From positions 186,001 to 250,000 of IMG/VR virus record IMGVR_UViG_3300036770_008729: a DNA stretch of 64,000 nucleotides; one strand, written 5' to 3'. The notes under the pieces are model-generated. The model was not told the origin of the DNA, searched no databases, and saw only the letters and a list, made by a program, of their open reading frames with translations. The translations under genes were made by a program, and so were the position numbers. Positions 1 through 64,000 of the stretch are shown here, in pieces (position 1 is the first letter of the stretch; every line of letters begins with the position of its first letter).

Positions 1-1289
1 ATTTCAGCATCTGGAGAACCTCTATCAGCATCATTAGGATCAGCAATTTCATCTTTAGCATTTCTATCAGGTTCTTGATAATTAAATTCAATGTACTCCT
101 CACTTAAAGCCTCTTCTTCCGAAATTTCATCATCATCTCGATAAAGATTCGGATTAACATCCACAGGAATATCACCAACGAATACTTGTATCGCGGGCAA
201 ATCTTTATTAGCCATTGCTCTAATATCATCTGGAATTTTGATGTTTAATTTAATTTTTGTTCCACTTGCATTTGTCTTAGATCCATCAGTTGTTTGAATA
301 GGATTCTCTTCTGTTTTTCCAGCCTTTGGTTCTTCAATAGGAGTGCCAGAAATTGGATCTTTGAATTCTATTAATTTACAATTATCATAGTCTGGTTTAC
401 AAAGTTCTAAATCATAATCATACTGACTTGCAATAAACTTATTTCTTTGAAGTTGAAAACAATATAATTCTTTTACAAAGTTCAAAAGATTCCAATCAGA
501 ATAATTACCTTCAAAGTATTCTCTACCATTAGTATCAGAATCTGTTTTAAAGTCTTGAAGTCTTTTCAGTTCATTATATTTTACTATTCCTTTATCATCA
601 TACTGCCGACCCGATCTTAGTTTTCTCTCACTTTCTGGAATATAACCAACACCATACTCACTTCCATTAGGCATAGTTAATTTTATGGTTTTCTCTATGT
701 CTATTTTCCTTATTTCTTTAGTTTCTCTAATTATCTGATCTTTTTCCAAATCACTTATTGAGAAACCTCTTGGATTACACCATTCAACACCACCTTCTGG
801 GTAGTAATTATTTTCATACCTTTCAATTGATTGTGTGCCAAATTCTTTTGTTTCCTTTAGAAACCAGAAAATCTCAACTTTGACTCCGTTATTAAAATAG
901 TAAGGATCATAACCGAAATCTCTTATCAGTGGGGTTCCTTGTTCCCAAGGATCTTGGAGTATTTGATAAATTGGAAATTCTTTTCCATTGATTGTTGTCG
1001 TGGCACTTCCATCTTGAAGTTTAGCCTGAGTGTCTAGATAATCTCTTATATAATCTATATCAGTGTAATCTGAATATCTCCCATTTGTGGAATATTCTAA
1101 AGGTTCTTTACCTGGAACTTTATTACCCGAACCATCTGTAACAACAACTTTTCTTTTATTATTAAAAAGACCGTCTTTATATAAAGAAACTTTAAGGTCG
1201 AATTCACCCTTCAATTCAGTAGAAGAAGTTCCTGCTTTACCTCTGATTATTTTTCTTGCTCTAACAACTTTTAATGGTGTATCTGCCAT
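1..1289 (-). CDS. Hypothetical protein, runs off window edge (MADTPLKVVRARK...), possibly virion-associated
   Basis: ATG at 1289; frame read manually at both ends is consistent and open; absent from ORF track because it is partial. Confidence 0.75.
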   Translation of the reverse strand, partial: MADTPLKVVRARKIIRGKAGTSSTELKGEFDLKVSLYKDGLFNNKRKVVVTDGSGNKVPGKEPLEYSTNGRYSDYTDIDYIRDYLDTQAKLQDGSATTTINGKEFPIYQILQDPWEQGTPLIRDFGYDPYYFNNGVKVEIFWFLKETKEFGTQSIERYENNYYPEGGVEWCNPRGFSISDLEKDQIIRETKEIRKIDIEKTIKLTMPNGSEYGVGYIPESERKLRSGRQYDDKGIVKYNELKRLQDFKTDSDTNGREYFEGNYSDWNLLNFVKELYCFQLQRNKFIASQYDYDLELCKPDYDNCKLIEFKDPISGTPIEEPKAGKTEENPIQTTDGSKTNASGTKIKLNIKIPDDIRAMANKDLPAIQVFVGDIPVDVNPNLYRDDDEISEEEALSEEYIEFNYQEPDRNAKDEIADPNDADRGSPDAE

Positions 1290-1320
1290 GATTATATTCT
1301 ATTTCTAGTATTAAATTAGT

Positions 1321-1827
1321 TTACTTCTTAATAACACTAAAATCATTTCTTAAATAATCATCAAAGTTCATCACTCTCTTTTTTGTATTATCTGTCTGTC
1401 CTTGACCTGCTGTAAAGTCTTGTCTTTTAGAAAAAATATCTTTCAGTGATTTTAAACTAATTCTTTTTTTTCTTGATTTCTTACCAGTTCTTGGTCCGTG
1501 ATTAGAACCCATTTCTGTTGGGATTTTCTGAAACACTCTATTTGCACCACTTGGATTATAGGGTATCGAAACATCACCTGATCCAACAGTTCCACCTTGT
1601 GATGCCCAATTAGGACCAATAGTTGCGCCTGCAAGTCCAGATGGTTGTGAATTAACAACAGCACCCATACCACCAGGACTAATACCACCAGTAGCTGAGG
1701 TATCTTCTAGTATTTCATATTCTTTGAAATTTATTAATTCCATGACTTTTTCAAGTAATATAAAATTCTTCTCTTTTTTGAGTTTCCATTTTAAATCATA
1801 TAATTCAAAAAGTGATAAATTTTTCAT
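1321..1827 (-). CDS. Hypothetical Gly-rich protein with CTS-like segment (MELINFKEYEILE)
   Basis: ORF track; TTTAATATATA motif just upstream. Confidence 0.75.
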   Translation of the reverse strand: MKNLSLFELYDLKWKLKKEKNFILLEKVMELINFKEYEILEDTSATGGISPGGMGAVVNSQPSGLAGATIGPNWASQGGTVGSGDVSIPYNPSGANRVFQKIPTEMGSNHGPRTGKKSRKKRISLKSLKDIFSKRQDFTAGQGQTDNTKKRVMNFDDYLRNDFSVIKK

Positions 1828-1896
1828 AAGTTATATATTAAATATCAACAACTACTAATTTTGAGATATATATATTTCAAATATTAACTCTTTTAG

Positions 1897-2571
1897 ATGG
1901 ATAGAATAAAAAAACTCGAAAATATAAAATTGATGAAAGAGTTAGATTTTATAGAATCCGAGTTCAATTACAAAAATGAAGTAATATGTGAAGCTGATAC
2001 AAGCTTTCTTAAAACCGTCAATGCTTATCTAGATATTCATCCAGAATTAAAAAAACTTTTTGACGAAAAGATTAACAGAAAGATAGAGGAAATGTTACAG
2101 AAAAAAACACAAGAGGAAAATGATCAATCAGAAAGTGAATTGGCCAACGATGAATTTGACTTGGCTACAGAATTACATTCTGAACAGCAAGAAGAAAAAG
2201 AAGAAATTGTTCAGAATGAAGAAAATTCAACAGATTTTCGAAATGAAAAGTTAAAAAAACTTTACAGAGAGATTGCTAAACTAACACATCCAGATAAAGT
2301 TAAAAATAATAAATTAAATTCTCTCTATCTTAAAGCCACATCATTTTATGATGAAAATAACATTTTTGGTATTTATGCAATTTGCAATGAACTCGAAATA
2401 TATTACGAAATAGACGAAAATGATAATGTTTTTTTGGTTGAAAAAATAAGCAACCTAAAACAAAGAATTAGTTTTTTAGAATCAACTTTTACTTGGAAGT
2501 GGAAACACACGGATGATTCAAAAGAAAGAGAGACTATAATAATAAGATATATTTCATCACAATTATCTTAA
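1897..2571 (+). CDS. J-domain-like (DnaJ/HscB-type) protein
   Basis: LYREIAKLTHPDK with HPD motif. Confidence 0.7.
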   Translation: MDRIKKLENIKLMKELDFIESEFNYKNEVICEADTSFLKTVNAYLDIHPELKKLFDEKINRKIEEMLQKKTQEENDQSESELANDEFDLATELHSEQQEEKEEIVQNEENSTDFRNEKLKKLYREIAKLTHPDKVKNNKLNSLYLKATSFYDENNIFGIYAICNELEIYYEIDENDNVFLVEKISNLKQRISFLESTFTWKWKHTDDSKERETIIIRYISSQLS

Positions 2572-3236
2572 CTTACGTTTATCTTAACATTTCTTGTATT
2601 AATCAATTCTTCTAGTTCATCTTTTCTAAATATCTTTTTGAAATATTCATTTTCTTTTTTTGGATCTACTAATTCCCATTCATTACCGTTTGAAGTTTGA
2701 TATTCATATTTTTCATTTCCATCTTCTATTTGTATATTTTTAGAAGATAGCTTTGAATAAAAGTTATTTATGTTTTCTAAAGCTTCATAAAGTTCAATAT
2801 CAGACCAACCCTGTGATATGACTTCACCATTTTTATCTTTAATCTCATCCCAGTATTGAAATAGTAGATAGATTGGGTTGATTGGTGGATTTGGAATAGT
2901 CTCTATATCAAAGGCCTCAGATCCATGAATAAACATAAATTTACAAGGCTTATTAATAAATGTTTGAAAGTCATCAGTATATTGTATGGGAGAAAGTCTC
3001 AATTTTATCGAGGTTAATGCATTAATAAAATCAGTTTTCTTTGCTAAGTCCTCTAAATCAATTTTAACAGAAAAGTCGGATTTTGGTAAATTAAACTTAT
3101 CGTGAAAATCCAATCTATTCATAGAAGATAATAGATCGTTCTTAAATACAGTCAATGATTCAGAAAGGTCAAATTGATTAAAAAAATCAATATTCAATGA
3201 TTCCGAAAACTTTTTATATGATTTGATGTATCTCAT
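2568..3236 (-). CDS. Hypothetical protein with CTS-like N-terminus
   Basis: MRYIKSYKKFSES; late-type motif upstream. Confidence 0.8.
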   Translation of the reverse strand: MRYIKSYKKFSESLNIDFFNQFDLSESLTVFKNDLLSSMNRLDFHDKFNLPKSDFSVKIDLEDLAKKTDFINALTSIKLRLSPIQYTDDFQTFINKPCKFMFIHGSEAFDIETIPNPPINPIYLLFQYWDEIKDKNGEVISQGWSDIELYEALENINNFYSKLSSKNIQIEDGNEKYEYQTSNGNEWELVDPKKENEYFKKIFRKDELEELINTRNVKINVS

Positions 3237-3252
3237 TAAAATGAAATATTGG

Positions 3253-3272
3253 TTTTAATATATATATTAAAA
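3253..3272. promoter_or_regulatory. Palindromic TTTTAATATATATATTAAAA, putative bidirectional late promoter
   Basis: Perfect 20-bp palindrome between two divergent CTS-type genes. Confidence 0.55.
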
Positions 3273-3287
3273 TATTTATGCAATTAA

Positions 3288-4673
3288 ATGAAGTGGCTCA
3301 GAAACTATCAATTATATAAAGAATCTAAAAGTGATACATACTCTAGTAAAAGCCTAATTCATGAAGTATGTGTTAGTATGGTTCTGTTAAATAATCAATT
3401 TTTAGATAACATTCTAGATAGAGGATTAAAAGCTAGATACTCAGAAAACTCTCAAATATTTTTAACCGATCTTAAGAATCTTGTATTGGCTAAAAATAGA
3501 TTGAATTTAGGTAAGTTCATAGAAGGTGATAAGTGTGTAGTAGATGATGAGGTATCAAAAATAAACATTCTTTTCGATGGATTAAAATTTTCAATAGAGG
3601 AAGATTGGGATAAATTAGTTAACGCAAGAATAACTGCAAGAAACATTATAGATAAACTACTACCTGATGAAAAATTAGAATCAGATAAAATAAAAACAAT
3701 ATATTGGGTAGGACCAAATAAAGATAAGGAACACCAAGAAGATATTGTTTTAGAAACATTAGATGGTAAACAATATTCTTTTTATTTAGATAAAAACCTT
3801 TCAAATCAAAAAACAGCTTCTTTTAATCTATTTGCTGATGATTTAATTGGTAAAGACATAGAAAAACTTTATAGTGAAGAATATTTAAATAAATGGGACA
3901 AACTTACTCAACAATGGATAACAACACTCTATGAGAATTCTAACAAAAATATTCAAATGCATATTGAGAAGTTCATCGACCCAAAAAGAATTGATACTTT
4001 AGGTTATTTTGAATACTTCGATATAAGACATCAGGATCCACGATTTAAGCATTTGGGAGAATTTATAAAAGAATTCAATAAAAATATTCTTAAATTTTCA
4101 GATTTAATGAATGAAATTTGGAAAAATAGAGATGTTTGTTTTTTAGATTCTGATAGAGTTTACAAAGAATGGATGGAAACAAAAGTAGTCATACTAAACT
4201 CTAAAATTCTTGAAAACTTAATAACATCATCACTAAAAACTAATTTTGCAGATGACATTCAGAAAGTTGAAAATAACTTTAAGTTAGCAGGAGGAACTGT
4301 AAAAATGAAACTTTTCAAGACTCTAGTTGAAAAGATGGGATGTTTAGAAAGACCAATTTACTTTTTAGGAAATAACGGCAATTCTTTTCATTTAATACCA
4401 CAGAGAAACTTTTTTAGAGATAATTATGACGATTTAAATATAAAATTTGATTATCATGTGAATTTCTCTGTAAGTGAAGAAGAAGAGAATAACGATTTTA
4501 TAATTAGAATTATTCTAGAATTAGAAGATGAAGTTCTTATAAAAATGAATATAAATGTCAAATTTACTGGTGGTGAAATGTCTGGTAAATTATCAGCAAA
4601 ATACAGATACGAATTATCCGATAGTTTCAACTACATAGTATCTAAAAAACTTACAGAAAATAAATCTGAGTAA
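3288..4673 (+). CDS. Hypothetical protein with CTS-like N-terminus
   Basis: 461-aa ORF, MKWLRNYQLYKES. Confidence 0.85.
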   Translation: MKWLRNYQLYKESKSDTYSSKSLIHEVCVSMVLLNNQFLDNILDRGLKARYSENSQIFLTDLKNLVLAKNRLNLGKFIEGDKCVVDDEVSKINILFDGLKFSIEEDWDKLVNARITARNIIDKLLPDEKLESDKIKTIYWVGPNKDKEHQEDIVLETLDGKQYSFYLDKNLSNQKTASFNLFADDLIGKDIEKLYSEEYLNKWDKLTQQWITTLYENSNKNIQMHIEKFIDPKRIDTLGYFEYFDIRHQDPRFKHLGEFIKEFNKNILKFSDLMNEIWKNRDVCFLDSDRVYKEWMETKVVILNSKILENLITSSLKTNFADDIQKVENNFKLAGGTVKMKLFKTLVEKMGCLERPIYFLGNNGNSFHLIPQRNFFRDNYDDLNIKFDYHVNFSVSEEEENNDFIIRIILELEDEVLIKMNINVKFTGGEMSGKLSAKYRYELSDSFNYIVSKKLTENKSE

Positions 4674-4742
4674 AAAACTTGGAAATTTTCAAAATTTCGA
4701 GGGATTGTTAGTCTTATAATATATAAGAAAAAGTTCAATTAA

Positions 4743-7700
4743 ATGGCAATTCCAGCAGGTTTTCCACTTTACCCTAACGGTGTGTGGAATGTTTCTTTTA
4801 GTTTTCCTGGTGTTCCACCACTCGATAAATTAAGTGATATATCTAAATCCATAGATGGTAAATCACCATCTTTACTTTTAATTCCAAATGTAGAATTTAT
4901 TCAGAAGGTAATTGAAGGTGATATTGGAATTGGTGACTCCATTTTGAAATCAGCATTTACAAAAAATTTCACATCACCATTGACTACTGGAAACGAATTT
5001 GTTTTCAAAAAGTTAGCTGAATTGACAAAGATTGATGTATCGAATATAGAAAAATATACAAAACCACCACAAGCACCTGTCAATACAAGTGCGGCAACCG
5101 GAGCAGCAGGTGCAGCAACTGGAGCAGCAGGTGCGGCAACTGGAGCAGTCAATAATCTTAAATCAAAGTCAAAATTTATTTTACCAGCCAGTGAAGTTAA
5201 GGTGAGTAGTGAATTTGACTTGAATGGTATTAAAGGTTTCGAAAAAGCATTGCTAAAATCTATTTTTGAGACTCAAAAACCTTATATGGAAATAGCAAAA
5301 CTTGTAGTTGCTAATATCTCCAAGGCTGAAGATATAGTTGCGAGAATATTGCCTTTGGCTTTGCCTATCGGAACACCTCTGAACACAAAATCAGCAAAAC
5401 CAATAGGTAATGCGGGTGATGCAACAAGACCAAAGGCGTTAGGATTTGGAGGCGGAGTGGAAATAAAGAAAGCGATTGCAAAATTAGACGCATTAAATAA
5501 AAAAGGTGGTGAAACAATAGTTACTCCAGATGGAAAAGCTATCAGGCAAACCAATTCAGCTTTAGGAAATGCTCCACTTACGGCATCACAATCAGCTGAG
5601 CAAACTAACTTTTCAAATAACAACTCACCACAAAGTGACATTCCACCAGATGGATATTCCTATAGTGTTATTTCAGCAATTTACTCGACAGGAACATTTG
5701 ATCCTAATATAAATTACGAATATACTTATATAGATGTTCCAGCTGACGAGGATATTGGTGAAAATGACCAAGGTCTTAACCTTAATGATGATGGTGATCC
5801 TTATAAAGGTTTTAAGCCAGATTGTATTATATTGGGTATTTTCGATAGTAAAGGAAATCCTCTCAATCCACTTGCTCAACTTGATGGATATGATAATAAT
5901 GGTCAAAAAGTTCAAGCTAGAAATAGTCAAGGTGCTTTACTTACAAAAGCTGGTTGGATTTTGGATTCACCAAAGTGGAAGTTTCCTAGCGGTGTTTATC
6001 AATGGCCTAGATATGGCACACCAACCTACAGATATAAAGGAACTGGAACAAATTTAGGACAGGTTATAAGTTCTAAAGAAAAACCAGCACCAAATATTGT
6101 TCTAGACTCTATAGTTGGTGATTGGGAAATAATGAAATATGATACTATTTATCCAGACGCTATACCCATAAAGAAAAATTTACTGAATAATGAAGATGCT
6201 ATAAAAGGAGATCCCGTAATAGAAAATTTTGATCCACCGGAAGTAACAGAGTATCAAAATTTTTTTAACGATTTAATTGAGTTTAGATTGGCAACCACTG
6301 ATGGTATTACACCCGAAGATAAAGCCGAAGCAAGAGCATCAGTATACCCACAGATAAATGTTCCGGCTCATTTAGAAAATGTTTTTTTATATGGTCAATC
6401 AAAATCATCTATTTACACCCCAATAAATGTTCCTGATTTACCTGAAAAAGATAATCCATATCCAGATACTCTTAGATATTCAATGAAACCTTATAAAATA
6501 TATTCAGCGCCAGCAGCCGCAGATTCGAGATTGAGAGGTGTCTTTGGTTCAAGAATGGATGATAGAAACGGTAACGTCTGGGTGGATCCAGAGGCTGATT
6601 ATCAGGCAAAAATTATCAGAGTTGATCCTACTACAAAAATAAAATATACGAAACCAGGTCAGAGTGAACCAATAGTTGCGGAGATTCAAGCATTTGTTAA
6701 AAATAATTTAATACTTAAAATTTCAGATGATAGACAATTTAATATAGAAGTATATAAATCAACAGATTCATCGGTTACGAATCCTCAGTATAACTTATAC
6801 AAGCAATTAACCGGACTTACTGCCTATAATTTAGAGAATTGGAACTACAATGATAATGATGGGATTCTAAATGATAGAATAGGATTCTCTCAAAGTTCTG
6901 ATGGTGGTGTAGGGTTTGGAAATAATGCACCAGTAAAGAACGACAAGAATGGGTATAGAATAACAATGTGGGGTGAAAGAAATACACCATATTACGATAC
7001 GGTAAATGGATATTTAGCATATAAAGAAGATGCTAATAAGTATGTAGAAATAGAAAAACAACCTGATGGATCTTGGACTTTTCAGAAATTCAGTTTTGAT
7101 GTTGTTGCTGAAGGTGTAGCAATAGAGATATTAAGACCAACACTAGAATCTACTGGACCACAAATAGATTTTTTATATCAGAGTTATAAATCAAATCCTA
7201 ATTACGGATATCCGGTTAATGGATTGACTAAGACATCACAATATAATACCTTTACCTCAGATCCTGGTCCTTTTCCACTGAGTGGTTCAAATTCAGTAAC
7301 CCAGACCTATATTATTAAAGATTCTGTTACAGCAAGTAATACAATAACATTTGAGAACGACTTAAGAAATGAATTAAAATATGCAAATAGTATTATATTT
7401 AGAAGAATCATAGTAGATCAAGCTTACACTTATGCTTCGAAAGACATAGAGCTTACAGTTGATAATACAAAAGTAGATGCTATAGTATATAATCCAGCTA
7501 AAAATGAGACAGTAGTTAAGTTTACAACTATTTTCAAAAGTATTTCAGGTGTGAACCTAAGACCTATAGAAAAAAGACACTGGATTCACCAAATTAAATA
7601 TAATGTGTTAGTTGCAGATTTATTTAGTAGAAAAATAAGAATACCAGTATCTGGTTTATATAAACTAACCGAAGATAAATCAATAGTTGAAATTCAAAAT

Positions 7701-10487
7701 AACAGAATTGTGAAATGGTTTTACATGACTCCAATAATATTAGATGGAACAGTAAGTGGGTGGATACATTCAAATTGGTCTCCTGAAAATCCAACCACAC
7801 AAGACGGCACTATTGGATATGCAAATGGTGAAATAGAAAATGTAACACAGAATGGACAAGTTTATAATACACTCACACAACTAACAGTTACTAATACAGG
7901 TAATAACACTGGATATAATGGAAATACAACCCCTTTACCAAGAAACGGGAATAAAAGGACACTTACAGTAGAAATTGGAACTGGTAATGGTAATCCAGCA
8001 GGTCTGTGGAAGAATTCAACAACCTCTATACCTATTCAGAGGGCTCAGGATTCAGCATTCAATAGTTTTCAGATAAGAATAACAACACCAAATAATCCAA
8101 ATGGTGAGATTATTGATCCTGCTCAAGTCTTCAACGACCAATTGAAGACCTCTAAACCTTTTGTAAATGTTCCCGGTACAAAATATGGACATGGAAGTAG
8201 TGAATCACCACAATCAATAGGAATTATTGAAAGATTTATGTTAACCGAATTTGACACTGAATCATACTATATAATTGAGGGTATTTTACCAAGTATTGCG
8301 GATGAATTGTTGGGAGGATCAACACAAAGTTCTGGTGGTGCAGGCGGTGCTGGTGGTGCAGGCGGTGGCGGATTTTATAAACTCCCAGATGCAATTGGTG
8401 CAATTAAGGTTTTTATTAGTTTTTTAGTAGATATATTTTCTAAACTTATACCGAACATTAAAAAACTATTGAAGCTATTAAAAGACCCTTTAGGTTTTAT
8501 AACAGATATAGTAGCTGAAAAGCTAGGAGAAGCTTTTCCATTTCTATCACCAGAAGCATTTGATACATTCAAATCAGCTGCTAAACTATCAAAAAATGCA
8601 GCTGCCTCTGGTGGAACAGGTGCATCAGTTATTTCTGGATCTGCGAATTTAGGCCAACCACCAACAACACCAACTCCCGGTTCAGTAGCTGGACAAACAG
8701 GAAATCAAATAAATAATGCTACTAACAACGCTTCTGGTCAAGTCAATAGTCTAAATTCCTCATCAAGTAATTCCGTAAGTGGTGCTACCAACAGAGCTAA
8801 TGAAAAAAAATCTCAACTTATAAAAAAAGTTGAAAATCGTATAAAATCTTCTAAGTTAAACGGTGTTGTCTTTGTGGACAAACAACCAAAACTTCGTTCT
8901 GTTTTAGATGGTGTTGGAACAATTCCTTTTGAATTATTTGGTATAGATTTATCTTTTGGAATGGAGTTGAACATGAGTAAATTACCTGAAGGAACTCCAT
9001 TAAAATTAGTTTTTCCGAGTAATTTAACTTTATCTAAGTTATCATCAAACTCTGACACAGAAGCAAACAAAAATGCAGACAAAGATAATAATAACTCACT
9101 TTTAAGTGATAATCTAACGAAACCAAGAACAACAGTTGGTGAAGCTGGAACTCAAAATACTCTTCCCAACGGAACACCATTAAATTCTAATGATTACAAA
9201 ATACTTGATATAAAATACTCAACAGGTGAATTTGTTGCTGGTGTGGATTACAACTACATCTACATAACTAAGGATGTTGAAAATCTATTAGCTGAAGCAG
9301 ATGAGTTAGCAAAGAAAGAAACCGCTGAAGACTTAGGAAAGGCTCAAGAAAAACTTGAGGCTGCTAAAAAATTAGACCCACAAAATAAACTTATAGATGA
9401 GAAACTAAAAGATATAAAGAAAAAAAATGGATTCTTTAATTCTAAAACACAACCACTCCTTAAATTTTTACTGGGTTTCGTAACACTACCTTTAAAAATT
9501 GTCTCGAAGATAATTCAATTTATTATGGATTTCTTTAAGTCATTAACAAACCCAGTGAAACTACCAGCAGCTTTAGCTAAATTTTTATCATTTCAATGGA
9601 TATTAGAATATTTTATTCCACCTGGACCACCAATTCCAGGACTATTGAAATTGGTTGGAATAAATTTCGATCCTACAAAGTTAGTTCAATGGACTGCTTT
9701 GTCAAATATTCCAAATCCTAAGAAGCTTATTCAGAATTTAAATGATAAGGTTGGACAAGCGAATAATGCATTAACTAGCTTAACTGGAGCAGCAACTGGT
9801 GCAGTGACTGGTGCAGCTGGGTCGGCAACCGGAGCAGTGACTGGTGCCGCTGGGGCAGCAACCGGAGCGGCAACTGGTGCAGCTGGAGCGGCAACCGGGG
9901 CAGCAAATGAATTATCAAATCAACTTAAAGTAGAACCACCACCTATACCACCAATTGATTTTCCTTGGCCGATGCCAGTTCCTAAAGGAGACCACTTGAT
10001 ACCAGACGATTTTGAATTAGCTGACCTTAATCAATTCATAAGTGTTCCATTTATGGCTAAATTACCTACATACACTGCTAGACAAATAAGAACATCGCCT
10101 AAAAATCCATTAAAAATATTATGGCCACCCCTGTGTCTAATAGAGAAAATTATTAACTCAATAATAGATTTTTTCTGGTCACTATTAGGTATAGAAGCGA
10201 TAATACCACCACCACATATAAAGATATGTAAGGCGATGAAAGATGAAACTCTTACACCGGAAGATCTACAAAAAATTTTGAATGGAGAAGAACCAAAGGG
10301 AGTTAAAAATCCACCTGATAGTAATGACCTAAGTGGACAGCCATCTGATTCAAATGATAATGCAGGAAGTGCCTTTATTTATGAAGTTACATTACCAGAT
10401 GGTCGAAAAATACAAGCATTGAATGAGGAAGACCTACAAAAATTTTTAGATGAAAATAAAGATTTTCAATACGATTATCAATTCTAA
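4743..10487 (+). CDS. 1914-aa putative virion structural protein with Ala/Gly/Thr repeats
   Basis: Long ORF; GAATGAA repeats near both ends; Asn/Thr/Gly-rich beta-type middle. Confidence 0.7.
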   Translation: MAIPAGFPLYPNGVWNVSFSFPGVPPLDKLSDISKSIDGKSPSLLLIPNVEFIQKVIEGDIGIGDSILKSAFTKNFTSPLTTGNEFVFKKLAELTKIDVSNIEKYTKPPQAPVNTSAATGAAGAATGAAGAATGAVNNLKSKSKFILPASEVKVSSEFDLNGIKGFEKALLKSIFETQKPYMEIAKLVVANISKAEDIVARILPLALPIGTPLNTKSAKPIGNAGDATRPKALGFGGGVEIKKAIAKLDALNKKGGETIVTPDGKAIRQTNSALGNAPLTASQSAEQTNFSNNNSPQSDIPPDGYSYSVISAIYSTGTFDPNINYEYTYIDVPADEDIGENDQGLNLNDDGDPYKGFKPDCIILGIFDSKGNPLNPLAQLDGYDNNGQKVQARNSQGALLTKAGWILDSPKWKFPSGVYQWPRYGTPTYRYKGTGTNLGQVISSKEKPAPNIVLDSIVGDWEIMKYDTIYPDAIPIKKNLLNNEDAIKGDPVIENFDPPEVTEYQNFFNDLIEFRLATTDGITPEDKAEARASVYPQINVPAHLENVFLYGQSKSSIYTPINVPDLPEKDNPYPDTLRYSMKPYKIYSAPAAADSRLRGVFGSRMDDRNGNVWVDPEADYQAKIIRVDPTTKIKYTKPGQSEPIVAEIQAFVKNNLILKISDDRQFNIEVYKSTDSSVTNPQYNLYKQLTGLTAYNLENWNYNDNDGILNDRIGFSQSSDGGVGFGNNAPVKNDKNGYRITMWGERNTPYYDTVNGYLAYKEDANKYVEIEKQPDGSWTFQKFSFDVVAEGVAIEILRPTLESTGPQIDFLYQSYKSNPNYGYPVNGLTKTSQYNTFTSDPGPFPLSGSNSVTQTYIIKDSVTASNTITFENDLRNELKYANSIIFRRIIVDQAYTYASKDIELTVDNTKVDAIVYNPAKNETVVKFTTIFKSISGVNLRPIEKRHWIHQIKYNVLVADLFSRKIRIPVSGLYKLTEDKSIVEIQNNRIVKWFYMTPIILDGTVSGWIHSNWSPENPTTQDGTIGYANGEIENVTQNGQVYNTLTQLTVTNTGNNTGYNGNTTPLPRNGNKRTLTVEIGTGNGNPAGLWKNSTTSIPIQRAQDSAFNSFQIRITTPNNPNGEIIDPAQVFNDQLKTSKPFVNVPGTKYGHGSSESPQSIGIIERFMLTEFDTESYYIIEGILPSIADELLGGSTQSSGGAGGAGGAGGGGFYKLPDAIGAIKVFISFLVDIFSKLIPNIKKLLKLLKDPLGFITDIVAEKLGEAFPFLSPEAFDTFKSAAKLSKNAAASGGTGASVISGSANLGQPPTTPTPGSVAGQTGNQINNATNNASGQVNSLNSSSSNSVSGATNRANEKKSQLIKKVENRIKSSKLNGVVFVDKQPKLRSVLDGVGTIPFELFGIDLSFGMELNMSKLPEGTPLKLVFPSNLTLSKLSSNSDTEANKNADKDNNNSLLSDNLTKPRTTVGEAGTQNTLPNGTPLNSNDYKILDIKYSTGEFVAGVDYNYIYITKDVENLLAEADELAKKETAEDLGKAQEKLEAAKKLDPQNKLIDEKLKDIKKKNGFFNSKTQPLLKFLLGFVTLPLKIVSKIIQFIMDFFKSLTNPVKLPAALAKFLSFQWILEYFIPPGPPIPGLLKLVGINFDPTKLVQWTALSNIPNPKKLIQNLNDKVGQANNALTSLTGAATGAVTGAAGSATGAVTGAAGAATGAATGAAGAATGAANELSNQLKVEPPPIPPIDFPWPMPVPKGDHLIPDDFELADLNQFISVPFMAKLPTYTARQIRTSPKNPLKILWPPLCLIEKIINSIIDFFWSLLGIEAIIPPPHIKICKAMKDETLTPEDLQKILNGEEPKGVKNPPDSNDLSGQPSDSNDNAGSAFIYEVTLPDGRKIQALNEEDLQKFLDENKDFQYDYQF
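5089..5148 (+). repeat. Coding tandem repeat (AATGAAGAATGA)
   Basis: gcaaccggagcagcaggt-type units. Confidence 0.8.
9783..9905 (+). repeat. Coding tandem repeat (GAATGAVT/GAAG)
   Basis: Same unit type as 5089-5148. Confidence 0.8.
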
Positions 10488-10537
10488 TAAACTTTTGATT
10501 CTGATGCTATATAAAAATAAATAAAATATAATTTATT

Positions 10538-10777
10538 ATGGCAACAAGTAAGCACAGAAAGAATCACAAAAAAAAGTTAAAAGCTAGACAAGATAAACTT
10601 AAACAAGAGAAGTCAAAAATGCAAAAAATGCAACGTGAATTTATCATGAATCTTATCAAACAAGAGCAAGAAAAGGGATTGTTTAATAACACAACAAATA
10701 TTGAACAAGCTATCGGAAATGGACCGATAATTGAGGGACCATCGGTTGGTCCTATAATTGAAGGACCATCAATTTAA
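10538..10777 (+). CDS. Small basic hypothetical protein with GPIIEGPS duplication
   Basis: ORF track. Confidence 0.7.
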   Translation: MATSKHRKNHKKKLKARQDKLKQEKSKMQKMQREFIMNLIKQEQEKGLFNNTTNIEQAIGNGPIIEGPSVGPIIEGPSI

Positions 10778-10971
10778 TTAAAGATATAACCAAAAAAATT
10801 CATAAAAGAAGAAGGCTTTTTAGAAGTAGATTTTCTCTTCTCTAATAAAGCCTTTTCTATTTTTGATACTAAATATTTTCTAGCCAATTCTGATTTGGAA
10901 CAGTCTCTCATTTTACAACTAATGAGATAAGAATTAGCTAATAATATTGAATCTATAACCTGTTTTTCCAC
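10774..10971 (-). CDS. Small hypothetical protein (probable GTG start at 10971)
   Basis: Fills intergenic gap; TATATA motif upstream; ORF track version extended to 11046. Confidence 0.45.
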   Translation of the reverse strand: MEKQVIDSILLANSYLISCKMRDCSKSELARKYLVSKIEKALLEKRKSTSKKPSSFMNFFGYIFN

Positions 10972-11028
10972 CAAAATCAACTTTTTTAATGTTGTATATA
11001 TAAAAAAGAAAAACCAATTTTTTAATTT

Positions 11029-12111
11029 GTGAAAAAAATAGAACAAAATACAACTAAAAATTTAAATATTAACATCAATAAAGATGATAATACAATCAAT
11101 GACTTTCTTTATTGTTGGAATCATTTTTCTACAAGACCAAACAGACTAACAATCTATAACTCTTATTCATCAAGCGATTTCAACGAATACATTTTAAGTA
11201 ATCATATTGAAAAAACAATTCATACTGAAGTTATTCCTGCGGAAGAGATGAGTATAATCAACGATCAGATGTTTGTAAAAATTGAAGAAAATATTTTTAT
11301 TTCTTACATAATTGTTGATAGGAATAATGATAATTCAATTGTAAATGAGGTAACATTTTTTTATAAAACAGACGATGATTACAAAAAAATAATTTCAATT
11401 ATTGAGAAACTTGACAATTTCATAGTTTCTTATCAAGAAGAAAGCTCTTGTTCAATTAATACCTTATCAATATCTCAAAATAGTATAGAAATAGAGCCTC
11501 TGTTGCCTAAAGAATTAGATTATGAAAATATTGATCTTTATTATAACAAAAAAACTTTCTCTAAAATAGATAAACTTATTAAGTCAATTAAAAAATCAAA
11601 AAAAGGACTATCAGTTCTTTATGGAGAAAGAGGAGTTGGTAAAACATCTATAATAAATTATTTATCATCAAAACTTGACAGAATAGTTATTTTCATTCCA
11701 AATAACCTTATTGAACAAACTATAAATAACCCAGAGTTTAGAAAATTTTTGAAAAAACATCACAATCCTATACTAATAATAGATGATTGTGAGATGTTGT
11801 TCAATGAAGTTTTTGCTAAATCAAACATCTTTGTGAACAATCTACTTCAACTAGTTGAGGGTTTTTTATCCGATAGTATAGAAGTTAGCGTGGTTTCAAT
11901 TTTTAATGTAGATGATGAAGATGAGATAGACCATTCATTATTAGATTGCAACACTTTAATAGATGTAATAAGATTCGATCTTCTTTCCGAAGAAGAGTCA
12001 GTTGAATTGTCGAAGCATTTAGAATTTGATAAGAAATATAAGTCAAAAAATAGACTTGTAGATGTCTTAAAAAAGAAAGAAACAAAGAATCAATCTGATA
12101 TAGGATTTTAA
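11029..12111 (+). CDS. AAA+ ATPase
   Basis: Walker A GERGVGKT, Walker B LIIDDCE. Confidence 0.85.
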   Translation: MKKIEQNTTKNLNININKDDNTINDFLYCWNHFSTRPNRLTIYNSYSSSDFNEYILSNHIEKTIHTEVIPAEEMSIINDQMFVKIEENIFISYIIVDRNNDNSIVNEVTFFYKTDDDYKKIISIIEKLDNFIVSYQEESSCSINTLSISQNSIEIEPLLPKELDYENIDLYYNKKTFSKIDKLIKSIKKSKKGLSVLYGERGVGKTSIINYLSSKLDRIVIFIPNNLIEQTINNPEFRKFLKKHHNPILIIDDCEMLFNEVFAKSNIFVNNLLQLVEGFLSDSIEVSVVSIFNVDDEDEIDHSLLDCNTLIDVIRFDLLSEEESVELSKHLEFDKKYKSKNRLVDVLKKKETKNQSDIGF

Positions 12112-12129
12112 AAATTAAATATATAAACT

Positions 12130-12465
12130 ATGATATCCGAACTGAATGACCAAGAAATATTAGACTTTTTAATGACTTCTGATTTTGAAGGAGACTATTC
12201 ACCAGAAGAACTAAAATATCTTTTAGTTAAATGGAGATATTTCTATAGATTATTAAATGGTAAGTTAGAAAGAGCGGTTGATGAAATAGAATTCAATCTT
12301 AAAAAATCGAAAGAGGTTGAAGAATCAAATGACTATAAAACTAAAAATCTTCAACAGGAAGTTATTAAAAAAGATGAAACAATCTACTATTTGAAAAATA
12401 AGAAATTAAATTGGAAGGAAAGGATATCAGGAAAAATTATTCACATTGAAAATGAAAATAAATGA
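12130..12465 (+). CDS. Hypothetical coiled-coil protein
   Basis: ORF track. Confidence 0.7.
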   Translation: MISELNDQEILDFLMTSDFEGDYSPEELKYLLVKWRYFYRLLNGKLERAVDEIEFNLKKSKEVEESNDYKTKNLQQEVIKKDETIYYLKNKKLNWKERISGKIIHIENENK

Positions 12466-13576
12466 ATTCAAGAAACTTGAAGAAAAAATCAATGGTCAAA
12501 ACTTTAACCAGGGATATAAGAATATTAATACTCTTATGTTCGTGCTTTCTATTTTTGGACATTTTGCTTCAATATTCTTAGCATATTTTGCACTATCTAA
12601 AGTCCTTTCAGGTGTAATTGAAAACAACCAAATAGTAGTTTTCATCACATCTGTAATTCTTCTTTCAGGTTTGGAGCTAATAAAAAGAGATATTTTTGAC
12701 AAATTCTCTATACAATATCTTAAAATCAAAGCTTTCACAAAAGATGTTCTACCACTTTTTATATTGAGTTGTGCTATTATAGCAACATCTTTTTATGCAT
12801 CTATTCACGGTGCACAAGAGTTCTCATCTAAAACCGATGTTATTGAAAAAGATAAAAAAGAAGTAATAACAAAGGTAAGCGATTCTTTGACTTCTGTTTA
12901 CAATGTAAAGATTGTAGATATAGAAAATGAAATCAAAGCTATAAAATCTAAAATAGAAACAAAAGATAAAGAACAAACAGAATTAGAAGCAATTCAACCA
13001 CCAACTCGTTCTGCTAAACAACGAATTAAAGATTTAAAAGATGAGAAAACCATATTAAGAACAGATATTACAAAGTTAGAATCTGATGAGGATAAGGTAA
13101 AAGATGAGTTAAGTGTGAAGATTAAGGAACAAGAGACAGAAATTACAACTGAAACTGAAAAGAAAAAAGAAGGCAATGATAGTAATTCTTTGGCATTTGT
13201 TTTAATTTCCACACTAATCGAACTTATCATTTTAGCTGGTGTTTATTTTAATGAATACTATAAATTTAGGTCTTATAGAGAGTTTAGACAGCAAATAGAA
13301 AAAGATCCTAACTATCAGAAGTGGATGCTTTACGATCAAATTTTAGACATCATCTACCCAGAAGATGCTAAGATGAACCAGAAATTACCATCAAATAAGG
13401 TGATTGCTGACATGTGTAAAGTAAATGAGATAATAGTTATGCCAAAAGATATAACAAACTTCTTGAAAGTCACTTCTAATTTAGGTATTATAAAAACATC
13501 TGGATCAACCAGATACATAAACAAGCAAAGAGATTTAGCTTTTGAGATTTTGAAAAAGCACTTTGGTATTCAATGA
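12446..13576 (+). CDS. Membrane protein, 3 TM plus long coiled coil plus TM
   Basis: Hydrophobic segments flanking a charged heptad region. Confidence 0.75.
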   Translation: MKMKINEFKKLEEKINGQNFNQGYKNINTLMFVLSIFGHFASIFLAYFALSKVLSGVIENNQIVVFITSVILLSGLELIKRDIFDKFSIQYLKIKAFTKDVLPLFILSCAIIATSFYASIHGAQEFSSKTDVIEKDKKEVITKVSDSLTSVYNVKIVDIENEIKAIKSKIETKDKEQTELEAIQPPTRSAKQRIKDLKDEKTILRTDITKLESDEDKVKDELSVKIKEQETEITTETEKKKEGNDSNSLAFVLISTLIELIILAGVYFNEYYKFRSYREFRQQIEKDPNYQKWMLYDQILDIIYPEDAKMNQKLPSNKVIADMCKVNEIIVMPKDITNFLKVTSNLGIIKTSGSTRYINKQRDLAFEILKKHFGIQ

Positions 13577-13794
13577 TAGGAGAAGTTCATAGATATTTAG
13601 GAGGTGATTCATTCTTAGATGGTCACTTGGAAGTTGGTAGCTTTTATACTATTGAATCTGTTGGTGAAGTTGATGGTAATGAATTTGTTACATTCAATGA
13701 GACAAAAAGAGCTAGCTACATACACACATTAGAAGCACATTTCAAAAACATTTCTAAAGAAAGAGATTTGAAGTTGACAACTTTATTAGATTAA
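13573..13794 (+). CDS. Small hypothetical protein with C-terminal tag (ERDLKLTTLLD)
   Basis: ORF track; tag motif. Confidence 0.7.
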   Translation: MIGEVHRYLGGDSFLDGHLEVGSFYTIESVGEVDGNEFVTFNETKRASYIHTLEAHFKNISKERDLKLTTLLD

Positions 13795-13804
13795 TATATA
13801 TTAA
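13791..13804. promoter_or_regulatory. TTAATATATATTAA palindromic late-type motif
   Basis: Same motif seen upstream of many genes. Confidence 0.4.
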
Positions 13805-13809
13805 TATTT

Positions 13810-14649
13810 ATGGTTGAAACTCCGTTTAACTACACTGGTTCGAAATATAAACTACTTAATCAGATACTTCCGGAATTTGATTATACTAAATCAAATTTTG
13901 TTGATTTATTTGCGGGAGGTGGTAGTGTTTATACAAATGTTGTCGATAAATATCAAAAAGTTTTAGTAAATGATATTATAGCAGATTTAATCGGAATACA
14001 CGAAAATATTGTTTCTGGTGATGAAATAATTCAAGATACTAAAAGTATATGTCCGGGTAAAAATAATGCACCAGGATTTGCAGAATTGAGAAATTCATAC
14101 AACACTAATCCAACATCGGCTAAACTTTGGGCATTAATGCTATCTTCAACAAATAATATGATGAGGTTCAATCAGAAATTCAAATATAATCAGACTTATG
14201 GCGAAAGAGGTTGGAATTCAAACACAGATACTAAAGTCGATACTTTCAAAAATCATATCAGACAATATAAAGACAGATTGAGGTTCATTTCAAAACCTTT
14301 TTATGAAGTTCCTATTAAATCAAATGTTATGTATTACATCGACCCACCCTATGGGAGAATAAAATCTGTAGATGGTAGCATTGGAAAAAAACAAATCTCA
14401 GAGGCTGGTTATAATGCTTTTTGGAAAGAAGATGATGATAAAAATCTATTCGATTATATCAAACAAATAGATCAAAATGGATCATCATTTATGGTTTCTG
14501 GAGTATTAGAACACGATGATAAGGTCTGTTGGATGTTAGATAAATTAATACAAGATGGTTTTAATGTTCAAGAGTTGAAATTCGATTACAATAAGGTTTC
14601 GAGAAAAGGTGATAAAATCACAAAAGAAGTTATAATAAAAAACTATTAA
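13810..14649 (+). CDS. dam: DNA adenine methyltransferase (D12/Dam-like)
   Basis: PFNYTGSK, DLFAGGGSV, DPPY motifs. Confidence 0.85.
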   Translation: MVETPFNYTGSKYKLLNQILPEFDYTKSNFVDLFAGGGSVYTNVVDKYQKVLVNDIIADLIGIHENIVSGDEIIQDTKSICPGKNNAPGFAELRNSYNTNPTSAKLWALMLSSTNNMMRFNQKFKYNQTYGERGWNSNTDTKVDTFKNHIRQYKDRLRFISKPFYEVPIKSNVMYYIDPPYGRIKSVDGSIGKKQISEAGYNAFWKEDDDKNLFDYIKQIDQNGSSFMVSGVLEHDDKVCWMLDKLIQDGFNVQELKFDYNKVSRKGDKITKEVIIKNY

Positions 14650-15296
14650 ACTATCACACTTCCTGTTCCTAAATAAACCCAATTCGTACCACTAAGACTA
14701 CCTCTCCAAACTCTACTTTGTTGTGATGCTGGTTGTGAGACATCTATTGCATTATAAGGTCCCGCATTTCCAACTGCATTAGATTTTACTCTAGTAACCA
14801 ACCATTGATACTCTTCATCTTTATAAAGTTCAATCAGATATGACTTCGGTGTTGTAGTTGCTTGATAGGTTCCCATAAAAACTACTAACTTTATACTCCA
14901 CCTACTAGGTGATAGAGATGTATCAATTTTATACCAAGCATCTTGTGCATCCCCATCACTCATAACAAGTCCAGGATTTAACCATTGGTCTGATGCATTA
15001 CCAACAAGCGGCTTGACATTAACATCTTGTGGATTACTAAGTATATTACCGAATCCCGATCCAACAGTTACATAACCATTTGTAGAAACAAATAGAGATG
15101 TAGAGGAAACCCCACCAGAAGAGAAGGCAAATGGCATAGTTATTGGAGTTACACTATATCCATCATCAATGGATGTGTAACTTGTTGATAATTTTGTATA
15201 GCTGGCACTACCTGTCCAGTTAAGTAAATTGATTGGGTCGTATCTATATGTTAATTTCTGTCGCGATGCAACTATTGAAAGTGATGATCTTATCAT
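14646..15296 (-). CDS. Hypothetical beta-rich protein, possibly virion or adhesion
   Basis: Ser/Thr/Gly-rich; MIRS N-terminus as in 40699..41547. Confidence 0.65.
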   Translation of the reverse strand: MIRSSLSIVASRQKLTYRYDPINLLNWTGSASYTKLSTSYTSIDDGYSVTPITMPFAFSSGGVSSTSLFVSTNGYVTVGSGFGNILSNPQDVNVKPLVGNASDQWLNPGLVMSDGDAQDAWYKIDTSLSPSRWSIKLVVFMGTYQATTTPKSYLIELYKDEEYQWLVTRVKSNAVGNAGPYNAIDVSQPASQQSRVWRGSLSGTNWVYLGTGSVIV

Positions 15297-15356
15297 AAAC
15301 TATATATTAAAGAAAAGAATATTATTTTAATATATATTTAAAAAAATAAGTATATT

Positions 15357-15572
15357 ATGGATCATTTAGATAAGTATGACCAATTAGTCAAACTTCTTAC
15401 AGAAGAAGTTGAAATTGAAGGAAAAAAGTTTAATCTAAAAGATGACTTTGAAAAGTTCTTCATTAAATCAAATAAAACAGCTGGAACACGTATCAGAAGA
15501 GTTATGCAAGAGTTGAAAAAGATGTCACAGGACATTAGAAAAGATGTTCAGGATTACAAAGGTAAAATCTAA
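15357..15572 (+). CDS. Bacteroidota histone H1-like small protein
   Basis: KSNKTAGTRIRRVMQELKKMSQDIRK resembles the GNKAAGTRARK family motif. Confidence 0.65.
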   Translation: MDHLDKYDQLVKLLTEEVEIEGKKFNLKDDFEKFFIKSNKTAGTRIRRVMQELKKMSQDIRKDVQDYKGKI

Positions 15573-15585
15573 TATAGATTTATAC

Positions 15586-15613
15586 AAAAAAAGTCGGTTT
15601 ATCCGACTTTTTT
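15586..15613. terminator. Intrinsic terminator
   Basis: aaaaaagtcgg-tttat-ccgactttttt. Confidence 0.8.
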
Positions 15614-15664
15614 CATTTTAAACATATTTTTTTAATATATACATCAATAAACAAAGTAAAATAT

Positions 15665-16246
15665 ATGAAGAAGTTCAGTAACATATCAGGCCAAAAGATA
15701 ACAGAAGAACCAAAGCCAGAAGTTAAAAAAATCAACGAACAAGATTTAATTAAACATAAAATTTTAGAGCTTATGGAGCAATTTTTAGTTATCAGAAGCT
15801 ATGGACCTGTTGATAGACATCAAAGAGCTGGTCTAATTCAGATTGCAGGTAAAGAAGTATTCTTAGAAGCTATTATGAATTTATTCAATACGAAATCTCT
15901 TAAAGAACAAACTAAACTTTTAGAAAGTCTTAAATCAGAGATTACTAACTGGGAATTATTAGATAATAAAGTTAATGAGTTTAGTAATAAGATGACTTAT
16001 TATGAGAACAATAATCAAATTTTAATTCAAAAACAAAATGTATTAAAACTTTACAATAAGTATAAAGACGATTCTGATTTTCTATTGAAGATGGTAGACG
16101 AATCTTGTAAAAAAATAAAATCTTCAGATATTGCTGAAGTAAGAGCAATTTCAAGTGAACAACTTTACTTAGAAAGTAAAAATGAGATCTTCAAACTAAT
16201 GGCTAATAAATTTAATACAAGACTAAACCAAATTAAAAATAATTGA
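15665..16246 (+). CDS. Hypothetical protein
   Basis: ORF track; late-type motif upstream. Confidence 0.75.
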   Translation: MKKFSNISGQKITEEPKPEVKKINEQDLIKHKILELMEQFLVIRSYGPVDRHQRAGLIQIAGKEVFLEAIMNLFNTKSLKEQTKLLESLKSEITNWELLDNKVNEFSNKMTYYENNNQILIQKQNVLKLYNKYKDDSDFLLKMVDESCKKIKSSDIAEVRAISSEQLYLESKNEIFKLMANKFNTRLNQIKNN

Positions 16247-16809
16247 TAAAATCCTATATGGATTCTATCAACAAATTTTTAAAAGAAACTTTTATTTTCA
16301 ACCACAACATTTTTTCTGAAATTATATACACGGATAAAAATCCAGCTGTAATTGAATCTTTAGATATTAAAAAGATAGATTCGAATGTTATTCGAATAAA
16401 AAATCAACAACATTATAATCTCAATAGATTTACTTGCAATCATAACGAAATTGATAGTAAGATTAAGCATGAAATGATTTCAGTCATAAAATCTTCAACT
16501 CAGACTTGTATTATTGATTTTTACGCAAAAGGATTTTTCAAGTTATTCAAAAAGAATAAAATAGAAAATATACTTCTTAAGATTAAAGAAACTAATTGGA
16601 TTTGTTGCAATTCTAATCTTAAAAATATATTTTCAAAAATTGAAAATTTAGTAATTTTTGAAGATAATTCATTAGAACATGAAATATTCATAGGTGGATT
16701 TGATTCACTGGGTGTTATAGTCAATAATAATTATAAGATTGAATCAGATAACATAGAATTTGAATTATTGATATATAATAAAAATGTTAGAAGATTACTA
16801 CTTCAATGA
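16243..16809 (+). CDS. Hypothetical protein
   Basis: ORF track, coupled overlap. Confidence 0.65.
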   Translation: MIKSYMDSINKFLKETFIFNHNIFSEIIYTDKNPAVIESLDIKKIDSNVIRIKNQQHYNLNRFTCNHNEIDSKIKHEMISVIKSSTQTCIIDFYAKGFFKLFKKNKIENILLKIKETNWICCNSNLKNIFSKIENLVIFEDNSLEHEIFIGGFDSLGVIVNNNYKIESDNIEFELLIYNKNVRRLLLQ

Positions 16810-17045
16810 TTCAATTCACAGAAAAACAAATTGAACTTCTTTATGTAATGTCAGACCTACAACACCAATGGCTTAGTAAATATAATCCAGAGTCAAATAT
16901 CAGTTATGCTCAAGTTTTGAAGATGAATCATCAAAAAATGACCGACATTTGTGAATCCTGCTTTGATAACTCCGAAGAGATGATAGATTTAATTTTTGAA
17001 TCAATAATAAAAGATTATGAGCAAATGCTAAAAGATTCAGACTAA
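16806..17045 (+). CDS. Hypothetical protein
   Basis: ORF track, coupled overlap. Confidence 0.65.
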   Translation: MIQFTEKQIELLYVMSDLQHQWLSKYNPESNISYAQVLKMNHQKMTDICESCFDNSEEMIDLIFESIIKDYEQMLKDSD

Positions 17046-17076
17046 ACTACTAAAATTTTAAATAATATAATATCTA

Positions 17077-17802
17077 ATGAATGCTGTTTGTCTTTTATGT
17101 AGAAAACCAGATAGAATGTGGTGTGAATTTTTAGATAAATTTAACAATTACAAAGTTTTTATTATAGTTGATGACCAAGAAATTGACTTATCTGATATAA
17201 AAAGAGACTATTCAAATCTGACATTTATTCAAATATCTGATAACGATTGTATCGACAAATGCTACACAAAAATAAATTACTTTGTTAAAAAAGACATAAC
17301 ATCTTGGGAAAGATCTCTGTTATTCTTCACATTCATTGAAAAATCTTTTGACCAAGTTTGGTTTATAGAAGATGATGTATTTTTATATGATGAAAGTGTA
17401 TTAGAAAAAATCGATAAAAAATATCAAAAAGAAGATTTATTAACTAGATTCACACACTTTCCAGAAGAAAAACAAACTAAATGGGGTCCTATAGAAAATC
17501 TAAAAGAGCCAATAAGAAGCGCAATGTGTTGTGTGGTTAGAATGTCAAAAAGAATGCTTTTAGAGATCAATGAGTTTGTTAAAATTGAAAAAAGATTTTG
17601 TTTCTTAGAAATTCTTTTTCCAACACTAGCAACTAATTTAAATTTAGATTATAAAAATCCTGATGAATTTGATAGTGTAAGATTCGACCCAGATAAGTTA
17701 ATAAAGAAAAAAATGACAACCGAATTACTACAAAAAAATCTATTTCATCCGGTAAAAGATATCTATAAGCACAAAATTTATAGAGAAGGCATTCTACACT
17801 AA
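17077..17802 (+). CDS. Putative glycosyltransferase-like protein
   Basis: VFIIVDD and VWFIEDDV acidic motif typical of GT-A folds. Confidence 0.5.
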   Translation: MNAVCLLCRKPDRMWCEFLDKFNNYKVFIIVDDQEIDLSDIKRDYSNLTFIQISDNDCIDKCYTKINYFVKKDITSWERSLLFFTFIEKSFDQVWFIEDDVFLYDESVLEKIDKKYQKEDLLTRFTHFPEEKQTKWGPIENLKEPIRSAMCCVVRMSKRMLLEINEFVKIEKRFCFLEILFPTLATNLNLDYKNPDEFDSVRFDPDKLIKKKMTTELLQKNLFHPVKDIYKHKIYREGILH

Positions 17803-18372
17803 AACTTGATCTAATTTCACATCTCGAATTATGAACTTAAGCGACTCACTTGAATCAAGTAGCGATTGAAATATTTTATTTCTATTAAAAAATCCACTGA
17901 AAAGCTCGAGGTCAGAAGATTGTTTCTCAAAATTACTACAATATCGGATTGAGAGAAATAAATTAGGATGTAATCTTACTATCCATAACTCACCATAACC
18001 ATCGTTACAAGGTATAGTCAAAGAAAATGTTTGTTCAAACTCAGGTCCAAAATTATTTATTGAAGGCTCGAATCCTAATTTTAGGAATAGGTCTTTAACA
18101 TAATTATATCTATCGTATCTACCAATTAACTTAGTCTCTGTGTCATAGTGTGATAATCTACTAGGTAAGTCCGCAAAACCATCTATAGTTCCTATATGAT
18201 AGTATTCTTCTATGATTTCATCTATTTTAGACTCTCTTTCATTTTCTTTATTGGGTCTCAATTTTAAGTTGATGACATTTGACTCCGATTTATCAAAAAT
18301 GAAATAAGTAACATCTTCTTCAGATGCTAACTTTTCACACTCATCTATTAAATATTGAGGTATTTCTTTCAT
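17794..18372 (-). CDS. Hypothetical protein, tag motif internal (ERESKIDEII) and terminal (IRDVKLDQVL)
   Basis: ORF track. Confidence 0.75.
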   Translation of the reverse strand: MKEIPQYLIDECEKLASEEDVTYFIFDKSESNVINLKLRPNKENERESKIDEIIEEYYHIGTIDGFADLPSRLSHYDTETKLIGRYDRYNYVKDLFLKLGFEPSINNFGPEFEQTFSLTIPCNDGYGELWIVRLHPNLFLSIRYCSNFEKQSSDLELFSGFFNRNKIFQSLLDSSESLKFIIRDVKLDQVLV

Positions 18373-18743
18373 GTTAAATTATCTAGATTTTTTCTTCTAC
18401 GGTATATTTGCTTTGACTTTTCAATATCCTCTGCTATAAACGATTCCATATAATTGTTTTGTCGATACATATAATTACCATAATAAAGTAATGTGGCATC
18501 TTCTAAATTCTTCTTAATACAATCATCACATATAGCGAGTATAATTTGGTCTCCGTCATGTTTAGATCCATATCCAGCATCTATTATATGTATAATACCA
18601 TCAGAAACCATAGAACTATTGACATTAAAGGTTTGATCATTAACCACTTCTTTTCTCCAAAGCATATCTTCTTCAGTGAGATTTGATATATCAATTGGGT
18701 CATAAGGTTTGACTTTATCTTGTTTACAACAGATACAATACAT
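18369..18743 (-). CDS. Hypothetical Cys-motif protein (CxxC...CxxC)
   Basis: CICC and CDDC motifs; RRRKNLDNL end. Confidence 0.7.
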   Translation of the reverse strand: MYCICCKQDKVKPYDPIDISNLTEEDMLWRKEVVNDQTFNVNSSMVSDGIIHIIDAGYGSKHDGDQIILAICDDCIKKNLEDATLLYYGNYMYRQNNYMESFIAEDIEKSKQIYRRRKNLDNLT

Positions 18744-18852
18744 TATAGATTAAGTATGTTTTTAATTTTATTCATTCTCTTCACTTTTCTAAAAGACAGA
18801 GTTATCGTAAATGTTGATGGGTAAAGGGAGGAAAAGTCCAAATCTACTATTT

Positions 18853-19284
18853 TCATTTTTTAATTATTTTATTAATTTTTATATCTCTGTTGTATGATGT
18901 GATAAAAGATTCAAAATCCTCTCTATCTGTGAATACCTTCTCTGTTAGTGAATTAATCTTACCTTTGAATATTCTTTTACAAGGATAGTATCCATTACCA
19001 TCTGAATTTTGACCAAATGGATTAGTCGAATCTGGCTCCTTCTGAAATCCTTTCCATATTTCAAATACCTTATTATCCATATCATAAAAATAAGCCCATT
19101 CACAAAATAGAGAATCATTGATAAAATCAATGCTATCTTTTATAACTGAAAATCCAGCCCAATCTCCATTTTTACAAGCTGTCCAAAATTCAACTCCTAA
19201 TCCACTTGGATAAGAATCAGATTGATTGTAATTCGCTTTGTATTCACCATCTTCTATAAATCCGTATAATCCTCTTGTACTCAT
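18853..19284 (-). CDS. Conserved-looking phage protein (MSTRG...SDSYPSGLG) with tag
   Basis: ORF track; NRDIKINKII end. Confidence 0.75.
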   Translation of the reverse strand: MSTRGLYGFIEDGEYKANYNQSDSYPSGLGVEFWTACKNGDWAGFSVIKDSIDFINDSLFCEWAYFYDMDNKVFEIWKGFQKEPDSTNPFGQNSDGNGYYPCKRIFKGKINSLTEKVFTDREDFESFITSYNRDIKINKIIKK

Positions 19285-19499
19285 ATTCCTAATTTATCTA
19301 ATTTTCTATCTCTAACTTTATCTATATTACTTATCCAAAATTCATCACCACAGAATTGTTGTGATGGGTATGTGATTTTTACTGGTTGGTCAAGATTTAC
19401 GCCGGATTTGTGTAATCCACACTCCCACCCACCATATTGGTGTTTTCTATCACTATCGAAGTAGTGACAATTAATACATTTTTTACTTGAATAACTCAT
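19281..19499 (-). CDS. Small Cys-rich protein with tag
   Basis: CINCHYF; VRDRKLDKLGI. Confidence 0.7.
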   Translation of the reverse strand: MSYSSKKCINCHYFDSDRKHQYGGWECGLHKSGVNLDQPVKITYPSQQFCGDEFWISNIDKVRDRKLDKLGI

Positions 19500-19515
19500 C
19501 TAACAAAATATCGAC

Positions 19516-19854
19516 TCATAATCCTAAATCACTCAATTTATTTTCTCTTTCAATTGCCACTTTATTTACCATTTTACAAACTTCTTCATGTCCATTTACC
19601 GCATCATCCCAAGAAGTATATCTTAACATATAACCATCATATTCGCCACCAAAAACCAATGTTTCAAAAAGTATAGGCACACCTTCATCCTTACCATGTT
19701 CCCATCCTAAAAAGACGGTTGAGACTTCTACTTCACCAAAAGATGTTCTATCAACAACTCTTGAAGTTTCACTTTGATACTTTAACCACAATGTGGTATC
19801 GTTACAAGCAACAGGTTTTTTATCTATTAGTATGTAATAACAATCAGTTATCAT
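19516..19854 (-). CDS. Hypothetical phage protein with tag
   Basis: VSTVFLG..H...PILFETLVFGG motif; ERENKLSDLGL. Confidence 0.75.
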   Translation of the reverse strand: MITDCYYILIDKKPVACNDTTLWLKYQSETSRVVDRTSFGEVEVSTVFLGWEHGKDEGVPILFETLVFGGEYDGYMLRYTSWDDAVNGHEEVCKMVNKVAIERENKLSDLGL

Positions 19855-20047
19855 ATTCTACATAAGGATTATCTACACCAAAAAATAAACACCACAACAT
19901 CATAGTTGGTATTATTGACATCAAAATAAAAACTAACCAGTTTTTAGTTCTGTAAGATTCTATCCACTTTTCAATATAAATTTGTATCAGTAAAATTACT
20001 AAAATAAATTGAATTAGTGACAGAAAAGATTTAATTAATTTATTCAT
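19844..20047 (-). CDS. Small 2-TM membrane protein
   Basis: Two hydrophobic segments. Confidence 0.55.
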   Translation of the reverse strand: MNKLIKSFLSLIQFILVILLIQIYIEKWIESYRTKNWLVFILMSIIPTMMLWCLFFGVDNPYVEYDN

Positions 20048-21018
20048 GCTTCAATATTTTTTATATAATCTTTCATCAATTTTATGTAAGCTGAGGTAGA
20101 ATTACTACTATCTACATAGTCAAAATAATTTTCATTTTCCGAAAGTTTGTCAATCGGATTTATATTTATGTAATCTCCTTTATAAAACATTCTCTTCTTC
20201 AGATCATGTGTCACACCAGCCATATGTAATATATTTTTTTTCTCATAAACTCTAATGTTATCTGTTGCCCAAGAAAAATCAAACTCATTGGTTATCTCGG
20301 TCTTATACTCAAATAACCATAGGTTCCAAAGAGTAGACCACATTTCAGCTGTCCAGAATTGAATACCACCACTAATTGGATTTTTATGATGAAATTCCTT
20401 CATAGTTTTATAAAGAGGAGTTGAATCCTCATATATTTTCTTCCATAATGAAGAGGTAGAGTTTTTTATTAAGTATTGACCACCACCAGAACTTTTTTGA
20501 TTGTGTATTAACTTCTCAATAGGTATATTAACTATATTAGTCATTTTAAATAAAAGTTCTCCTTTTTGGAGATGTTGATGGTCTTTTTCATATTGTTCAC
20601 AACAACTTTTTATATAGTCATATCCAATGTAACTAACTGTATCGGATAGGTAAACTTTATTATCATTTAATAATTCAGAAAAATTAGGTAAATTTCTAAA
20701 AACTATATCAGAATCATGAAGAAAAATCAATTTAGAAAATTGAGGATATTCTTCAGTAAATTTCCAAATAAGATAAGGCTTTATACTAGGTATATACGAC
20801 TTATCTTCACGATCATCTACATAAAAATGAATATTTACACCAATATCTCTCAATGATTTTGCATCCTCTGAAGGATCATTTTCAGCAAAAACAGAGAATA
20901 ATATGTGAACTTGTTCAGGACTTATACCTATTTTTAAAAAATTAAAGATATATAACCTACACTGCCAGTGAAAATAAGGAACATCTGGCTGTGCTGTAAC
21001 AAATAAAATATCTTTCAT
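20044..21018 (-). CDS. GT-A fold glycosyltransferase-like protein
   Basis: FLHDSDIVF DxD motif; WTAEMW motif. Confidence 0.65.
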   Translation of the reverse strand: MKDILFVTAQPDVPYFHWQCRLYIFNFLKIGISPEQVHILFSVFAENDPSEDAKSLRDIGVNIHFYVDDREDKSYIPSIKPYLIWKFTEEYPQFSKLIFLHDSDIVFRNLPNFSELLNDNKVYLSDTVSYIGYDYIKSCCEQYEKDHQHLQKGELLFKMTNIVNIPIEKLIHNQKSSGGGQYLIKNSTSSLWKKIYEDSTPLYKTMKEFHHKNPISGGIQFWTAEMWSTLWNLWLFEYKTEITNEFDFSWATDNIRVYEKKNILHMAGVTHDLKKRMFYKGDYININPIDKLSENENYFDYVDSSNSTSAYIKLMKDYIKNIEA

Positions 21019-21163
21019 ATCTAATTATATGAAAAATTACTATTTAGGATTTAAAAGTATATAATACTTTTTTTAATGGCTATTTATTGCGTATATCAGA
21101 ATCTGGCTCACCAATAGATGCAACAACAATCACCAAATCATCAGATCCATCTAAGTCGCAAAA

Positions 21164-23251
21164 TTATGGTTTTATTGTTATGTTTACGGTTACTGTCATT
21201 GATATACTCTGTTCGGATGAATCTACATAAACTTCTCCGTAGTAGGTATATGTTCCATCTCCGTTATCAGAAACTTCTGTTTCTGTCAGTGTCCAATCTG
21301 GCTTCATTCTTACCTGGAAGTCTAATCCACCATTTAAGTTTGTATATTGCATTAGCCAATCTGAACTTACTGATGTCTCATCTGACCAGTCGGTAGGATT
21401 ATTGGCGGTTCCCATATTTCTTATTTCTATCTTAGTGGCATCACTTACGGAAACTACTACTAGATCGTTTGTTGTAAGATTGCTACCGGAAATCATAAAA
21501 TCGTTATAATTATCTCCTGTTATTGGTGATTCAGTTACTGTTACGATTTCAGGTGTTTGGCTTAATTGTGGTAGACTGGAATTAAAGTCAAAATCTCCAT
21601 TTACGTCAATTACTGGTGGTTCAACATAATAGTCCCAAGTATAATTTGATCCATCATAATACAATGAATATTTATTACCGGTGATATATACATCTCTTTG
21701 ATCTGATATGAATGTGGTATTTTGGTTATCAGGTCCTAGTTCAAATGTGTTATCTGTATATAAAATTATATGTAAATTTTCATCAGAGTCTTTTTGTTTT
21801 TCATCTATAAAAACACCGATGCCTGATTTAGAATTGTAATTATAAGATACATCATTATATTCTGCCTCGACTTCTACTGATTCTGTGTTCTGAATATTTA
21901 ATACTCCGAAGTCAAAATATGTATAATCTTTTATAACAATCTTAGGATCTTGTAGTTGACCACTATATATTGCTTTTCCATCTACAGATATTTGCCAAGT
22001 GAAAGTATCACTTTTTGTAAATCCTACTTTACCATTTGATACACTTATAGTTGTTGTTTTGTCTACACTTCCTATAGATGTTCCCCACATATCTGTCAAT
22101 AAAACAGCTGCTTTTGGATCTGATTTAATATCACCTCTGTATATTTGTAGTAATTCATTTCCTAAAAATGGATAATCTGAATAGACATTCAATAGAAATG
22201 AATTATACGATTCAGTAGTCATTTTTTCCCAACTACCTGACTCATAAATTTTAATCTCCGTAGATTTTATAGTTGCGTTGACATAAATACCATTTTCATC
22301 TTTTTTTACTCCGTCAGTTGCAAAAATTTTTCTTAGTGGTAAGATATTACCATTTCCAAAAATCCATTTTCCATCAGAGTAGAATATGAAACTAACATAA
22401 ACAGAACTAAAGTAATCAAAGTCATTGAAAATACCTTCTTTGGTGTTATATTTCTTTCCTAGTCCCGCATAAGTAAAAGAAATTTCATTAGAACCTCCAC
22501 CGATAAGTTGAAATTTAAACTCAGCAGTTTTTCCTTCTTCATTTGTTATCTTTCCTAATAAGTATCCACCATTTTCTAAAGTATTGTCTTCAATTAAATC
22601 AGTTAAAGAAAAAGAAGCCGTAGCTGATACCGGTTCTTTAGATTTATCAATTTTGAAATCATATTCTGGAATCTCCAATTGAGTTATTTTGTCTTTAGAT
22701 GACCAAAATATTTCAAGGTCTCCACCTACCGTTGCATTAGCAACTAATCTATCAAATGTTGGAGTAACACCATATCTGTTTAATATGGTTTGCATAAAAC
22801 TAATATCAATCATTATATTATTTGATGATAAAGATTTGCCAAAAATATAAGGTGTTACTGATGTTGTTAAGTATCCATCTGAGGTAATATAATATATTGT
22901 TCTTGGTGTAAAATCAAAGGATGGTAGACTAATTATACCTTTTGTTATTACTGATACTGACTCACCATCATTTGCGTCTGATAGGAAAACACCTATTATA
23001 TTATCTGCTTTATTATCATCATCTTTGATATTACCAGGAACGCTTACTGTCCCATCTTCATTTAGATATACAAGTTCTCCCTCATAAACCTCACCATTTG
23101 CTGTAAATTTCTCACCGGTAGCAGAAACCGGTTTTGAGGCACCTTTATCATCATCTGTTTTTAATTGACCATCTTTGGTTGAGATTGATATAAACCCAGA
23201 TGGTGCTCTTTTTGAGCTTCCTCCTTCTCTCAGTAGTAATCTTCTTGGCAT
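21164..23251 (-). CDS. Putative virion decoration or fibre protein
   Basis: Shared N-module MPRRLLL..APSGFIS; GELVYL..DG...IGVFL..ANDGESVSVITKG domain. Confidence 0.6.
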   Translation of the reverse strand: MPRRLLLREGGSSKRAPSGFISISTKDGQLKTDDDKGASKPVSATGEKFTANGEVYEGELVYLNEDGTVSVPGNIKDDDNKADNIIGVFLSDANDGESVSVITKGIISLPSFDFTPRTIYYITSDGYLTTSVTPYIFGKSLSSNNIMIDISFMQTILNRYGVTPTFDRLVANATVGGDLEIFWSSKDKITQLEIPEYDFKIDKSKEPVSATASFSLTDLIEDNTLENGGYLLGKITNEEGKTAEFKFQLIGGGSNEISFTYAGLGKKYNTKEGIFNDFDYFSSVYVSFIFYSDGKWIFGNGNILPLRKIFATDGVKKDENGIYVNATIKSTEIKIYESGSWEKMTTESYNSFLLNVYSDYPFLGNELLQIYRGDIKSDPKAAVLLTDMWGTSIGSVDKTTTISVSNGKVGFTKSDTFTWQISVDGKAIYSGQLQDPKIVIKDYTYFDFGVLNIQNTESVEVEAEYNDVSYNYNSKSGIGVFIDEKQKDSDENLHIILYTDNTFELGPDNQNTTFISDQRDVYITGNKYSLYYDGSNYTWDYYVEPPVIDVNGDFDFNSSLPQLSQTPEIVTVTESPITGDNYNDFMISGSNLTTNDLVVVSVSDATKIEIRNMGTANNPTDWSDETSVSSDWLMQYTNLNGGLDFQVRMKPDWTLTETEVSDNGDGTYTYYGEVYVDSSEQSISMTVTVNITIKP

Positions 23252-23298
23252 GTTTTATTTATTGATTTTGTTTTATATATTAAAATCAATAAATAAAA

Positions 23299-24294
23299 TT
23301 AATCACCAAATAAGTTACTTAATAAAGTATCTCTGTGTAAACTCATATCTTCAAAGTTTATGTATTTAACATAGTTACTATGTCCTAAATCATTTTTGAT
23401 ATAAATCAAAACACTTCCACTACTAACATACGAACCTTGAACATTATAAACTAAATCTTTAGTATAGATTTTTTTATTTGATGAATCATAAACATCTGAA
23501 AGACATCTTACATTTGTTCCATTTGGAACAATCATTCCTCTTTTAAGTCTCTCTGTAATTGTATTTGTTACGTAATCGAGATTTAATTTTCTTGGATCTA
23601 TTTTTAGATTTTCAAGAATATCAACAAAGCTTGAAATTAACTTATTAGTAACTTCAATTTCTCTATGTGGAATATTATCTAAACTTAGTCTTACACCAGT
23701 AAACCACTTAGCATCATTACTATATTTATCTTGAAACTCAAATGCAGAAATATCAATATATCCAATTTTAGTTAGACCAAATACTTCAACTTCATTTTGA
23801 ATAACAAAATTCATAATTGATAAAAATGATGATGTCAAAGATTCAACACATTCTTCACTTCTCCTACCTGAACCAATTCTACCTCTTCTAGTAAGTTTAG
23901 GCTTTCTTACCCATCTACCATTCAATAAACGATCATAGGTTTCAGCATCAGCTAGAATTTCAATAAATTGCTTTTGAGTTCTATTTTGAATATACTTTTT
24001 TAATCTTTCATTTTTAGTTTTTTCAATTAGTATTGGTTTCAATTTACGCCAACTCATATCATCGTAAATTAATTTCTCTCCATACTTTTCAACTCTTTTC
24101 AATAAGTCAAAGAAATCAGCAAATGGACCAAGACTAAGACTTCGCATTGCGGATTGTGATATCTCACCATTCTCATATTGAGTGATTGATGGAATACTTT
24201 TCTTAGCCTCATTGTAAATCTCAATATTCTTTTTAATACAGTCGTAGGTAAATTTCATAGTAACAAAATTAAAAAAAAATTCTAATATATACAA
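23299..24294 (-). CDS. Hypothetical protein with tag (HRDTLLSNLF); start probably MKFTYD
   Basis: ORF track. Confidence 0.75.
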   Translation of the reverse strand: MYILEFFFNFVTMKFTYDCIKKNIEIYNEAKKSIPSITQYENGEISQSAMRSLSLGPFADFFDLLKRVEKYGEKLIYDDMSWRKLKPILIEKTKNERLKKYIQNRTQKQFIEILADAETYDRLLNGRWVRKPKLTRRGRIGSGRRSEECVESLTSSFLSIMNFVIQNEVEVFGLTKIGYIDISAFEFQDKYSNDAKWFTGVRLSLDNIPHREIEVTNKLISSFVDILENLKIDPRKLNLDYVTNTITERLKRGMIVPNGTNVRCLSDVYDSSNKKIYTKDLVYNVQGSYVSSGSVLIYIKNDLGHSNYVKYINFEDMSLHRDTLLSNLFGD

Positions 24295-24296
24295 GT

Positions 24297-24719
24297 ATGA
24301 AAAAGTTTATTTTTTTACTGTTTTTTACATTTTTGACCTTATTTAGTAAGGCTCAAACAGATTTTAGCTTCTCACCGATGAACTATGGTCAGTTTCTTTT
24401 TAGTAATCAAGCTTATTGTGGCAAAGGAAGTCTTTATTGTATTGTAACAAAAAGTCCATCTGTTAACGGATATGGATATTACTGTTATCAAATTTATTTT
24501 GCAACTAATTCATATTTTGCGAATTGTAATTCAGCAAGAACTTATGTTCCCAATATAGAAGTGATGTATTTAGAAGGAAAATACTGGTATTATCCTCTGA
24601 ACTTTCAGAAGTTTTGGGTAACATGTGGACCAACAACACTGGTTTATACTCTTTTTCATTCAAATCCAAATCTTTTTATAAGAATTAAAACAGGTCCAGT
24701 CGAACCAACAATTTATTAA
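24297..24719 (+). CDS. Secreted hypothetical protein
   Basis: MKKFIFLLFF...KAQ signal peptide. Confidence 0.7.
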   Translation: MKKFIFLLFFTFLTLFSKAQTDFSFSPMNYGQFLFSNQAYCGKGSLYCIVTKSPSVNGYGYYCYQIYFATNSYFANCNSARTYVPNIEVMYLEGKYWYYPLNFQKFWVTCGPTTLVYTLFHSNPNLFIRIKTGPVEPTIY

Positions 24720-24721
24720 TT

Positions 24722-25117
24722 ATGCCACAGCAAGATCCAAAAGACAATGAAATAGTAATAGGTAACGGTCAAAATCAAAAAGTTTTTGGCCCGAACACTG
24801 TTATACAAGTTAATCTTAAAACTTTATTAATAGTTTTAGGTTTGTTACTAAGTGGACTTACTACAGCATGGGTAAACATAACTAACAAAATCGAAAAATC
24901 TAATGAAAAAACTCAACAACAGATTGAAAAAATATCTGATAAACTAGAGACAATAAGAGACCAAGATTTGAAACAACTTAGAAGTGATGTTGATAGAATG
25001 ATTGGAACATCAAACAATGTTATACAAAGAAGTCAACAGGAATTCAGAGAATCAGGAAATGTTTCAGACCATCCAACCACACAAGTCAAAAATAATAAAC
25101 CTGAACTTCCTAGATAA
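24722..25117 (+). CDS. Single-TM coiled-coil protein
   Basis: TM followed by heptads. Confidence 0.65.
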   Translation: MPQQDPKDNEIVIGNGQNQKVFGPNTVIQVNLKTLLIVLGLLLSGLTTAWVNITNKIEKSNEKTQQQIEKISDKLETIRDQDLKQLRSDVDRMIGTSNNVIQRSQQEFRESGNVSDHPTTQVKNNKPELPR

Positions 25118-25382
25118 TTTCTTCTGCCAGTGAAGAATAGAGTGGTGTTCTTTTAAGAATCTCTCGAATAATTTCCTTATCCATTTTAGTTATAGCAATT
25201 TGAAAAATTTGCTCATCGATATTCTTCGTAAGAATCTTACCATTACAAATTTCTCTAACATCTAAGGATGATAATGGAAATTCTACTTTAGATGTATCGG
25301 TCATATAAACTATACGACCCATTTTAACTACTTGAGAGAACTGAGCTTCAGTAAGCAAAATTCTTATTTCTTTATTTTCCAT
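25110..25382 (-). CDS. Hypothetical protein
   Basis: ORF track. Confidence 0.65.
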   Translation of the reverse strand: MENKEIRILLTEAQFSQVVKMGRIVYMTDTSKVEFPLSSLDVREICNGKILTKNIDEQIFQIAITKMDKEIIREILKRTPLYSSLAEEII

Positions 25383-25581
25383 CCGTTTTAATTAAATTTT
25401 GTCCTTTACAGGTATTTCTACTATCTATTTTATTTTTATATCCCCATACATCAGAAGTTACCATATGACAAGCGTGTTTTTCAACACCGATGGTTTTCAT
25501 TTTATCAACATAACTTCTAAAGTTTACAGAATGTCTATTGTTATTAATCCAAGGACATTCTCTACAGGGTATTTTACACAT
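25372..25581 (-). CDS. Small Cys/His-rich protein
   Basis: PCRECPW...HACH...TC. Confidence 0.65.
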   Translation of the reverse strand: MCKIPCRECPWINNNRHSVNFRSYVDKMKTIGVEKHACHMVTSDVWGYKNKIDSRNTCKGQNLIKTDGK

Positions 25582-25586
25582 AAGAA

Positions 25587-26117
25587 TTATAATAAGTAGT
25601 AAGTAAATCCTTTACTTGAAGTATCACCATAATCTTTATAATCGATACTTTCGCCATTATATTTAATGTCAGTTATTAATTCAGACATACCATCTAACAA
25701 TTCAACAATTTTAATTGATAATAAATCGGAATTGAATTCTTCTTCTAAATCTAATTGATAATTCCAGAAAAGACCTTTTTGGTAATCTTCTATTAATAAA
25801 TAATTACCATCATTATATTCATAAGACACTTCAACTTCTGGAAAATCGTAATCTTCTGGTGATTTCCAAATAACTTCACCTGACTCATCAAATACTTCAA
25901 TGTAAAGATGTTCTCCGTGATTTTTACCATTATAAAGACCCATAATCTGATCATTGCTAGAAAAATAATCCTCAACTCCTAAGATACCACAGATTTCATC
26001 GTATTCCATACTGCCGGATTCAACATCAGCATCTGAAAACTTCTCTCTTTGTTCTTCTGTTAATCGGAAAATGAAACTATCTCCTCCTCTTCCTGAAACT
26101 TCAATTTTATACTTCAT
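25587..26117 (-). CDS. Acidic hypothetical protein
   Basis: ORF track. Confidence 0.75.
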   Translation of the reverse strand: MKYKIEVSGRGGDSFIFRLTEEQREKFSDADVESGSMEYDEICGILGVEDYFSSNDQIMGLYNGKNHGEHLYIEVFDESGEVIWKSPEDYDFPEVEVSYEYNDGNYLLIEDYQKGLFWNYQLDLEEEFNSDLLSIKIVELLDGMSELITDIKYNGESIDYKDYGDTSSKGFTYYLL

Positions 26118-26275
26118 ATAACATTATATGGATAAAGATTTCGGTGGTTTAAGTATAAAAATGAAAAAAAATCTACTTTTTTTTCTGTTTTTACAAAACT
26201 TTTTAAAACTTAAGCCCTGCTTGTCTGTATAACATTCATACGGGTTTCCCGTAACAAAAAAATAAAAATTCGGAA

Positions 26276-26548
26276 ATGAATAAAGCAGATTTAGTAAATG
26301 AAATCGCTAAAGAAACCGGACTTACTAAAACTAAGTCAAGCGAAGTTGTTGATACAATTGTTGAAACAATCTCTAACTCCCTTAAAAAAGGTGAGAAAGT
26401 AACGCTTGTAGGTTTTGGAACTTTTACAACTTCTAAGAGAAGTGCTCGTAAAGGTCGTAATCCTAAAACCGGTGCAGAAATTAACATTCCTGGTAAAACA
26501 GTTGCTCGCTTCAAAGCTGGCTCTGAACTTACTAAGACAGTTAACTAA
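26276..26548 (+). CDS. hup: HU family DNA-binding protein
   Basis: MNKADLV...VTLVGFGTF...RKGRNPKTG...FKAG. Confidence 0.95.
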   Translation: MNKADLVNEIAKETGLTKTKSSEVVDTIVETISNSLKKGEKVTLVGFGTFTTSKRSARKGRNPKTGAEINIPGKTVARFKAGSELTKTVN

Positions 26549-26563
26549 TTATCTTAGCAGATT

Positions 26564-26593
26564 AAAAAATCCTCACTTTTGTGGGGATTTTTT
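26564..26593 (+). terminator. Intrinsic terminator after hup
   Basis: aaaaatcctcac-tttt-gtggggattttt. Confidence 0.75.
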
Positions 26594-26916
26594 ATTTCAA
26601 ATATATTTTAAATAATATATATTTTATGACAATTAAAGATAGAATAATAAGGATATTAGAAGAACAGAGTATGACTTATCAACAATTGATTGATGAACTA
26701 AATTCAAATGATTTTAATCAAAAATTAACAGAAAAGGATTTAGACACCGCTATCGAAAAATTGAATAATACCATACTTGAAAAAGTATCTAAATGTCTTA
26801 GAATTCCACTTTATAGTTTTCATAAAAACCCAGATGAAACAGAATCTCTTATTGAGAAAAAATTCTACGATCAAAATATCTGGAAATACGATGAAAACAA
26901 AAACAAAAAAGAATAA
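26581..26916 (+). CDS. Possible HTH DNA-binding protein (start probably MTIKDRI)
   Basis: RIIRILEEQSMTYQQL...TILEKVSKCLRIP resembles an XRE-type HTH. Confidence 0.45.
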   Translation: MGIFYFKYILNNIYFMTIKDRIIRILEEQSMTYQQLIDELNSNDFNQKLTEKDLDTAIEKLNNTILEKVSKCLRIPLYSFHKNPDETESLIEKKFYDQNIWKYDENKNKKE

Positions 26917-27120
26917 CTATTTGTTATAATTGTCTAAAAAGTTCTTTTCGTGTTGTGATAAAGATTCAATACCACTTTGATTAATCTTTTCTAAAATCTT
27001 ATTTAACTTGTTTTCTCTGAATGATCTTCTGTCATTAAACTCATCATCAGTCAAAGGCCTCTGGTGTTTGACTTCAATTTCTTTCTTACCAAACCTTCTA
27101 AGCCAATCTAAAAATTTCAT
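26917..27120 (-). CDS. Small protein with DUF6576-like C-terminus
   Basis: [28 protein letters not shown]. Confidence 0.6.
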
Positions 27121-28037
27121 AACTCTTTGTTTTTCTTAGCAAACTCAGCAGCTGCCTCTCTTACCCAAGCACCATCCTCGTGAGCTTTTACTCTCATTTT
27201 AAGTCTATCTCTATTCATTGGACCATTTCCACTTACTACCTTATCAAATTCATCCCAATCTGGTTCAGTGAAATTCCAATTTCCAGTTGATTCATCAAAC
27301 TTTAAGTTTTCATCTGGTATAGTTAATCCTAAATAATCAGCCTGTGGTTTAGTTTGATTTACAAACTTTTGTCTTAACTGATCATTCGTTTCTCTTTTGA
27401 TTCTCCACTTAATCGCGTTCTCTGAATTATGAGACCTACTATCCGGTGGTCCAAACATCATTAAAGTTGGATACCACCATCTGTTTAAGGCATCTTGTGC
27501 CATTTCTTTTTGTTCAGATGACCCGAATGATAACTTGGTCATAATTTCATAACCCTGCCTTTGATGAAAACTTTCTTCTTTACATATCCTAACCATTGCT
27601 CTAGCATAAGGACCATAAGAAGCTCTCTGTAACATTACTTGATTCATTATAGCAGCACCATCAACTAACCAACCGATAGCTCCCATATCAGCCCAAGTCA
27701 AAGTAGGATAGTTAAATATAGAAGAATATTTTGCTTTTCCACAATGTAAAGCATCTAATAATTCCTCTCTTGAAACTCCTAATGTTTCTGCAGCTGTATA
27801 GAGGTAAAGACCGTGACCACCTTCGTCTTGAACTTTTGCTAAGAGTATTAGTTTGGCTCTAAGTGAAGGAGCTCTTGTAATCCAATTTGCTTCAGGTAAT
27901 TGACCAATAATTTCAGAGTGAGCGTGTTGAGAAATCTGACGAATAAGATGCTTTCTGTAATCCTCCGGCATCCAGTCTTTAGGTTCGATGTATTGATTTT
28001 GTTCTAATTTAGAATCAAATTTTGGTTGATGTTCCAT
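27117..28037 (-). CDS. paaA: 1,2-phenylacetyl-CoA epoxidase catalytic subunit A (di-iron, ferritin-like)
   Basis: [44 protein letters not shown]. Confidence 0.92.
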
Positions 28038-28224
28038 TATCAGTATCTATTTTTTTATTATACTCCCATGGACAATGTCTGCAATAATTCTTACAACATC
28101 TAACTCTAATCATTTGTAAATACTCTTTTGTCCAAACTCTAAGTTTAACACCATCAACTTCTTCCCAATAGAAATCAACACCTTCAATAAGGTCTTCTAT
28201 GTGAAATCGTTTGTTTTCGCACAT
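28015..28224 (-). CDS. DUF5522-like Cys-rich protein
   Basis: EYL...[12 protein letters not shown]. Confidence 0.6.
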
Positions 28225-28227
28225 AAA

Positions 28228-28908
28228 TTATTTACTTTTTCTAAAAGATTCGAAGTTTTTAACCCATTTTTTAGATTCTGTTGTAGACATTGATTTAACT
28301 ATACCTTCAAGCTCTAACAAAGTCTTTTTATAATCAGTGTGTAAGATTGCAGTTCCACCAGCCGATGTAAACTTCTCAACATATTTAGGTCTATCATCAA
28401 TTAATATGTCTGTTTTACCTTCAGCAGCTTTACCTTTATCAACTGTTATAATTACTTGGTCAACCATTCCTTCAAAATGTTCTTTTACCCAATCTTTCTT
28501 TTCAATAACAGATGGATTATTCAAATCATTTTCATCACCAACAGGCGCTGATAATATATTAGGTAATTTGCCAGTCAATTCCGCAGCCTTAGCAACCATT
28601 TCTTTTGCACCAGGCATTAGTGGTAAGTTTCTATAGAAACCAGGTTTTGCAGCTATACTAAAGACTTTAGAAGTATATTTATTGAAAGACTTTTTAAGCT
28701 CTTTAACTGGACTATTTGGATCTTTTTCTAATTCTGCCTTGAATTTAGTTTTGATATCATCATCAACTAATCCTTTGTAGTCTTGAAACTTGGTTTCAAT
28801 TAGATTGTCTAAATCGGCTCTTAGTTGTATTATCTCTGGATTTTTTTTAAGACCACCATCCATATCGGCTAAAACGCCATCTAAGTCAAAAAATATTCTT
28901 GTTTCCAT
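28228..28908 (-). CDS. HAD-family 5'(3')-nucleotidase (NT5C-like)
   Basis: FFDLDGVLAD and ILIDDRPKY motifs. Confidence 0.85.
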   Translation of the reverse strand: METRIFFDLDGVLADMDGGLKKNPEIIQLRADLDNLIETKFQDYKGLVDDDIKTKFKAELEKDPNSPVKELKKSFNKYTSKVFSIAAKPGFYRNLPLMPGAKEMVAKAAELTGKLPNILSAPVGDENDLNNPSVIEKKDWVKEHFEGMVDQVIITVDKGKAAEGKTDILIDDRPKYVEKFTSAGGTAILHTDYKKTLLELEGIVKSMSTTESKKWVKNFESFRKSK

Positions 28909-29408
28909 TATTTAAAATCTTCTTTTTTAATATCACCAATTGAGCCAAATGAATCAGCAAATCCAGGTGTTTTTTTATTCTCCACATTATTTGCAATAGT
29001 TATATGAAAATATCTTTCTGACTCAGGATTAGTTAAACCAAGTTGTTCATAGATTGAATCTACAAAAGATTTTATCTCTTCTTGATTTTGAACCGCAACT
29101 ACAAAACTTTTCTTTCCTTTTTCTGGTCTTTCCGCAAAGGTTGTTTGGCCTAATACAATTTTAGGCATTTCCATTTTTGGAAGTCCTTCTTTAAGTTTAT
29201 CTTTATTTTGTTTACAGTTAGCTATAGAAGTTAAGGTTATATGCAACTTATCTTCAGCTAAAGGAAAATAAGACTTAGCTTCTTCATTTCCCTCATAAAT
29301 ATTTTTAATTTCGGATTTAGTTGTGTTATCTAACTTTAGAAGAAGAGCCGCCTCAAAAACTATACAATTATCACCTGTAAAATCTTCATATAATTTTAAA
29401 TATTTCAT
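28908..29408 (-). CDS. 2H phosphoesterase with CTS-like N-terminus
   Basis: Two HxT motifs (LHITL, FHITI); MKYLKLYEDF. Confidence 0.75.
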   Translation of the reverse strand: MKYLKLYEDFTGDNCIVFEAALLLKLDNTTKSEIKNIYEGNEEAKSYFPLAEDKLHITLTSIANCKQNKDKLKEGLPKMEMPKIVLGQTTFAERPEKGKKSFVVAVQNQEEIKSFVDSIYEQLGLTNPESERYFHITIANNVENKKTPGFADSFGSIGDIKKEDFK

Positions 29409-29443
29409 AATATAAATTGTTTTTTGTATATATTAAAAAAACA

Positions 29444-30046
29444 CTACAATTTTATAAAATCTAATTCTTTAAGTGAAAACGTAATAAACATTATAGAAAA
29501 CAATATTCCAATCAAATTAAAAGAAACTAAATAAAAGACTAAAAGCAAAACACTAAATAAAAGAGAAATCCATGCACTTATTGTAATTGATTTTTGTCTA
29601 TCTCCTGTTTTTAATACTAAAATACTTCTCAATATACGACCACCATCTAAAGGAAAGATTGGAATTAAATTGAATATAAAAAGAAATAGATTGACTAAAT
29701 ACATGCTGTAAAAAAACTGACAAGGAAAAAATGCGTAGGCAAATAGTGATAGTGATATTAAGACTAAATTGACCCAAGGTCCAGCACCAACTATTAGTAT
29801 CATATCTCTTTCTCTGATAGAATCTATATTCATATTGGCTTGACCAGCGAATAATCCAACTTCTATACCAGTGACACTATATCCTTTTTTTTGAGCCACC
29901 CAAGCGTGACCAATTTCATGGAGTAGAATTGAAATAAAGATTGAGACTACAAAGACTGGTGATAGCCAAAAGAAAAGCAGTAAAAACCATAAGCTAAGAT
30001 TAACAGGAACACCCCTGAAGTTGAAAATTTTGATTTGTGTTTTCAT
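29444..30046 (-). CDS. Site-2 protease, M50 family
   Basis: HEIGH, GAGPWVN, FNLIPIFPLDGG. Confidence 0.9.
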   Translation of the reverse strand: MKTQIKIFNFRGVPVNLSLWFLLLFFWLSPVFVVSIFISILLHEIGHAWVAQKKGYSVTGIEVGLFAGQANMNIDSIRERDMILIVGAGPWVNLVLISLSLFAYAFFPCQFFYSMYLVNLFLFIFNLIPIFPLDGGRILRSILVLKTGDRQKSITISAWISLLFSVLLLVFYLVSFNLIGILFSIMFITFSLKELDFIKL

Positions 30047-30106
30047 TTAATATATTTTTTATAAAGATAAAAAAACCCTATGAATTATCAAAGGGTCTTT
30101 TTTTTA

Positions 30107-31576
30107 TTATTTTATTATTGATACTTTATCTATTGTTAAATCCCCAGTATGTTTACCGTTATCTTTGTAAATGGTAATGTTATATTCAGCAGACGCTGGA
30201 ACCTCATACTCAAAAGTAAACTCTGGTCTTCCATTTTTATTTAACTTCCTACAACATCCCTTCTCACAAGACTTACCAGACATTTTATGGTCTGCTCCAA
30301 AGAAGTTCATAAATCCAGCGAATGTGGAATTTGTAGGGTTACAAACACCATTCTCGTTTACATAAACCTCATAAACACCTTTTGGAACTTTTGTAAAACT
30401 AACAACAACTTCTAACTTTACCTTTTTGGTTGAAGTTAGGTTGATTTGAGTTAAGCCAAGAACTTTGATACCGGTGGTTATCTTACCACTTACTTTAGTT
30501 CCAGGTGTTGATTGTGCAAATAACTTCGGTTCTACCTCATCCATCAATCTAACTTCTTTTATTTTAACAGGAGTGTCATCAAAATCATAATCCATAGTGT
30601 AGATAATATCCAATGCCTCTTCTAAAGAATAAACTACTTTCTCACCATTCTCATTGAAGAAAACATAAGGCCACTCTACTTCTTCTAACTGTTCTATTGT
30701 AACAGGTTGACCATTATTAGAATTGTGCCATTGTTGCCAAATACGGTCTATATTAGAATGATGTGTCCAAAAGATAGGATCGAAAGCAGCAGTTGGAACC
30801 CAACCCATAAGTCCAGTATTTGTGGTAGTTCCAGTAATTGAATTATTAAACTGTAAAGTTCCTGTTGTATCATTACCAGCACCAATGTAATCATGCATTG
30901 CACCGTGAGGAGCATTATTTATGTTAAGACAAAACATTTTATAATCAGTATAACTCATTATTTTTGTTAAGTCTAAAGATCTACTAATTTCACCAGATAC
31001 CGGCCATCCATCATTCAAACTATCATATCTAGCTTCTTCAAAAAGTGAAGAGTGTTTATCTCTAAATAAATCTGGAATACATCTATCTCTATCATTATTA
31101 TTTGTATAAGCCCAATAAGGAAGTGCAAAATCATTATATCCTGATAATTTTCTAACTATTTTTTCAAAGTGCCAGATATAAAGACGGTGCCAAACTAAAA
31201 AGTGTAATTTTTCTTTACCTGATGGAGTGTGAGTACAATTATCCCAACCATCCATTTTATCACCTACATTGTGATAAGCACCACACCATCGATTGTTTTT
31301 AATTGTATCAGGAACCCAGTGAATGGCACCTTGATAATACCAACTCAGGGGATCTTTACAATCTTTTTTTCTCATAATATCTAAAGCTTTGTTTAAGGCT
31401 AAAAGGTCGTTAATGGCTTCAGGTGAATTTGCATTTTTTCTTGTAAATCTTTGTTGTTCTGTTTGTTTCTCGTTATTACTACAAGAAAAAAGAAACATAC
31501 TAAAAACGATTAAGAAAAAGATAATAAGACCAATAAATAACTTTTTAAGGTCTTTGTAAGTAGTGAATCGATTCAT
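30107..31576 (-). CDS. Tyrosinase / polyphenol oxidase (type-3 copper), predicted lipoprotein
   Basis: IHW, CTH, FLVWHR, PHGAMH, DPIFWTHHSNIDRIW; LFSC lipobox-like. Confidence 0.9.
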   Translation of the reverse strand: MNRFTTYKDLKKLFIGLIIFFLIVFSMFLFSCSNNEKQTEQQRFTRKNANSPEAINDLLALNKALDIMRKKDCKDPLSWYYQGAIHWVPDTIKNNRWCGAYHNVGDKMDGWDNCTHTPSGKEKLHFLVWHRLYIWHFEKIVRKLSGYNDFALPYWAYTNNNDRDRCIPDLFRDKHSSLFEEARYDSLNDGWPVSGEISRSLDLTKIMSYTDYKMFCLNINNAPHGAMHDYIGAGNDTTGTLQFNNSITGTTTNTGLMGWVPTAAFDPIFWTHHSNIDRIWQQWHNSNNGQPVTIEQLEEVEWPYVFFNENGEKVVYSLEEALDIIYTMDYDFDDTPVKIKEVRLMDEVEPKLFAQSTPGTKVSGKITTGIKVLGLTQINLTSTKKVKLEVVVSFTKVPKGVYEVYVNENGVCNPTNSTFAGFMNFFGADHKMSGKSCEKGCCRKLNKNGRPEFTFEYEVPASAEYNITIYKDNGKHTGDLTIDKVSIIK

Positions 31577-31664
31577 TAATTTATTTTTTATTTTTTATAT
31601 AAAAATAAAAACTTTTGTTTTCAAGATAGAAAATTGGCAAAATAGATTTAATATATAATGAACT

Positions 31665-33359
31665 ATGAAATGGATTAAAACTAGAAAACAATTTTTGATA
31701 GAAGCTATCGAGGATGAAATATTCCCTAGACAAGCTGAAGCGATTAAAAGGACTTGGGGTGAAAAATATTTAAAAATGACCAAGCCTCCTGTATCAAATG
31801 AACTTAAAAAATATGAAGGTAAATGGAAATTATCCGAAGAAGATAAATTAAAAATGCTAGGATCCTTCTTTCAATGTGATATGAAGGTCATTTTTGATAA
31901 TATTGCTAGTTTACCAGATAAGTTTTGTTATACGATTGCTCAATCAATTAGTATTCCACAAACTCCAGAGCCTGAAAAGTATGAAGTAGTTCTAAAAGAC
32001 TTCAATATGAAAGAACCTTCTATTGACCAAATTGTAGCAATTTTTGATAACATTTTCCGAAAATTAAATGTTAATGAAACAATTAGTGATTCTATGATTC
32101 AAAAAGATGAATCCGGAAGACCAATTAGAGATTCAGAAGGACAGATGGTAAAGGTTGCAAAAGAAAAAGGATCTCCTATTTTTACTAATAGTTGCACTAA
32201 CATTACTTCTTTCTGTGATGATTACAACAGATGTTATCCAGATGAAAAAGTAGATACAAATATTTTCACTGAAAATAATATAAAAAGTTTAAGAAACTTA
32301 GCAAAAGAAGATTGTAACGGTAAATTAAAAGTAGATTTTGAAATTTTTAACAAAGATCTTTACTTATCATTTTCTCACAATGAGAAGGACATATTAAATA
32401 TGTCTATATCAAAGTTCTACAATTCTTGTCAAAATCTTTATGATGGAGGATACAGAGAACAATTATTAGGTAATATATTTGATCCTAACTCAGCTCCAGC
32501 ATTTATGACATTTGATACTCCTATTTTCTGGGGAGATGAAAAGGTATCAGATCAATTACCTCTTTCAAGAACAGTAATAAGAAATATTGAGAATTTTGAT
32601 GGGTCTAGTCGAGGTATTTTCTTTGATAGAACTTATCCTGATAGATGTGAAAAAGTATTCAAAGAGTTATTAGTTAAGTATAGCAAAATGCAACAAACAA
32701 TAACAGATAGAGATTCTGTTACTTACTTATTTACACCAGACATCGATCCATCAGACACAGGAGTTAAAACTCCTTATATGGATAGATTAGGTGTTGATAG
32801 AAAACCAATGATTGGAGTAAATTGTAAAGCACTTTACTTATCAAGAGTAGGTGATTGGTCTGGTATAAAGATTTCACCAAATGCAAAGATTAAAGAATTA
32901 GTGGTTGAAACAACCGAAATTCCTCAGAACTTATTTGACCTTAAATTAAACTTAGATTGGATTAAATTTAAGTATTTACATTTGAAAGATTTAAAACCAT
33001 TTGGTGGTTTATTCACTGATTCAGTTGCTTTTGATAAATGTAAATTAAAGAATGAAGTTCTTCAAGAAAGAAAAGAAACTAAGAAGTTACAATTAATCAG
33101 TTGTGACATCGATGCGATTGATTTGTCTGGTTTCTCTAAATTAGAAGAGTTACACTTATTGTTAACTTTAAAAGATATAGATGAACTTAAAAGAACACTT
33201 ACAGGAACTAAACTAAAAAAGTTAGTTATCTCTGATGAAATATTAGGATTCTCTAAAAAAGATAGAAAAATGAGAATGTCTGAAGAAGCTTCTCAATTCA
33301 TCGAAGGATTAAAAAGAACTGGTGTGTCAGTAGAAATAAAAGGAATTTATAATAAATAA
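31665..33359 (+). CDS. Hypothetical protein with CTS-like N-terminus and LRR-like C-terminus
   Basis: MKWIKTRKQFLIE; LxxLxL repeats. Confidence 0.75.
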   Translation: MKWIKTRKQFLIEAIEDEIFPRQAEAIKRTWGEKYLKMTKPPVSNELKKYEGKWKLSEEDKLKMLGSFFQCDMKVIFDNIASLPDKFCYTIAQSISIPQTPEPEKYEVVLKDFNMKEPSIDQIVAIFDNIFRKLNVNETISDSMIQKDESGRPIRDSEGQMVKVAKEKGSPIFTNSCTNITSFCDDYNRCYPDEKVDTNIFTENNIKSLRNLAKEDCNGKLKVDFEIFNKDLYLSFSHNEKDILNMSISKFYNSCQNLYDGGYREQLLGNIFDPNSAPAFMTFDTPIFWGDEKVSDQLPLSRTVIRNIENFDGSSRGIFFDRTYPDRCEKVFKELLVKYSKMQQTITDRDSVTYLFTPDIDPSDTGVKTPYMDRLGVDRKPMIGVNCKALYLSRVGDWSGIKISPNAKIKELVVETTEIPQNLFDLKLNLDWIKFKYLHLKDLKPFGGLFTDSVAFDKCKLKNEVLQERKETKKLQLISCDIDAIDLSGFSKLEELHLLLTLKDIDELKRTLTGTKLKKLVISDEILGFSKKDRKMRMSEEASQFIEGLKRTGVSVEIKGIYNK

Positions 33360-33360
33360 T

Positions 33361-34995
33361 ATGAAATATCTAAAACTATTTGAAGCTTTCGAATCGACTA
33401 TATTAAGTAAAACTTTATCTTTCATCAAAGATGAAGAGTCTAAGAAACAATTCATGTTTGCACTAGACAAGATTTGTTCTACAATTGATTATCCTAAATC
33501 TGAGTTAAAAGATGAATACTTTCAATACTTATCATTTTACCCAGCACTTAAACTAAGTGCTAAAACAGGTGATGAACCTTGTGAAGCTTTATCACGTGAT
33601 TCTTATCCAGACTATGCAGTTGATGGGGCAAAGTGTAAAGGAGGTAAAGTATTAAGAAAGTGGGGAGCAAGAACAAGAGAAGTTGAATGTAGTATATGTA
33701 AAGGAACTGGTGTTAAACCAAAGAAACCTGAAATTAAGTTAGTTAAGTTTTGGTTTTCAACAGAAGGTAAATATATTGCTGTTACAGCAGTTGATGGCTT
33801 AATAAGAAACACAACGACTTCATCAACCGCGAGAGGGTATTCTAAAGACTATCAAGATTATATAGTAGTTAACACCACTGAAGATTCTAGAGAACTACAA
33901 ACTGGAATGATAGTTAGAGTTACTATTAATGGAAGACCTACTATTTGTTATATTGTTAAAGATAGAAATACTTATCCATATGCAATACAAGATGAACACA
34001 GTGGATCCACACCAGATAACATACCTTCTAGAAACTGGAGGAATTTTGGACATAGTTCTTGGCACTTATCAAGAGGTGAATACAGAGGAACAATTGAAAT
34101 ACTTGAACCAAAAAGTAAAGAAGAGGTTATTGTAGAACCAAATCCTTATACTTGGAATGCAACGCTTAGCTTATCTGGTTATTCAGGTATGAAAGTAGAT
34201 ATTTATTCTGATGTTCAAGAAAAAATTAAGGATGCAAACTTTGCTATTGTTTTAGATTTCGGTAAGATGAAACAATCAGAATTCAAAACTACTTATTCAA
34301 CGAGAAGTGAAAGAGAAGAATCTAGAACTGGTGCATTAGCATTAGAGAAACCTGAAGATATAAAAGCAACTAACATTGAAAGATATATTAAAAGTTTATC
34401 TGATAAAGTTGCAAGTGGAGATGAATTAACAAAAGTAACAAGAGTTATTCCAAGATTAATGGGTGGAAGAAATATTTTGCTTTATATTGGTATGAATAGA
34501 AATCTTTCAACTATTGATAGTTTAGCTACACGACTTTATAGATTTATTACAGAAGATGAGGACAATAAAGAATACAATGCAAGAGAAATAGTAGCAACAA
34601 TAAAAAACTCATACAAACAAAATCTACAATTTACTACTGATTTAAATGAAGTTTTAGATGAAGTAAGAAAACAATTACAAAAACCAGGAAAAGAAGCTTA
34701 TTTATCAACATTTGACAAAATGTTAGAGATATCACAAAAGATAAATGATAAAGTATTTTCAACAGAAGTTAAATCTATTGAAGATATTGAATACATCTAT
34801 CAAAAATTGAGGACAATTCAAAATATGTTACAATCCAGTCGTAATCCAGCAAATAGATTGAGATACTTTATGGAAAGATTAAGTTATCTAACTACTGATA
34901 GATGTGTATCTAGAATTTTAGAAATTGACCAAGATGAAATACCAAGTATAATTGAAGGTCTAGAATCAATTGGAAGATTTGTTGAGAGAGTTTAA
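33361..34995 (+). CDS. Hypothetical protein with CTS-like N-terminus and CxxCxGxG Zn motif
   Basis: MKYLKLFEAFES; CSICKGTG. Confidence 0.8.
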   Translation: MKYLKLFEAFESTILSKTLSFIKDEESKKQFMFALDKICSTIDYPKSELKDEYFQYLSFYPALKLSAKTGDEPCEALSRDSYPDYAVDGAKCKGGKVLRKWGARTREVECSICKGTGVKPKKPEIKLVKFWFSTEGKYIAVTAVDGLIRNTTTSSTARGYSKDYQDYIVVNTTEDSRELQTGMIVRVTINGRPTICYIVKDRNTYPYAIQDEHSGSTPDNIPSRNWRNFGHSSWHLSRGEYRGTIEILEPKSKEEVIVEPNPYTWNATLSLSGYSGMKVDIYSDVQEKIKDANFAIVLDFGKMKQSEFKTTYSTRSEREESRTGALALEKPEDIKATNIERYIKSLSDKVASGDELTKVTRVIPRLMGGRNILLYIGMNRNLSTIDSLATRLYRFITEDEDNKEYNAREIVATIKNSYKQNLQFTTDLNEVLDEVRKQLQKPGKEAYLSTFDKMLEISQKINDKVFSTEVKSIEDIEYIYQKLRTIQNMLQSSRNPANRLRYFMERLSYLTTDRCVSRILEIDQDEIPSIIEGLESIGRFVERV

Positions 34996-34996
34996 A

Positions 34997-35590
34997 TTAT
35001 TTTTTAATACCCCAAAAATATAAATCACAATGGTTATACTCAATTTCAAACTCGTATGAGGAAAAAATATCATCTACTTTTATACATTCTCGTATATCAT
35101 TTTCAGTAACATTTTTGTAATATTCAGAATCCCAATTTTCACGAAATACATTAGGCATAGTTACCCAACTAGTCGTTGTATTACCTTGAGATGTAATTTG
35201 TTTTTCCCTATCTATAGCGTCTTGTGTTTTTGTACCATGTACTGGTCTACCTGTTGTAGCACAAGTAAAAATAAAATAACCACCAGATTTTAACATTCTT
35301 ACGGCATTTTGAATACTTTCCTTATAAAACGGATTATGTTCCCAACATTCACAAGATATTATAGTATCAAAAGTTTCGTTTGGTGCATCATATTCATTTG
35401 CCGGACATACAACATCAACACCTTTACCTGGACCTATATCCAATCCGATAAAATCACAGTTATCAAACCACGGCTTTTCATTACCATTAACGTCAAAAGA
35501 ACCTATGTCTAAAACTTTTCTATTTTTAAAAGCATCTGGAAATTTATTTTTTAGTTTATTCAAATATTCTTTTTGTTCTTTATGTGCCAT
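34997..35590 (-). CDS. Class I SAM-dependent methyltransferase
   Basis: VLDIGS, GLDI..GKGVDVV, FDTIISCECWEH. Confidence 0.85.
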   Translation of the reverse strand: MAHKEQKEYLNKLKNKFPDAFKNRKVLDIGSFDVNGNEKPWFDNCDFIGLDIGPGKGVDVVCPANEYDAPNETFDTIISCECWEHNPFYKESIQNAVRMLKSGGYFIFTCATTGRPVHGTKTQDAIDREKQITSQGNTTTSWVTMPNVFRENWDSEYYKNVTENDIRECIKVDDIFSSYEFEIEYNHCDLYFWGIKK

Positions 35591-35684
35591 ATTAAAAATC
35601 TATTTTTTATTTTTTAAGTTACAAAATCAGATTTTAAATAACTTTAAAAGTGCTTAATAAAAGGACAAATTATATTCAAATTTT

Positions 35685-36068
35685 TTAATTTAGTTTATTG
35701 CACTTTAATTTCATTAAGTCAATTTTTTTGAAATAGGTCACAACCATAGAAAGATTTTCACTTAACTCATATTGAGTCATATCCTTTTTTGTAGTAAAGA
35801 TAAACTGATTTAAAGTCTGATTGAAACTTACATCCGACTTAAATAAATCTCTTATGTTAGCCGTAACATCTTCTTTTATGTAAGAACCATTTTGAATAAA
35901 CTCAACTCTATATTGAAAAAAACTTCCAATAGAATCAACCAAAGCGGTTTCTTCTGTTTGTAAATATTCAACATCTAAAACTTCTTCTGTTTGAACAGAG
36001 TCTTTATTTTGAGAAAATAGTTGAGAAAATCCAACTGCTAATAAAATTGTAAATAAATATTTTTTCAT
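35685..36068 (-). CDS. Secreted hypothetical protein
   Basis: MKKYLFTILL..FSQ signal peptide. Confidence 0.65.
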   Translation of the reverse strand: MKKYLFTILLAVGFSQLFSQNKDSVQTEEVLDVEYLQTEETALVDSIGSFFQYRVEFIQNGSYIKEDVTANIRDLFKSDVSFNQTLNQFIFTTKKDMTQYELSENLSMVVTYFKKIDLMKLKCNKLN

Positions 36069-36072
36069 AACA

Positions 36073-36080
36073 CAAATATA
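36073..36080 (-). promoter_or_regulatory. Bacteroidota -7 promoter element TATATTTG
   Basis: TAnnTTTG consensus, 4 nt before ATG. Confidence 0.55.
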
Positions 36081-36127
36081 ATAAAAATATTTAATATATA
36101 AAAAAACTTTACAAATAAAGGCTTTCC

Positions 36128-36436
36128 GTGAGAAATATTTTTCTTTTGATATTCATCTTTTTCTCATCTGTTTTTTTCTCTCAGAGCATAGGTGGTAAAT
36201 TAAAAGAAGTTCAAAACCAACATAAATTAAAGAAGACTATCCTAAAAGCAGGTTGGAGGACCAGAGTCAATCAACCAAACTACTTTAGAAGAACTGAACC
36301 AGATAGAACTCTTTTCTTTAGATTTAGAAGTGCTAATGGTAAAAGATATGATAAGTTGCAAAAGAAGATTAATAAAAGGAGAACAAAAATGAGATTAAGA
36401 GGAAGAAATCAATTTCATAAAAGAAAATATACCTAA
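36128..36436 (+). CDS. Basic secreted hypothetical protein
   Basis: Signal-peptide-like start, K/R-rich. Confidence 0.55.
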   Translation: MRNIFLLIFIFFSSVFFSQSIGGKLKEVQNQHKLKKTILKAGWRTRVNQPNYFRRTEPDRTLFFRFRSANGKRYDKLQKKINKRRTKMRLRGRNQFHKRKYT

Positions 36437-36473
36437 GATTTTTAATATATACAAAAAAAGAAATTACTACGAT

Positions 36474-36698
36474 ATGAGTAAAATAATGAAATTCGATGCT
36501 TACTTTGAATGTGAAGAGTGGAAACTTAAACAGATGAAAAGAAGCACAAAACCTAACTCTTCTGATGAACAACAACACATCGGTAATAGAAAGTGGAAAT
36601 ATAACATTATTACTAAAAAGTATGATGATTTAAGTCCTGCTGAAGTAGATGATAAGATTCAAGCTATCGAAGATTGGGAAGAAGAAAATAAGAAATAA
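36474..36698 (+). CDS. Small hypothetical protein with CTS-like N-terminus
   Basis: MSKIMKFDAYFE; late motif upstream; terminator downstream. Confidence 0.65.
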   Translation: MSKIMKFDAYFECEEWKLKQMKRSTKPNSSDEQQHIGNRKWKYNIITKKYDDLSPAEVDDKIQAIEDWEEENKK

Positions 36699-36727
36699 AA
36701 AAACCTCAGAGAAATCTGAGGTTTTTT
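36698..36727. terminator. Intrinsic terminator
   Basis: aaaaaacctcaga-gaaa-tctgaggtttttt. Confidence 0.85.
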
Positions 36728-36765
36728 CGTTAAAACTTATACCAGTTATCTAAATATAACACTTT

Positions 36766-38391
36766 ATGAAAAAACTGCTTTATATCACACCACATCTTTC
36801 AACTGGTGGGCTTCCACAGTATCTACTTAAGAAAATAGAAACATTCAATAATCAATTCGAAATCTGGTGCATTGAATGGTCTAACATAAGTGACCACTTT
36901 ATAGTACAAAAAAATAAAATTAAGCACATCTTAGGTAATAAATTAATAACATTAGGTAAAGATAAATTTGAATCATTAAACATTATTGGTCAAATTAATC
37001 CAGATATAATTCATATTGAAGAAATACCAGAAACATTTATTGATTCAAAAATCTTAGACATCATTTACAGAGATGATAGAAATTACAGCATTGTTGTAAC
37101 AACTCATTCATCTAATACTAAACCAGGAAGTATTAAATATACGGCTGATAAATTTATATTAGTATCAGAGTGGAGTAAAGGTGTATTTGATAATATATTC
37201 AAAGGAAGTATTCCATGTGAGGTATGGGAATATCCTGTTATAAAGGTTGACTATGATAAGGATAAGGTTAAAGAAGAATTAGGATTTGATAAAGAATATA
37301 AACATATTTTAAATGTTGGTTTATTTACTCCTGGTAAAAATCAAAAACATATAATAGAACTGGCTAGACTTTGTGTAAATGAAAAGATTAAATTTCACTT
37401 TGTGGGAAATCAAGCTGATAATTTCAAAGATTATTGGGAACCTCTAATAGATAATCTACCAGAGAACTGTATATTACACGGTGAAAGAGATGATGTTGAT
37501 AAGTTCTATATGGCTAGTGATTTATTTTATTTTCCATCATTATGGGAACTTAATCCAATATCTATAAAAGAAGCTCTTAGTTTTGGTCTTCCGATTTTCA
37601 CCAAAGACTTAGAAACATATCCTAAATACAAAGAGTCTAAATACATAACAGATAATGTATCAGTAAATAAAAATATGATATTAGAGCATTTTGGAATCAC
37701 TATTGAAAATGATTCAATTTGTTTAGTTATGGCACATGCTGATACAAATTATAGAAAGAAGTTATTAAATGAATGTTTAAGTTCTATTAATCTACCGGTT
37801 GTTTTATCTACAAACTATCCAGTAAGTGAAGAAAATCAATTATTATGTGATTATTATATTTATAACAAAAATAACCCCCTATTATATAAAGAAGAATATA
37901 GTAAATATAATGTATTTTATAACTATTGGTATTTAGATAATAATGGAAATAAGATAACAAAACCATTTGAATTTGAGCATGGTTATGCCGCTTACTCTCT
38001 AATAAGAGATGGTTTAGAGTTTATAGAAAAACTCGGTTATAAAAAAGTTCACATCATAAACTATGATTATCAAATATCAAATAAAACACTTAATGATAAT
38101 TCTAAATCTTTAGATAATTGTGATATTATTGTTTACCAACAACTTGAAGAAAACTATGAAGCTGGATTTATATCATCTAAAATAGACCACATATTACCAT
38201 TTTTTACCAAATTCAAAAGCAGAGAATCTTATTATAAATCAGGTGAACCATTTAATATTTTAGAAATAAAGTTAAAAAAATATATAGATGCTCAAAATTC
38301 AAATATATCTAAAAGACCGTTTGATTCACTAAAAGAATATAATAAAGTAAATCAAGAAGGACTCCTTCAATTTTCAAAATCAAAAGAATAA
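36766..38391 (+). CDS. GT4 (GT-B) glycosyltransferase with extra C-terminal domain
   Basis: PHLSTGGLPQY, ILNVG, HFVGNQA, DLFYFPS.WELNPISIKEA. Confidence 0.85.
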   Translation: MKKLLYITPHLSTGGLPQYLLKKIETFNNQFEIWCIEWSNISDHFIVQKNKIKHILGNKLITLGKDKFESLNIIGQINPDIIHIEEIPETFIDSKILDIIYRDDRNYSIVVTTHSSNTKPGSIKYTADKFILVSEWSKGVFDNIFKGSIPCEVWEYPVIKVDYDKDKVKEELGFDKEYKHILNVGLFTPGKNQKHIIELARLCVNEKIKFHFVGNQADNFKDYWEPLIDNLPENCILHGERDDVDKFYMASDLFYFPSLWELNPISIKEALSFGLPIFTKDLETYPKYKESKYITDNVSVNKNMILEHFGITIENDSICLVMAHADTNYRKKLLNECLSSINLPVVLSTNYPVSEENQLLCDYYIYNKNNPLLYKEEYSKYNVFYNYWYLDNNGNKITKPFEFEHGYAAYSLIRDGLEFIEKLGYKKVHIINYDYQISNKTLNDNSKSLDNCDIIVYQQLEENYEAGFISSKIDHILPFFTKFKSRESYYKSGEPFNILEIKLKKYIDAQNSNISKRPFDSLKEYNKVNQEGLLQFSKSKE

Positions 38392-38434
38392 TTTATCATA
38401 ATAACGAAGATTGATTATGAAAAAAGATATTCAG

Positions 38435-38671
38435 TCATTCCTCAATAGACTTTCTTAGTTCTGTTATCTTTTCAACAATTATCCTACGTTCTTGAAATTT
38501 TCTTTTACGATATTGAAGTAAATTATCTTCAAGCTCTTTTTTGTTTCCTTTACTTTCGTTACGCATGGCTAAGTTGAAATAATGAGCAGCTAAGTCATCA
38601 CTAATATCAGAAAACTCTAATTTTAGAAAAAATATCTTTATTTTTATATTCAATGTTTTTATCCATTTCAT
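38435..38671 (-). CDS. Hypothetical protein
   Basis: ORF track. Confidence 0.55.
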   Translation of the reverse strand: MKWIKTLNIKIKIFFLKLEFSDISDDLAAHYFNLAMRNESKGNKKELEDNLLQYRKRKFQERRIIVEKITELRKSIEE

Positions 38672-38877
38672 TTGCTTATCAATAGTTCCTCGAGCTTTTT
38701 TATTAAATCTTTATCTTTTAATTCTCTCCACTCGGTTCCATATTTTTCCCATCTATCTTTAATCTTTTTGTAAGCGCAAAAATGACCAGAACCATCTTCA
38801 ACATATAGTATTTTGTATGACACTTCTTCAATCCTTAGTAGTTTCATGATTCTTTTTTTCTTTTTTAATACCATCAA
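38668..38877 (-). CDS. Hypothetical protein
   Basis: ORF track. Confidence 0.5.
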   Translation of the reverse strand: MMVLKKKKRIMKLLRIEEVSYKILYVEDGSGHFCAYKKIKDRWEKYGTEWRELKDKDLIKKLEELLISK

Positions 38878-39166
38878 AAATACCAGATATAGTCATACTT
38901 AAACCCAAACTAATTGGTATTGTAAATTCTGGATAATGATAAAACGGTCTAACATTACCTCTAAGTAAATAAGGATGAAGTGAAAACCCAGCCCCAACTA
39001 AACACATGCCAGTAACTATTTTAAATTCTGATTTTTCCACATAAACGGATTGTGGAATTTGTTGACTGAAACTCATCTGTAGTCTTAAAAAGAAAAGTAA
39101 AAAAAGAAACCATTTCATATGATATATATTATAATGAAAAGTTCTATAAAAACAAAAAAAGAACAT
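38828..39166 (-). CDS. Membrane protein (start probably MKWFL)
   Basis: Signal plus TM segments. Confidence 0.5.
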   Translation of the reverse strand: MFFFCFYRTFHYNIYHMKWFLFLLFFLRLQMSFSQQIPQSVYVEKSEFKIVTGMCLVGAGFSLHPYLLRGNVRPFYHYPEFTIPISLGLSMTISGIFDGIKKEKKNHETTKD

Positions 39167-39304
39167 ATAGATATAAAGTTCTTAAGAATGAGATTAGAAC
39201 AATTAATTCATATTGAAGAATATGAAACTTGTGCAAGAATCCATAAATGGATTGAAGAATTAAAAAAACACCATGATACAATTAAAAACAATCAGAGAAA
39301 TTGA
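39119..39304 (+). CDS. Small protein with UvrB/UvrC-like motif
   Basis: LEQLIHIEEYETCARIHKWI. Confidence 0.55.
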   Translation: MIYIIMKSSIKTKKEHIDIKFLRMRLEQLIHIEEYETCARIHKWIEELKKHHDTIKNNQRN

Positions 39305-39536
39305 TGATAAAACCAACGAAGGTAAATTACTGATAGCTGCTCTCGCCATACTTACATCTCTGCAACAAGAAGACATTAAAAATAATATTTGGGGAGGATC
39401 GGTCAATCCAGACCAAGGTTTATCTCAATTGAAAGATTTAGCAAACAAAATCTATTTTGAAAAAGAATGGAAAGCAGAAGAAAAATCCAAAGAAAGGAAT
39501 AGAAAAATAGAACAAGTAATAAATGATAGACTTTAA
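39273..39536 (+). CDS. Hypothetical protein with tag (ERNRKIEQVI)
   Basis: ORF track. Confidence 0.7.
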   Translation: MIQLKTIREIDDKTNEGKLLIAALAILTSLQQEDIKNNIWGGSVNPDQGLSQLKDLANKIYFEKEWKAEEKSKERNRKIEQVINDRL

Positions 39537-39735
39537 TGAACTCAAATTCAAAGATTATAAAACCGTTACATTTAGAGGAATTGATATAGATGTATCTGCT
39601 GAATTATTACAAGATATAAATGCGGGAACTCAACCACTATCATTACTTGAAAGAATAATAACTCAAGAATACAATAGGTTACTGCCAGTTATAAGAAATA
39701 AAAAAATTGACTCTATATTAGATGCGACTAATTGA
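39523..39735 (+). CDS. Hypothetical protein with tag (IRNKKIDSIL)
   Basis: ORF track. Confidence 0.7.
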   Translation: MIDFNELKFKDYKTVTFRGIDIDVSAELLQDINAGTQPLSLLERIITQEYNRLLPVIRNKKIDSILDATN

Positions 39736-40054
39736 TAAGATAGAATCCACGGAATTTCAATTCTTACTTTTTGTATTTGAGCACTATAAAAAATCAAAGA
39801 AAAAATACATTAAGATAACATCGGATAGAGATTTCAAATTATCATCTCTTCTTCAAAAATCGGATGACTATAATCTAATTGTTACTAAATACAATAATCT
39901 AATAAATCTAATCAACTCATTAAAAATAGACAATTTGGATATACCAACACTTAACATTGTTGGAAATACAATTGATGAGTTTGATAAGTTAATCTATGAG
40001 ATATGTTACAAACACAAGATTCTAATTGAAGATCCTGATGATTTGCCTTTTTAG
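39722..40054 (+). CDS. Hypothetical protein ending DDLPF
   Basis: ORF track; SSB-like acidic tail. Confidence 0.6.
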   Translation: MRLIDKIESTEFQFLLFVFEHYKKSKKKYIKITSDRDFKLSSLLQKSDDYNLIVTKYNNLINLINSLKIDNLDIPTLNIVGNTIDEFDKLIYEICYKHKILIEDPDDLPF

Positions 40055-40077
40055 TATAGCAAAAAATTGGTTTAAGT

Positions 40078-40335
40078 GTGGAAAATTATCAAGATAAATT
40101 GACATCAAAGAAATGGAATATAAATGCTGAAATGGGTTTCATTGAGGTGGGTATAAACTTTTTTATCGGTCTTAAAATACTCAGTATAACTACACATGAC
40201 ATTCAAATTGATTTCATTTTATTACATTTAGAAACAGAAGAAGGAAAGTTTATTATAGATAGTAAAGATTGGCAAGAAATACAATCAATTCTTAGAACAA
40301 TAAAAATTGAAGAACTATTGAATAAAAAATCATAA
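40078..40335 (+). CDS. Hypothetical protein with tag (LRTIKIEELL)
   Basis: ORF track. Confidence 0.65.
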   Translation: MENYQDKLTSKKWNINAEMGFIEVGINFFIGLKILSITTHDIQIDFILLHLETEEGKFIIDSKDWQEIQSILRTIKIEELLNKKS

Positions 40336-40683
40336 TACCCAGTCTCTCTTAGATTCATCCCATTGCCATCTATCACCACCTGGATGAGGAACCGGTGGTT
40401 CCCAAAGACAAGTGAATTCATTTAATAACCAAGAATCATAAATCTTAGGCGGTATAAATGCATCACGAACCTCATCATAAGTGTAACCAACACCAGCAAA
40501 GTTTTTTCTAAATGGAATACCATTAAGAATATGAACTCCCCCTCTTGTATTATACGAGGTCTTTTTCCAAAAACCTCCTAAAATTTCCGAATATATTTGT
40601 TCACCAGTATTCTCATATTCATCACCAGCAACAATCACTTGTAAAACCAAACCACTATTATCTATCTGTGCAAAATGTGCCAT
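40330..40683 (-). CDS. Conserved phage protein usually paired with Gly-rich fibre proteins
   Basis: MAHFA...WKKTSYNT...RKNFAGVGYTYD..RDAFIPPK..SW.LNE.TC.WE.P. Confidence 0.75.
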   Translation of the reverse strand: MAHFAQIDNSGLVLQVIVAGDEYENTGEQIYSEILGGFWKKTSYNTRGGVHILNGIPFRKNFAGVGYTYDEVRDAFIPPKIYDSWLLNEFTCLWEPPVPHPGGDRWQWDESKRDWVL

Positions 40684-40698
40684 ATACTATTTTAATAT

Positions 40699-41547
40699 TT
40701 ATAATCTTATTGTTCCTGCTCCTGCTTTAAATCTATAAACCCTAAATCCACTTCTTGTTGGTGTATCATATGTTAAACCAACTCCTATTGTTAAAGCAGG
40801 ATAAATATCAGGATAAGCAACAATTACAACACCAGAACCACCATTACCAGACAAACTACCAGCATGTAAATTACCACCACCAGCACCTCCTCCAGTATTA
40901 GTCTGACCATTTTTTGTAGGATCTACAAACGTATCATTTCCAGAACCACCTGTTCCACCACCACCTGTTCCACCTGGACCAGCTCCACCACCACCTCCAC
41001 CACCAGAGTAGTAAAGAGTTTGACCGGTGATAGAAGACTGAGTTCCAATACCTCCAACACCACCAACATAGATTATTGTATTATTACCACCAGGTCCACC
41101 AGCACCACCACCGCCACCGCCAGCATTTATAACAGCACTTCCCCCACCAAAACCTTGACCAGGAATTCCACTAGCAGCCGAATATGCTGGTGGACACCAA
41201 TGAGCACCACCACCACCAGAACCACCAGAATTAGCGTTGTAAAGTAAACCAGAACAAGGTGCTCCAGCTCCATAACCTCCACCAGTCGCAGTCAATCCAA
41301 AACACCCAGAATTACTACCATTAGAAGGAAAAGAACTTCTACTAACACCACCAGACCCACCAGCACCAATACTAACAATGTAGTTTATATCTTTAGTCAT
41401 TTGAAAACTACCAGTTCTCAATCCACCAGCACCTCCGCCACCACCAGAACCAGCACCACCACCAGCACCTCCAGCAACAACTAAGTATTCAACTAAAAAC
41501 TGTACTAGTGTTGGATTTCTCAATATACCAATAGTAGATCTAATCAT
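40699..41547 (-). CDS. Glycine-rich domain protein (putative virion fibre)
   Basis: EYLVVAGGAGGG...GGSGVVIVAYP architecture. Confidence 0.8.
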   Translation of the reverse strand: MIRSTIGILRNPTLVQFLVEYLVVAGGAGGGAGSGGGGGAGGLRTGSFQMTKDINYIVSIGAGGSGGVSRSSFPSNGSNSGCFGLTATGGGYGAGAPCSGLLYNANSGGSGGGGAHWCPPAYSAASGIPGQGFGGGSAVINAGGGGGGAGGPGGNNTIIYVGGVGGIGTQSSITGQTLYYSGGGGGGGAGPGGTGGGGTGGSGNDTFVDPTKNGQTNTGGGAGGGNLHAGSLSGNGGSGVVIVAYPDIYPALTIGVGLTYDTPTRSGFRVYRFKAGAGTIRL

Positions 41548-41642
41548 ATAATAAAATTGAAGAATTAATTAATTTATGTCTTTAGGTATATATTATTTTT
41601 CATTTTTTAAACTTCTCAGTATATTTATATTAAAAAACTATT

Positions 41643-41855
41643 ATGAAATCAATTAGAAGACAATTCAGTATTGAATATTTAGGACATAACTACCCTAAAC
41701 TTACCATTGAAATAACTCACTTAAAACTCAGGAAAAAATATCAATTAATAATTGATAACCCTACCATACTCGATAACATAGATAATATTATAAACGACTA
41801 TCTTTACCAAATACAAAAAGACATAAGAGAAGATTTGATAAATAACTTTATATGA
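41643..41855 (+). CDS. Hypothetical protein with tag (IREDLINNFI)
   Basis: ORF track. Confidence 0.6.
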   Translation: MKSIRRQFSIEYLGHNYPKLTIEITHLKLRKKYQLIIDNPTILDNIDNIINDYLYQIQKDIREDLINNFI

Positions 41856-42085
41856 AAATCTTCAACATTAATACACAAGAAGGACCAATCTCTGTTAGTG
41901 TTAAGTTCTTCCAAGATTTAACCGAATACGAAATTATGGATTTAGGTGATACCATTTTCATTAAAGACCTTAGAAAAAACCCAATTTCTAAAAGATTTAT
42001 GTTTAGTATGGCAACAACAGAATGGAAAGAAGTTCAAATGGAAATTAGAGATAATAAAATAGAAGACTTGTTAAATGGACATTAG
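41852..42085 (+). CDS. Hypothetical protein with tag (IRDNKIEDLL)
   Basis: ORF track. Confidence 0.7.
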   Translation: MKIFNINTQEGPISVSVKFFQDLTEYEIMDLGDTIFIKDLRKNPISKRFMFSMATTEWKEVQMEIRDNKIEDLLNGH

Positions 42086-42332
42086 AAAATATTCACTCTA
42101 CTATTTCGATAAATGTAAAAACAACTTACCACACGGTGCAGAACTTGTTTCTATCTCACTAAACGGAAGACCTTATAATAACCAAATACCTCAATTCGGA
42201 GATATCGTGACACTTTACTATAAATATGGAAAAACTAAACTAAATCAATCTAAAAGAGCTCACTTCGAATACATTTGGGGTCAACTACAACAGGAAGATA
42301 GAAACAGAAAAATAGACCAACTATTTGACTAA
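42075..42332 (+). CDS. Hypothetical protein with tag (DRNRKIDQLF)
   Basis: ORF track. Confidence 0.7.
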   Translation: MDIRKYSLYYFDKCKNNLPHGAELVSISLNGRPYNNQIPQFGDIVTLYYKYGKTKLNQSKRAHFEYIWGQLQQEDRNRKIDQLFD

Positions 42333-42394
42333 GTTAAATAAATCTTCTTTTGAAATCGGCTTAATCAAAAGACCAATCATGTTCGTCTTTTTCA

Positions 42395-42574
42395 TTAAAT
42401 TCTTTTCTTGAAATATCTTATCAACTCAAATACCAAATGAGCCGGCCAAATACTAATTATTAAAAGTGAAGCAATAACATTACTCTCACTAATCTTATTC
42501 TTTAATACTAACCAATTAATCCACAGGCCTCCACAAAGTAAGTAAAGACTCCATACTAACCAAAATACTAACAT
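42395..42574 (-). CDS. 59-aa 2-TM membrane protein (MLVFWLVWSL...)
   Basis: Translated manually; abuts stop of 42576..43166. Confidence 0.55.
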   Translation of the reverse strand: MLVFWLVWSLYLLCGGLWINWLVLKNKISESNVIASLLIISIWPAHLVFELIRYFKKRI

Positions 42575-42575
42575 A

Positions 42576-43166
42576 TTATTTCTTTTTTTTCTTTTTATTC
42601 ATTTCTTTTGCAAGCAAAAAAGCCGCCTTTAACTCCTCAGTTGCTAAATCCTTATATATGCTCCTCTTCAATTCTTTATTGTATTCACCCTTTATAATCT
42701 TACAATCAATAAAGTTGTGACACTTCAAAAGAGCACATAACCACTCTGTAGAATTACTAACTTGTAAAAAATACTCTTTATTGTCTACTAATAGACCTTT
42801 AAAAGCCTTTTCATTATCTTGAAACTTCTTTAATCTTGTAACCCAACTATCCTTTTCACTTGTTTCATATCTTTTACCATTATCTCTATTAACGTGAATA
42901 GCAACTTTACCAATAGGTGCCAAATTTTCAAATACAGAAATCAGGTCTGTTGACTTTTTTTCAAAATCAGTTAGTTCACCTAAAACCGATCTTAACTGAA
43001 GATCACGCTCTCTTGAAAGAAGATAATCTTTAGCTTCTTGATTCGATTTAAGCTCATACTGAAGAACTTCAACAGTAGAGTTTTTACCAATACGCTTTAA
43101 TAGTTCATTCTCAGACTTACAAAGTTTCCAAGAATACTTTGATTTTAAAATCCATATCTTATCCAT
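42576..43166 (-). CDS. Hypothetical protein, internal tag-like segment (ERDLQLRSVL)
   Basis: ORF track; TATATTTG at 43172-43179. Confidence 0.75.
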   Translation of the reverse strand: MDKIWILKSKYSWKLCKSENELLKRIGKNSTVEVLQYELKSNQEAKDYLLSRERDLQLRSVLGELTDFEKKSTDLISVFENLAPIGKVAIHVNRDNGKRYETSEKDSWVTRLKKFQDNEKAFKGLLVDNKEYFLQVSNSTEWLCALLKCHNFIDCKIIKGEYNKELKRSIYKDLATEELKAAFLLAKEMNKKKKKK

Positions 43167-43171
43167 AAATA

Positions 43172-43179
43172 CAAATATA
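43172..43179 (-). promoter_or_regulatory. Bacteroidota -7 element TATATTTG
   Basis: 5 nt before ATG at 43166. Confidence 0.55.
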
Positions 43180-43351
43180 CTAAAAATATTTTAAAAACAA
43201 TTATCTTCTAGTACAAATAATCCTAATTTGATGCCAAAACTCTCTTAAAGCCCAAATTAAAATAATAATCTCAATTATTCTGTAAATCCAAATCATAACT
43301 TAAAACTTTTTTATTATATTTATACTACAAATATAAAGTTGTTTCTCTAAA

Positions 43352-43774
43352 ATGAAATTCATTAAACTAAAAATAAGATTAGTAAAACCACCAACAATGA
43401 GTAACGCTAAACTACATATAGTTAGACTTATTAGAGAATGCTCCGAAAAAGACTTACACTTCTCAAAACACATTTTTGAAGACATCGTTGAAAAATATAC
43501 AGACTGGCACGAAATCGATATACCAGCAAAAAACTACCATAAATTTATCTCTGAAATAAACTCCTATACAGGTGAATTTGAAATAGTAAACCACGAAGAA
43601 TGGCAAAGAGAAATCACTTTACTAAAAATTGGAGTCGGTGAAAAACAAGATTACCAAACCGCAATAAAATCAATTATTGATTTTGGATTACAAGATAAAG
43701 ATATACTCCTGGACGAAATAATTAATAAATTAACAATTGAACAATTAAAAGAAGTAATGAATCTTATCCACTAA
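43352..43774 (+). CDS. Hypothetical protein
   Basis: ORF track; internal QREITLLKIG. Confidence 0.7.
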   Translation: MKFIKLKIRLVKPPTMSNAKLHIVRLIRECSEKDLHFSKHIFEDIVEKYTDWHEIDIPAKNYHKFISEINSYTGEFEIVNHEEWQREITLLKIGVGEKQDYQTAIKSIIDFGLQDKDILLDEIINKLTIEQLKEVMNLIH

Positions 43775-43787
43775 TTCTATTTTATAA

Positions 43788-44129
43788 TTAAGGCACATTT
43801 CTGTAAATCACCGCAAGCTCCAACACACCATCACCAATCAGCCTCCAATCATCCACATATTTCCTATCAGGATCACCCTCATAAAGAGGTCCCCAATATA
43901 TTATCCTCCCTCCTAAATACGACTCTAAATGCTCTAACTCACCCGACATATCCTCCACACTAAATGCGTAATTATTAGACACACAAGACCAAGCACCATC
44001 AGACATAGTTGAATGATAAACCACAAAACCCTCTTCATCCTTCTTGAAAGCAAATATATCATCTATGTATTGAAACATATCTGAATAAATATCAACACTC
44101 TCATTAAACTTCCTTATATGTTTCATCAC
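43788..44129 (-). CDS. Hypothetical protein with CTS-like N-terminus
   Basis: MKHIRKFNES. Confidence 0.75.
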   Translation of the reverse strand: MMKHIRKFNESVDIYSDMFQYIDDIFAFKKDEEGFVVYHSTMSDGAWSCVSNNYAFSVEDMSGELEHLESYLGGRIIYWGPLYEGDPDRKYVDDWRLIGDGVLELAVIYRNVP

Positions 44130-44141
44130 GGGTTTTATTTT

Positions 44142-44513
44142 TTAGAAATTATAAATTTCTAGTTTAATCCATCTCCTATCATCATTCACAACAACAGAAT
44201 AACCTATCTTTACTTGAGGGAATTCCATTTCCACTCTTTTAATAGAAACCTTTATCTCATTACAAAATTCCTGCAACCTGGAAGATTTCTGTATATAAGA
44301 ATCTAAAAATTCCACTAAATCTTTATCAACACCCAATTCTCTTGGAGTATTAACCATACTAGGCACCGGTACCATTATCTCATAATATGGATGTGAATAC
44401 TGAGGTGGTAGTTTAACCTCTTTAGCATTCCAATCTTCAATAAGATTGAGAAATATATAATGAATTGATAAAAACCCTTCATTAGATTCATTATATTTCT
44501 TTAAGTGTCTCAT
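44142..44513 (-). CDS. Hypothetical protein with CTS-like N-terminus
   Basis: MRHLKKYNES. Confidence 0.75.
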   Translation of the reverse strand: MRHLKKYNESNEGFLSIHYIFLNLIEDWNAKEVKLPPQYSHPYYEIMVPVPSMVNTPRELGVDKDLVEFLDSYIQKSSRLQEFCNEIKVSIKRVEMEFPQVKIGYSVVVNDDRRWIKLEIYNF

Positions 44514-44596
44514 TTTTACTTTTATTATTCTTATATATTATAACACAAACTTAAAAATTTTCAACTCACAACTTTATTCCTTATATTTACATCATA

Positions 44597-45265
44597 ATGC
44601 CATACCATAACATATCAAAAATATCAAAACAACTACTAGATTACTCTTTCTGGCACCTACCAGAAAACTCTAGAAATAAACTATTCACAAACATCAAAAG
44701 AATAGACCTAAAAGAACTATACGCAACCATATACCTCAACCTCTACGATAGGGAAATAATAACTGAACAAACCGAACCACATATATCCACCATAATCCCC
44801 TTAATAAGAGAGTGGAAAGAAACTAAAAACCTAATAGAAGAACAAGAAAGAAAAAAACTAACCTATCAAATAAACTCATCATTCCTTAAACTACAAAATA
44901 AATACCTCATTCACCAAGTCCTGAAAAACCTTTATACCACCCTAACCAAAGACACCAACATCATATACATCGATACAGATGTTATTTACCTAAATAACAC
45001 CACCAACGACATAGTAACAAAACTAAATGGAGTATACGGAAACTACCCCTCTGAACTTAATATAACAGACTTAGACTACCTATACATAATAAGACATAAA
45101 CTGGTAGCAGAACAAGGAAAAGGAATAACAAAAACAAATCTAGATAGACTAAGTATACACAGACAAAATAATACAGTAAAGTCTAAGATAATCTCAGATA
45201 ATAATGACCTAAAAACAACCTTTAATATACTTATAAGAGAAGATAAACTAAATAAAATCCTCTAA
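44597..45265 (+). CDS. Miniature family-B DNA polymerase palm-like protein with tag
   Basis: DLKELYATI (motif A-like), KLTYQINSSF (motif B-like), YIDTD (motif C); ends IREDKLNKIL. Confidence 0.5.
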   Translation: MPYHNISKISKQLLDYSFWHLPENSRNKLFTNIKRIDLKELYATIYLNLYDREIITEQTEPHISTIIPLIREWKETKNLIEEQERKKLTYQINSSFLKLQNKYLIHQVLKNLYTTLTKDTNIIYIDTDVIYLNNTTNDIVTKLNGVYGNYPSELNITDLDYLYIIRHKLVAEQGKGITKTNLDRLSIHRQNNTVKSKIISDNNDLKTTFNILIREDKLNKIL

Positions 45266-45267
45266 CA

Positions 45268-45591
45268 ATGACATCCCAAGAAATCAAACTCTACGGCAGA
45301 CAAATAGTAGAATCAATCACCAAAAGCGATATACCATACACCGATATCAATAAATGTAAAGAATTTCATATCGATTTCTCATTTCCAAGCTGGTCAATAG
45401 GCAAAGGCACAAACCCTAATCATAATATACTCGGACACTCACATATAATACTAACCTGGAACGCAATGCCTCATAAAAAATCCAGCATAATATGGACTAA
45501 CCTAAAACAAATAAAAACAACTGAATTAAACTCAATTATAGAAGCAATTAAAAGAGATATAAAATTAAATACAATACTAATCCATAACTAA
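45268..45591 (+). CDS. Hypothetical protein with tag (KRDIKLNTIL)
   Basis: ORF track. Confidence 0.65.
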   Translation: MTSQEIKLYGRQIVESITKSDIPYTDINKCKEFHIDFSFPSWSIGKGTNPNHNILGHSHIILTWNAMPHKKSSIIWTNLKQIKTTELNSIIEAIKRDIKLNTILIHN

Positions 45592-46083
45592 AAACCATAA
45601 ATGAATAGGTACATAACTATTACAAATAACATCACCATTATCATTTAAATAAGATATACGACTATTTAACTTCGATACCAAATCATATACCCTAGATATC
45701 AACATATCCGTAGAACTAAAATTCTCCTTACTCAACATCTCCTGACTACCAAAATAATTCCAACCCCATAACACAACCGGCTTCATCTCATAATCAGATA
45801 TAACATTTAATATATGCTGAACTAAATCACCTCCTCTTAACGATTCATCTAAATCATTCCAACTCATAGAAGAATAATCACATGCAAATGAGACATCTAT
45901 CACCTTCTTTCCATAAATACTCTTTGGAATACTACCACTTACCATTATAGCAAATCTATGAGGCTCACCATTTAATAAAAATTCCTTTACTCCAATCTTA
46001 CTCTTTATTAAATCAGATAGTGGCCTTAACTCAGATGATTTTAAACCCGATTCAAATATTTTATACTCTTTTATATGTTTCAT
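45577..46083 (-). CDS. Hypothetical protein with CTS-like N-terminus
   Basis: MKHIKEYKIFES. Confidence 0.75.
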   Translation of the reverse strand: MKHIKEYKIFESGLKSSELRPLSDLIKSKIGVKEFLLNGEPHRFAIMVSGSIPKSIYGKKVIDVSFACDYSSMSWNDLDESLRGGDLVQHILNVISDYEMKPVVLWGWNYFGSQEMLSKENFSSTDMLISRVYDLVSKLNSRISYLNDNGDVICNSYVPIHLWFLVMD

Positions 46084-46126
46084 AATCTATATATTCTCTT
46101 TGAAAATCTAAAAGCCATAAATTTAA

Positions 46127-46576
46127 TTAAATAACTTGTTTATTAATTACAAAGAATGAACCCGACTTAGTTGGAATTATACCTGCATTTCGATAGAACT
46201 TACCATCATAAACGGAAACACCCATTACTAAGTCTGTTCCAGTCAAACTTGTATCACCATAGTGAATTATATTCTTTGATGGCCAGTCTCCAGATGTATT
46301 TGAATTCTGGAAGTGTATGAATTGCTTATCTGATCCAATGTATGCTGAGTCATCATTAGAGCCTCTTCTAAACAAAGCTCCATTAAGGACATTATTTAAG
46401 CGAAATGCTTTTGCGGACTTTTCCATAGTCTGATTTTCTATATCATATACATCAATTAACAAAACTGTTGAATGATTAATTTCTCTCAACTCGGTTTCAA
46501 TTTCACCTACTTTTGCTTCTAATCCATCTACTCTTCCTCTTAGTACTGCTAAATCTTTTTCTTCTGCAAATGCCAT
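46127..46576 (-). CDS. Hypothetical protein with N-terminal coiled coil
   Basis: ORF track; follows fibre-like gene. Confidence 0.7.
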   Translation of the reverse strand: MAFAEEKDLAVLRGRVDGLEAKVGEIETELREINHSTVLLIDVYDIENQTMEKSAKAFRLNNVLNGALFRRGSNDDSAYIGSDKQFIHFQNSNTSGDWPSKNIIHYGDTSLTGTDLVMGVSVYDGKFYRNAGIIPTKSGSFFVINKQVI

Positions 46577-46592
46577 ATTATAATATTATTTT

Positions 46593-48206
46593 TTAGTTTA
46601 ATAAAGGTTTTATTAGATATATCTTATCTTTTGTTAGTTGCCAAGCTCTAAAGTCAGCTGTTTTTAAGTCCCCAAACCTAAAGAACTTATTATCAACTCC
46701 TGGACCCGTAGAAGGAATAATCGCATAACTCTCATCAAATGTATCAGTCGTATAACTAGTTATAATCATCGGACAATCTGGATGTGATATAATATTAGAA
46801 TAAGATAAAATTGGTATTTCTTCACCATTTTCCCCCATCCTCACCCAAGGTATGTCTGCATATGTTTCCCACCAAGTTTGAATATCTTCTATTAATTCAG
46901 TAACTACATTTGTAGTAATGTCGTATTTGCAGAAACTATAATAGGTAACACTATCTACCTCCTTATTTCTTATATAAAAGAAATTTGTACCCGTCATAAA
47001 AGAGGTATCTAAGTAGTCATTAATATCAAAGTTACCTTCAATGAAGTTATCCCATCCAGTATTCAAGTCACTAAACAAACCATAGTCAGCATCATTTACA
47101 TCTCTTTTATCTATAATCTCACTACCAGTTATTACACCATTACCATCTATAATCATTTTAAATCTTACAAAGGTATTTCCAAAATAGTCAGCAGCAACAT
47201 AAAAAATTGGATAATATATAAACTCTATACCATCTTCAATCTTTCTTAAATTGTAACCAAAAGATTGCCAATTTACATCTGGATAAACCGTATCAGTTAC
47301 ATTAAATGTAATGTCATTGCCGTCAACTGTTATCGAATCACCAATTTTATAATCCTTTCCAGACTCAGAAACATTAACAGTAGTTTCAATTTTATTAACC
47401 GTTTGTATAATAAAACTAAAGGTACCATTACCAAGATCATTTGTTGTTACCACATCACCTACTAAATAGTAACCATTACCTGATGTTATTATAGGGTTAG
47501 GATCAACATAAATCTCAAAGTTACCATCTACATCAAATGTCACCTCAATTTGAGCTCCTGATCCGGATCCGGTAGTTGATTCAGCATCAAATATTAATGT
47601 TTGTCCTGCATATCCTGCAGGATCAATAAAACTTACAGTGTCTAGGCCAACTGATGTTATTTCGTAAGTTGATATTACTTCCACAACTAATCCTGTTCCT
47701 GATCCACCAGTTGTGTTATAAGTTCCATCTGAGGAAGTTCCAATTACAGGAGTATCTATTGAAATAACTTGTCCATAATCTAAAACATAATCAGATAATT
47801 TCAGACCAAGTTCTTCTATTGGTGAATGTGCGCTTGTAAATACTAACTTATTTCCTTGTTCTTTAAATAAACCCCAAATTAGCGGATATTTATTTATGTC
47901 AAAACTCGGATTTGGAAAAACATTACCTTGTTCTAGTGTTGCCATTCTACAAATATGAAAAGCATCTGAACTCACATCGAATTTACCCCAATACTCATAC
48001 ACATAAATGGATTGAGTTCCACGTGGAAAATTTTGACTATCACAGATTAGTGTAGTTGATTCAACACTTTTCTCATATGATGCAACTTTATCAGTTGGTG
48101 AGTCACTTCTTAACGAAATTTCACCCGAGTCATTAAATGAAAAGGAAATATACCCCTCAGGTGGTGTGTTGGATTCACTTTTCTTAAAGAGAAGTCTTTT
48201 TGGCAT
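46593..48206 (-). CDS. Putative virion fibre or decoration protein
   Basis: Shared N-module MPKRLLF..TPPEGYIS; repeated TTGGSGTG/GSGSGA..G.GY..GD motifs. Confidence 0.65.
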   Translation of the reverse strand: MPKRLLFKKSESNTPPEGYISFSFNDSGEISLRSDSPTDKVASYEKSVESTTLICDSQNFPRGTQSIYVYEYWGKFDVSSDAFHICRMATLEQGNVFPNPSFDINKYPLIWGLFKEQGNKLVFTSAHSPIEELGLKLSDYVLDYGQVISIDTPVIGTSSDGTYNTTGGSGTGLVVEVISTYEITSVGLDTVSFIDPAGYAGQTLIFDAESTTGSGSGAQIEVTFDVDGNFEIYVDPNPIITSGNGYYLVGDVVTTNDLGNGTFSFIIQTVNKIETTVNVSESGKDYKIGDSITVDGNDITFNVTDTVYPDVNWQSFGYNLRKIEDGIEFIYYPIFYVAADYFGNTFVRFKMIIDGNGVITGSEIIDKRDVNDADYGLFSDLNTGWDNFIEGNFDINDYLDTSFMTGTNFFYIRNKEVDSVTYYSFCKYDITTNVVTELIEDIQTWWETYADIPWVRMGENGEEIPILSYSNIISHPDCPMIITSYTTDTFDESYAIIPSTGPGVDNKFFRFGDLKTADFRAWQLTKDKIYLIKPLLN

Positions 48207-48331
48207 TTATAAAATTATTTTCTTTATATATTAAGATAAATTAGTTAAATAACTTCAACTACCTAAAATTAAAAGAGAATCAAGCAGATGACCTCTCAGA
48301 AACCTCCAATTAAAACAAATAAGAATATAAC

Positions 48332-48559
48332 CTATTTAAGCATTATAACACCATTGAAATTTGTAAATGAAGTATCTATCTTTTGATAAGATATCATTGA
48401 AATTTCATAAACCACTTCATCCTTTGGAATTGATAATTGGCCTTCTAAATCAGAATAATAAACCGATTTATTTGTCCTAACCTCAACCCCAGTTAGTTTT
48501 TCTCCTGTTTTGGCATCAGTAAATAGAAGATTAAATATTAATGTTAAATAAAGTAGCAT
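48332..48559 (-). CDS. CarboxypepD_reg-like small protein
   Basis: TDAKTGEKLTGVEV...SDLEG.....ISMISYQ. Confidence 0.55.
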   Translation of the reverse strand: MLLYLTLIFNLLFTDAKTGEKLTGVEVRTNKSVYYSDLEGQLSIPKDEVVYEISMISYQKIDTSFTNFNGVIMLK

Positions 48560-48726
48560 AATGCAATGTTAAATTTTTAATTTATATATCATTTTTTTGA
48601 AAAAAATCGACATTTTTTTATTACATTTAATATATAAATAATAATTACTTAACAATTCCATAATATAAAAAATTAAAAAAGGTGATGGTTATTTAAAACA
48701 AGTACAAAAATATTTAAGTTTATAAT

Positions 48727-49452
48727 ATGAAATTAATAGGATTAACAAGAATACGAAATGAATCTGAAATAATACAAGATACATTAGACCATATGTCTAC
48801 ATTTTGTTCAGAAGTTATAGTATATGATGATTGTAGTACAGATAATACTGTTGAAATATGTGAAAATCATCCTATAGTTAGTAAAATAGTTAAAGGGTTA
48901 GAGTGGTCTAATAATAGATTTAAAGAAGAATATAGAAATAGACAAGAATTATTTTTAGAAGCAAAAAAAATATTAGAACCAAATGATTGGTTTGTTTATA
49001 TGGATGCTGATGAAAGAATAGAATTTGATTGGTCTATATTGAATAATAATATAGACGCTGTAAGAATGAGACTTTTTGATTTTTATATTACAGAAGAAGA
49101 TAAACATTTAAATTATAAAAATCGTAAATGGATGGGACCGGAATATAGAGATATTTTATTTGCATTTAGAATGGGAGCATCTTTAGGATGGTTTTATAAT
49201 GACCAACGAGAATGTTCTTTGAGTTCTAATAAAATAATTTTAAGTGGTTTTGTTAAACATTATGGAAAATCAATTTCAATAGAGGAATGGGAAAAAACTT
49301 GTAATTATTATTCCAATCATTTTCCCGAACCTTATAAATCTAAATGGCAAAATAGAAAAGGTAAAGCAATTCACATAAAAAGTGATTTTGATAGACCATT
49401 AATAACTTGGGATGAAAAACAGACATCTGTACATTTATTTAAATTACATTAA
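48727..49452 (+). CDS. GT2-like glycosyltransferase
   Basis: RIRNE..IIQDTL, VYDDCSTDNT, YMDADER. Confidence 0.85.
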   Translation: MKLIGLTRIRNESEIIQDTLDHMSTFCSEVIVYDDCSTDNTVEICENHPIVSKIVKGLEWSNNRFKEEYRNRQELFLEAKKILEPNDWFVYMDADERIEFDWSILNNNIDAVRMRLFDFYITEEDKHLNYKNRKWMGPEYRDILFAFRMGASLGWFYNDQRECSLSSNKIILSGFVKHYGKSISIEEWEKTCNYYSNHFPEPYKSKWQNRKGKAIHIKSDFDRPLITWDEKQTSVHLFKLH

Positions 49453-49505
49453 ATAAGAAAAGAATCTTATTAAATGTCAAATTATAAAAAATTAAACATA
49501 ACACC

Positions 49506-49835
49506 ATGAAAAAACTAATCACCATCGCACTCATCTTCAACTTAGGAGTTTGTTTCTCTCAAACACAAAAGGTTGAAAAAAAAGACCAATCTGGTCGAAT
49601 CGAAGAAACTGGTTTCCTAAAATCAGGTGTTAGAGATTCCATATGGACTTCTTATTTCTCTGATGGCACAATTAAAGCAATCGCTTACTATAAAGAAGGA
49701 GTAAAAGTTGGAACTTGGAAAACATTCCACCAAAATGGTAACTCAATGTTTGAAATATCATATTACGAAGGAAGAAAAAAATCCGGCATCCAATACGATG
49801 GTTCTGGTAATGTAGTTGAGAAAAAAGAATGGTAA
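49506..49835 (+). CDS. Secreted MORN-variant repeat protein
   Basis: Signal peptide; G.W..Y...G repeats. Confidence 0.75.
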   Translation: MKKLITIALIFNLGVCFSQTQKVEKKDQSGRIEETGFLKSGVRDSIWTSYFSDGTIKAIAYYKEGVKVGTWKTFHQNGNSMFEISYYEGRKKSGIQYDGSGNVVEKKEW

Positions 49836-49856
49836 AATCTATATGAAAATAGGAGT

Positions 49857-50456
49857 ATGAAAAATCTAATTCTATTTACATTTATTTGTATCAATTACAC
49901 TTGGGCACAACAGAAAGATAGTTCTACTTCTAAAAAAACAGAAGGCTATGTTACTTATGCTACTATTATTAATGGCGATACCCTTCCTATGGTGTATTTA
50001 AATCCTGTGTGGTGTGTCGAGAAAAGAGTATTCAAAAATCAATTTCAGGCATGGAAATACCAACGATTGATAAAGAACATCAAAGCGGCTTATCCTTTTG
50101 CAAAAATTGCAGGCAGAAAAATGAAAGAATATAACAAATTACTGATCAATGTTAAAAGCGAAGAAGAAAAACATCGAATGATGAAAAAAATTGAAAAAGA
50201 ATTAAAATCAGAATTTGAAAACGATTTAAAAAACCTTACTATAACTCAGGGTAGAATTTTACTAAAACTCATAGACAGAGAAACAGGAAATACTTCATAT
50301 ACCATTGTAAAAGAACTCAGAGGAACTTTTTCAGCTACTTTCTGGCAAACCATTGCCTTATTATTTGGAAATGACCTCAAATCAGAATACAATTCAACTG
50401 GTGACGACAAACAAATCGAAGAAATCATTCAACTCATCGAAAAAGGAGAGATTTAA
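49857..50456 (+). CDS. DUF4294 family protein (Bacteroidota)
   Basis: AYPFAK, LKNLTITQGRILLKLIDRETG, FWQTIA.LFG.DLK.EY. Confidence 0.8.
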   Translation: MKNLILFTFICINYTWAQQKDSSTSKKTEGYVTYATIINGDTLPMVYLNPVWCVEKRVFKNQFQAWKYQRLIKNIKAAYPFAKIAGRKMKEYNKLLINVKSEEEKHRMMKKIEKELKSEFENDLKNLTITQGRILLKLIDRETGNTSYTIVKELRGTFSATFWQTIALLFGNDLKSEYNSTGDDKQIEEIIQLIEKGEI

Positions 50457-50575
50457 CCATTTTCTTTTTTTAATAAGAAATTAGATTTACTCACATTTAC
50501 TCTGACGGTTCCCGGTTTAAAAAATTTTTCCCACCAACCAGTTTAAAAAAATTTCCACAAGGCCCCACCACACCA

Positions 50576-51295
50576 TCATAATCCAAACCTCGACTTAGTT
50601 GCGTTATAGTTTTGTAATACCTCTGATGGTGAAAGTGATCTGTTATATATTTTAAGATTTGGTAAATAACCATTAGTATAATTTGATGAAGTGTTTCTTC
50701 CTACAACATAGTTAGATGTATACATTTGTAAATTTAAAGAACTAGAACCCACTACTGATATGGTTATCTCAACACCATTGAGATATATTTTAGCTACTGA
50801 ACCAGTTCTAGTAAAGGACAAATTATACCATTGGTTTGTGTTTAAAGTTGTAGTTGTAGTAGTATAAAAGTAAGTATTATTACTTAAACTTATCTGGAAA
50901 TAAATATTTCTACTTCCATCAGTGCCAAATTGATTACTTTTTACATTCGTATCATTATCCAGATTTGAAAAAATTGTAAACCTATTACCGAGCATATAAA
51001 TCCATGAATCAATTGTATATGTGTTATTTAATATTGAAGAATTTAATAAAACATAATCATCACTGCCATCAAACACAATACTTCCACCATTAACAGAACT
51101 AAATGCAGGAGAACCACTCAAAGTTCCATTATTCAAATTTCCACTCAAATCCCTCCATAAAGTTCCCGACCCTGGATAAGAATCCTTTTTACCAGCATCT
51201 AAATGTAAAACCAATCCATCCCCCACTATACCTCCATAATATGATATCCTTCCTGACATATATCTATATATTCCCCAAATAATTGACAACTTCAT
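50576..51295 (-). CDS. LamG/concanavalin-A-like lectin domain protein (start probably MSGRIS)
   Basis: GLVLHLDAG..SYPGSGT.W.DLS, FDGSDDYV, IYNRSLS..EVLQNYNA. Confidence 0.85.
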   Translation of the reverse strand: MKLSIIWGIYRYMSGRISYYGGIVGDGLVLHLDAGKKDSYPGSGTLWRDLSGNLNNGTLSGSPAFSSVNGGSIVFDGSDDYVLLNSSILNNTYTIDSWIYMLGNRFTIFSNLDNDTNVKSNQFGTDGSRNIYFQISLSNNTYFYTTTTTTLNTNQWYNLSFTRTGSVAKIYLNGVEITISVVGSSSLNLQMYTSNYVVGRNTSSNYTNGYLPNLKIYNRSLSPSEVLQNYNATKSRFGL

Positions 51296-51331
51296 ATAAA
51301 TAAATCAAAATAATAAAGTATATTTATACTA

Positions 51332-51673
51332 ATGAAAATATCCAACAACCAACTAAAAAACAACCCAGAATTCTATCAATTCCTATGCAGAGTATGCGAA
51401 GAAACCACCGGCGATGTATTATACAATACACACACAGAAATCGACCACATAACAAATGAAGAAGATTACAAAGATAAAACTAAAGCCTTCAGTATAAAAT
51501 ATAGATTAGTCTATCTACCTATGAAGAATGACAGTAACGCAGAACAAATTGAATATTCTATATCTAAATCTCATATAATAGATAACCTCAATTGGACCTG
51601 GATATACAATATGATAGAAAAAGAAGTTAAAATGATACTAAGAGATAATAAACTAAATGAATTAGGAATATGA
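51332..51673 (+). CDS. Hypothetical protein with tag (LRDNKLNELGI)
   Basis: ORF track. Confidence 0.7.
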   Translation: MKISNNQLKNNPEFYQFLCRVCEETTGDVLYNTHTEIDHITNEEDYKDKTKAFSIKYRLVYLPMKNDSNAEQIEYSISKSHIIDNLNWTWIYNMIEKEVKMILRDNKLNELGI

Positions 51674-51900
51674 ATTGGCAAAGCTTTAAATGCTCAATAT
51701 CACTACATAATTGGGAACATAGTAAAGAAGATATTGAATGGGAAAGTTCTATTGGTAAAAAAATAACCATATCAACAAGTATTAGAATATGCCAAAATTG
51801 CCATAAAAAACAAAGATATTCCGTTCAAGGTTGGGTAGATTGGAATAAATTATCAAAAGAACAATTGAGAGATAAAAAGATTAAACAATTAGGAATATGA
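51670..51900 (+). CDS. Cys/His small protein with tag (LRDKKIKQLGI)
   Basis: C...H.W...CQNC. Confidence 0.7.
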   Translation: MNWQSFKCSISLHNWEHSKEDIEWESSIGKKITISTSIRICQNCHKKQRYSVQGWVDWNKLSKEQLRDKKIKQLGI

Positions 51901-52145
51901 AAGTAGTTTGTATAGATAATGAATTAAAAAGGTCAAGTGAGCTAGTAAAACCAATTAAACTAACAAATCTTACAATTGGTAAGGTATATGAATCACCAAT
52001 TGTAGGACTACCTGGTATGTGGTCTATCATTGGTAGGGTCGCCATAACATGTGATGATGGTATTGTAAGAGATTATTCGACTACTAGATTTATTGCATTA
52101 GAAGAGTGGAGAGAAATACAATTAAATAAAATAGGATTACAATGA
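51897..52145 (+). CDS. Hypothetical protein with tag (WREIQLNKIG)
   Basis: MKVVCIDN..LTIGKVYE pattern. Confidence 0.7.
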   Translation: MKVVCIDNELKRSSELVKPIKLTNLTIGKVYESPIVGLPGMWSIIGRVAITCDDGIVRDYSTTRFIALEEWREIQLNKIGLQ

Positions 52146-52462
52146 AACTTAGTGATTGGGAAGAAAAACTAGTCGAAGATATCGATATCATTTTTAGTGG
52201 TGGTTATAGTGAAAACTTTAACGAAGAACAGATTGAAGAAGTAAAACAACTTTCTTTTCTTCTGAATCATATTGAGTTGAAATATAATTCAGTAGTCTTT
52301 TCTTATGATGCTTTTAACCTTATAGTTAGCGGGATAGAAGAATTACCAAGTGAATGGGCTAAAGAACATATCATACAATGCATTAAAAATTCTGATGAAT
52401 TTAAGGGAGCTTACAAATTATTTGTTCGTGATTTTACAATTGATAAGATTATTAAAAAATGA
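52142..52462 (+). CDS. Hypothetical protein with tag (VRDFTIDKII)
   Basis: ORF track. Confidence 0.7.
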   Translation: MKLSDWEEKLVEDIDIIFSGGYSENFNEEQIEEVKQLSFLLNHIELKYNSVVFSYDAFNLIVSGIEELPSEWAKEHIIQCIKNSDEFKGAYKLFVRDFTIDKIIKK

Positions 52463-52731
52463 GGAATAAAATGACTTACTGGATAGAAATTAATATAGAT
52501 GAAATCTACTTATATGGAAAAAAAACTCCACTATTAAAAGACCAACAACTCGAAGTCCAAATGATAAACGGAGAAGCTAAAATAATAATAGACGGAATAC
52601 CACACAAAAACCTCCTCCTATTCAAAGATAAAACTTATACCATATCATCACTAATCGGAATGAATTATATCTCCGACATAACTGGACAAATCGAAAGAAA
52701 TAACAAACTAAATAAATTAGGAATAGAATGA
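52459..52731 (+). CDS. Hypothetical protein with tag (ERNNKLNKLGI)
   Basis: ORF track. Confidence 0.7.
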   Translation: MRNKMTYWIEINIDEIYLYGKKTPLLKDQQLEVQMINGEAKIIIDGIPHKNLLLFKDKTYTISSLIGMNYISDITGQIERNNKLNKLGIE

Positions 52732-52919
52732 CCAATAATACCTCAATAGTCGATATCAATCCAAATAGATGTCAAATCATAGAAATTATCAATCAACAAG
52801 ATGATTGGATAGTAGCTATAGTTAAAGCCAGACTAATAGGTGGCAAACGATGGAAAAAGAGAAAAGTACTCCTAAGTAAATCTGAATTCAGACAAATACA
52901 ATTAGGTAAATTAGTATGA
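52728..52919 (+). CDS. Hypothetical protein with tag (FRQIQLGKLV)
   Basis: ORF track. Confidence 0.6.
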   Translation: MTNNTSIVDINPNRCQIIEIINQQDDWIVAIVKARLIGGKRWKKRKVLLSKSEFRQIQLGKLV

Positions 52920-52922
52920 AGA

Positions 52923-53558
52923 TTATATACTGAACTTTCTTACTGCACGTACAGATTGACTATTAGACTTACCAGTGACATTGGCTAACCCAGTTAGAAA
53001 GTTAAAATTACAAGCGTTAACGCTGAAGTTTTCCGTACTACTCCAATATGCACTCAAAGATAATTGAGTACCACCAACAATCTCTAATCCTTGTGCCACT
53101 TCTAACATATTACAATATAGCTTATTAAGCTCATGTATAGCAGGAAGATACCAATCATTTTTCCCACCATTAGTTGATGAATCACACAAAAAAGCAGCAC
53201 CTGAAGTAGCTCCTGACTGTGTAATAATAAATTGTGTATTTACATCACCACTCCACAAACTATTACCCGATGTTTCACTGTTGGTAATATTACTCCAAGC
53301 ACTTGATGCTAAATTTTGCAAATCCACTACAAGATAAGATTGTGTACTACCTGTTAAATACCTATGAAATATAACCCCACCCTGATCACTAACATATTCA
53401 CCAACCTCATAAGTGAATTCTGATGACCCACCAGCATTACTTATTGTCGCTCCACTCTGAATCGATAAATTTCCACCACTTATTCCTAAATATTTATAAC
53501 CAGTTGGAGCTATTCCACCAGTTAGACCATTTTCTGATAAAACTATTCTTTTTGCCAT
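52923..53558 (-). CDS. DUF1566 (Lcl-type C-lectin-like) domain protein with shared fibre N-module
   Basis: DWYLPAIHEL, YWSSTE, VRAVRKF; MAKRIVL..APTGY. Confidence 0.8.
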   Translation of the reverse strand: MAKRIVLSENGLTGGIAPTGYKYLGISGGNLSIQSGATISNAGGSSEFTYEVGEYVSDQGGVIFHRYLTGSTQSYLVVDLQNLASSAWSNITNSETSGNSLWSGDVNTQFIITQSGATSGAAFLCDSSTNGGKNDWYLPAIHELNKLYCNMLEVAQGLEIVGGTQLSLSAYWSSTENFSVNACNFNFLTGLANVTGKSNSQSVRAVRKFSI

Positions 53559-53757
53559 TTCTATTACATTATTTTTATATAACTATATATTAAATCACAG
53601 AATAAAGTATTATGGCTTCTTCTTAGTATCTAAACTCTTTAAGTAATAATACCACCACATATATGGGAACTGATAGGTTGCTATAACTAGTGTCATGTAG
53701 TTTAATATTAGGTCTTGAGCAGTATCATTATTTGACTTCATATAGTATATATTATGA

Positions 53758-53910
53758 TACAAAAAAGATATAATTATTTTGTATTACGGGGTAAAATGGG
53801 CGAAATTTTATACAAAAAGATGAACGGAATTTTGTAAAGGTTTGAAACAGGATACAGAAAAGTGCGGCGGAATTTTGTATCAGATACAGAAAAATGTGCA
53901 TATTTTTGTA
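53758..53910. repeat. Four tandem 26-27 bp TACARAAA-N-TTTTGTA palindromes
   Basis: 53758-53783, 53811-53836, 53853-53879, 53885-53910. Confidence 0.75.
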
Positions 53911-54062
53911 TTAAAATGAGTCAATCCTATGACGATTCCTAAAAGCCTGTCAGAACCCATCTTTCAGTACTTCAAAGTAAATACACAGTGTCGAAAAAAA
54001 TCTCACAGCCGTTTCACACAACTTGATTGAAAACCTGCGCACATTTTCTCCATATATAGTAT

Positions 54063-54242
54063 ATGGAACAGAATGATGAATTTGAATCGGCCAAAAAAGG
54101 CGTAAAGAAAACTAAGAGATTAGCAGTCAGTATTAGCTCAGAAACTTTTGACCGCCTCAAAGCCTATATAGAGGTGAATGGTTATGATACTTCTAAGTTA
54201 GTTGATAAGATATTGCAGAAGTTTTTAGATGTGAAGAAGTGA
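54063..54242 (+). CDS. Ribbon-helix-helix DNA-binding protein (59 aa)
   Basis: Translated manually: KRLAVSISSETFDRLKAYIEVNGYDTSKLVDKILQKFL. Confidence 0.7.
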   Translation: MEQNDEFESAKKGVKKTKRLAVSISSETFDRLKAYIEVNGYDTSKLVDKILQKFLDVKK

Positions 54243-54257
54243 GACATAATGTGACAT

Positions 54258-54446
54258 CTAACTCTCTCTACTGATAATTATACTATTATGGCGTTGTATT
54301 ATTAATTCACCACTCTCACTTTTAGAAGTAGATATCCAACTAGGAATATCAATAGTAGAGGTGGTATCATCTAATAAGGTAATAGTAATGGTTTTCGATG
54401 TGATTTCGAGTTTTTTGATATTGTCTAATTTTGGTGAGTTTCTCAT
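54258..54446 (-). CDS. Small hypothetical protein
   Basis: ORF track. Confidence 0.5.
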   Translation of the reverse strand: MRNSPKLDNIKKLEITSKTITITLLDDTTSTIDIPSWISTSKSESGELIIQRHNSIIISRES

Positions 54447-54508
54447 TTGTTTAATATTTTATTTTGGTTTCTGAAGTGAGAGATATTCTCCAAAAAAAGG
54501 TTTTTACC

Positions 54509-54569
54509 ATAATACAAATATAGGTATTTTATATAAGAAATACAAAAATCCGCTACGTTTTTTTGTATT
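54509..54569. repeat. Composite intergenic repeat R1 (minus-strand -33/-7 promoter plus palindrome)
   Basis: Near-identical to 54818-54879. Confidence 0.85.
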
Positions 54570-54576
54570 GTTAGAA

Positions 54577-54819
54577 TTATAACATTGCATGTGGGCAACT
54601 TAATTTATAGCACCATTCTTGTGCTTCTGAATAGTTTTTGCAGGGGATTAATTGGTGAGACTTTGCATTAACTACAAAATGTTCTTTATTAATTAGTATA
54701 TGTGTATATCCAACTACATCTTTCATAAGGTCAAATATAGTGAAAGGATCCCCATTGGGATGTAGGGTAATTTCAGCTTTAATATAATGACCGCTTTGAG
54801 GTGTGAGGAATTTTATCAT
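54577..54819 (-). CDS. Small hypothetical protein, probably leaderless
   Basis: TATATTTG 4 nt before ATG. Confidence 0.65.
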   Translation of the reverse strand: MIKFLTPQSGHYIKAEITLHPNGDPFTIFDLMKDVVGYTHILINKEHFVVNAKSHQLIPCKNYSEAQEWCYKLSCPHAML

Positions 54820-54915
54820 AATACAAATATAGGTATTTTATATAAGAAATACAAAAATCCGCTACGTTTTTTTGTATTAATAGGCACAAAAAAAGGAGAA
54901 AGTTTAATTTCTCCT
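54818..54915. repeat. Composite repeat R2 (promoter, palindrome, terminator)
   Basis: Shares segments with R1, R3 and R4. Confidence 0.85.
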
Positions 54916-54937
54916 CACTCATTGTTTTTCATTGAAT

Positions 54938-55477
54938 TTAAAAATTCAATTTAGGTTTTAAAATTGTTCCACCTTTCTGATTAGACTTCCAATCAGATGC
55001 TGAGCTATGTGTCTTATCTTTTTGTTTATCAAAACCAAAAGAGGTATATGAACTTTTAGCAGTCATACCAATTTTCGCCAAGTGTTCGAATTTTTCTTGA
55101 TCCATTTCACCCACAGTAATTATAACAGCCTTTATAATGCTTTTAGTTTCTTCACCAAAGTCTTGGAGATTCCTGTTGATTCCATCTCTTCTATCTTGAA
55201 AGTATTGTCGAGCTTCTAAATATGGAGTTCTTTCATCAAGCTTCACATCATTTGATACTTCATTTGTAAATACAAGACAAGCTGCTAAAAACTTTTTTTG
55301 TGTTGATTTATCTTCAATTGACTTTTCAATAGTATTTAGTGGTTTACTCATCTGATTCGCAACTGCTGTTGTTGAAACACCACCTAAAAGTGCAATACTT
55401 GCTAGTAGATTATGATACCAAGCTTCATTGATACTTTGATATTCATTATAATTTTTTACAAACTTCATCTTTTTCAT
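54938..55477 (-). CDS. CTS-type protein with TM-like segment (start MKKMKF at 55477)
   Basis: MKFVKNYNEYQSINE; late motif at about 55500. Confidence 0.75.
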   Translation of the reverse strand: MKKMKFVKNYNEYQSINEAWYHNLLASIALLGGVSTTAVANQMSKPLNTIEKSIEDKSTQKKFLAACLVFTNEVSNDVKLDERTPYLEARQYFQDRRDGINRNLQDFGEETKSIIKAVIITVGEMDQEKFEHLAKIGMTAKSSYTSFGFDKQKDKTHSSASDWKSNQKGGTILKPKLNF

Positions 55478-55522
55478 AATTACATTTATTTTTATGATGT
55501 ATATATTAAAATGGAGGAGATA

Positions 55523-55572
55523 TTTTTTTGTATTTAATAGGCACAAAAAAAGGAGAAAGTTTAATTTCTCCT
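55523..55572 (-). terminator. Repeat R3 with minus-strand terminator aggagaaa-ttaaac-tttctcc-ttttttt
   Basis: Same hairpin in R2 and R4, each downstream of a minus-strand gene. Confidence 0.8.
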
Positions 55573-55591
55573 AATTTGTTTATCATTCTAA

Positions 55592-56110
55592 TTAACTCTT
55601 TTTTGTTAACCATTCTTTGTTAATACGCTCACGTTCACGATTCACATAATAGCGTTTGGTATATATATACTTTTCTCTTAATGACTCAGGTACTTTTGAA
55701 TATTCCACTTGAGTTTCAGGAAAAATTAATGAAGAATTTACTGATATTTCAGGTAAAGTTCTTAGCTGAGGTTTTACTAATTCTTTATTTACTTTTGATT
55801 CCCATTCACTATGATACTCCGACATTACTGATTCTGGTTCCATATCTTCTCTATACATAACATATAATTTTAATCTATATGAACCCATTTGCATAGAATC
55901 AGATATTGCAAAATTGACAGTTTTTTCATCATTAAGGTATAAATTTTCATTCTCATTTAAAGAATTAACAATATTAACTTTCCAACCATTTTTTTCTAAA
56001 TGTAATTGTAAGCCTTCTATAAAATCTTTCATTTTATGATCAATGTGTTCAGAAGTCTTTTGTATAGATAACCAGTTTTCAAATAACTTAATATACTTTA
56101 GATTTTTCAT
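55592..56110 (-). CDS. Hypothetical protein with CTS-like N-terminus
   Basis: MKNLKYIKLFEN. Confidence 0.75.
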   Translation of the reverse strand: MKNLKYIKLFENWLSIQKTSEHIDHKMKDFIEGLQLHLEKNGWKVNIVNSLNENENLYLNDEKTVNFAISDSMQMGSYRLKLYVMYREDMEPESVMSEYHSEWESKVNKELVKPQLRTLPEISVNSSLIFPETQVEYSKVPESLREKYIYTKRYYVNRERERINKEWLTKKS

Positions 56111-56157
56111 AGTAATAATTTTACTTTTTAGTATATATTAAAAAAATGAGATTTTTT

Positions 56158-56275
56158 ATATAGGTATTTTATTTAAGAAATACTCACTTCGTGAGAGTGT
56201 CTTTAGACACTACAAAAATCCGCTACGTTTTTTTGTATTAATAGGCACAAAAAAAGGAGAAAGTTTAATTTCTCC
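56158..56275. repeat. Composite repeat R4 with about 30 bp double-hairpin insertion
   Basis: R2-like with ctcac-ttc-gtgag and agtgtc-ttta-gacact inserted. Confidence 0.8.
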
Positions 56276-56295
56276 CTTCATATTTTTATTATTTT

Positions 56296-57606
56296 TTATT
56301 GTTCATCTGATAGAGAGTAGTTGATTTCATCCAGAATTGAATCGGTTGGGAATTTTTCTCCTCTTTTATTATAAAAGAAACCATCTCTAAATTTTACCAA
56401 TTCGGAATCATCATTCATATTATCAGGTAATACACAATCATTCCATAATTCGATAATTTGATTAGGTGTAGTAGTTTTGCCAATTTCCACTCTTAATACT
56501 TCGAGTTCTTCTGGAATTTCAATTTGGGGTTCTTGCTCTGATTTAGCTCCTTGTTCTGCTTTTATACGAGCTTCTATTTCTTTGGCATGATCTTCTAAGT
56601 TCTTTGCTGAGGCATCTGCCTTTCTAATAGGATTGCCTTTTTCGTCCTTAATTAGATTGCCGTCTTTATCTAAAAGAAAGTCTTCTTCATATTCTGGTAG
56701 CAACCCTAACTTTTTACGTTGTTCTAAATCTTTTTTATCTCTTTCTCTAATACCAGCAGCGGCTCTTTTATAAGTCTCTGGATTTAATTCTTCATTAACG
56801 AATGATTCAAATAATTTTAGGTATTTCATATTATTTTTACTTTCAGCAACTGATTTTTCAGACTCATCAATTACTCTTTTAAGTTCAGCTGTATTATCAA
56901 CACTAACAACTTCATCAAATCCTTCTTTTGATAAAACATCTTTTATTTTTTCTTCATCAAAAGGAATGCCTTTATCATCTTGTAAGTCATATGATGTAAA
57001 CATTCTATCAAATGCAGCAGGTGGTATAGTTTTAGATTTACCTTTAGCTTTCATTTCTTCTGATCTTTTAGCTGCCATTTTTTTGATAATTTCTTCAGCT
57101 CCTTTGAAGTTAAAAACAACTGCTACTTTATGATATTCGCCTTCAACACCTTCAATAACTTTAAGTGCTCCTTTTCTTGAACCAGAGTTCATATTGGTCA
57201 TATCGACTACAATATTTTCTTTTCCTTTACCTTCGGCAATTCTTTTGTTAAATATATCTTGAATTTTACCGTTAGCTTCTAAAACTCTATCATAAGAAAG
57301 TGGTGCCCAAGTCATATAAGCTGGTGATTTAATAACGGTGCCATATTTTTCATTTTTATCACCTTCTTTTTCAACATCTTTAATGGGTAATGAGAAAAGG
57401 TCATCATATGTCCAACCATACTCTGCATACTCTTCAGCAACTTTTTCGACAATATCATCTCTATTTATTACAAATGGTTGTATTTCACCAAATTTGGTTT
57501 TTATCCAAGTTGATTTACCTACAGATGGAGGTCCAATAAGAACATATATTGTTTTATCTTTAACTTCTTCACCTTCAAATACTCTGAAATTTTTAATATT
57601 CCTCAT
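56296..57606 (-). CDS. P-loop kinase (AAA_33 / PNK-like) with N-terminal and internal CTS-like motifs
   Basis: GPPSVGKSTW, INRDDI, VVDMTNM..SR; MRNIKNFRVFE and MKYLKLFESFVNEE. Confidence 0.8.
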   Translation of the reverse strand: MRNIKNFRVFEGEEVKDKTIYVLIGPPSVGKSTWIKTKFGEIQPFVINRDDIVEKVAEEYAEYGWTYDDLFSLPIKDVEKEGDKNEKYGTVIKSPAYMTWAPLSYDRVLEANGKIQDIFNKRIAEGKGKENIVVDMTNMNSGSRKGALKVIEGVEGEYHKVAVVFNFKGAEEIIKKMAAKRSEEMKAKGKSKTIPPAAFDRMFTSYDLQDDKGIPFDEEKIKDVLSKEGFDEVVSVDNTAELKRVIDESEKSVAESKNNMKYLKLFESFVNEELNPETYKRAAAGIRERDKKDLEQRKKLGLLPEYEEDFLLDKDGNLIKDEKGNPIRKADASAKNLEDHAKEIEARIKAEQGAKSEQEPQIEIPEELEVLRVEIGKTTTPNQIIELWNDCVLPDNMNDDSELVKFRDGFFYNKRGEKFPTDSILDEINYSLSDEQ

Positions 57607-57697
57607 GCTATTATATTTCCTTTTTTATTTATAGTATATATTATAAATTGAGGAGATATTTTTAATAATCAGTTCAACGGTGTATTGGACTCTTTTG

Positions 57698-57810
57698 TAG
57701 TCAGGACAGGAATCGAACCTGCATGTGGGCCTTGTGTGTATTTCAACTATACTGCGGGTTTATCCACTCCGTTTAACTATTCGGTGCGTTTACCATTTCG
57801 CTACCTGACT
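57698..57810 (-). ncRNA. tRNA-scaffold RNA A (113 nt)
   Basis: AGTCAGG/CCTGACT acceptor, GCG/CGC D-stem, GCAGG-TTCGATT-CCTGT T-arm, no canonical anticodon arm. Confidence 0.75.
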
Positions 57811-57812
57811 AT

Positions 57813-57893
57813 TTGAGGATGAGAAGCCCTCTGTGTTGGTAGTAACTCAACTATCTACATTTACTCATCTCCTTTCTCAAGGGAACAACACAA
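57813..57893 (-). ncRNA. Structured RNA, kissing-loop type, copy 1
   Basis: Conserved ends shared with 58888-58981. Confidence 0.55.
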
Positions 57894-57976
57894 AAAATTA
57901 GAGTTGTTTCGGGAGCTTCACCCGCCTTCGAATATACTTGTATCTCTCAGTTAAGAGTCAATACGAGCTTTTTACT

Positions 57977-58348
57977 TTACAACTCAAATAGTATATTATT
58001 TAATTTCATTTCTCTTATTTTTTCATTTAAGTAAGGTCTTTTAGAAAGCATTGACCATACTGGTCCATAATTGTTAATTAGTGGTTTTGTATGGATTGTG
58101 ATATCAGATATATTTAATGTGTAGTCCATTTTTACATAGCCATATCTTTTATCTGCTTTTGCAACACCGGTAGATTCTACTCTGATAAATTCATCAGATA
58201 TGTTAATAATGTTATATTCCCACATATCACCAGCTTCTTCATATCCAGAGTCGTTAGGTATAAACAACCTAAATTGGACTATTGGATCATAAACAAATCC
58301 TAGACTGGCAAATATATCAATCAGGTCTTTAAGTATTTTATTTTTCAT
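57977..58348 (-). CDS. Hypothetical protein with tag (IREMKLNNIL)
   Basis: ORF track. Confidence 0.7.
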   Translation of the reverse strand: MKNKILKDLIDIFASLGFVYDPIVQFRLFIPNDSGYEEAGDMWEYNIINISDEFIRVESTGVAKADKRYGYVKMDYTLNISDITIHTKPLINNYGPVWSMLSKRPYLNEKIREMKLNNILFEL

Positions 58349-58452
58349 AAATTATTAAAACCAATATAAGCAATTATTATTACTAGTATCATAAGGATTA
58401 AACATCCATTATCTTCTGCACCAATTGGGTCGTTATCTAAATTATCATTCAT
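58345..58452 (-). CDS. 35-aa single-TM peptide (MNDNLDNDPIGAEDNGCLILMILVIIIAYIGFNNL)
   Basis: Translated manually; ATGA overlap with next gene. Confidence 0.5.
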   Translation of the reverse strand: MNDNLDNDPIGAEDNGCLILMILVIIIAYIGFNNL

Positions 58453-58457
58453 AAATG

Positions 58458-58563
58458 TAGTCAGGACAGGACTCGAACCTATAATCTGAATAACCTATAT
58501 CATCTTGATTTATTACCAATGATATTTTGTATTCACGCTTTAACCCAATTTCGCCACCTGACT
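58458..58563 (-). ncRNA. tRNA-scaffold RNA B (106 nt)
   Basis: Same acceptor; ATAGG-TTCGAGT-CCTGT T-arm; elongated helix in place of anticodon arm. Confidence 0.75.
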
Positions 58564-58569
58564 AATTAA

Positions 58570-58709
58570 AATATGAAGGCATATCGGTCGTTCCCAAGTT
58601 TGAATGATTAACCCCTGCCATACTCTTTGACTCGCTAAAGTCATACCATTTGAGATGTTAATCCTTGTCTGATTGGACTATACGTAACTCATCCACTCAG
58701 CTTCATATT
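58570..58709 (-). ncRNA. Stem-closed RNA element (140 nt)
   Basis: Terminal IR aatatgaag/cttcatatt between scaffolds B and C. Confidence 0.45.
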
Positions 58710-58712
58710 GTG

Positions 58713-58883
58713 TAGTCAGGACAGGACTTGAACCTGTATGTTTAGTTTTTACACTTTCACTTTTGATCAGATACTTGTGAAGGATGTTAATCAGACTTCG
58801 GTGAGATCAAATCACCTACACATCTACTCTAAACTTAACCTACCCTTTAGGATTTTCACGTCTACTAATTCCGTCACCTGACT
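58713..58883 (-). ncRNA. tRNA-scaffold RNA C (171 nt)
   Basis: Same acceptor; covarying D-stem ACG/CGT; ACAGG-TTCAAGT-CCTGT; multibranch insert. Confidence 0.75.
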
Positions 58884-58887
58884 ATAT

Positions 58888-58981
58888 TTGAGGATGAGAA
58901 GTCCTCTGTGTTGTAGAAGATTACACATCTATTCTTCTCTTTGCATTTCAGTTTCATTCCTTTCTCAAGGGAACAACACAA
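58888..58981 (-). ncRNA. Structured RNA, kissing-loop type, copy 2
   Basis: TGTGTTG/CAACACA stem, CCTT-GAGA-AAGG, GAGGA-CTTCTCA-TCCTC. Confidence 0.55.
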
Positions 58982-58988
58982 TATTTTA

Positions 58989-59203
58989 TAAACAACTACC
59001 GCCTTCTAAGTTGGGTGTTTGTATAGGCCCAAACCCCTATACTCCATCCTTTACATAATTTTTCAATGTATCTATAAACACATTAACCTAAACCACCCAC
59101 ATCTTAGAAATGTGAGGTAACTCTTCCTACTCTGACATGATTAATAATGACCGTTGATAATCATTAATAGAGTCAATATTTAGTGTTAATCAGTAGTTGT
59201 TTA
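58989..59203 (-). ncRNA. Stem-closed RNA element (215 nt)
   Basis: 13-bp terminal stem with a G-U pair on the minus strand; internal hairpins. Confidence 0.5.
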
Positions 59204-59206
59204 ATA

Positions 59207-59218
59207 TTTCAAAGAACT
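59207..59218 (-). promoter_or_regulatory. boxA-like AGTTCTTTGAAA
   Basis: 3' of scaffold D; repeated 3' of element E. Confidence 0.45.
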
Positions 59219-59223
59219 ATTTG

Positions 59224-59345
59224 TAGTCAGGACAGGATTCGAACCTGTAAGGTAACATTCGGTTTCAAGACTCTCCTCTATACCGATCAGAGGATGTAGT
59301 TACCACTTTACTCGTCTAATGCGTCTACCATTCCGCCACCTGACT
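59224..59345 (-). ncRNA. tRNA-scaffold RNA D (122 nt)
   Basis: Same acceptor; GCG-GAATGGTAGA-CGC Leu/Ser-type D arm; ACAGG-TTCGAAT-CCTGT. Confidence 0.75.
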
Positions 59346-59350
59346 ATGAA

Positions 59351-59422
59351 ATACCGATGCCTTTACTTTCACGAGGACTTGCGTGTCTTCTTAACATTAC
59401 TGTCTTAGGACCCCATCGGTAT
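59351..59422 (-). ncRNA. Stem-closed RNA element (72 nt)
   Basis: IR ataccgatg/catcggtat. Confidence 0.45.
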
Positions 59423-59426
59423 ATTA

Positions 59427-59653
59427 TGAATCAATCAAGAGCACTTATCTTTATGTTCAGAAGGTCATTCTCTATTCCACAAATTAATTTTACAGATGGT
59501 AGTACTTTTACAAAAACTTTTGCGTGTTTTATGCTCGGACTTATACACGTTATCAGCCATTAAAAAAGCAGGCCTATCGTAAACACTTACTCAAAGGATG
59601 GACATCAAGGAGCCTAATCCCCAATGAATTGGGTTTAACCAGTGATTGATTCA
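59427..59653 (-). ncRNA. Stem-closed RNA element (227 nt)
   Basis: Perfect 11-bp IR tgaatcaatca/tgattgattca. Confidence 0.45.
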
Positions 59654-59674
59654 ATATATTCAAAGAACTATTTG

Positions 59675-59750
59675 TCGTTAGGGTAGGACTCGAACCTACA
59701 ATCTTTCGGGATTTTCACCCGAACGCTCTATCAAATTGAGCCACCTAACT
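59675..59750 (-). tRNA. tRNA-Phe-like element with damaged anticodon arm (pseudo-tRNA E)
   Basis: AGTTAGG acceptor (A1-G72 mismatch), GCTC/GAGC D-stem, TTCGGG-TGAAAAT-CCCGAA, GTAGG-TTCGAGT-CCTAC. Confidence 0.6.
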
Positions 59751-59756
59751 ATAATA

Positions 59757-59788
59757 CAAAGATAATAATAATTTTTATTATGACCAAA
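59757..59788 (-). promoter_or_regulatory. Bacteroidota promoter TTTG-N20-TATCTTTG driving the ncRNA array
   Basis: -7 box ends 6 nt before the first base of element E. Confidence 0.65.
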
Positions 59789-59808
59789 TTTATTCTGCTT
59801 TTAAACAA

Positions 59809-59835
59809 TACAAAAAAACGTAGCGGATTTTTGTA
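59809..59835. repeat. Inverted copy of the TACAAAAATCCGCTACGTTTTTTTGTA palindrome
   Basis: Reverse complement of copies at 54541, 54850 and 56211. Confidence 0.85.
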
Positions 59836-59839
59836 TTGT

Positions 59840-60640
59840 TTAAATTGGTAGATTTACTTTGGATAATATTTGGTTCGAAACATGAGTGTAAATTTCAGTA
59901 GTTTTTACATTTGAGTGACCTAATATTTTCTGAATTACTCTTAAATCAGTACCATTTTCCAATAGATTTGTTGCACAACTATGTCTCAATTGGTGAATGT
60001 GATATTTTTCACCCAAATATTTTTTAACAATTTGATTACAGCTACCAGAACTATATTGTAAACTATTTTGACCATTGAAAAGGTATTCTTTTGGTCTATA
60101 TTCTTTAAAATATTCTCTAAGTAATTCTAATATTTTCTGGGATAGGGGTAAGACTCTATCTTTTCTACCTTTAGCATTTTTAATATGAATAATCATTCTT
60201 TTGGAATCGATATCTTCAATTTTAAGGTTAATTACTTCCGATACTCTTAATCCGACTGAATAAGTTAAAGATAATATCGTTTTATGTTTAAGATTAGTAA
60301 TTTTAGATAATTGTTCTTTAATGTAATCACCATCAATAACCTGTGGTAACTTCTTCTCAGATTTGGGTCTTTTGAAACTAACCTTATCATATTTCTTATT
60401 AAGTCCGAATTTGTAGAGGAAACGGATTGCGTTAATAACCTGATTTTGTTGTGAAACAGAAGTAAAACTATAAGTATCTAAATATGATTGAAAATCATTA
60501 GATGTGAGTCTAGTTGGTGAAATTTTTATTGTAGCTAAAAATTGATTAATATAATGGAGATAGGATTTTATTGTCCTATCTGAGTAATTTAAATACTTCA
60601 ATTTTTGATTACAAATTTCGTAATAATCTGTTTTTTTCAT
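59840..60640 (-). CDS. Tyrosine recombinase (integron-integrase-like N-domain, XerD-like catalytic domain)
   Basis: GLRVSE, NAKGRKDR, HQLRHS, LGH, TEIYTHV; catalytic set intact. Confidence 0.92.
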   Translation of the reverse strand: MKKTDYYEICNQKLKYLNYSDRTIKSYLHYINQFLATIKISPTRLTSNDFQSYLDTYSFTSVSQQNQVINAIRFLYKFGLNKKYDKVSFKRPKSEKKLPQVIDGDYIKEQLSKITNLKHKTILSLTYSVGLRVSEVINLKIEDIDSKRMIIHIKNAKGRKDRVLPLSQKILELLREYFKEYRPKEYLFNGQNSLQYSSGSCNQIVKKYLGEKYHIHQLRHSCATNLLENGTDLRVIQKILGHSNVKTTEIYTHVSNQILSKVNLPI

Positions 60641-60692
60641 ATGTGAAATATATATGAAATAAGAAAAAAAGTTTAATTATAGATATAATCTA

Positions 60693-60699
60693 GTTAGTG
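60693..60699 (+). other. attI-like crossover core G|TTAGTG
   Basis: Complementary to CACTAAC of the first attC; no palindromic arm on the recombinase side. Confidence 0.65.
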
Positions 60700-60957
60700 T
60701 CAATATTGCCTATGCTTATTTACTACCTCTTTACCGCAGCTTTTACACGTCCACTTACCATACTGCTCGCCATTAACCCCAGTTCGGCTAACGCATTGGC
60801 AATACTTTTTGCTTCGCCCACTAACATCGTGTATGCGTAAGGCTGCTTCGTACCCTGCAATAAAATCTCGTACTTTTTGTTCGTACCATCCTGCATCGTC
60901 TATCTTATATCTGAAACTTTCAGCATATAATTCAGCTTGTTTTTTTATATCTTCCAT
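60700..60957 (-). CDS. Cassette 1 ORF, C-terminal Zn-ribbon-like
   Basis: CQC...WTCKSCG; starts inside its attC. Confidence 0.7.
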   Translation of the reverse strand: MEDIKKQAELYAESFRYKIDDAGWYEQKVRDFIAGYEAALRIHDVSGRSKKYCQCVSRTGVNGEQYGKWTCKSCGKEVVNKHRQY

Positions 60958-61012
60958 TCTAATTAAATTTATCGTTAATAAATCGCCCTACGCATACACG
61001 CAGCCGTTATAC
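60819..61012 (+). other. attC-like site 1 (194 bp)
   Basis: CACTAAC-at-16 bp arm...arm-cagcc-GTTATAC. Confidence 0.8.
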
Positions 61013-61282
61013 GCAATTATATAACACCCAATCGTGAATAAATTTTATTGAAGAATTAAAAGCATCAATCCAATCAGGATAACATCCACAATCTTCTTCT
61101 ACCCATTCACCATTTTGCTTCCAATAAACATATCCACGCCAACATATGCCAACATCTTCCAGCTTATATCCATCAGCAAGAACTTCAATAAAAATTCCTT
61201 TATCTGAATAACTGCGTATAACAGCAGGTATATTCAATTGCGGTTTCTGTGCTTCATTCAAGTTTTGTTCTTCTATGCTCAT
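61007..61282 (-). CDS. Cassette 2 ORF (start MSIEEQ)
   Basis: Subset of ORF-track 61007..61468; stop lies in the R box. Confidence 0.65.
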   Translation of the reverse strand: MSIEEQNLNEAQKPQLNIPAVIRSYSDKGIFIEVLADGYKLEDVGICWRGYVYWKQNGEWVEEDCGCYPDWIDAFNSSIKFIHDWVLYNCV

Positions 61283-61346
61283 TTGTTCTAAATTTAAGTT
61301 TTGTAATTTTAAGTCCGCAACTAAATATACCTGCAAAACGTTATGT
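61216..61346 (+). other. attC-like site 2 (131 bp)
   Basis: GTATAAC-a-20 bp arm...arm-aaaac-GTTATGT. Confidence 0.8.
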
Positions 61347-61415
61347 GTAAGTGTTCCGTTCATCTTACTAATCAACATTTTGGTTGAAAATTTTAAAAGA
61401 AAAATCCCACACACA

Positions 61416-62246
61416 TTAAATGATTTTAATATATTTTGGTGGTATATTATCATATGTGAAAAAACCACCCTTGAATCTCAAATCTTTATATAAAGATAAT
61501 CCTTTGAAGTTTTCTATTCTTAAATTAACATATTCACCACCTTTATCACCAACTAACTCTTGTTTTATTGAAGACATCCATTCTTCATTAGGCGATAAAT
61601 AAATTCTCTCAGGATAAAAACTTCTAGTATTTTTTGTTTTTGGTATTAAACCATATTTCATTATCTTATCTAAATTTTTGGAGTCGGTTGTGTGATAAAG
61701 ATATTCACCTTCAAAATTAACTTTGTCATCATAATTTGGTTCTATCATTATGGATATTCTATCACTAGATATTAAGGTTTTTTCTATATCATTTTTATCA
61801 GTTAGTTTTTCACCTGGTTTAAGATTTACGACAGATATAAAATATCCCATATTATCTATTAATGATATAAGACCAAGTGATAATTCCTTATTATTAAAAT
61901 CTGTAAATATTGATATATCACCATAATTAAATTCACTTATTTGTTTTTCTAAATCCGAGATAGTCTTGTCTATATCAACCCCTCCTTTAATTAGACTTTT
62001 TGTTAATGAATCATTTTTGTCTTTATAGCCTTTTAACATTCTATTCATCGTAAATTTATCGGTGATGATTTGATAATATGGTGAATTCACATCTTCGCCA
62101 AAATTAGATTTTTTATTTAGACCATTTCCAATAAAGAAATTATCTAATTTTTTTATAACAATATCAAGTTTATCTGATTTTAGTGTTTCGTTAAGTAAAT
62201 TAAATTTTCTAAAACTGTTTATATATTTTCTCATTTCCTTACTCAT
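61416..62246 (-). CDS. Cassette 3 ORF: CTS-type protein with C-terminal Tpt1/ART-like domain
   Basis: MRKYINSFRKFNLLNE; YLYHTT...I.KYGLIP...RIYLS. Confidence 0.7.
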   Translation of the reverse strand: MSKEMRKYINSFRKFNLLNETLKSDKLDIVIKKLDNFFIGNGLNKKSNFGEDVNSPYYQIITDKFTMNRMLKGYKDKNDSLTKSLIKGGVDIDKTISDLEKQISEFNYGDISIFTDFNNKELSLGLISLIDNMGYFISVVNLKPGEKLTDKNDIEKTLISSDRISIMIEPNYDDKVNFEGEYLYHTTDSKNLDKIMKYGLIPKTKNTRSFYPERIYLSPNEEWMSSIKQELVGDKGGEYVNLRIENFKGLSLYKDLRFKGGFFTYDNIPPKYIKII

Positions 62247-62359
62247 AGTATTTCTTTTATATATAAATATTGAGAATTAAAACTTCCACCCTTCTTTTTC
62301 TTTTAAAATTTTTGTTTAGTTCTCCGAATGAAATTTAGTAGTTAATAACCCACACCTAC

Positions 62360-62413
62360 ACATAACAAATGATAAACAACATTAAAACGATTGTTTATCA
62401 TTAGTCGTTAGAA
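62360..62413 (+). other. attC-like site 3 (54 bp)
   Basis: ACATAAC-aa-atgataaacaa...ttgtttatcat-tagtc-GTTAGAA. Confidence 0.85.
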
Positions 62414-62420
62414 GCAATGC

Positions 62421-62654
62421 CTAATCAAGCGTTACTTCACTTTTATAAAGTCCGATGTTAAATCGGTATGTTTCGTTCTTTGAGAATGATACAAAAATAC
62501 TTCCTCCGTATTGGTTTATATTTGTTGGTTCTCTGCCAAGCGATACATTTTTATAAGTTTCTGCTAAGTATTTTTGTACTTCCATAGGCACAGCTTCTAA
62601 CAGCAAGTTAGCGTTATTGCCTATTTCGTTGGTATTCGATGTTTCATTTTTCAT
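62421..62654 (-). CDS. Cassette 4 ORF
   Basis: Starts inside its attC. Confidence 0.7.
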   Translation of the reverse strand: MKNETSNTNEIGNNANLLLEAVPMEVQKYLAETYKNVSLGREPTNINQYGGSIFVSFSKNETYRFNIGLYKSEVTLD

Positions 62655-62729
62655 ATTAAAATTTGTTTAAAATTGATACTGTATTATTTCAAATGTCGGC
62701 AACAAACGCCAACTTGCGAATCGTTATAT
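62595..62729 (+). other. attC-like site 4 (135 bp)
   Basis: TTCTAAC-a-arm with one extrahelical base...-gaatc-GTTATAT. Confidence 0.8.
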
Positions 62730-63014
62730 GCAATTAAAAATGGGCAACGACCATCGTTTTGCATTTGGAAATTTCTTTTTATACATTGCTTTTACTCGAA
62801 GTTTTACGAGTTCTTTAATCTGCTCATCATTCATCCATTGGCTTGCTCTGTCATTCAGCCTTGTTTCTACAATTATGTCTGCTTCTTCGGATAGTAGGAA
62901 TGGGTGTCCGTGTTTGAACTCGTAAAACCATCTTTTCAACTGCCAATTTTTAACAGCATATAACAAAGTATTGCCAATAGTGGCAGTTTGTGAGTTGTTT
63001 GAAGTTTGTTGCAT
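62724..63014 (-). CDS. Cassette 5 ORF
   Basis: Starts inside its attC; stop lies in the R box. Confidence 0.7.
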   Translation of the reverse strand: MQQTSNNSQTATIGNTLLYAVKNWQLKRWFYEFKHGHPFLLSEEADIIVETRLNDRASQWMNDEQIKELVKLRVKAMYKKKFPNAKRWSLPIFNCI

Positions 63015-63087
63015 CTTATTTAGTTTATTGGTTAATCAAAATTTATCTCTTTTAATGCCACCATCGGCAATACTTGGCACGTTATAA
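62958..63087 (+). other. attC-like site 5 (130 bp)
   Basis: ATATAAC-a-20 bp arm...arm-ggcac-GTTATAA. Confidence 0.8.
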
Positions 63088-63097
63088 AACAGTTTAA

Positions 63098-63325
63098 TTA
63101 TAGTATTTTACCACACTTACTGCACACATAACATTGTCCTTTTTCAATAGCATTATGGTTACAAACCGATTTTATAACATCGGCTTGTTGCAATTTTTTT
63201 ACTAACTTATCCAGTTCACTATAAGCTAAGTGTTCCAGTTGAGTTTTGTCGTGTTCACCAAAGTAGTTTCTAATTAACTTTAGGTCTTTAATTTCCTGTT
63301 CTGTTATTTCAATTTCTATTTTCAT
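63098..63325 (-). CDS. Cassette 6 ORF, C-terminal Cys cluster
   Basis: VCNH..CYVCSKCG; starts inside its attC. Confidence 0.7.
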   Translation of the reverse strand: MKIEIEITEQEIKDLKLIRNYFGEHDKTQLEHLAYSELDKLVKKLQQADVIKSVCNHNAIEKGQCYVCSKCGKIL

Positions 63326-63383
63326 TATTATTTAGTGTTGCAAATCCGTAAAAAAACTGACAACAAGCCGCAAACAGTTATAA
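63172..63383 (+). other. attC-like site 6 (212 bp)
   Basis: TTATAAC-at-cggcttgttg...caacaagccg-caaaca-GTTATAA. Confidence 0.8.
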
Positions 63384-63665
63384 AACATTTAATGAATCGT
63401 CAGTAATATCATCCATCACTAAACAAGACTCATTATTAGTTTCGTGATAATTTAAAAATCCTTTTGGGTATTCAAATATTGTTGTTAATAATTTCATCCC
63501 TTCACCACAATGAGAACATTTTAATTCACCACGATATGTGTGTTCGTATTCAAAACTAATTGAGCGTTGTTCCTTATCTGTTCCTATGTGTTTCATTTCA
63601 ATAAAATGTTCTTCTCTACATTCTAAACATCTTACTCTAACCAAAGGATTTTTAAATTCTACCAT
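63378..63665 (-). CDS. Cassette 7 ORF, Zn-binding (CLEC...CSHC)
   Basis: ORF track; stop lies in the R box. Confidence 0.75.
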   Translation of the reverse strand: MVEFKNPLVRVRCLECREEHFIEMKHIGTDKEQRSISFEYEHTYRGELKCSHCGEGMKLLTTIFEYPKGFLNYHETNNESCLVMDDITDDSLNVL

Positions 63666-63676
63666 AAATAAACGTT

Positions 63677-63769
63677 TTATAACAAGGTATATATGAAATA
63701 CCCTATTAAGGTTTCTACTAATTTTTAAATTAATCGTTAGGGTACTTCATATATACCCAACCGTTATGT
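63677..63769 (+). other. attC-like site 7 (93 bp)
   Basis: TTATAAC-aa-19 bp arm...arm-caacc-GTTATGT. Confidence 0.85.
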
Positions 63770-63792
63770 ATAATAAATTAAAAAATATGAGT

Positions 63793-64000
63793 TTATTCAT
63801 TTTCCTTAATCCATTTATCAAAAAGCTTTTGTGGATTTTTATTATAAAGTCTCCATAATGTAAATCTCATCAAATCACTTTGGTTTAAACACTTCGGATG
63901 TTCCTTAACTATCAAATCAGCTTTCTGTTCATCAGTTAAACAATGTCTCCACCAAGCAAGTGCTTCTTCGGTTGCTGGTGTTTCTTTAGCTATGTGAGAT
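63793..64000 (-). CDS. Cassette 8 ORF, partial (...LAWWRHCL...KWIKENE)
   Basis: Translated manually; start lies beyond the window. Confidence 0.6.
   Translation of the reverse strand, partial: SHIAKETPATEEALAWWRHCLTDEQKADLIVKEHPKCLNQSDLMRFTLWRLYNKNPQKLFDKWIKENE

Follow-up and report, generated by a model that had tools for sequence, protein, structure and literature searches.

A recently mobile gene cassette for a predicted ART-fold protein in a probable integron-like array of a huge phage

The DNA analysed here, called the window, is a stretch of 64,000 nucleotides (positions 186,001 to 250,000) from the 281-kb viral record IMGVR_UViG_3300036770_008729. Near its right end lies a unit of about 1 kb, cassette 3, which a preliminary description took for a phage-native gene equipped with a late promoter and a packaging tag, carried in an array co-adapted to the phage. 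This raises the question of whether the gene belongs to the phage or moves independently of it, and what its promoter and N-terminus are. The best explanation of the whole, to which we give a probability of roughly 0.6, is that an integron-like array of a huge phage includes 61340-62407 as a single gene cassette, that the gene body is native to the huge-phage clade, and that it swaps, and has done so recently, between backbone and array positions.

The limits given previously, 61341-62407, coincide exactly with a unit that runs from G|TT to G. Its ends had been described as 13/14 complementary, and so they are (GTTATGTGTAAGTG, 61340-61353, and CACCTACACATAAC, 62353-62366); such a partner at a distance of 800-1400 nt is expected by chance for about 0.1% of window positions. 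A second block of 17 nt lengthens the complementarity between the cassette ends, and both inverted-repeat blocks pair when the joined ends are folded. Folded as DNA, the cassette hairpin has a dG of -9.0 and -9.5 kcal/mol for the two strands (z -4.0 and -4.6), and the joined ends with the hairpin give a palindrome some 190 nt long (dG -37 kcal/mol, z -7) which folds about equally well for either strand. Taken together, the two ends and the hairpin would constitute a single attC-like palindrome, long and imperfect. The cassette's 5' leader, GTTATGTGTAGGTGTGG...AAAATTTTAAAAGAAAAA, is also found ahead of other ORFs in six related loci (L018, L024, L034, L039, L054 and L092), and in runs X4, X7 and X10 reads cover 62292-62479 roughly 10-40 times as deeply as the cassette body. 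Run X10 also contains a back-joint, 62401->61338; as this may reflect an excised circle, a tandem copy or two adjacent cassettes whose end repeats are the same, it carries no weight here.

Table 1. Positions in the window of cassette 3, its parts and the neighbouring recombinase gene.
Feature	Position	Strand	Remarks
Tyrosine recombinase, 266 aa, XerA/IntI-like	59840..60640	-	presumed cassette recombinase
attI-like junction, recombinase gene/first cassette	60641..60693		putative crossover G60693|TT
Left cassette end G|TTATGTGTAAGTG	61340..61353	+	R'-type box; coding-strand 3' end is ..CACTTACACATAAC
Inner block of terminal inverted repeat, GAAAATTTTAAAAGAAAAA	61386..61404		partner 62295-62314; from alignment of both cassette ends
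ORF, 276 aa	61416..62246	-	possible alternative start Met5 (62232-62234)
Regions of the ORF protein			leader, residues 1-20; alpha/beta domain of unknown kind, ~22-170; ART-fold NAD+ lobe, ~173-276
Promoter-like element AATATTTATATATAAAAG	62254..62271	-	includes TTTATATATA at 62258-62267; putative promoter
Cassette 5' leader	62295..62352		common to many cassettes; repeat in metagenomes
Right inverted repeat CACCTACACATAAC	62353..62366	+	R''-type box; 13/14 complementary to 61340-61353
Hairpin, 12-bp stem, ATGATAAACAAC/ATTGTTTATCAT region	62367..62407		ends G62407|TT; attC-like part

The base composition of the ORF is as AT-rich as had been stated: its G+C content of 24.5% compares with 28.5-40.3% in the neighbours (40.3, 33.7, 33.8, 35.7, 30.3, 28.5 and 33.7% for the seven nearest cassette ORFs), and lies in the lowest 2.3% among the 217 ORFs of at least 150 aa in the 281-kb record (median 29.9%). 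Its GC3 of 16.6% is ordinary for the backbone (median 19.4%).

The unit recurs in related arrays. In L002, which comes from another metagenome, positions 61340-62418 of the window are present at 99.9% identity beside an integrase gene that is only 71% identical, and the cassettes upstream differ from those of the window. The arrays L085/86, L087/88 and L092 contain the cassette at about 95% DNA identity (85-96% for the protein) among other neighbours; its hairpin is common to the window and L002, and other hairpins stand in its place in L085, L087 and L092. The identity with L002, L085, L086 and L092, and with contigs of runs X4 and X7, ends at 61339/61340, and contigs with 0-4 differences from cassette 3 are found in freshwater, algal and sediment runs, where they break at 61339. 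When all arrays are compared with each other, the units held in common mostly begin xTAAC|G and finish ..TAAC. Comparison from array to array shows the mobility of the cassette and its break points, and the 1.07-kb stretch is a self-contained cassette that has been mobile recently. A scan of viral contigs found the cassette 3 gene within 10 kb of the integrase at none of 80 integrase-linked loci.

The neighbouring recombinase matches Pfam Phage_integrase (5e-39) and Phage_int_SAM_4. Against NCBIfam it scores 196.7 bits with XerA_Arch and 163.7 bits with the integron integrase TIGR02249, both under the cut-offs; for TIGR02249 the cut-off is 265, the match is split in two stretches, and the protein has 266 aa compared with 315 model positions. 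Its best PDB relatives are XerA (4a8e, 5hxy) and then IntI4 (2a3v), the latter alignment spanning only residues 18-178, and the IntI-specific additional domain was found neither with the TIGR02249 profile nor in the 2a3v alignment. ARAGORN found no tRNA gene beside the recombinase gene in 21 related loci.

Homologous recombinase loci number 80 on viral contigs of up to 362 kb, many of them with arrays of attC-like hairpins on the 5' side of the integrase. The sites are of attC type (..TAAC-stem-loop-stem-GTTA.., 50-142 nt). Sixty hairpin sites belong to one class, all in the same orientation relative to the integrase, and sites cluster 5' of it with up to 13-14 per locus; a scan for ungapped stems gave only 14 sites, being too strict since the stems bulge. 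At some array junctions the hairpin is missing and R'' abuts R'. Read on the coding strand, the cassette next to the integrase finishes in ..CACTAAC, with TAGATTATAT immediately after it, and the break ..TAAC|TA(G/T)(A/C)TTATAT is repeated in L002, L010/L015, L015/L025, L017/L018, L033, L041/L070 and L054/L055. The array ORFs are all on the recombinase strand, upstream of its gene, and read toward it; the integron arrangement, in which a common promoter Pc drives ORFs that point away from intI, was not found in the array. Most likely, the adjacent XerA/IntI-like recombinase moves the cassette at the short ..TAAC|G / G|TTA.. boxes.

Outside the arrays, the L089 copy has another leader and another promoter ahead of its gene body, and its DNA is 96.6% identical to that of L087 exactly from the LNETLKS codons to the KYIE codons. 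The stop of this block at the gene-body borders, together with a T5orf172/MUG113 endonuclease-like gene adjoining the L089 copy and terminal inverted repeats of about 80 nt, might suggest that the unit moves without a tyrosine recombinase, either as a miniature inverted-repeat transposon or by endonuclease-driven homing or gene conversion. We regard this as very unlikely, given that the array copies have a single orientation, stand in tandem with units that have the same TAAC/GTTA boxes and are always 5' of the recombinase gene, that the first cassette is joined to a conserved attI-like sequence, and that neither a transposase nor a target-site duplication is seen.

An origin of the array in the bacterial host, wrongly joined to phage DNA by contamination or as an assembly chimera, is extremely improbable. 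The locus is continuous in a 598-kb contig, to which it is 100% identical over 20.8 kb, the array and recombinase are conserved on the 80 viral contigs mentioned, and phage-wide promoter and N-terminal motifs are found on both flanks, all of which outweighs the 34-40% G+C of some cassettes. A contig binned as Saccharofermentanales contains one copy, but with 26% G+C that contig is another array of this kind. The source also calls the 281-kb record a provirus, and Pfam searches found no terminase, capsid or sheath in it; with this label and no recognisable structural genes, the phage assignment rests on the relatives. Here the check on homologues inside and outside arrays that had been proposed is informative: huge phages have homologues of the gene body at sites outside arrays (LR756501, 735 kb; L089; L090; L091), with Lak phages among the carriers, and these homologues exclude contamination. 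Cellular genomes, the other source considered earlier, gave one match in 185,579 species genomes, on a 26% G+C array contig in a MAG; because the pattern scan is insensitive to distant relatives, this indicates rarity in cellular genomes and goes no further.

The huge-phage origin proposed for the gene therefore holds for the gene body. The idea that promoter and 'tag' simply arrived with a native gene does not, as these form a module seen on array ORFs. The upstream motif noted previously, TTTATATATA, is a minus-strand sequence 11 nt ahead of the start codon and has one mismatch to TTAATATATA. Its 9-mer core, TAATATATA, has 87 copies in the record, 76 of which are no more than 80 nt upstream of an ORF and in the right orientation, and the motif is also found ahead of a Dam methylase and many genes of unknown kind. 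The promoter-like element is kept in L002, L085, L087 and L092. Together with the start of the ORF it forms a standard cassette 5' module, AATATTTATATATAAA + MSKEMR..I..F, on 13 different ORFs, all within arrays, in which the element is 9-13 nt ahead of the ATG. The sharing of this module by other cassettes is shown by their DNA. Cassette 3 would thus carry its own 5' module, consisting of AATATTTATATATAAA as a putative promoter and a leader of about 20 residues, MSKEMR..I..F..F..NE, of presumed function. The ORF points to the recombinase gene, and an integron-style common promoter is therefore unusable. Two read-length contigs identical to the ORF in a freshwater metatranscriptome, possibly DNA carry-over, provide weak evidence that the ORF is transcribed. 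As for the co-adaptation of the array to the phage, what can be retained of it is that some cassettes carry phage-type expression signals.

The N-terminus had been likened to a capsid-targeting sequence. A leader-like peptide, MSKEMRKYINSFRKFNLLNE, is indeed present in the sequence. It is a shifted copy of a record-wide start motif, M-K-[YH]-[LI]-K-x-[FY]-[EN]-x-F, which is found on 63 ORFs. In the AlphaFold model the leader is a low-confidence helix and linker, detached from the body, and 272-aa homologues begin at Met5. In L070, M-S-K-E-M-R is preserved by synonymous Ser and Arg codons from another codon family, a sign that selection acts on the peptide. A related leader is found on other cassettes of the ART family, twice on ART-PolyVal and once on a PARP-like protein.

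The model of the ORF protein has a pLDDT of 86.7, and its C-terminal 100 residues or so are predicted to adopt a Tpt1/DarT-like ART fold, in agreement with the domain assigned before. Sequence matches are weak (NCBIfam RNA 2'-phosphotransferase, E=0.003, residues 181-274; phrog_5470, E=0.0016), and Pfam gives no match at E<0.1. With Foldseek, Tpt1/KptA entries fill the first 18 PDB places (E 4.5e-6 to 1e-3, probability 1.0), DarT1, DUF4433 and DUF952 come next, and the fold also matches the pertussis, cholera and LT-IIb A chains. Among AlphaFold DB clusters, a DUF4433 protein matches best (E=5.6e-7; TM, normalised by the hit, 0.51). In 28 diverse relatives His185, Arg214 and Asp255 are invariant, and Tyr184 and Tyr216 nearly so. 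The predicted NAD+-binding fold, with invariant His185 and near-invariant Tyr216, shows the features of the ART superfamily, and the protein is probably an enzyme that uses NAD+. The family comprises 861 representative clusters, one relative being fused to NUDIX.

The nearest structural relative being Tpt1/KptA, the protein could be a true RNA 2'-phosphotransferase acting in tRNA repair or splicing, like the KptA genes that other jumbo phages carry; the relatives outside arrays are near Thg1, CCA-adding enzyme and TROVE genes, and tRNA genes with insertions are 2-4 kb from the array. This seems improbable, as the match is confined to the NAD+ lobe. Tpt1 reportedly has an Arg-His-Arg-Arg tetrad, three residues of which are in the N-terminal RNA lobe. 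In the ORF protein the catalytic Arg-His-Arg was not found, the only invariant Arg being Arg214 in the NAD+ lobe, and residues 1-170 have no conserved Arg or His in sets of 28 and 19 homologues. The second signature position, which in Tpt1 is His (motif ..V-H-L-S), is Tyr in the cassette 3 family. NCBIfam NF002014 gives 17.4 bits against a cut-off of 239, covering profile positions 97-179 only, PF01885 gives no match at E<0.1, and a canonical Tpt1 (PF01885, E=7e-42) is a separate ORF on the array-bearing contig L092. The protein thus resembles Tpt1/KptA (PF01885; PDB 6e3a, 9ldi, 8tfi) in the same NAD+-binding ART fold at residues ~173-276, with the motifs LYH.T...I...GL.P and a C-terminal ..Y(T)..NIPP..I strand, and differs in its motif ..R-I-Y-L.. 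and in that an unrelated domain, about 150 residues long, takes the place of the N-terminal RNA lobe with its Arg-His...Arg phosphate clamp.

This N-terminal domain, modelled alone (pLDDT 93.9), has no structural match in PDB or AlphaFold DB. A nitroreductase was considered for it and rejected as noise (best E 0.03 at TM 0.3). Because the domain matches nothing known, the target proposed here is a guess: the protein most likely ADP-ribosylates nucleic acid, or less likely protein, using NAD+ early in infection, and may be a host-takeover or counter-defence enzyme, of putative activity and target on a fold that is itself well supported.

T4 Alt and the internal proteins of T4 bear a capsid-targeting sequence. 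By analogy, the leader may be a signal for head packaging and ejection: the gene would be transcribed late, its product packed into the head, cut by a prohead protease after ..NE, and injected. In that case the array would act as a swap-in library of virion-delivered effectors behind the standard promoter and leader module, turning captured genes into early effectors, with ART types (the cassette 3 family, ART-PolyVal, PARP-like) as preferred cargo. The selection on the leader peptide and its position as a floppy helix and linker outside the fold are consistent with this, as is the occurrence of Glu no more than 4 residues after the motif in 49 of the 63 ORFs (background Glu 6.7%), which is expected if a protease cuts after Glu. 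Family S77, that of the T4 prohead protease, is matched in the relative LR756501 (24 bits), but the matches stay under the cut-off and the 281-kb record has none. Among the leader-bearing cassettes, ART-superfamily enzymes such as ART-PolyVal appear over-represented, and PMC9503650 makes the case that virions often contain packaged ARTs. Such a role is doubtful, both for the leader and for the array as a store of virion-delivered proteins, since about 19% of the phage ORFs of at least 80 aa bear a related N-terminal motif, which in a relative is found on a cytidine deaminase/CCA-adding enzyme fusion, a GNAT acetyltransferase and a hydrolase-like protein; since the promoter motif heads genes of many kinds; and since the more distant homologues have genes for replication and nucleotide metabolism around them (DnaB, ribonucleotide reductase, NT5C, TROVE) and not head genes. 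If the leader does prove to be a targeting signal, the array would explain how huge phages diversify their early-acting proteins.

With T4 Alt and the internal proteins (PMC9503650), the protein has in common a phage ART and a short N-terminal helical leader followed by Glu; it is of another ART branch, its motif is on a fifth of the ORFs, and its packaging is putative. It resembles ART-PolyVal and the polyvalent virion proteins (PF18760) in being an ART-superfamily counter-defence candidate of large phages (PMC5512222, PMC9503650), and ART-PolyVal is found on leader-bearing sister cassettes in related arrays; it has no PF18760 match, however, and is small, of two domains and without polyvalent fusion. 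The DarT/DUF4433 DNA ADP-ribosyltransferases (PDB 8baq) share the ART fold and are of the same branch, but cassette 3 has no adjoining DarG-like macrodomain partner, and its protein is phage-encoded, outside a bacterial toxin-antitoxin pair. Cassette 3 adds an uncharacterised, large and mostly viral branch to the ART superfamily, plausibly of host-takeover or anti-defence enzymes.

Integrons are bacterial gene-capture platforms. The phage array resembles integrons and attC sites (class 1, Vibrio; phage CALINs, PMC9892861) in having small, promoter-poor ORFs in tandem, sites that are imperfect palindromes with ..AAC and GTT.. cores, G|TT...G units in which the start of the cassette is complementary to its own R'' box, and a tyrosine recombinase with an attI-like junction at one end, and in that one cassette is found in different arrays, exchanged at core boxes. 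There are differences too. The recombinase is without the IntI insertion and nearest to XerA, the ORFs face the recombinase gene with the hairpin 5' of the ORF, some junctions are hairpin-less, and a subset of cassettes brings its own promoter and leader-peptide module. Two of these depart from the textbook integron, namely the short Xer-like recombinase, and recombinase-facing ORFs with their own promoter and standard leader. We found no earlier description in the literature of integrons in huge phages or of the N-terminal motif; those reported from phages are stray fragments, integrase-less attC clusters and a few complete integrons in a prophage or phage-plasmid (PMC9892861). The replicon here would be a huge phage, and the system is conserved across a clade and is no stray fragment. 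With one 1-kb unit in at least five arrays and several ecosystems, beside recombinases only 71% identical, cassette 3 proves directly, through comparison, that very large phages of one clade operate a gene-capture system of their own.

All of the elements named in the preliminary description of cassette 3 are present, namely the low G+C, the upstream motif, the N-terminus, the Tpt1/ART-like domain and the 13/14 complementary ends. The seven closest cassette ORFs have 28.5-40.3% G+C against 24.5% for cassette 3, which ranks in the bottom 2.3% among the record's long ORFs. Its third-position G+C of 16.6% is backbone-typical, that of cassettes 1, 4 and 5 being 31-35%. A 13/14-type partner at equal distance arises by chance at about 1 in 1000 window positions, and the end complementarity is lengthened by a second 17-nt block. 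For the joined ends together with the hairpin, the predicted fold is a palindrome of about 190 nt (dG -37 kcal/mol, z -7).

Cassette 3, the adjacent recombinase, and homologues of the cassette 3 protein outside arrays
Feature	Position	Strand	Remarks
Tyrosine recombinase	59840-60640	minus	266 aa
Cassette 3 ORF	61416-62246	minus	276 aa, 24.5% G+C
Promoter-like TTTATATATA	62258-62267	coding strand (minus)	11 nt upstream of ATG
End box GTTATGTGTAAGTG	61340-61353		13/14 complementary to CACCTACACATAAC
End box CACCTACACATAAC	62353-62366		13/14 complementary to GTTATGTGTAAGTG
Hairpin of cassette 3	62367-62407		41 nt
Non-array copy, contig L089	L089:7716-8543		Adjoins T5orf172/MUG113 endonuclease-like gene L089:7338-7685 (-); Thg1 and FKBP genes near
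Non-array copy, L090			Adjoins 5'-nucleotidase gene
Further non-array copy			Adjoins DnaB, ribonucleotide reductase and TROVE genes
Non-array copy, L091			Adjoins sigma factor gene
LR756501 homologue			N-terminal half of 528-aa ORF, near deaminase/CCA-adding enzyme fusion

The same cassette is found in other arrays. In L002, a 4.1-kb contig from a different sample, window 61340-62418 recurs at 99.9% identity; directly past its ..CACATAAC end lies an integrase gene only 71% identical to that of the window, and the opposite flank holds cassettes unlike those of the window. It is also found in the arrays L085/86, L087/88 and L092, at about 95% DNA and 85-96% protein identity, with the identity starting exactly at GTTATGTGTAGG and ending at CACATAAC, and with different hairpins on either side. 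The hairpin of cassette 3 is common to L002 and exchanged in the other three arrays, which shows that breaks happen at both boxes. With 0-4 differences, the cassette is also present in freshwater, algal and sediment metagenome assemblies, whose contigs break at 61339 and within the repeated 5' leader. The conclusion from these borders is that cassette 3 is a discrete, recently mobile unit, which the adjacent Xer/IntI-like recombinase would move between arrays.

Assembler depth at 62292-62479 (5' leader and hairpin) is roughly 10-40x that of the cassette body in three unrelated metagenomes, indicating that the 5' leader is a high-copy repeat common to many cassettes. One contig from metagenome run X10 joins 62401 to 61338 with CGG between, so that the hairpin end runs into the opposite end of the cassette; an excised circle, a tandem copy or a pair of adjacent cassettes with identical end repeats would each give such a joint.

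The best matches of the recombinase are archaeal XerA (4a8e, 5hxy) and an NCBIfam XerA/integron-integrase model. Integron integrase models match it sub-threshold and in two pieces only, and its alignment to IntI4 reaches residue 178 and no further, so that it is without the IntI-specific insertion. Viral contigs, the longest of 362 kb, yielded 80 homologous integrase loci (52-92% identity), and in many of these, small ORFs of a common orientation follow one another 5' of the integrase gene. Between the array ORFs stand ..TAAC-stem-loop-stem-GTTA.. sites, as many as 13-14 in a locus, and in the commonest class 60 of 60 sites have a single polarity. When arrays were compared all against all, most shared segments open with xTAAC|G and close with ..TAAC, and the block shared around the integrase starts directly after the last TAAC, at TA(G/T)(A/C)TTATAT, an attI-like junction. 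Hairpin-less junctions also exist, for example at 61330-61345, where the R'' of one cassette touches the R' of the next. Both strands fold equally well, and folding does not distinguish the recombining strand.

Immediately 3' of the recombinase gene is a tRNA cluster, all on the minus strand (57698-57810, 58458-58563, about 58715-58880, about 59225-59350 and 59675-59750). Rfam identifies two of these, whose lengths of 113 and 106 nt imply insertions inside the tRNAs, and ARAGORN only the gene at 59674-59750 (anticodon AAA). Two further stretches, called by neither, have a tRNA-like 3' end (GTCAGGACAGGA(C/T)T(C/T)GAACC) and longer insertions. Repeated intergenic elements (40-75 bp, copies 87-100% identical) occupy gaps between the genes that precede the cluster and the stretch just 3' of the recombinase gene (54502-54941, 55523-55595, 56211-56293 and 59804-59845).

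Pfam gives no match for the cassette 3 protein, and RNA 2'-phosphotransferase models match weakly at residues 178-275. An AlphaFold model was built on 28 homologues (pLDDT 86.7, residues 1-21 being a low-confidence helix and linker). Among its PDB matches, Tpt1/KptA takes all of the first 18 places (E 4.5e-6 to 1e-3), DarT1 comes next, and behind it rank the A chains of pertussis, typhoid, heat-labile and cholera toxins. Matches in AlphaFold DB are DUF4433, RNA 2'-phosphotransferase and DUF952, and ESM Atlas returned a PF01885 cluster. The family is large, counting 92 close homologues and, at E<=0.001, 861 representative clusters. Among 28 diverse members His185, Gly199, Pro202, Arg214 and Asp255 are invariant, and Tyr184, Pro212, Tyr216 and Asn267 nearly so. 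The structural match is restricted to the NAD+ lobe, about residues 173-276; the first 170 residues, modelled separately (pLDDT 93.9), matched nothing in PDB or AlphaFold DB and have no Arg or His conserved among the homologues compared. Tpt1 itself was therefore rejected in favour of a predicted enzyme of the ART superfamily, from the neighbourhood of Tpt1 and DarT. On the related array-bearing contig L092 a canonical Tpt1 has an ORF of its own (PF01885, E=7e-42). One relative carries a fused NUDIX domain, and a KptA-Nudix fusion has been reported in a giant virus (PMC9503650). Most likely the protein is an ADP-ribosyltransferase that uses NAD+ to modify nucleic acid or protein during host takeover or counter-defence.

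The record contains 87 copies of TAATATATA, 76 of them no more than 80 nt upstream of an ORF; the genes behind it include Dam methylase, glycine-rich proteins and many of no known function. In addition, 63 ORFs open with M-K-[YH]-[LI]-K-x-[FY]-[EN]-x-F (in the window, for example, 1321-1827, 2568-3236, 28908-29408, 33361-34995, 45577-46083 and 56296-57606), and in 49 of them one of the four residues that follow is Glu; no description of this motif was found in the literature searched. The last of these ORFs, an AAA_33 kinase-like protein of 436 aa (minus strand), has the motif both at residue 1 and internally (MKYLKLFESF, about residue 260), which suggests a two-gene fusion or an internal start. 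Among ORFs of at least 80 aa in the record, about 19% carry the peptide motif and about 39% the DNA motif (up to one mismatch); the corresponding shares within arrays are 4% and 13%, so that cassette 3 stands out among cassettes.

The cassette 3 version of motif and leader differs from the backbone version. It consists of AATATTTATATATAAA and, 9-13 nt further on, ATG-MSKEMR.[HQY]I[DN]..[KR]N[FW], and stands at the start of 13 different ORFs (47-276 aa). Every one of these is within an array (11 related loci and the present record, where cassette 3 is the sole instance). In the locus L070 the peptide is kept with Ser and Arg codons from other codon families, and conservation therefore acts at the peptide level. 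Between L087, an array copy, and L089, a non-array copy, DNA identity is 96.6% over a stretch that runs precisely from the L-N-E-T-L-K-S codons to the K-Y-I-E codons, their leaders, promoters and flanks being unrelated, which makes gene body and 5' module separable parts. Promoter-like motif and leader form a standard cassette module. At L087:9930-10000 the promoter-plus-start region is in tandem duplicate (..ATATATAAACTAAAATACTATGAGTAAAGAAATGAGAAG twice).

A second leader, M..[DE]L[RK][KQ]FI[KA]TTIREYLNE, is found at the start of three cassettes, two of them ART-PolyVal (E=1.5e-11 and 6e-19) and one PARP-like. Leader-bearing cassettes look enriched in ART-superfamily enzymes. The canonical Tpt1, the two ART-PolyVal proteins and the PARP-like protein lie in related arrays or on related array-bearing contigs, at L092:2891-3451, L092:7128-7619, L026:953-1474 and L014:1016-1564.

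The preliminary description took the upstream motif for a late promoter and the leader for a packaging tag. Late timing is conjectural; genes of many kinds stand behind the motif, and Pfam matches in the record offer no structural gene for comparison. A peptide-level signal followed by Glu would fit a protease cleaving after Glu, LR756501 has sub-threshold matches to T4-type prohead proteases, and packaging of phage ARTs in heads is argued to be frequent (PMC9503650). However, the N-terminal motif is too frequent to mark head proteins alone, and the LR756501 proteins that begin with it include a cytidine deaminase/CCA-adding enzyme fusion, a GNAT and a hydrolase-like protein. We consider it unlikely that the leader is a head-packaging signal and that the cassette 3 protein is packed in the virion. 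Transcript evidence is limited to one freshwater metatranscriptome, in which two contigs of read length are identical to the ORF.

Homologues were found both inside and outside arrays, the latter on long phage-like contigs at 46-82% identity; in L089, where the DNA was inspected, the gene is without TAAC/GTTA flanks. This copy has 23.9% G+C and its contig 31.5%, which would suit an insertion here too. Among 185,579 species genomes a pattern scan gave one match, on a 26% G+C contig binned into a MAG, which is itself an array of the same kind; tag- and promoter-free cellular homologues, which would have refuted the reading of the preliminary description, did not appear. No second family member was found in the 281-kb record, and the gene is within 10 kb of the integrase at none of the 80 integrase-linked viral-contig loci. 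The gene is therefore native to the clade, and in the present phage exists solely as a cassette. The earlier reading of a phage-adapted mobile cassette, and not contamination, was right; as for a phage-native gene with promoter and tag, nativeness holds at the level of the clade, whereas promoter and leader are not a backbone relic, being the module of 13 array ORFs.

The record (281,114 bp, about 30% G+C), of which the window covers bases 186001-250000, carries the source label 'provirus' and has no Pfam matches to terminase, capsid or sheath. Over 20.8 kb its array locus agrees at 100% identity with a metagenome contig of 598,435 bp. A phage collection search found relatives of the cassette 3 protein in LR756501/LR756503 (735 kb), LR756502, LR756508 and Lak phages, the largest known phages, and for this reason the replicon is treated as a huge phage, the record probably being a trimmed piece of a larger genome. 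An unusual phage gene is the ORF at 30107-31576 (minus, 489 aa), with a central tyrosinase domain (PF00264, E=2.6e-26).

Integron fragments, integrase-free attC clusters and a few complete integrons have been reported in 21 phages (PMC9892861), and a clade-wide phage system of the present array design is not described in that work. The likeness to a textbook integron cassette is the order G|TT....R''-hairpin-G on the window plus strand, the frame of the preliminary description; the difference is that the phage array ORFs are antisense, facing the recombinase, with the hairpin 5' of each ORF.
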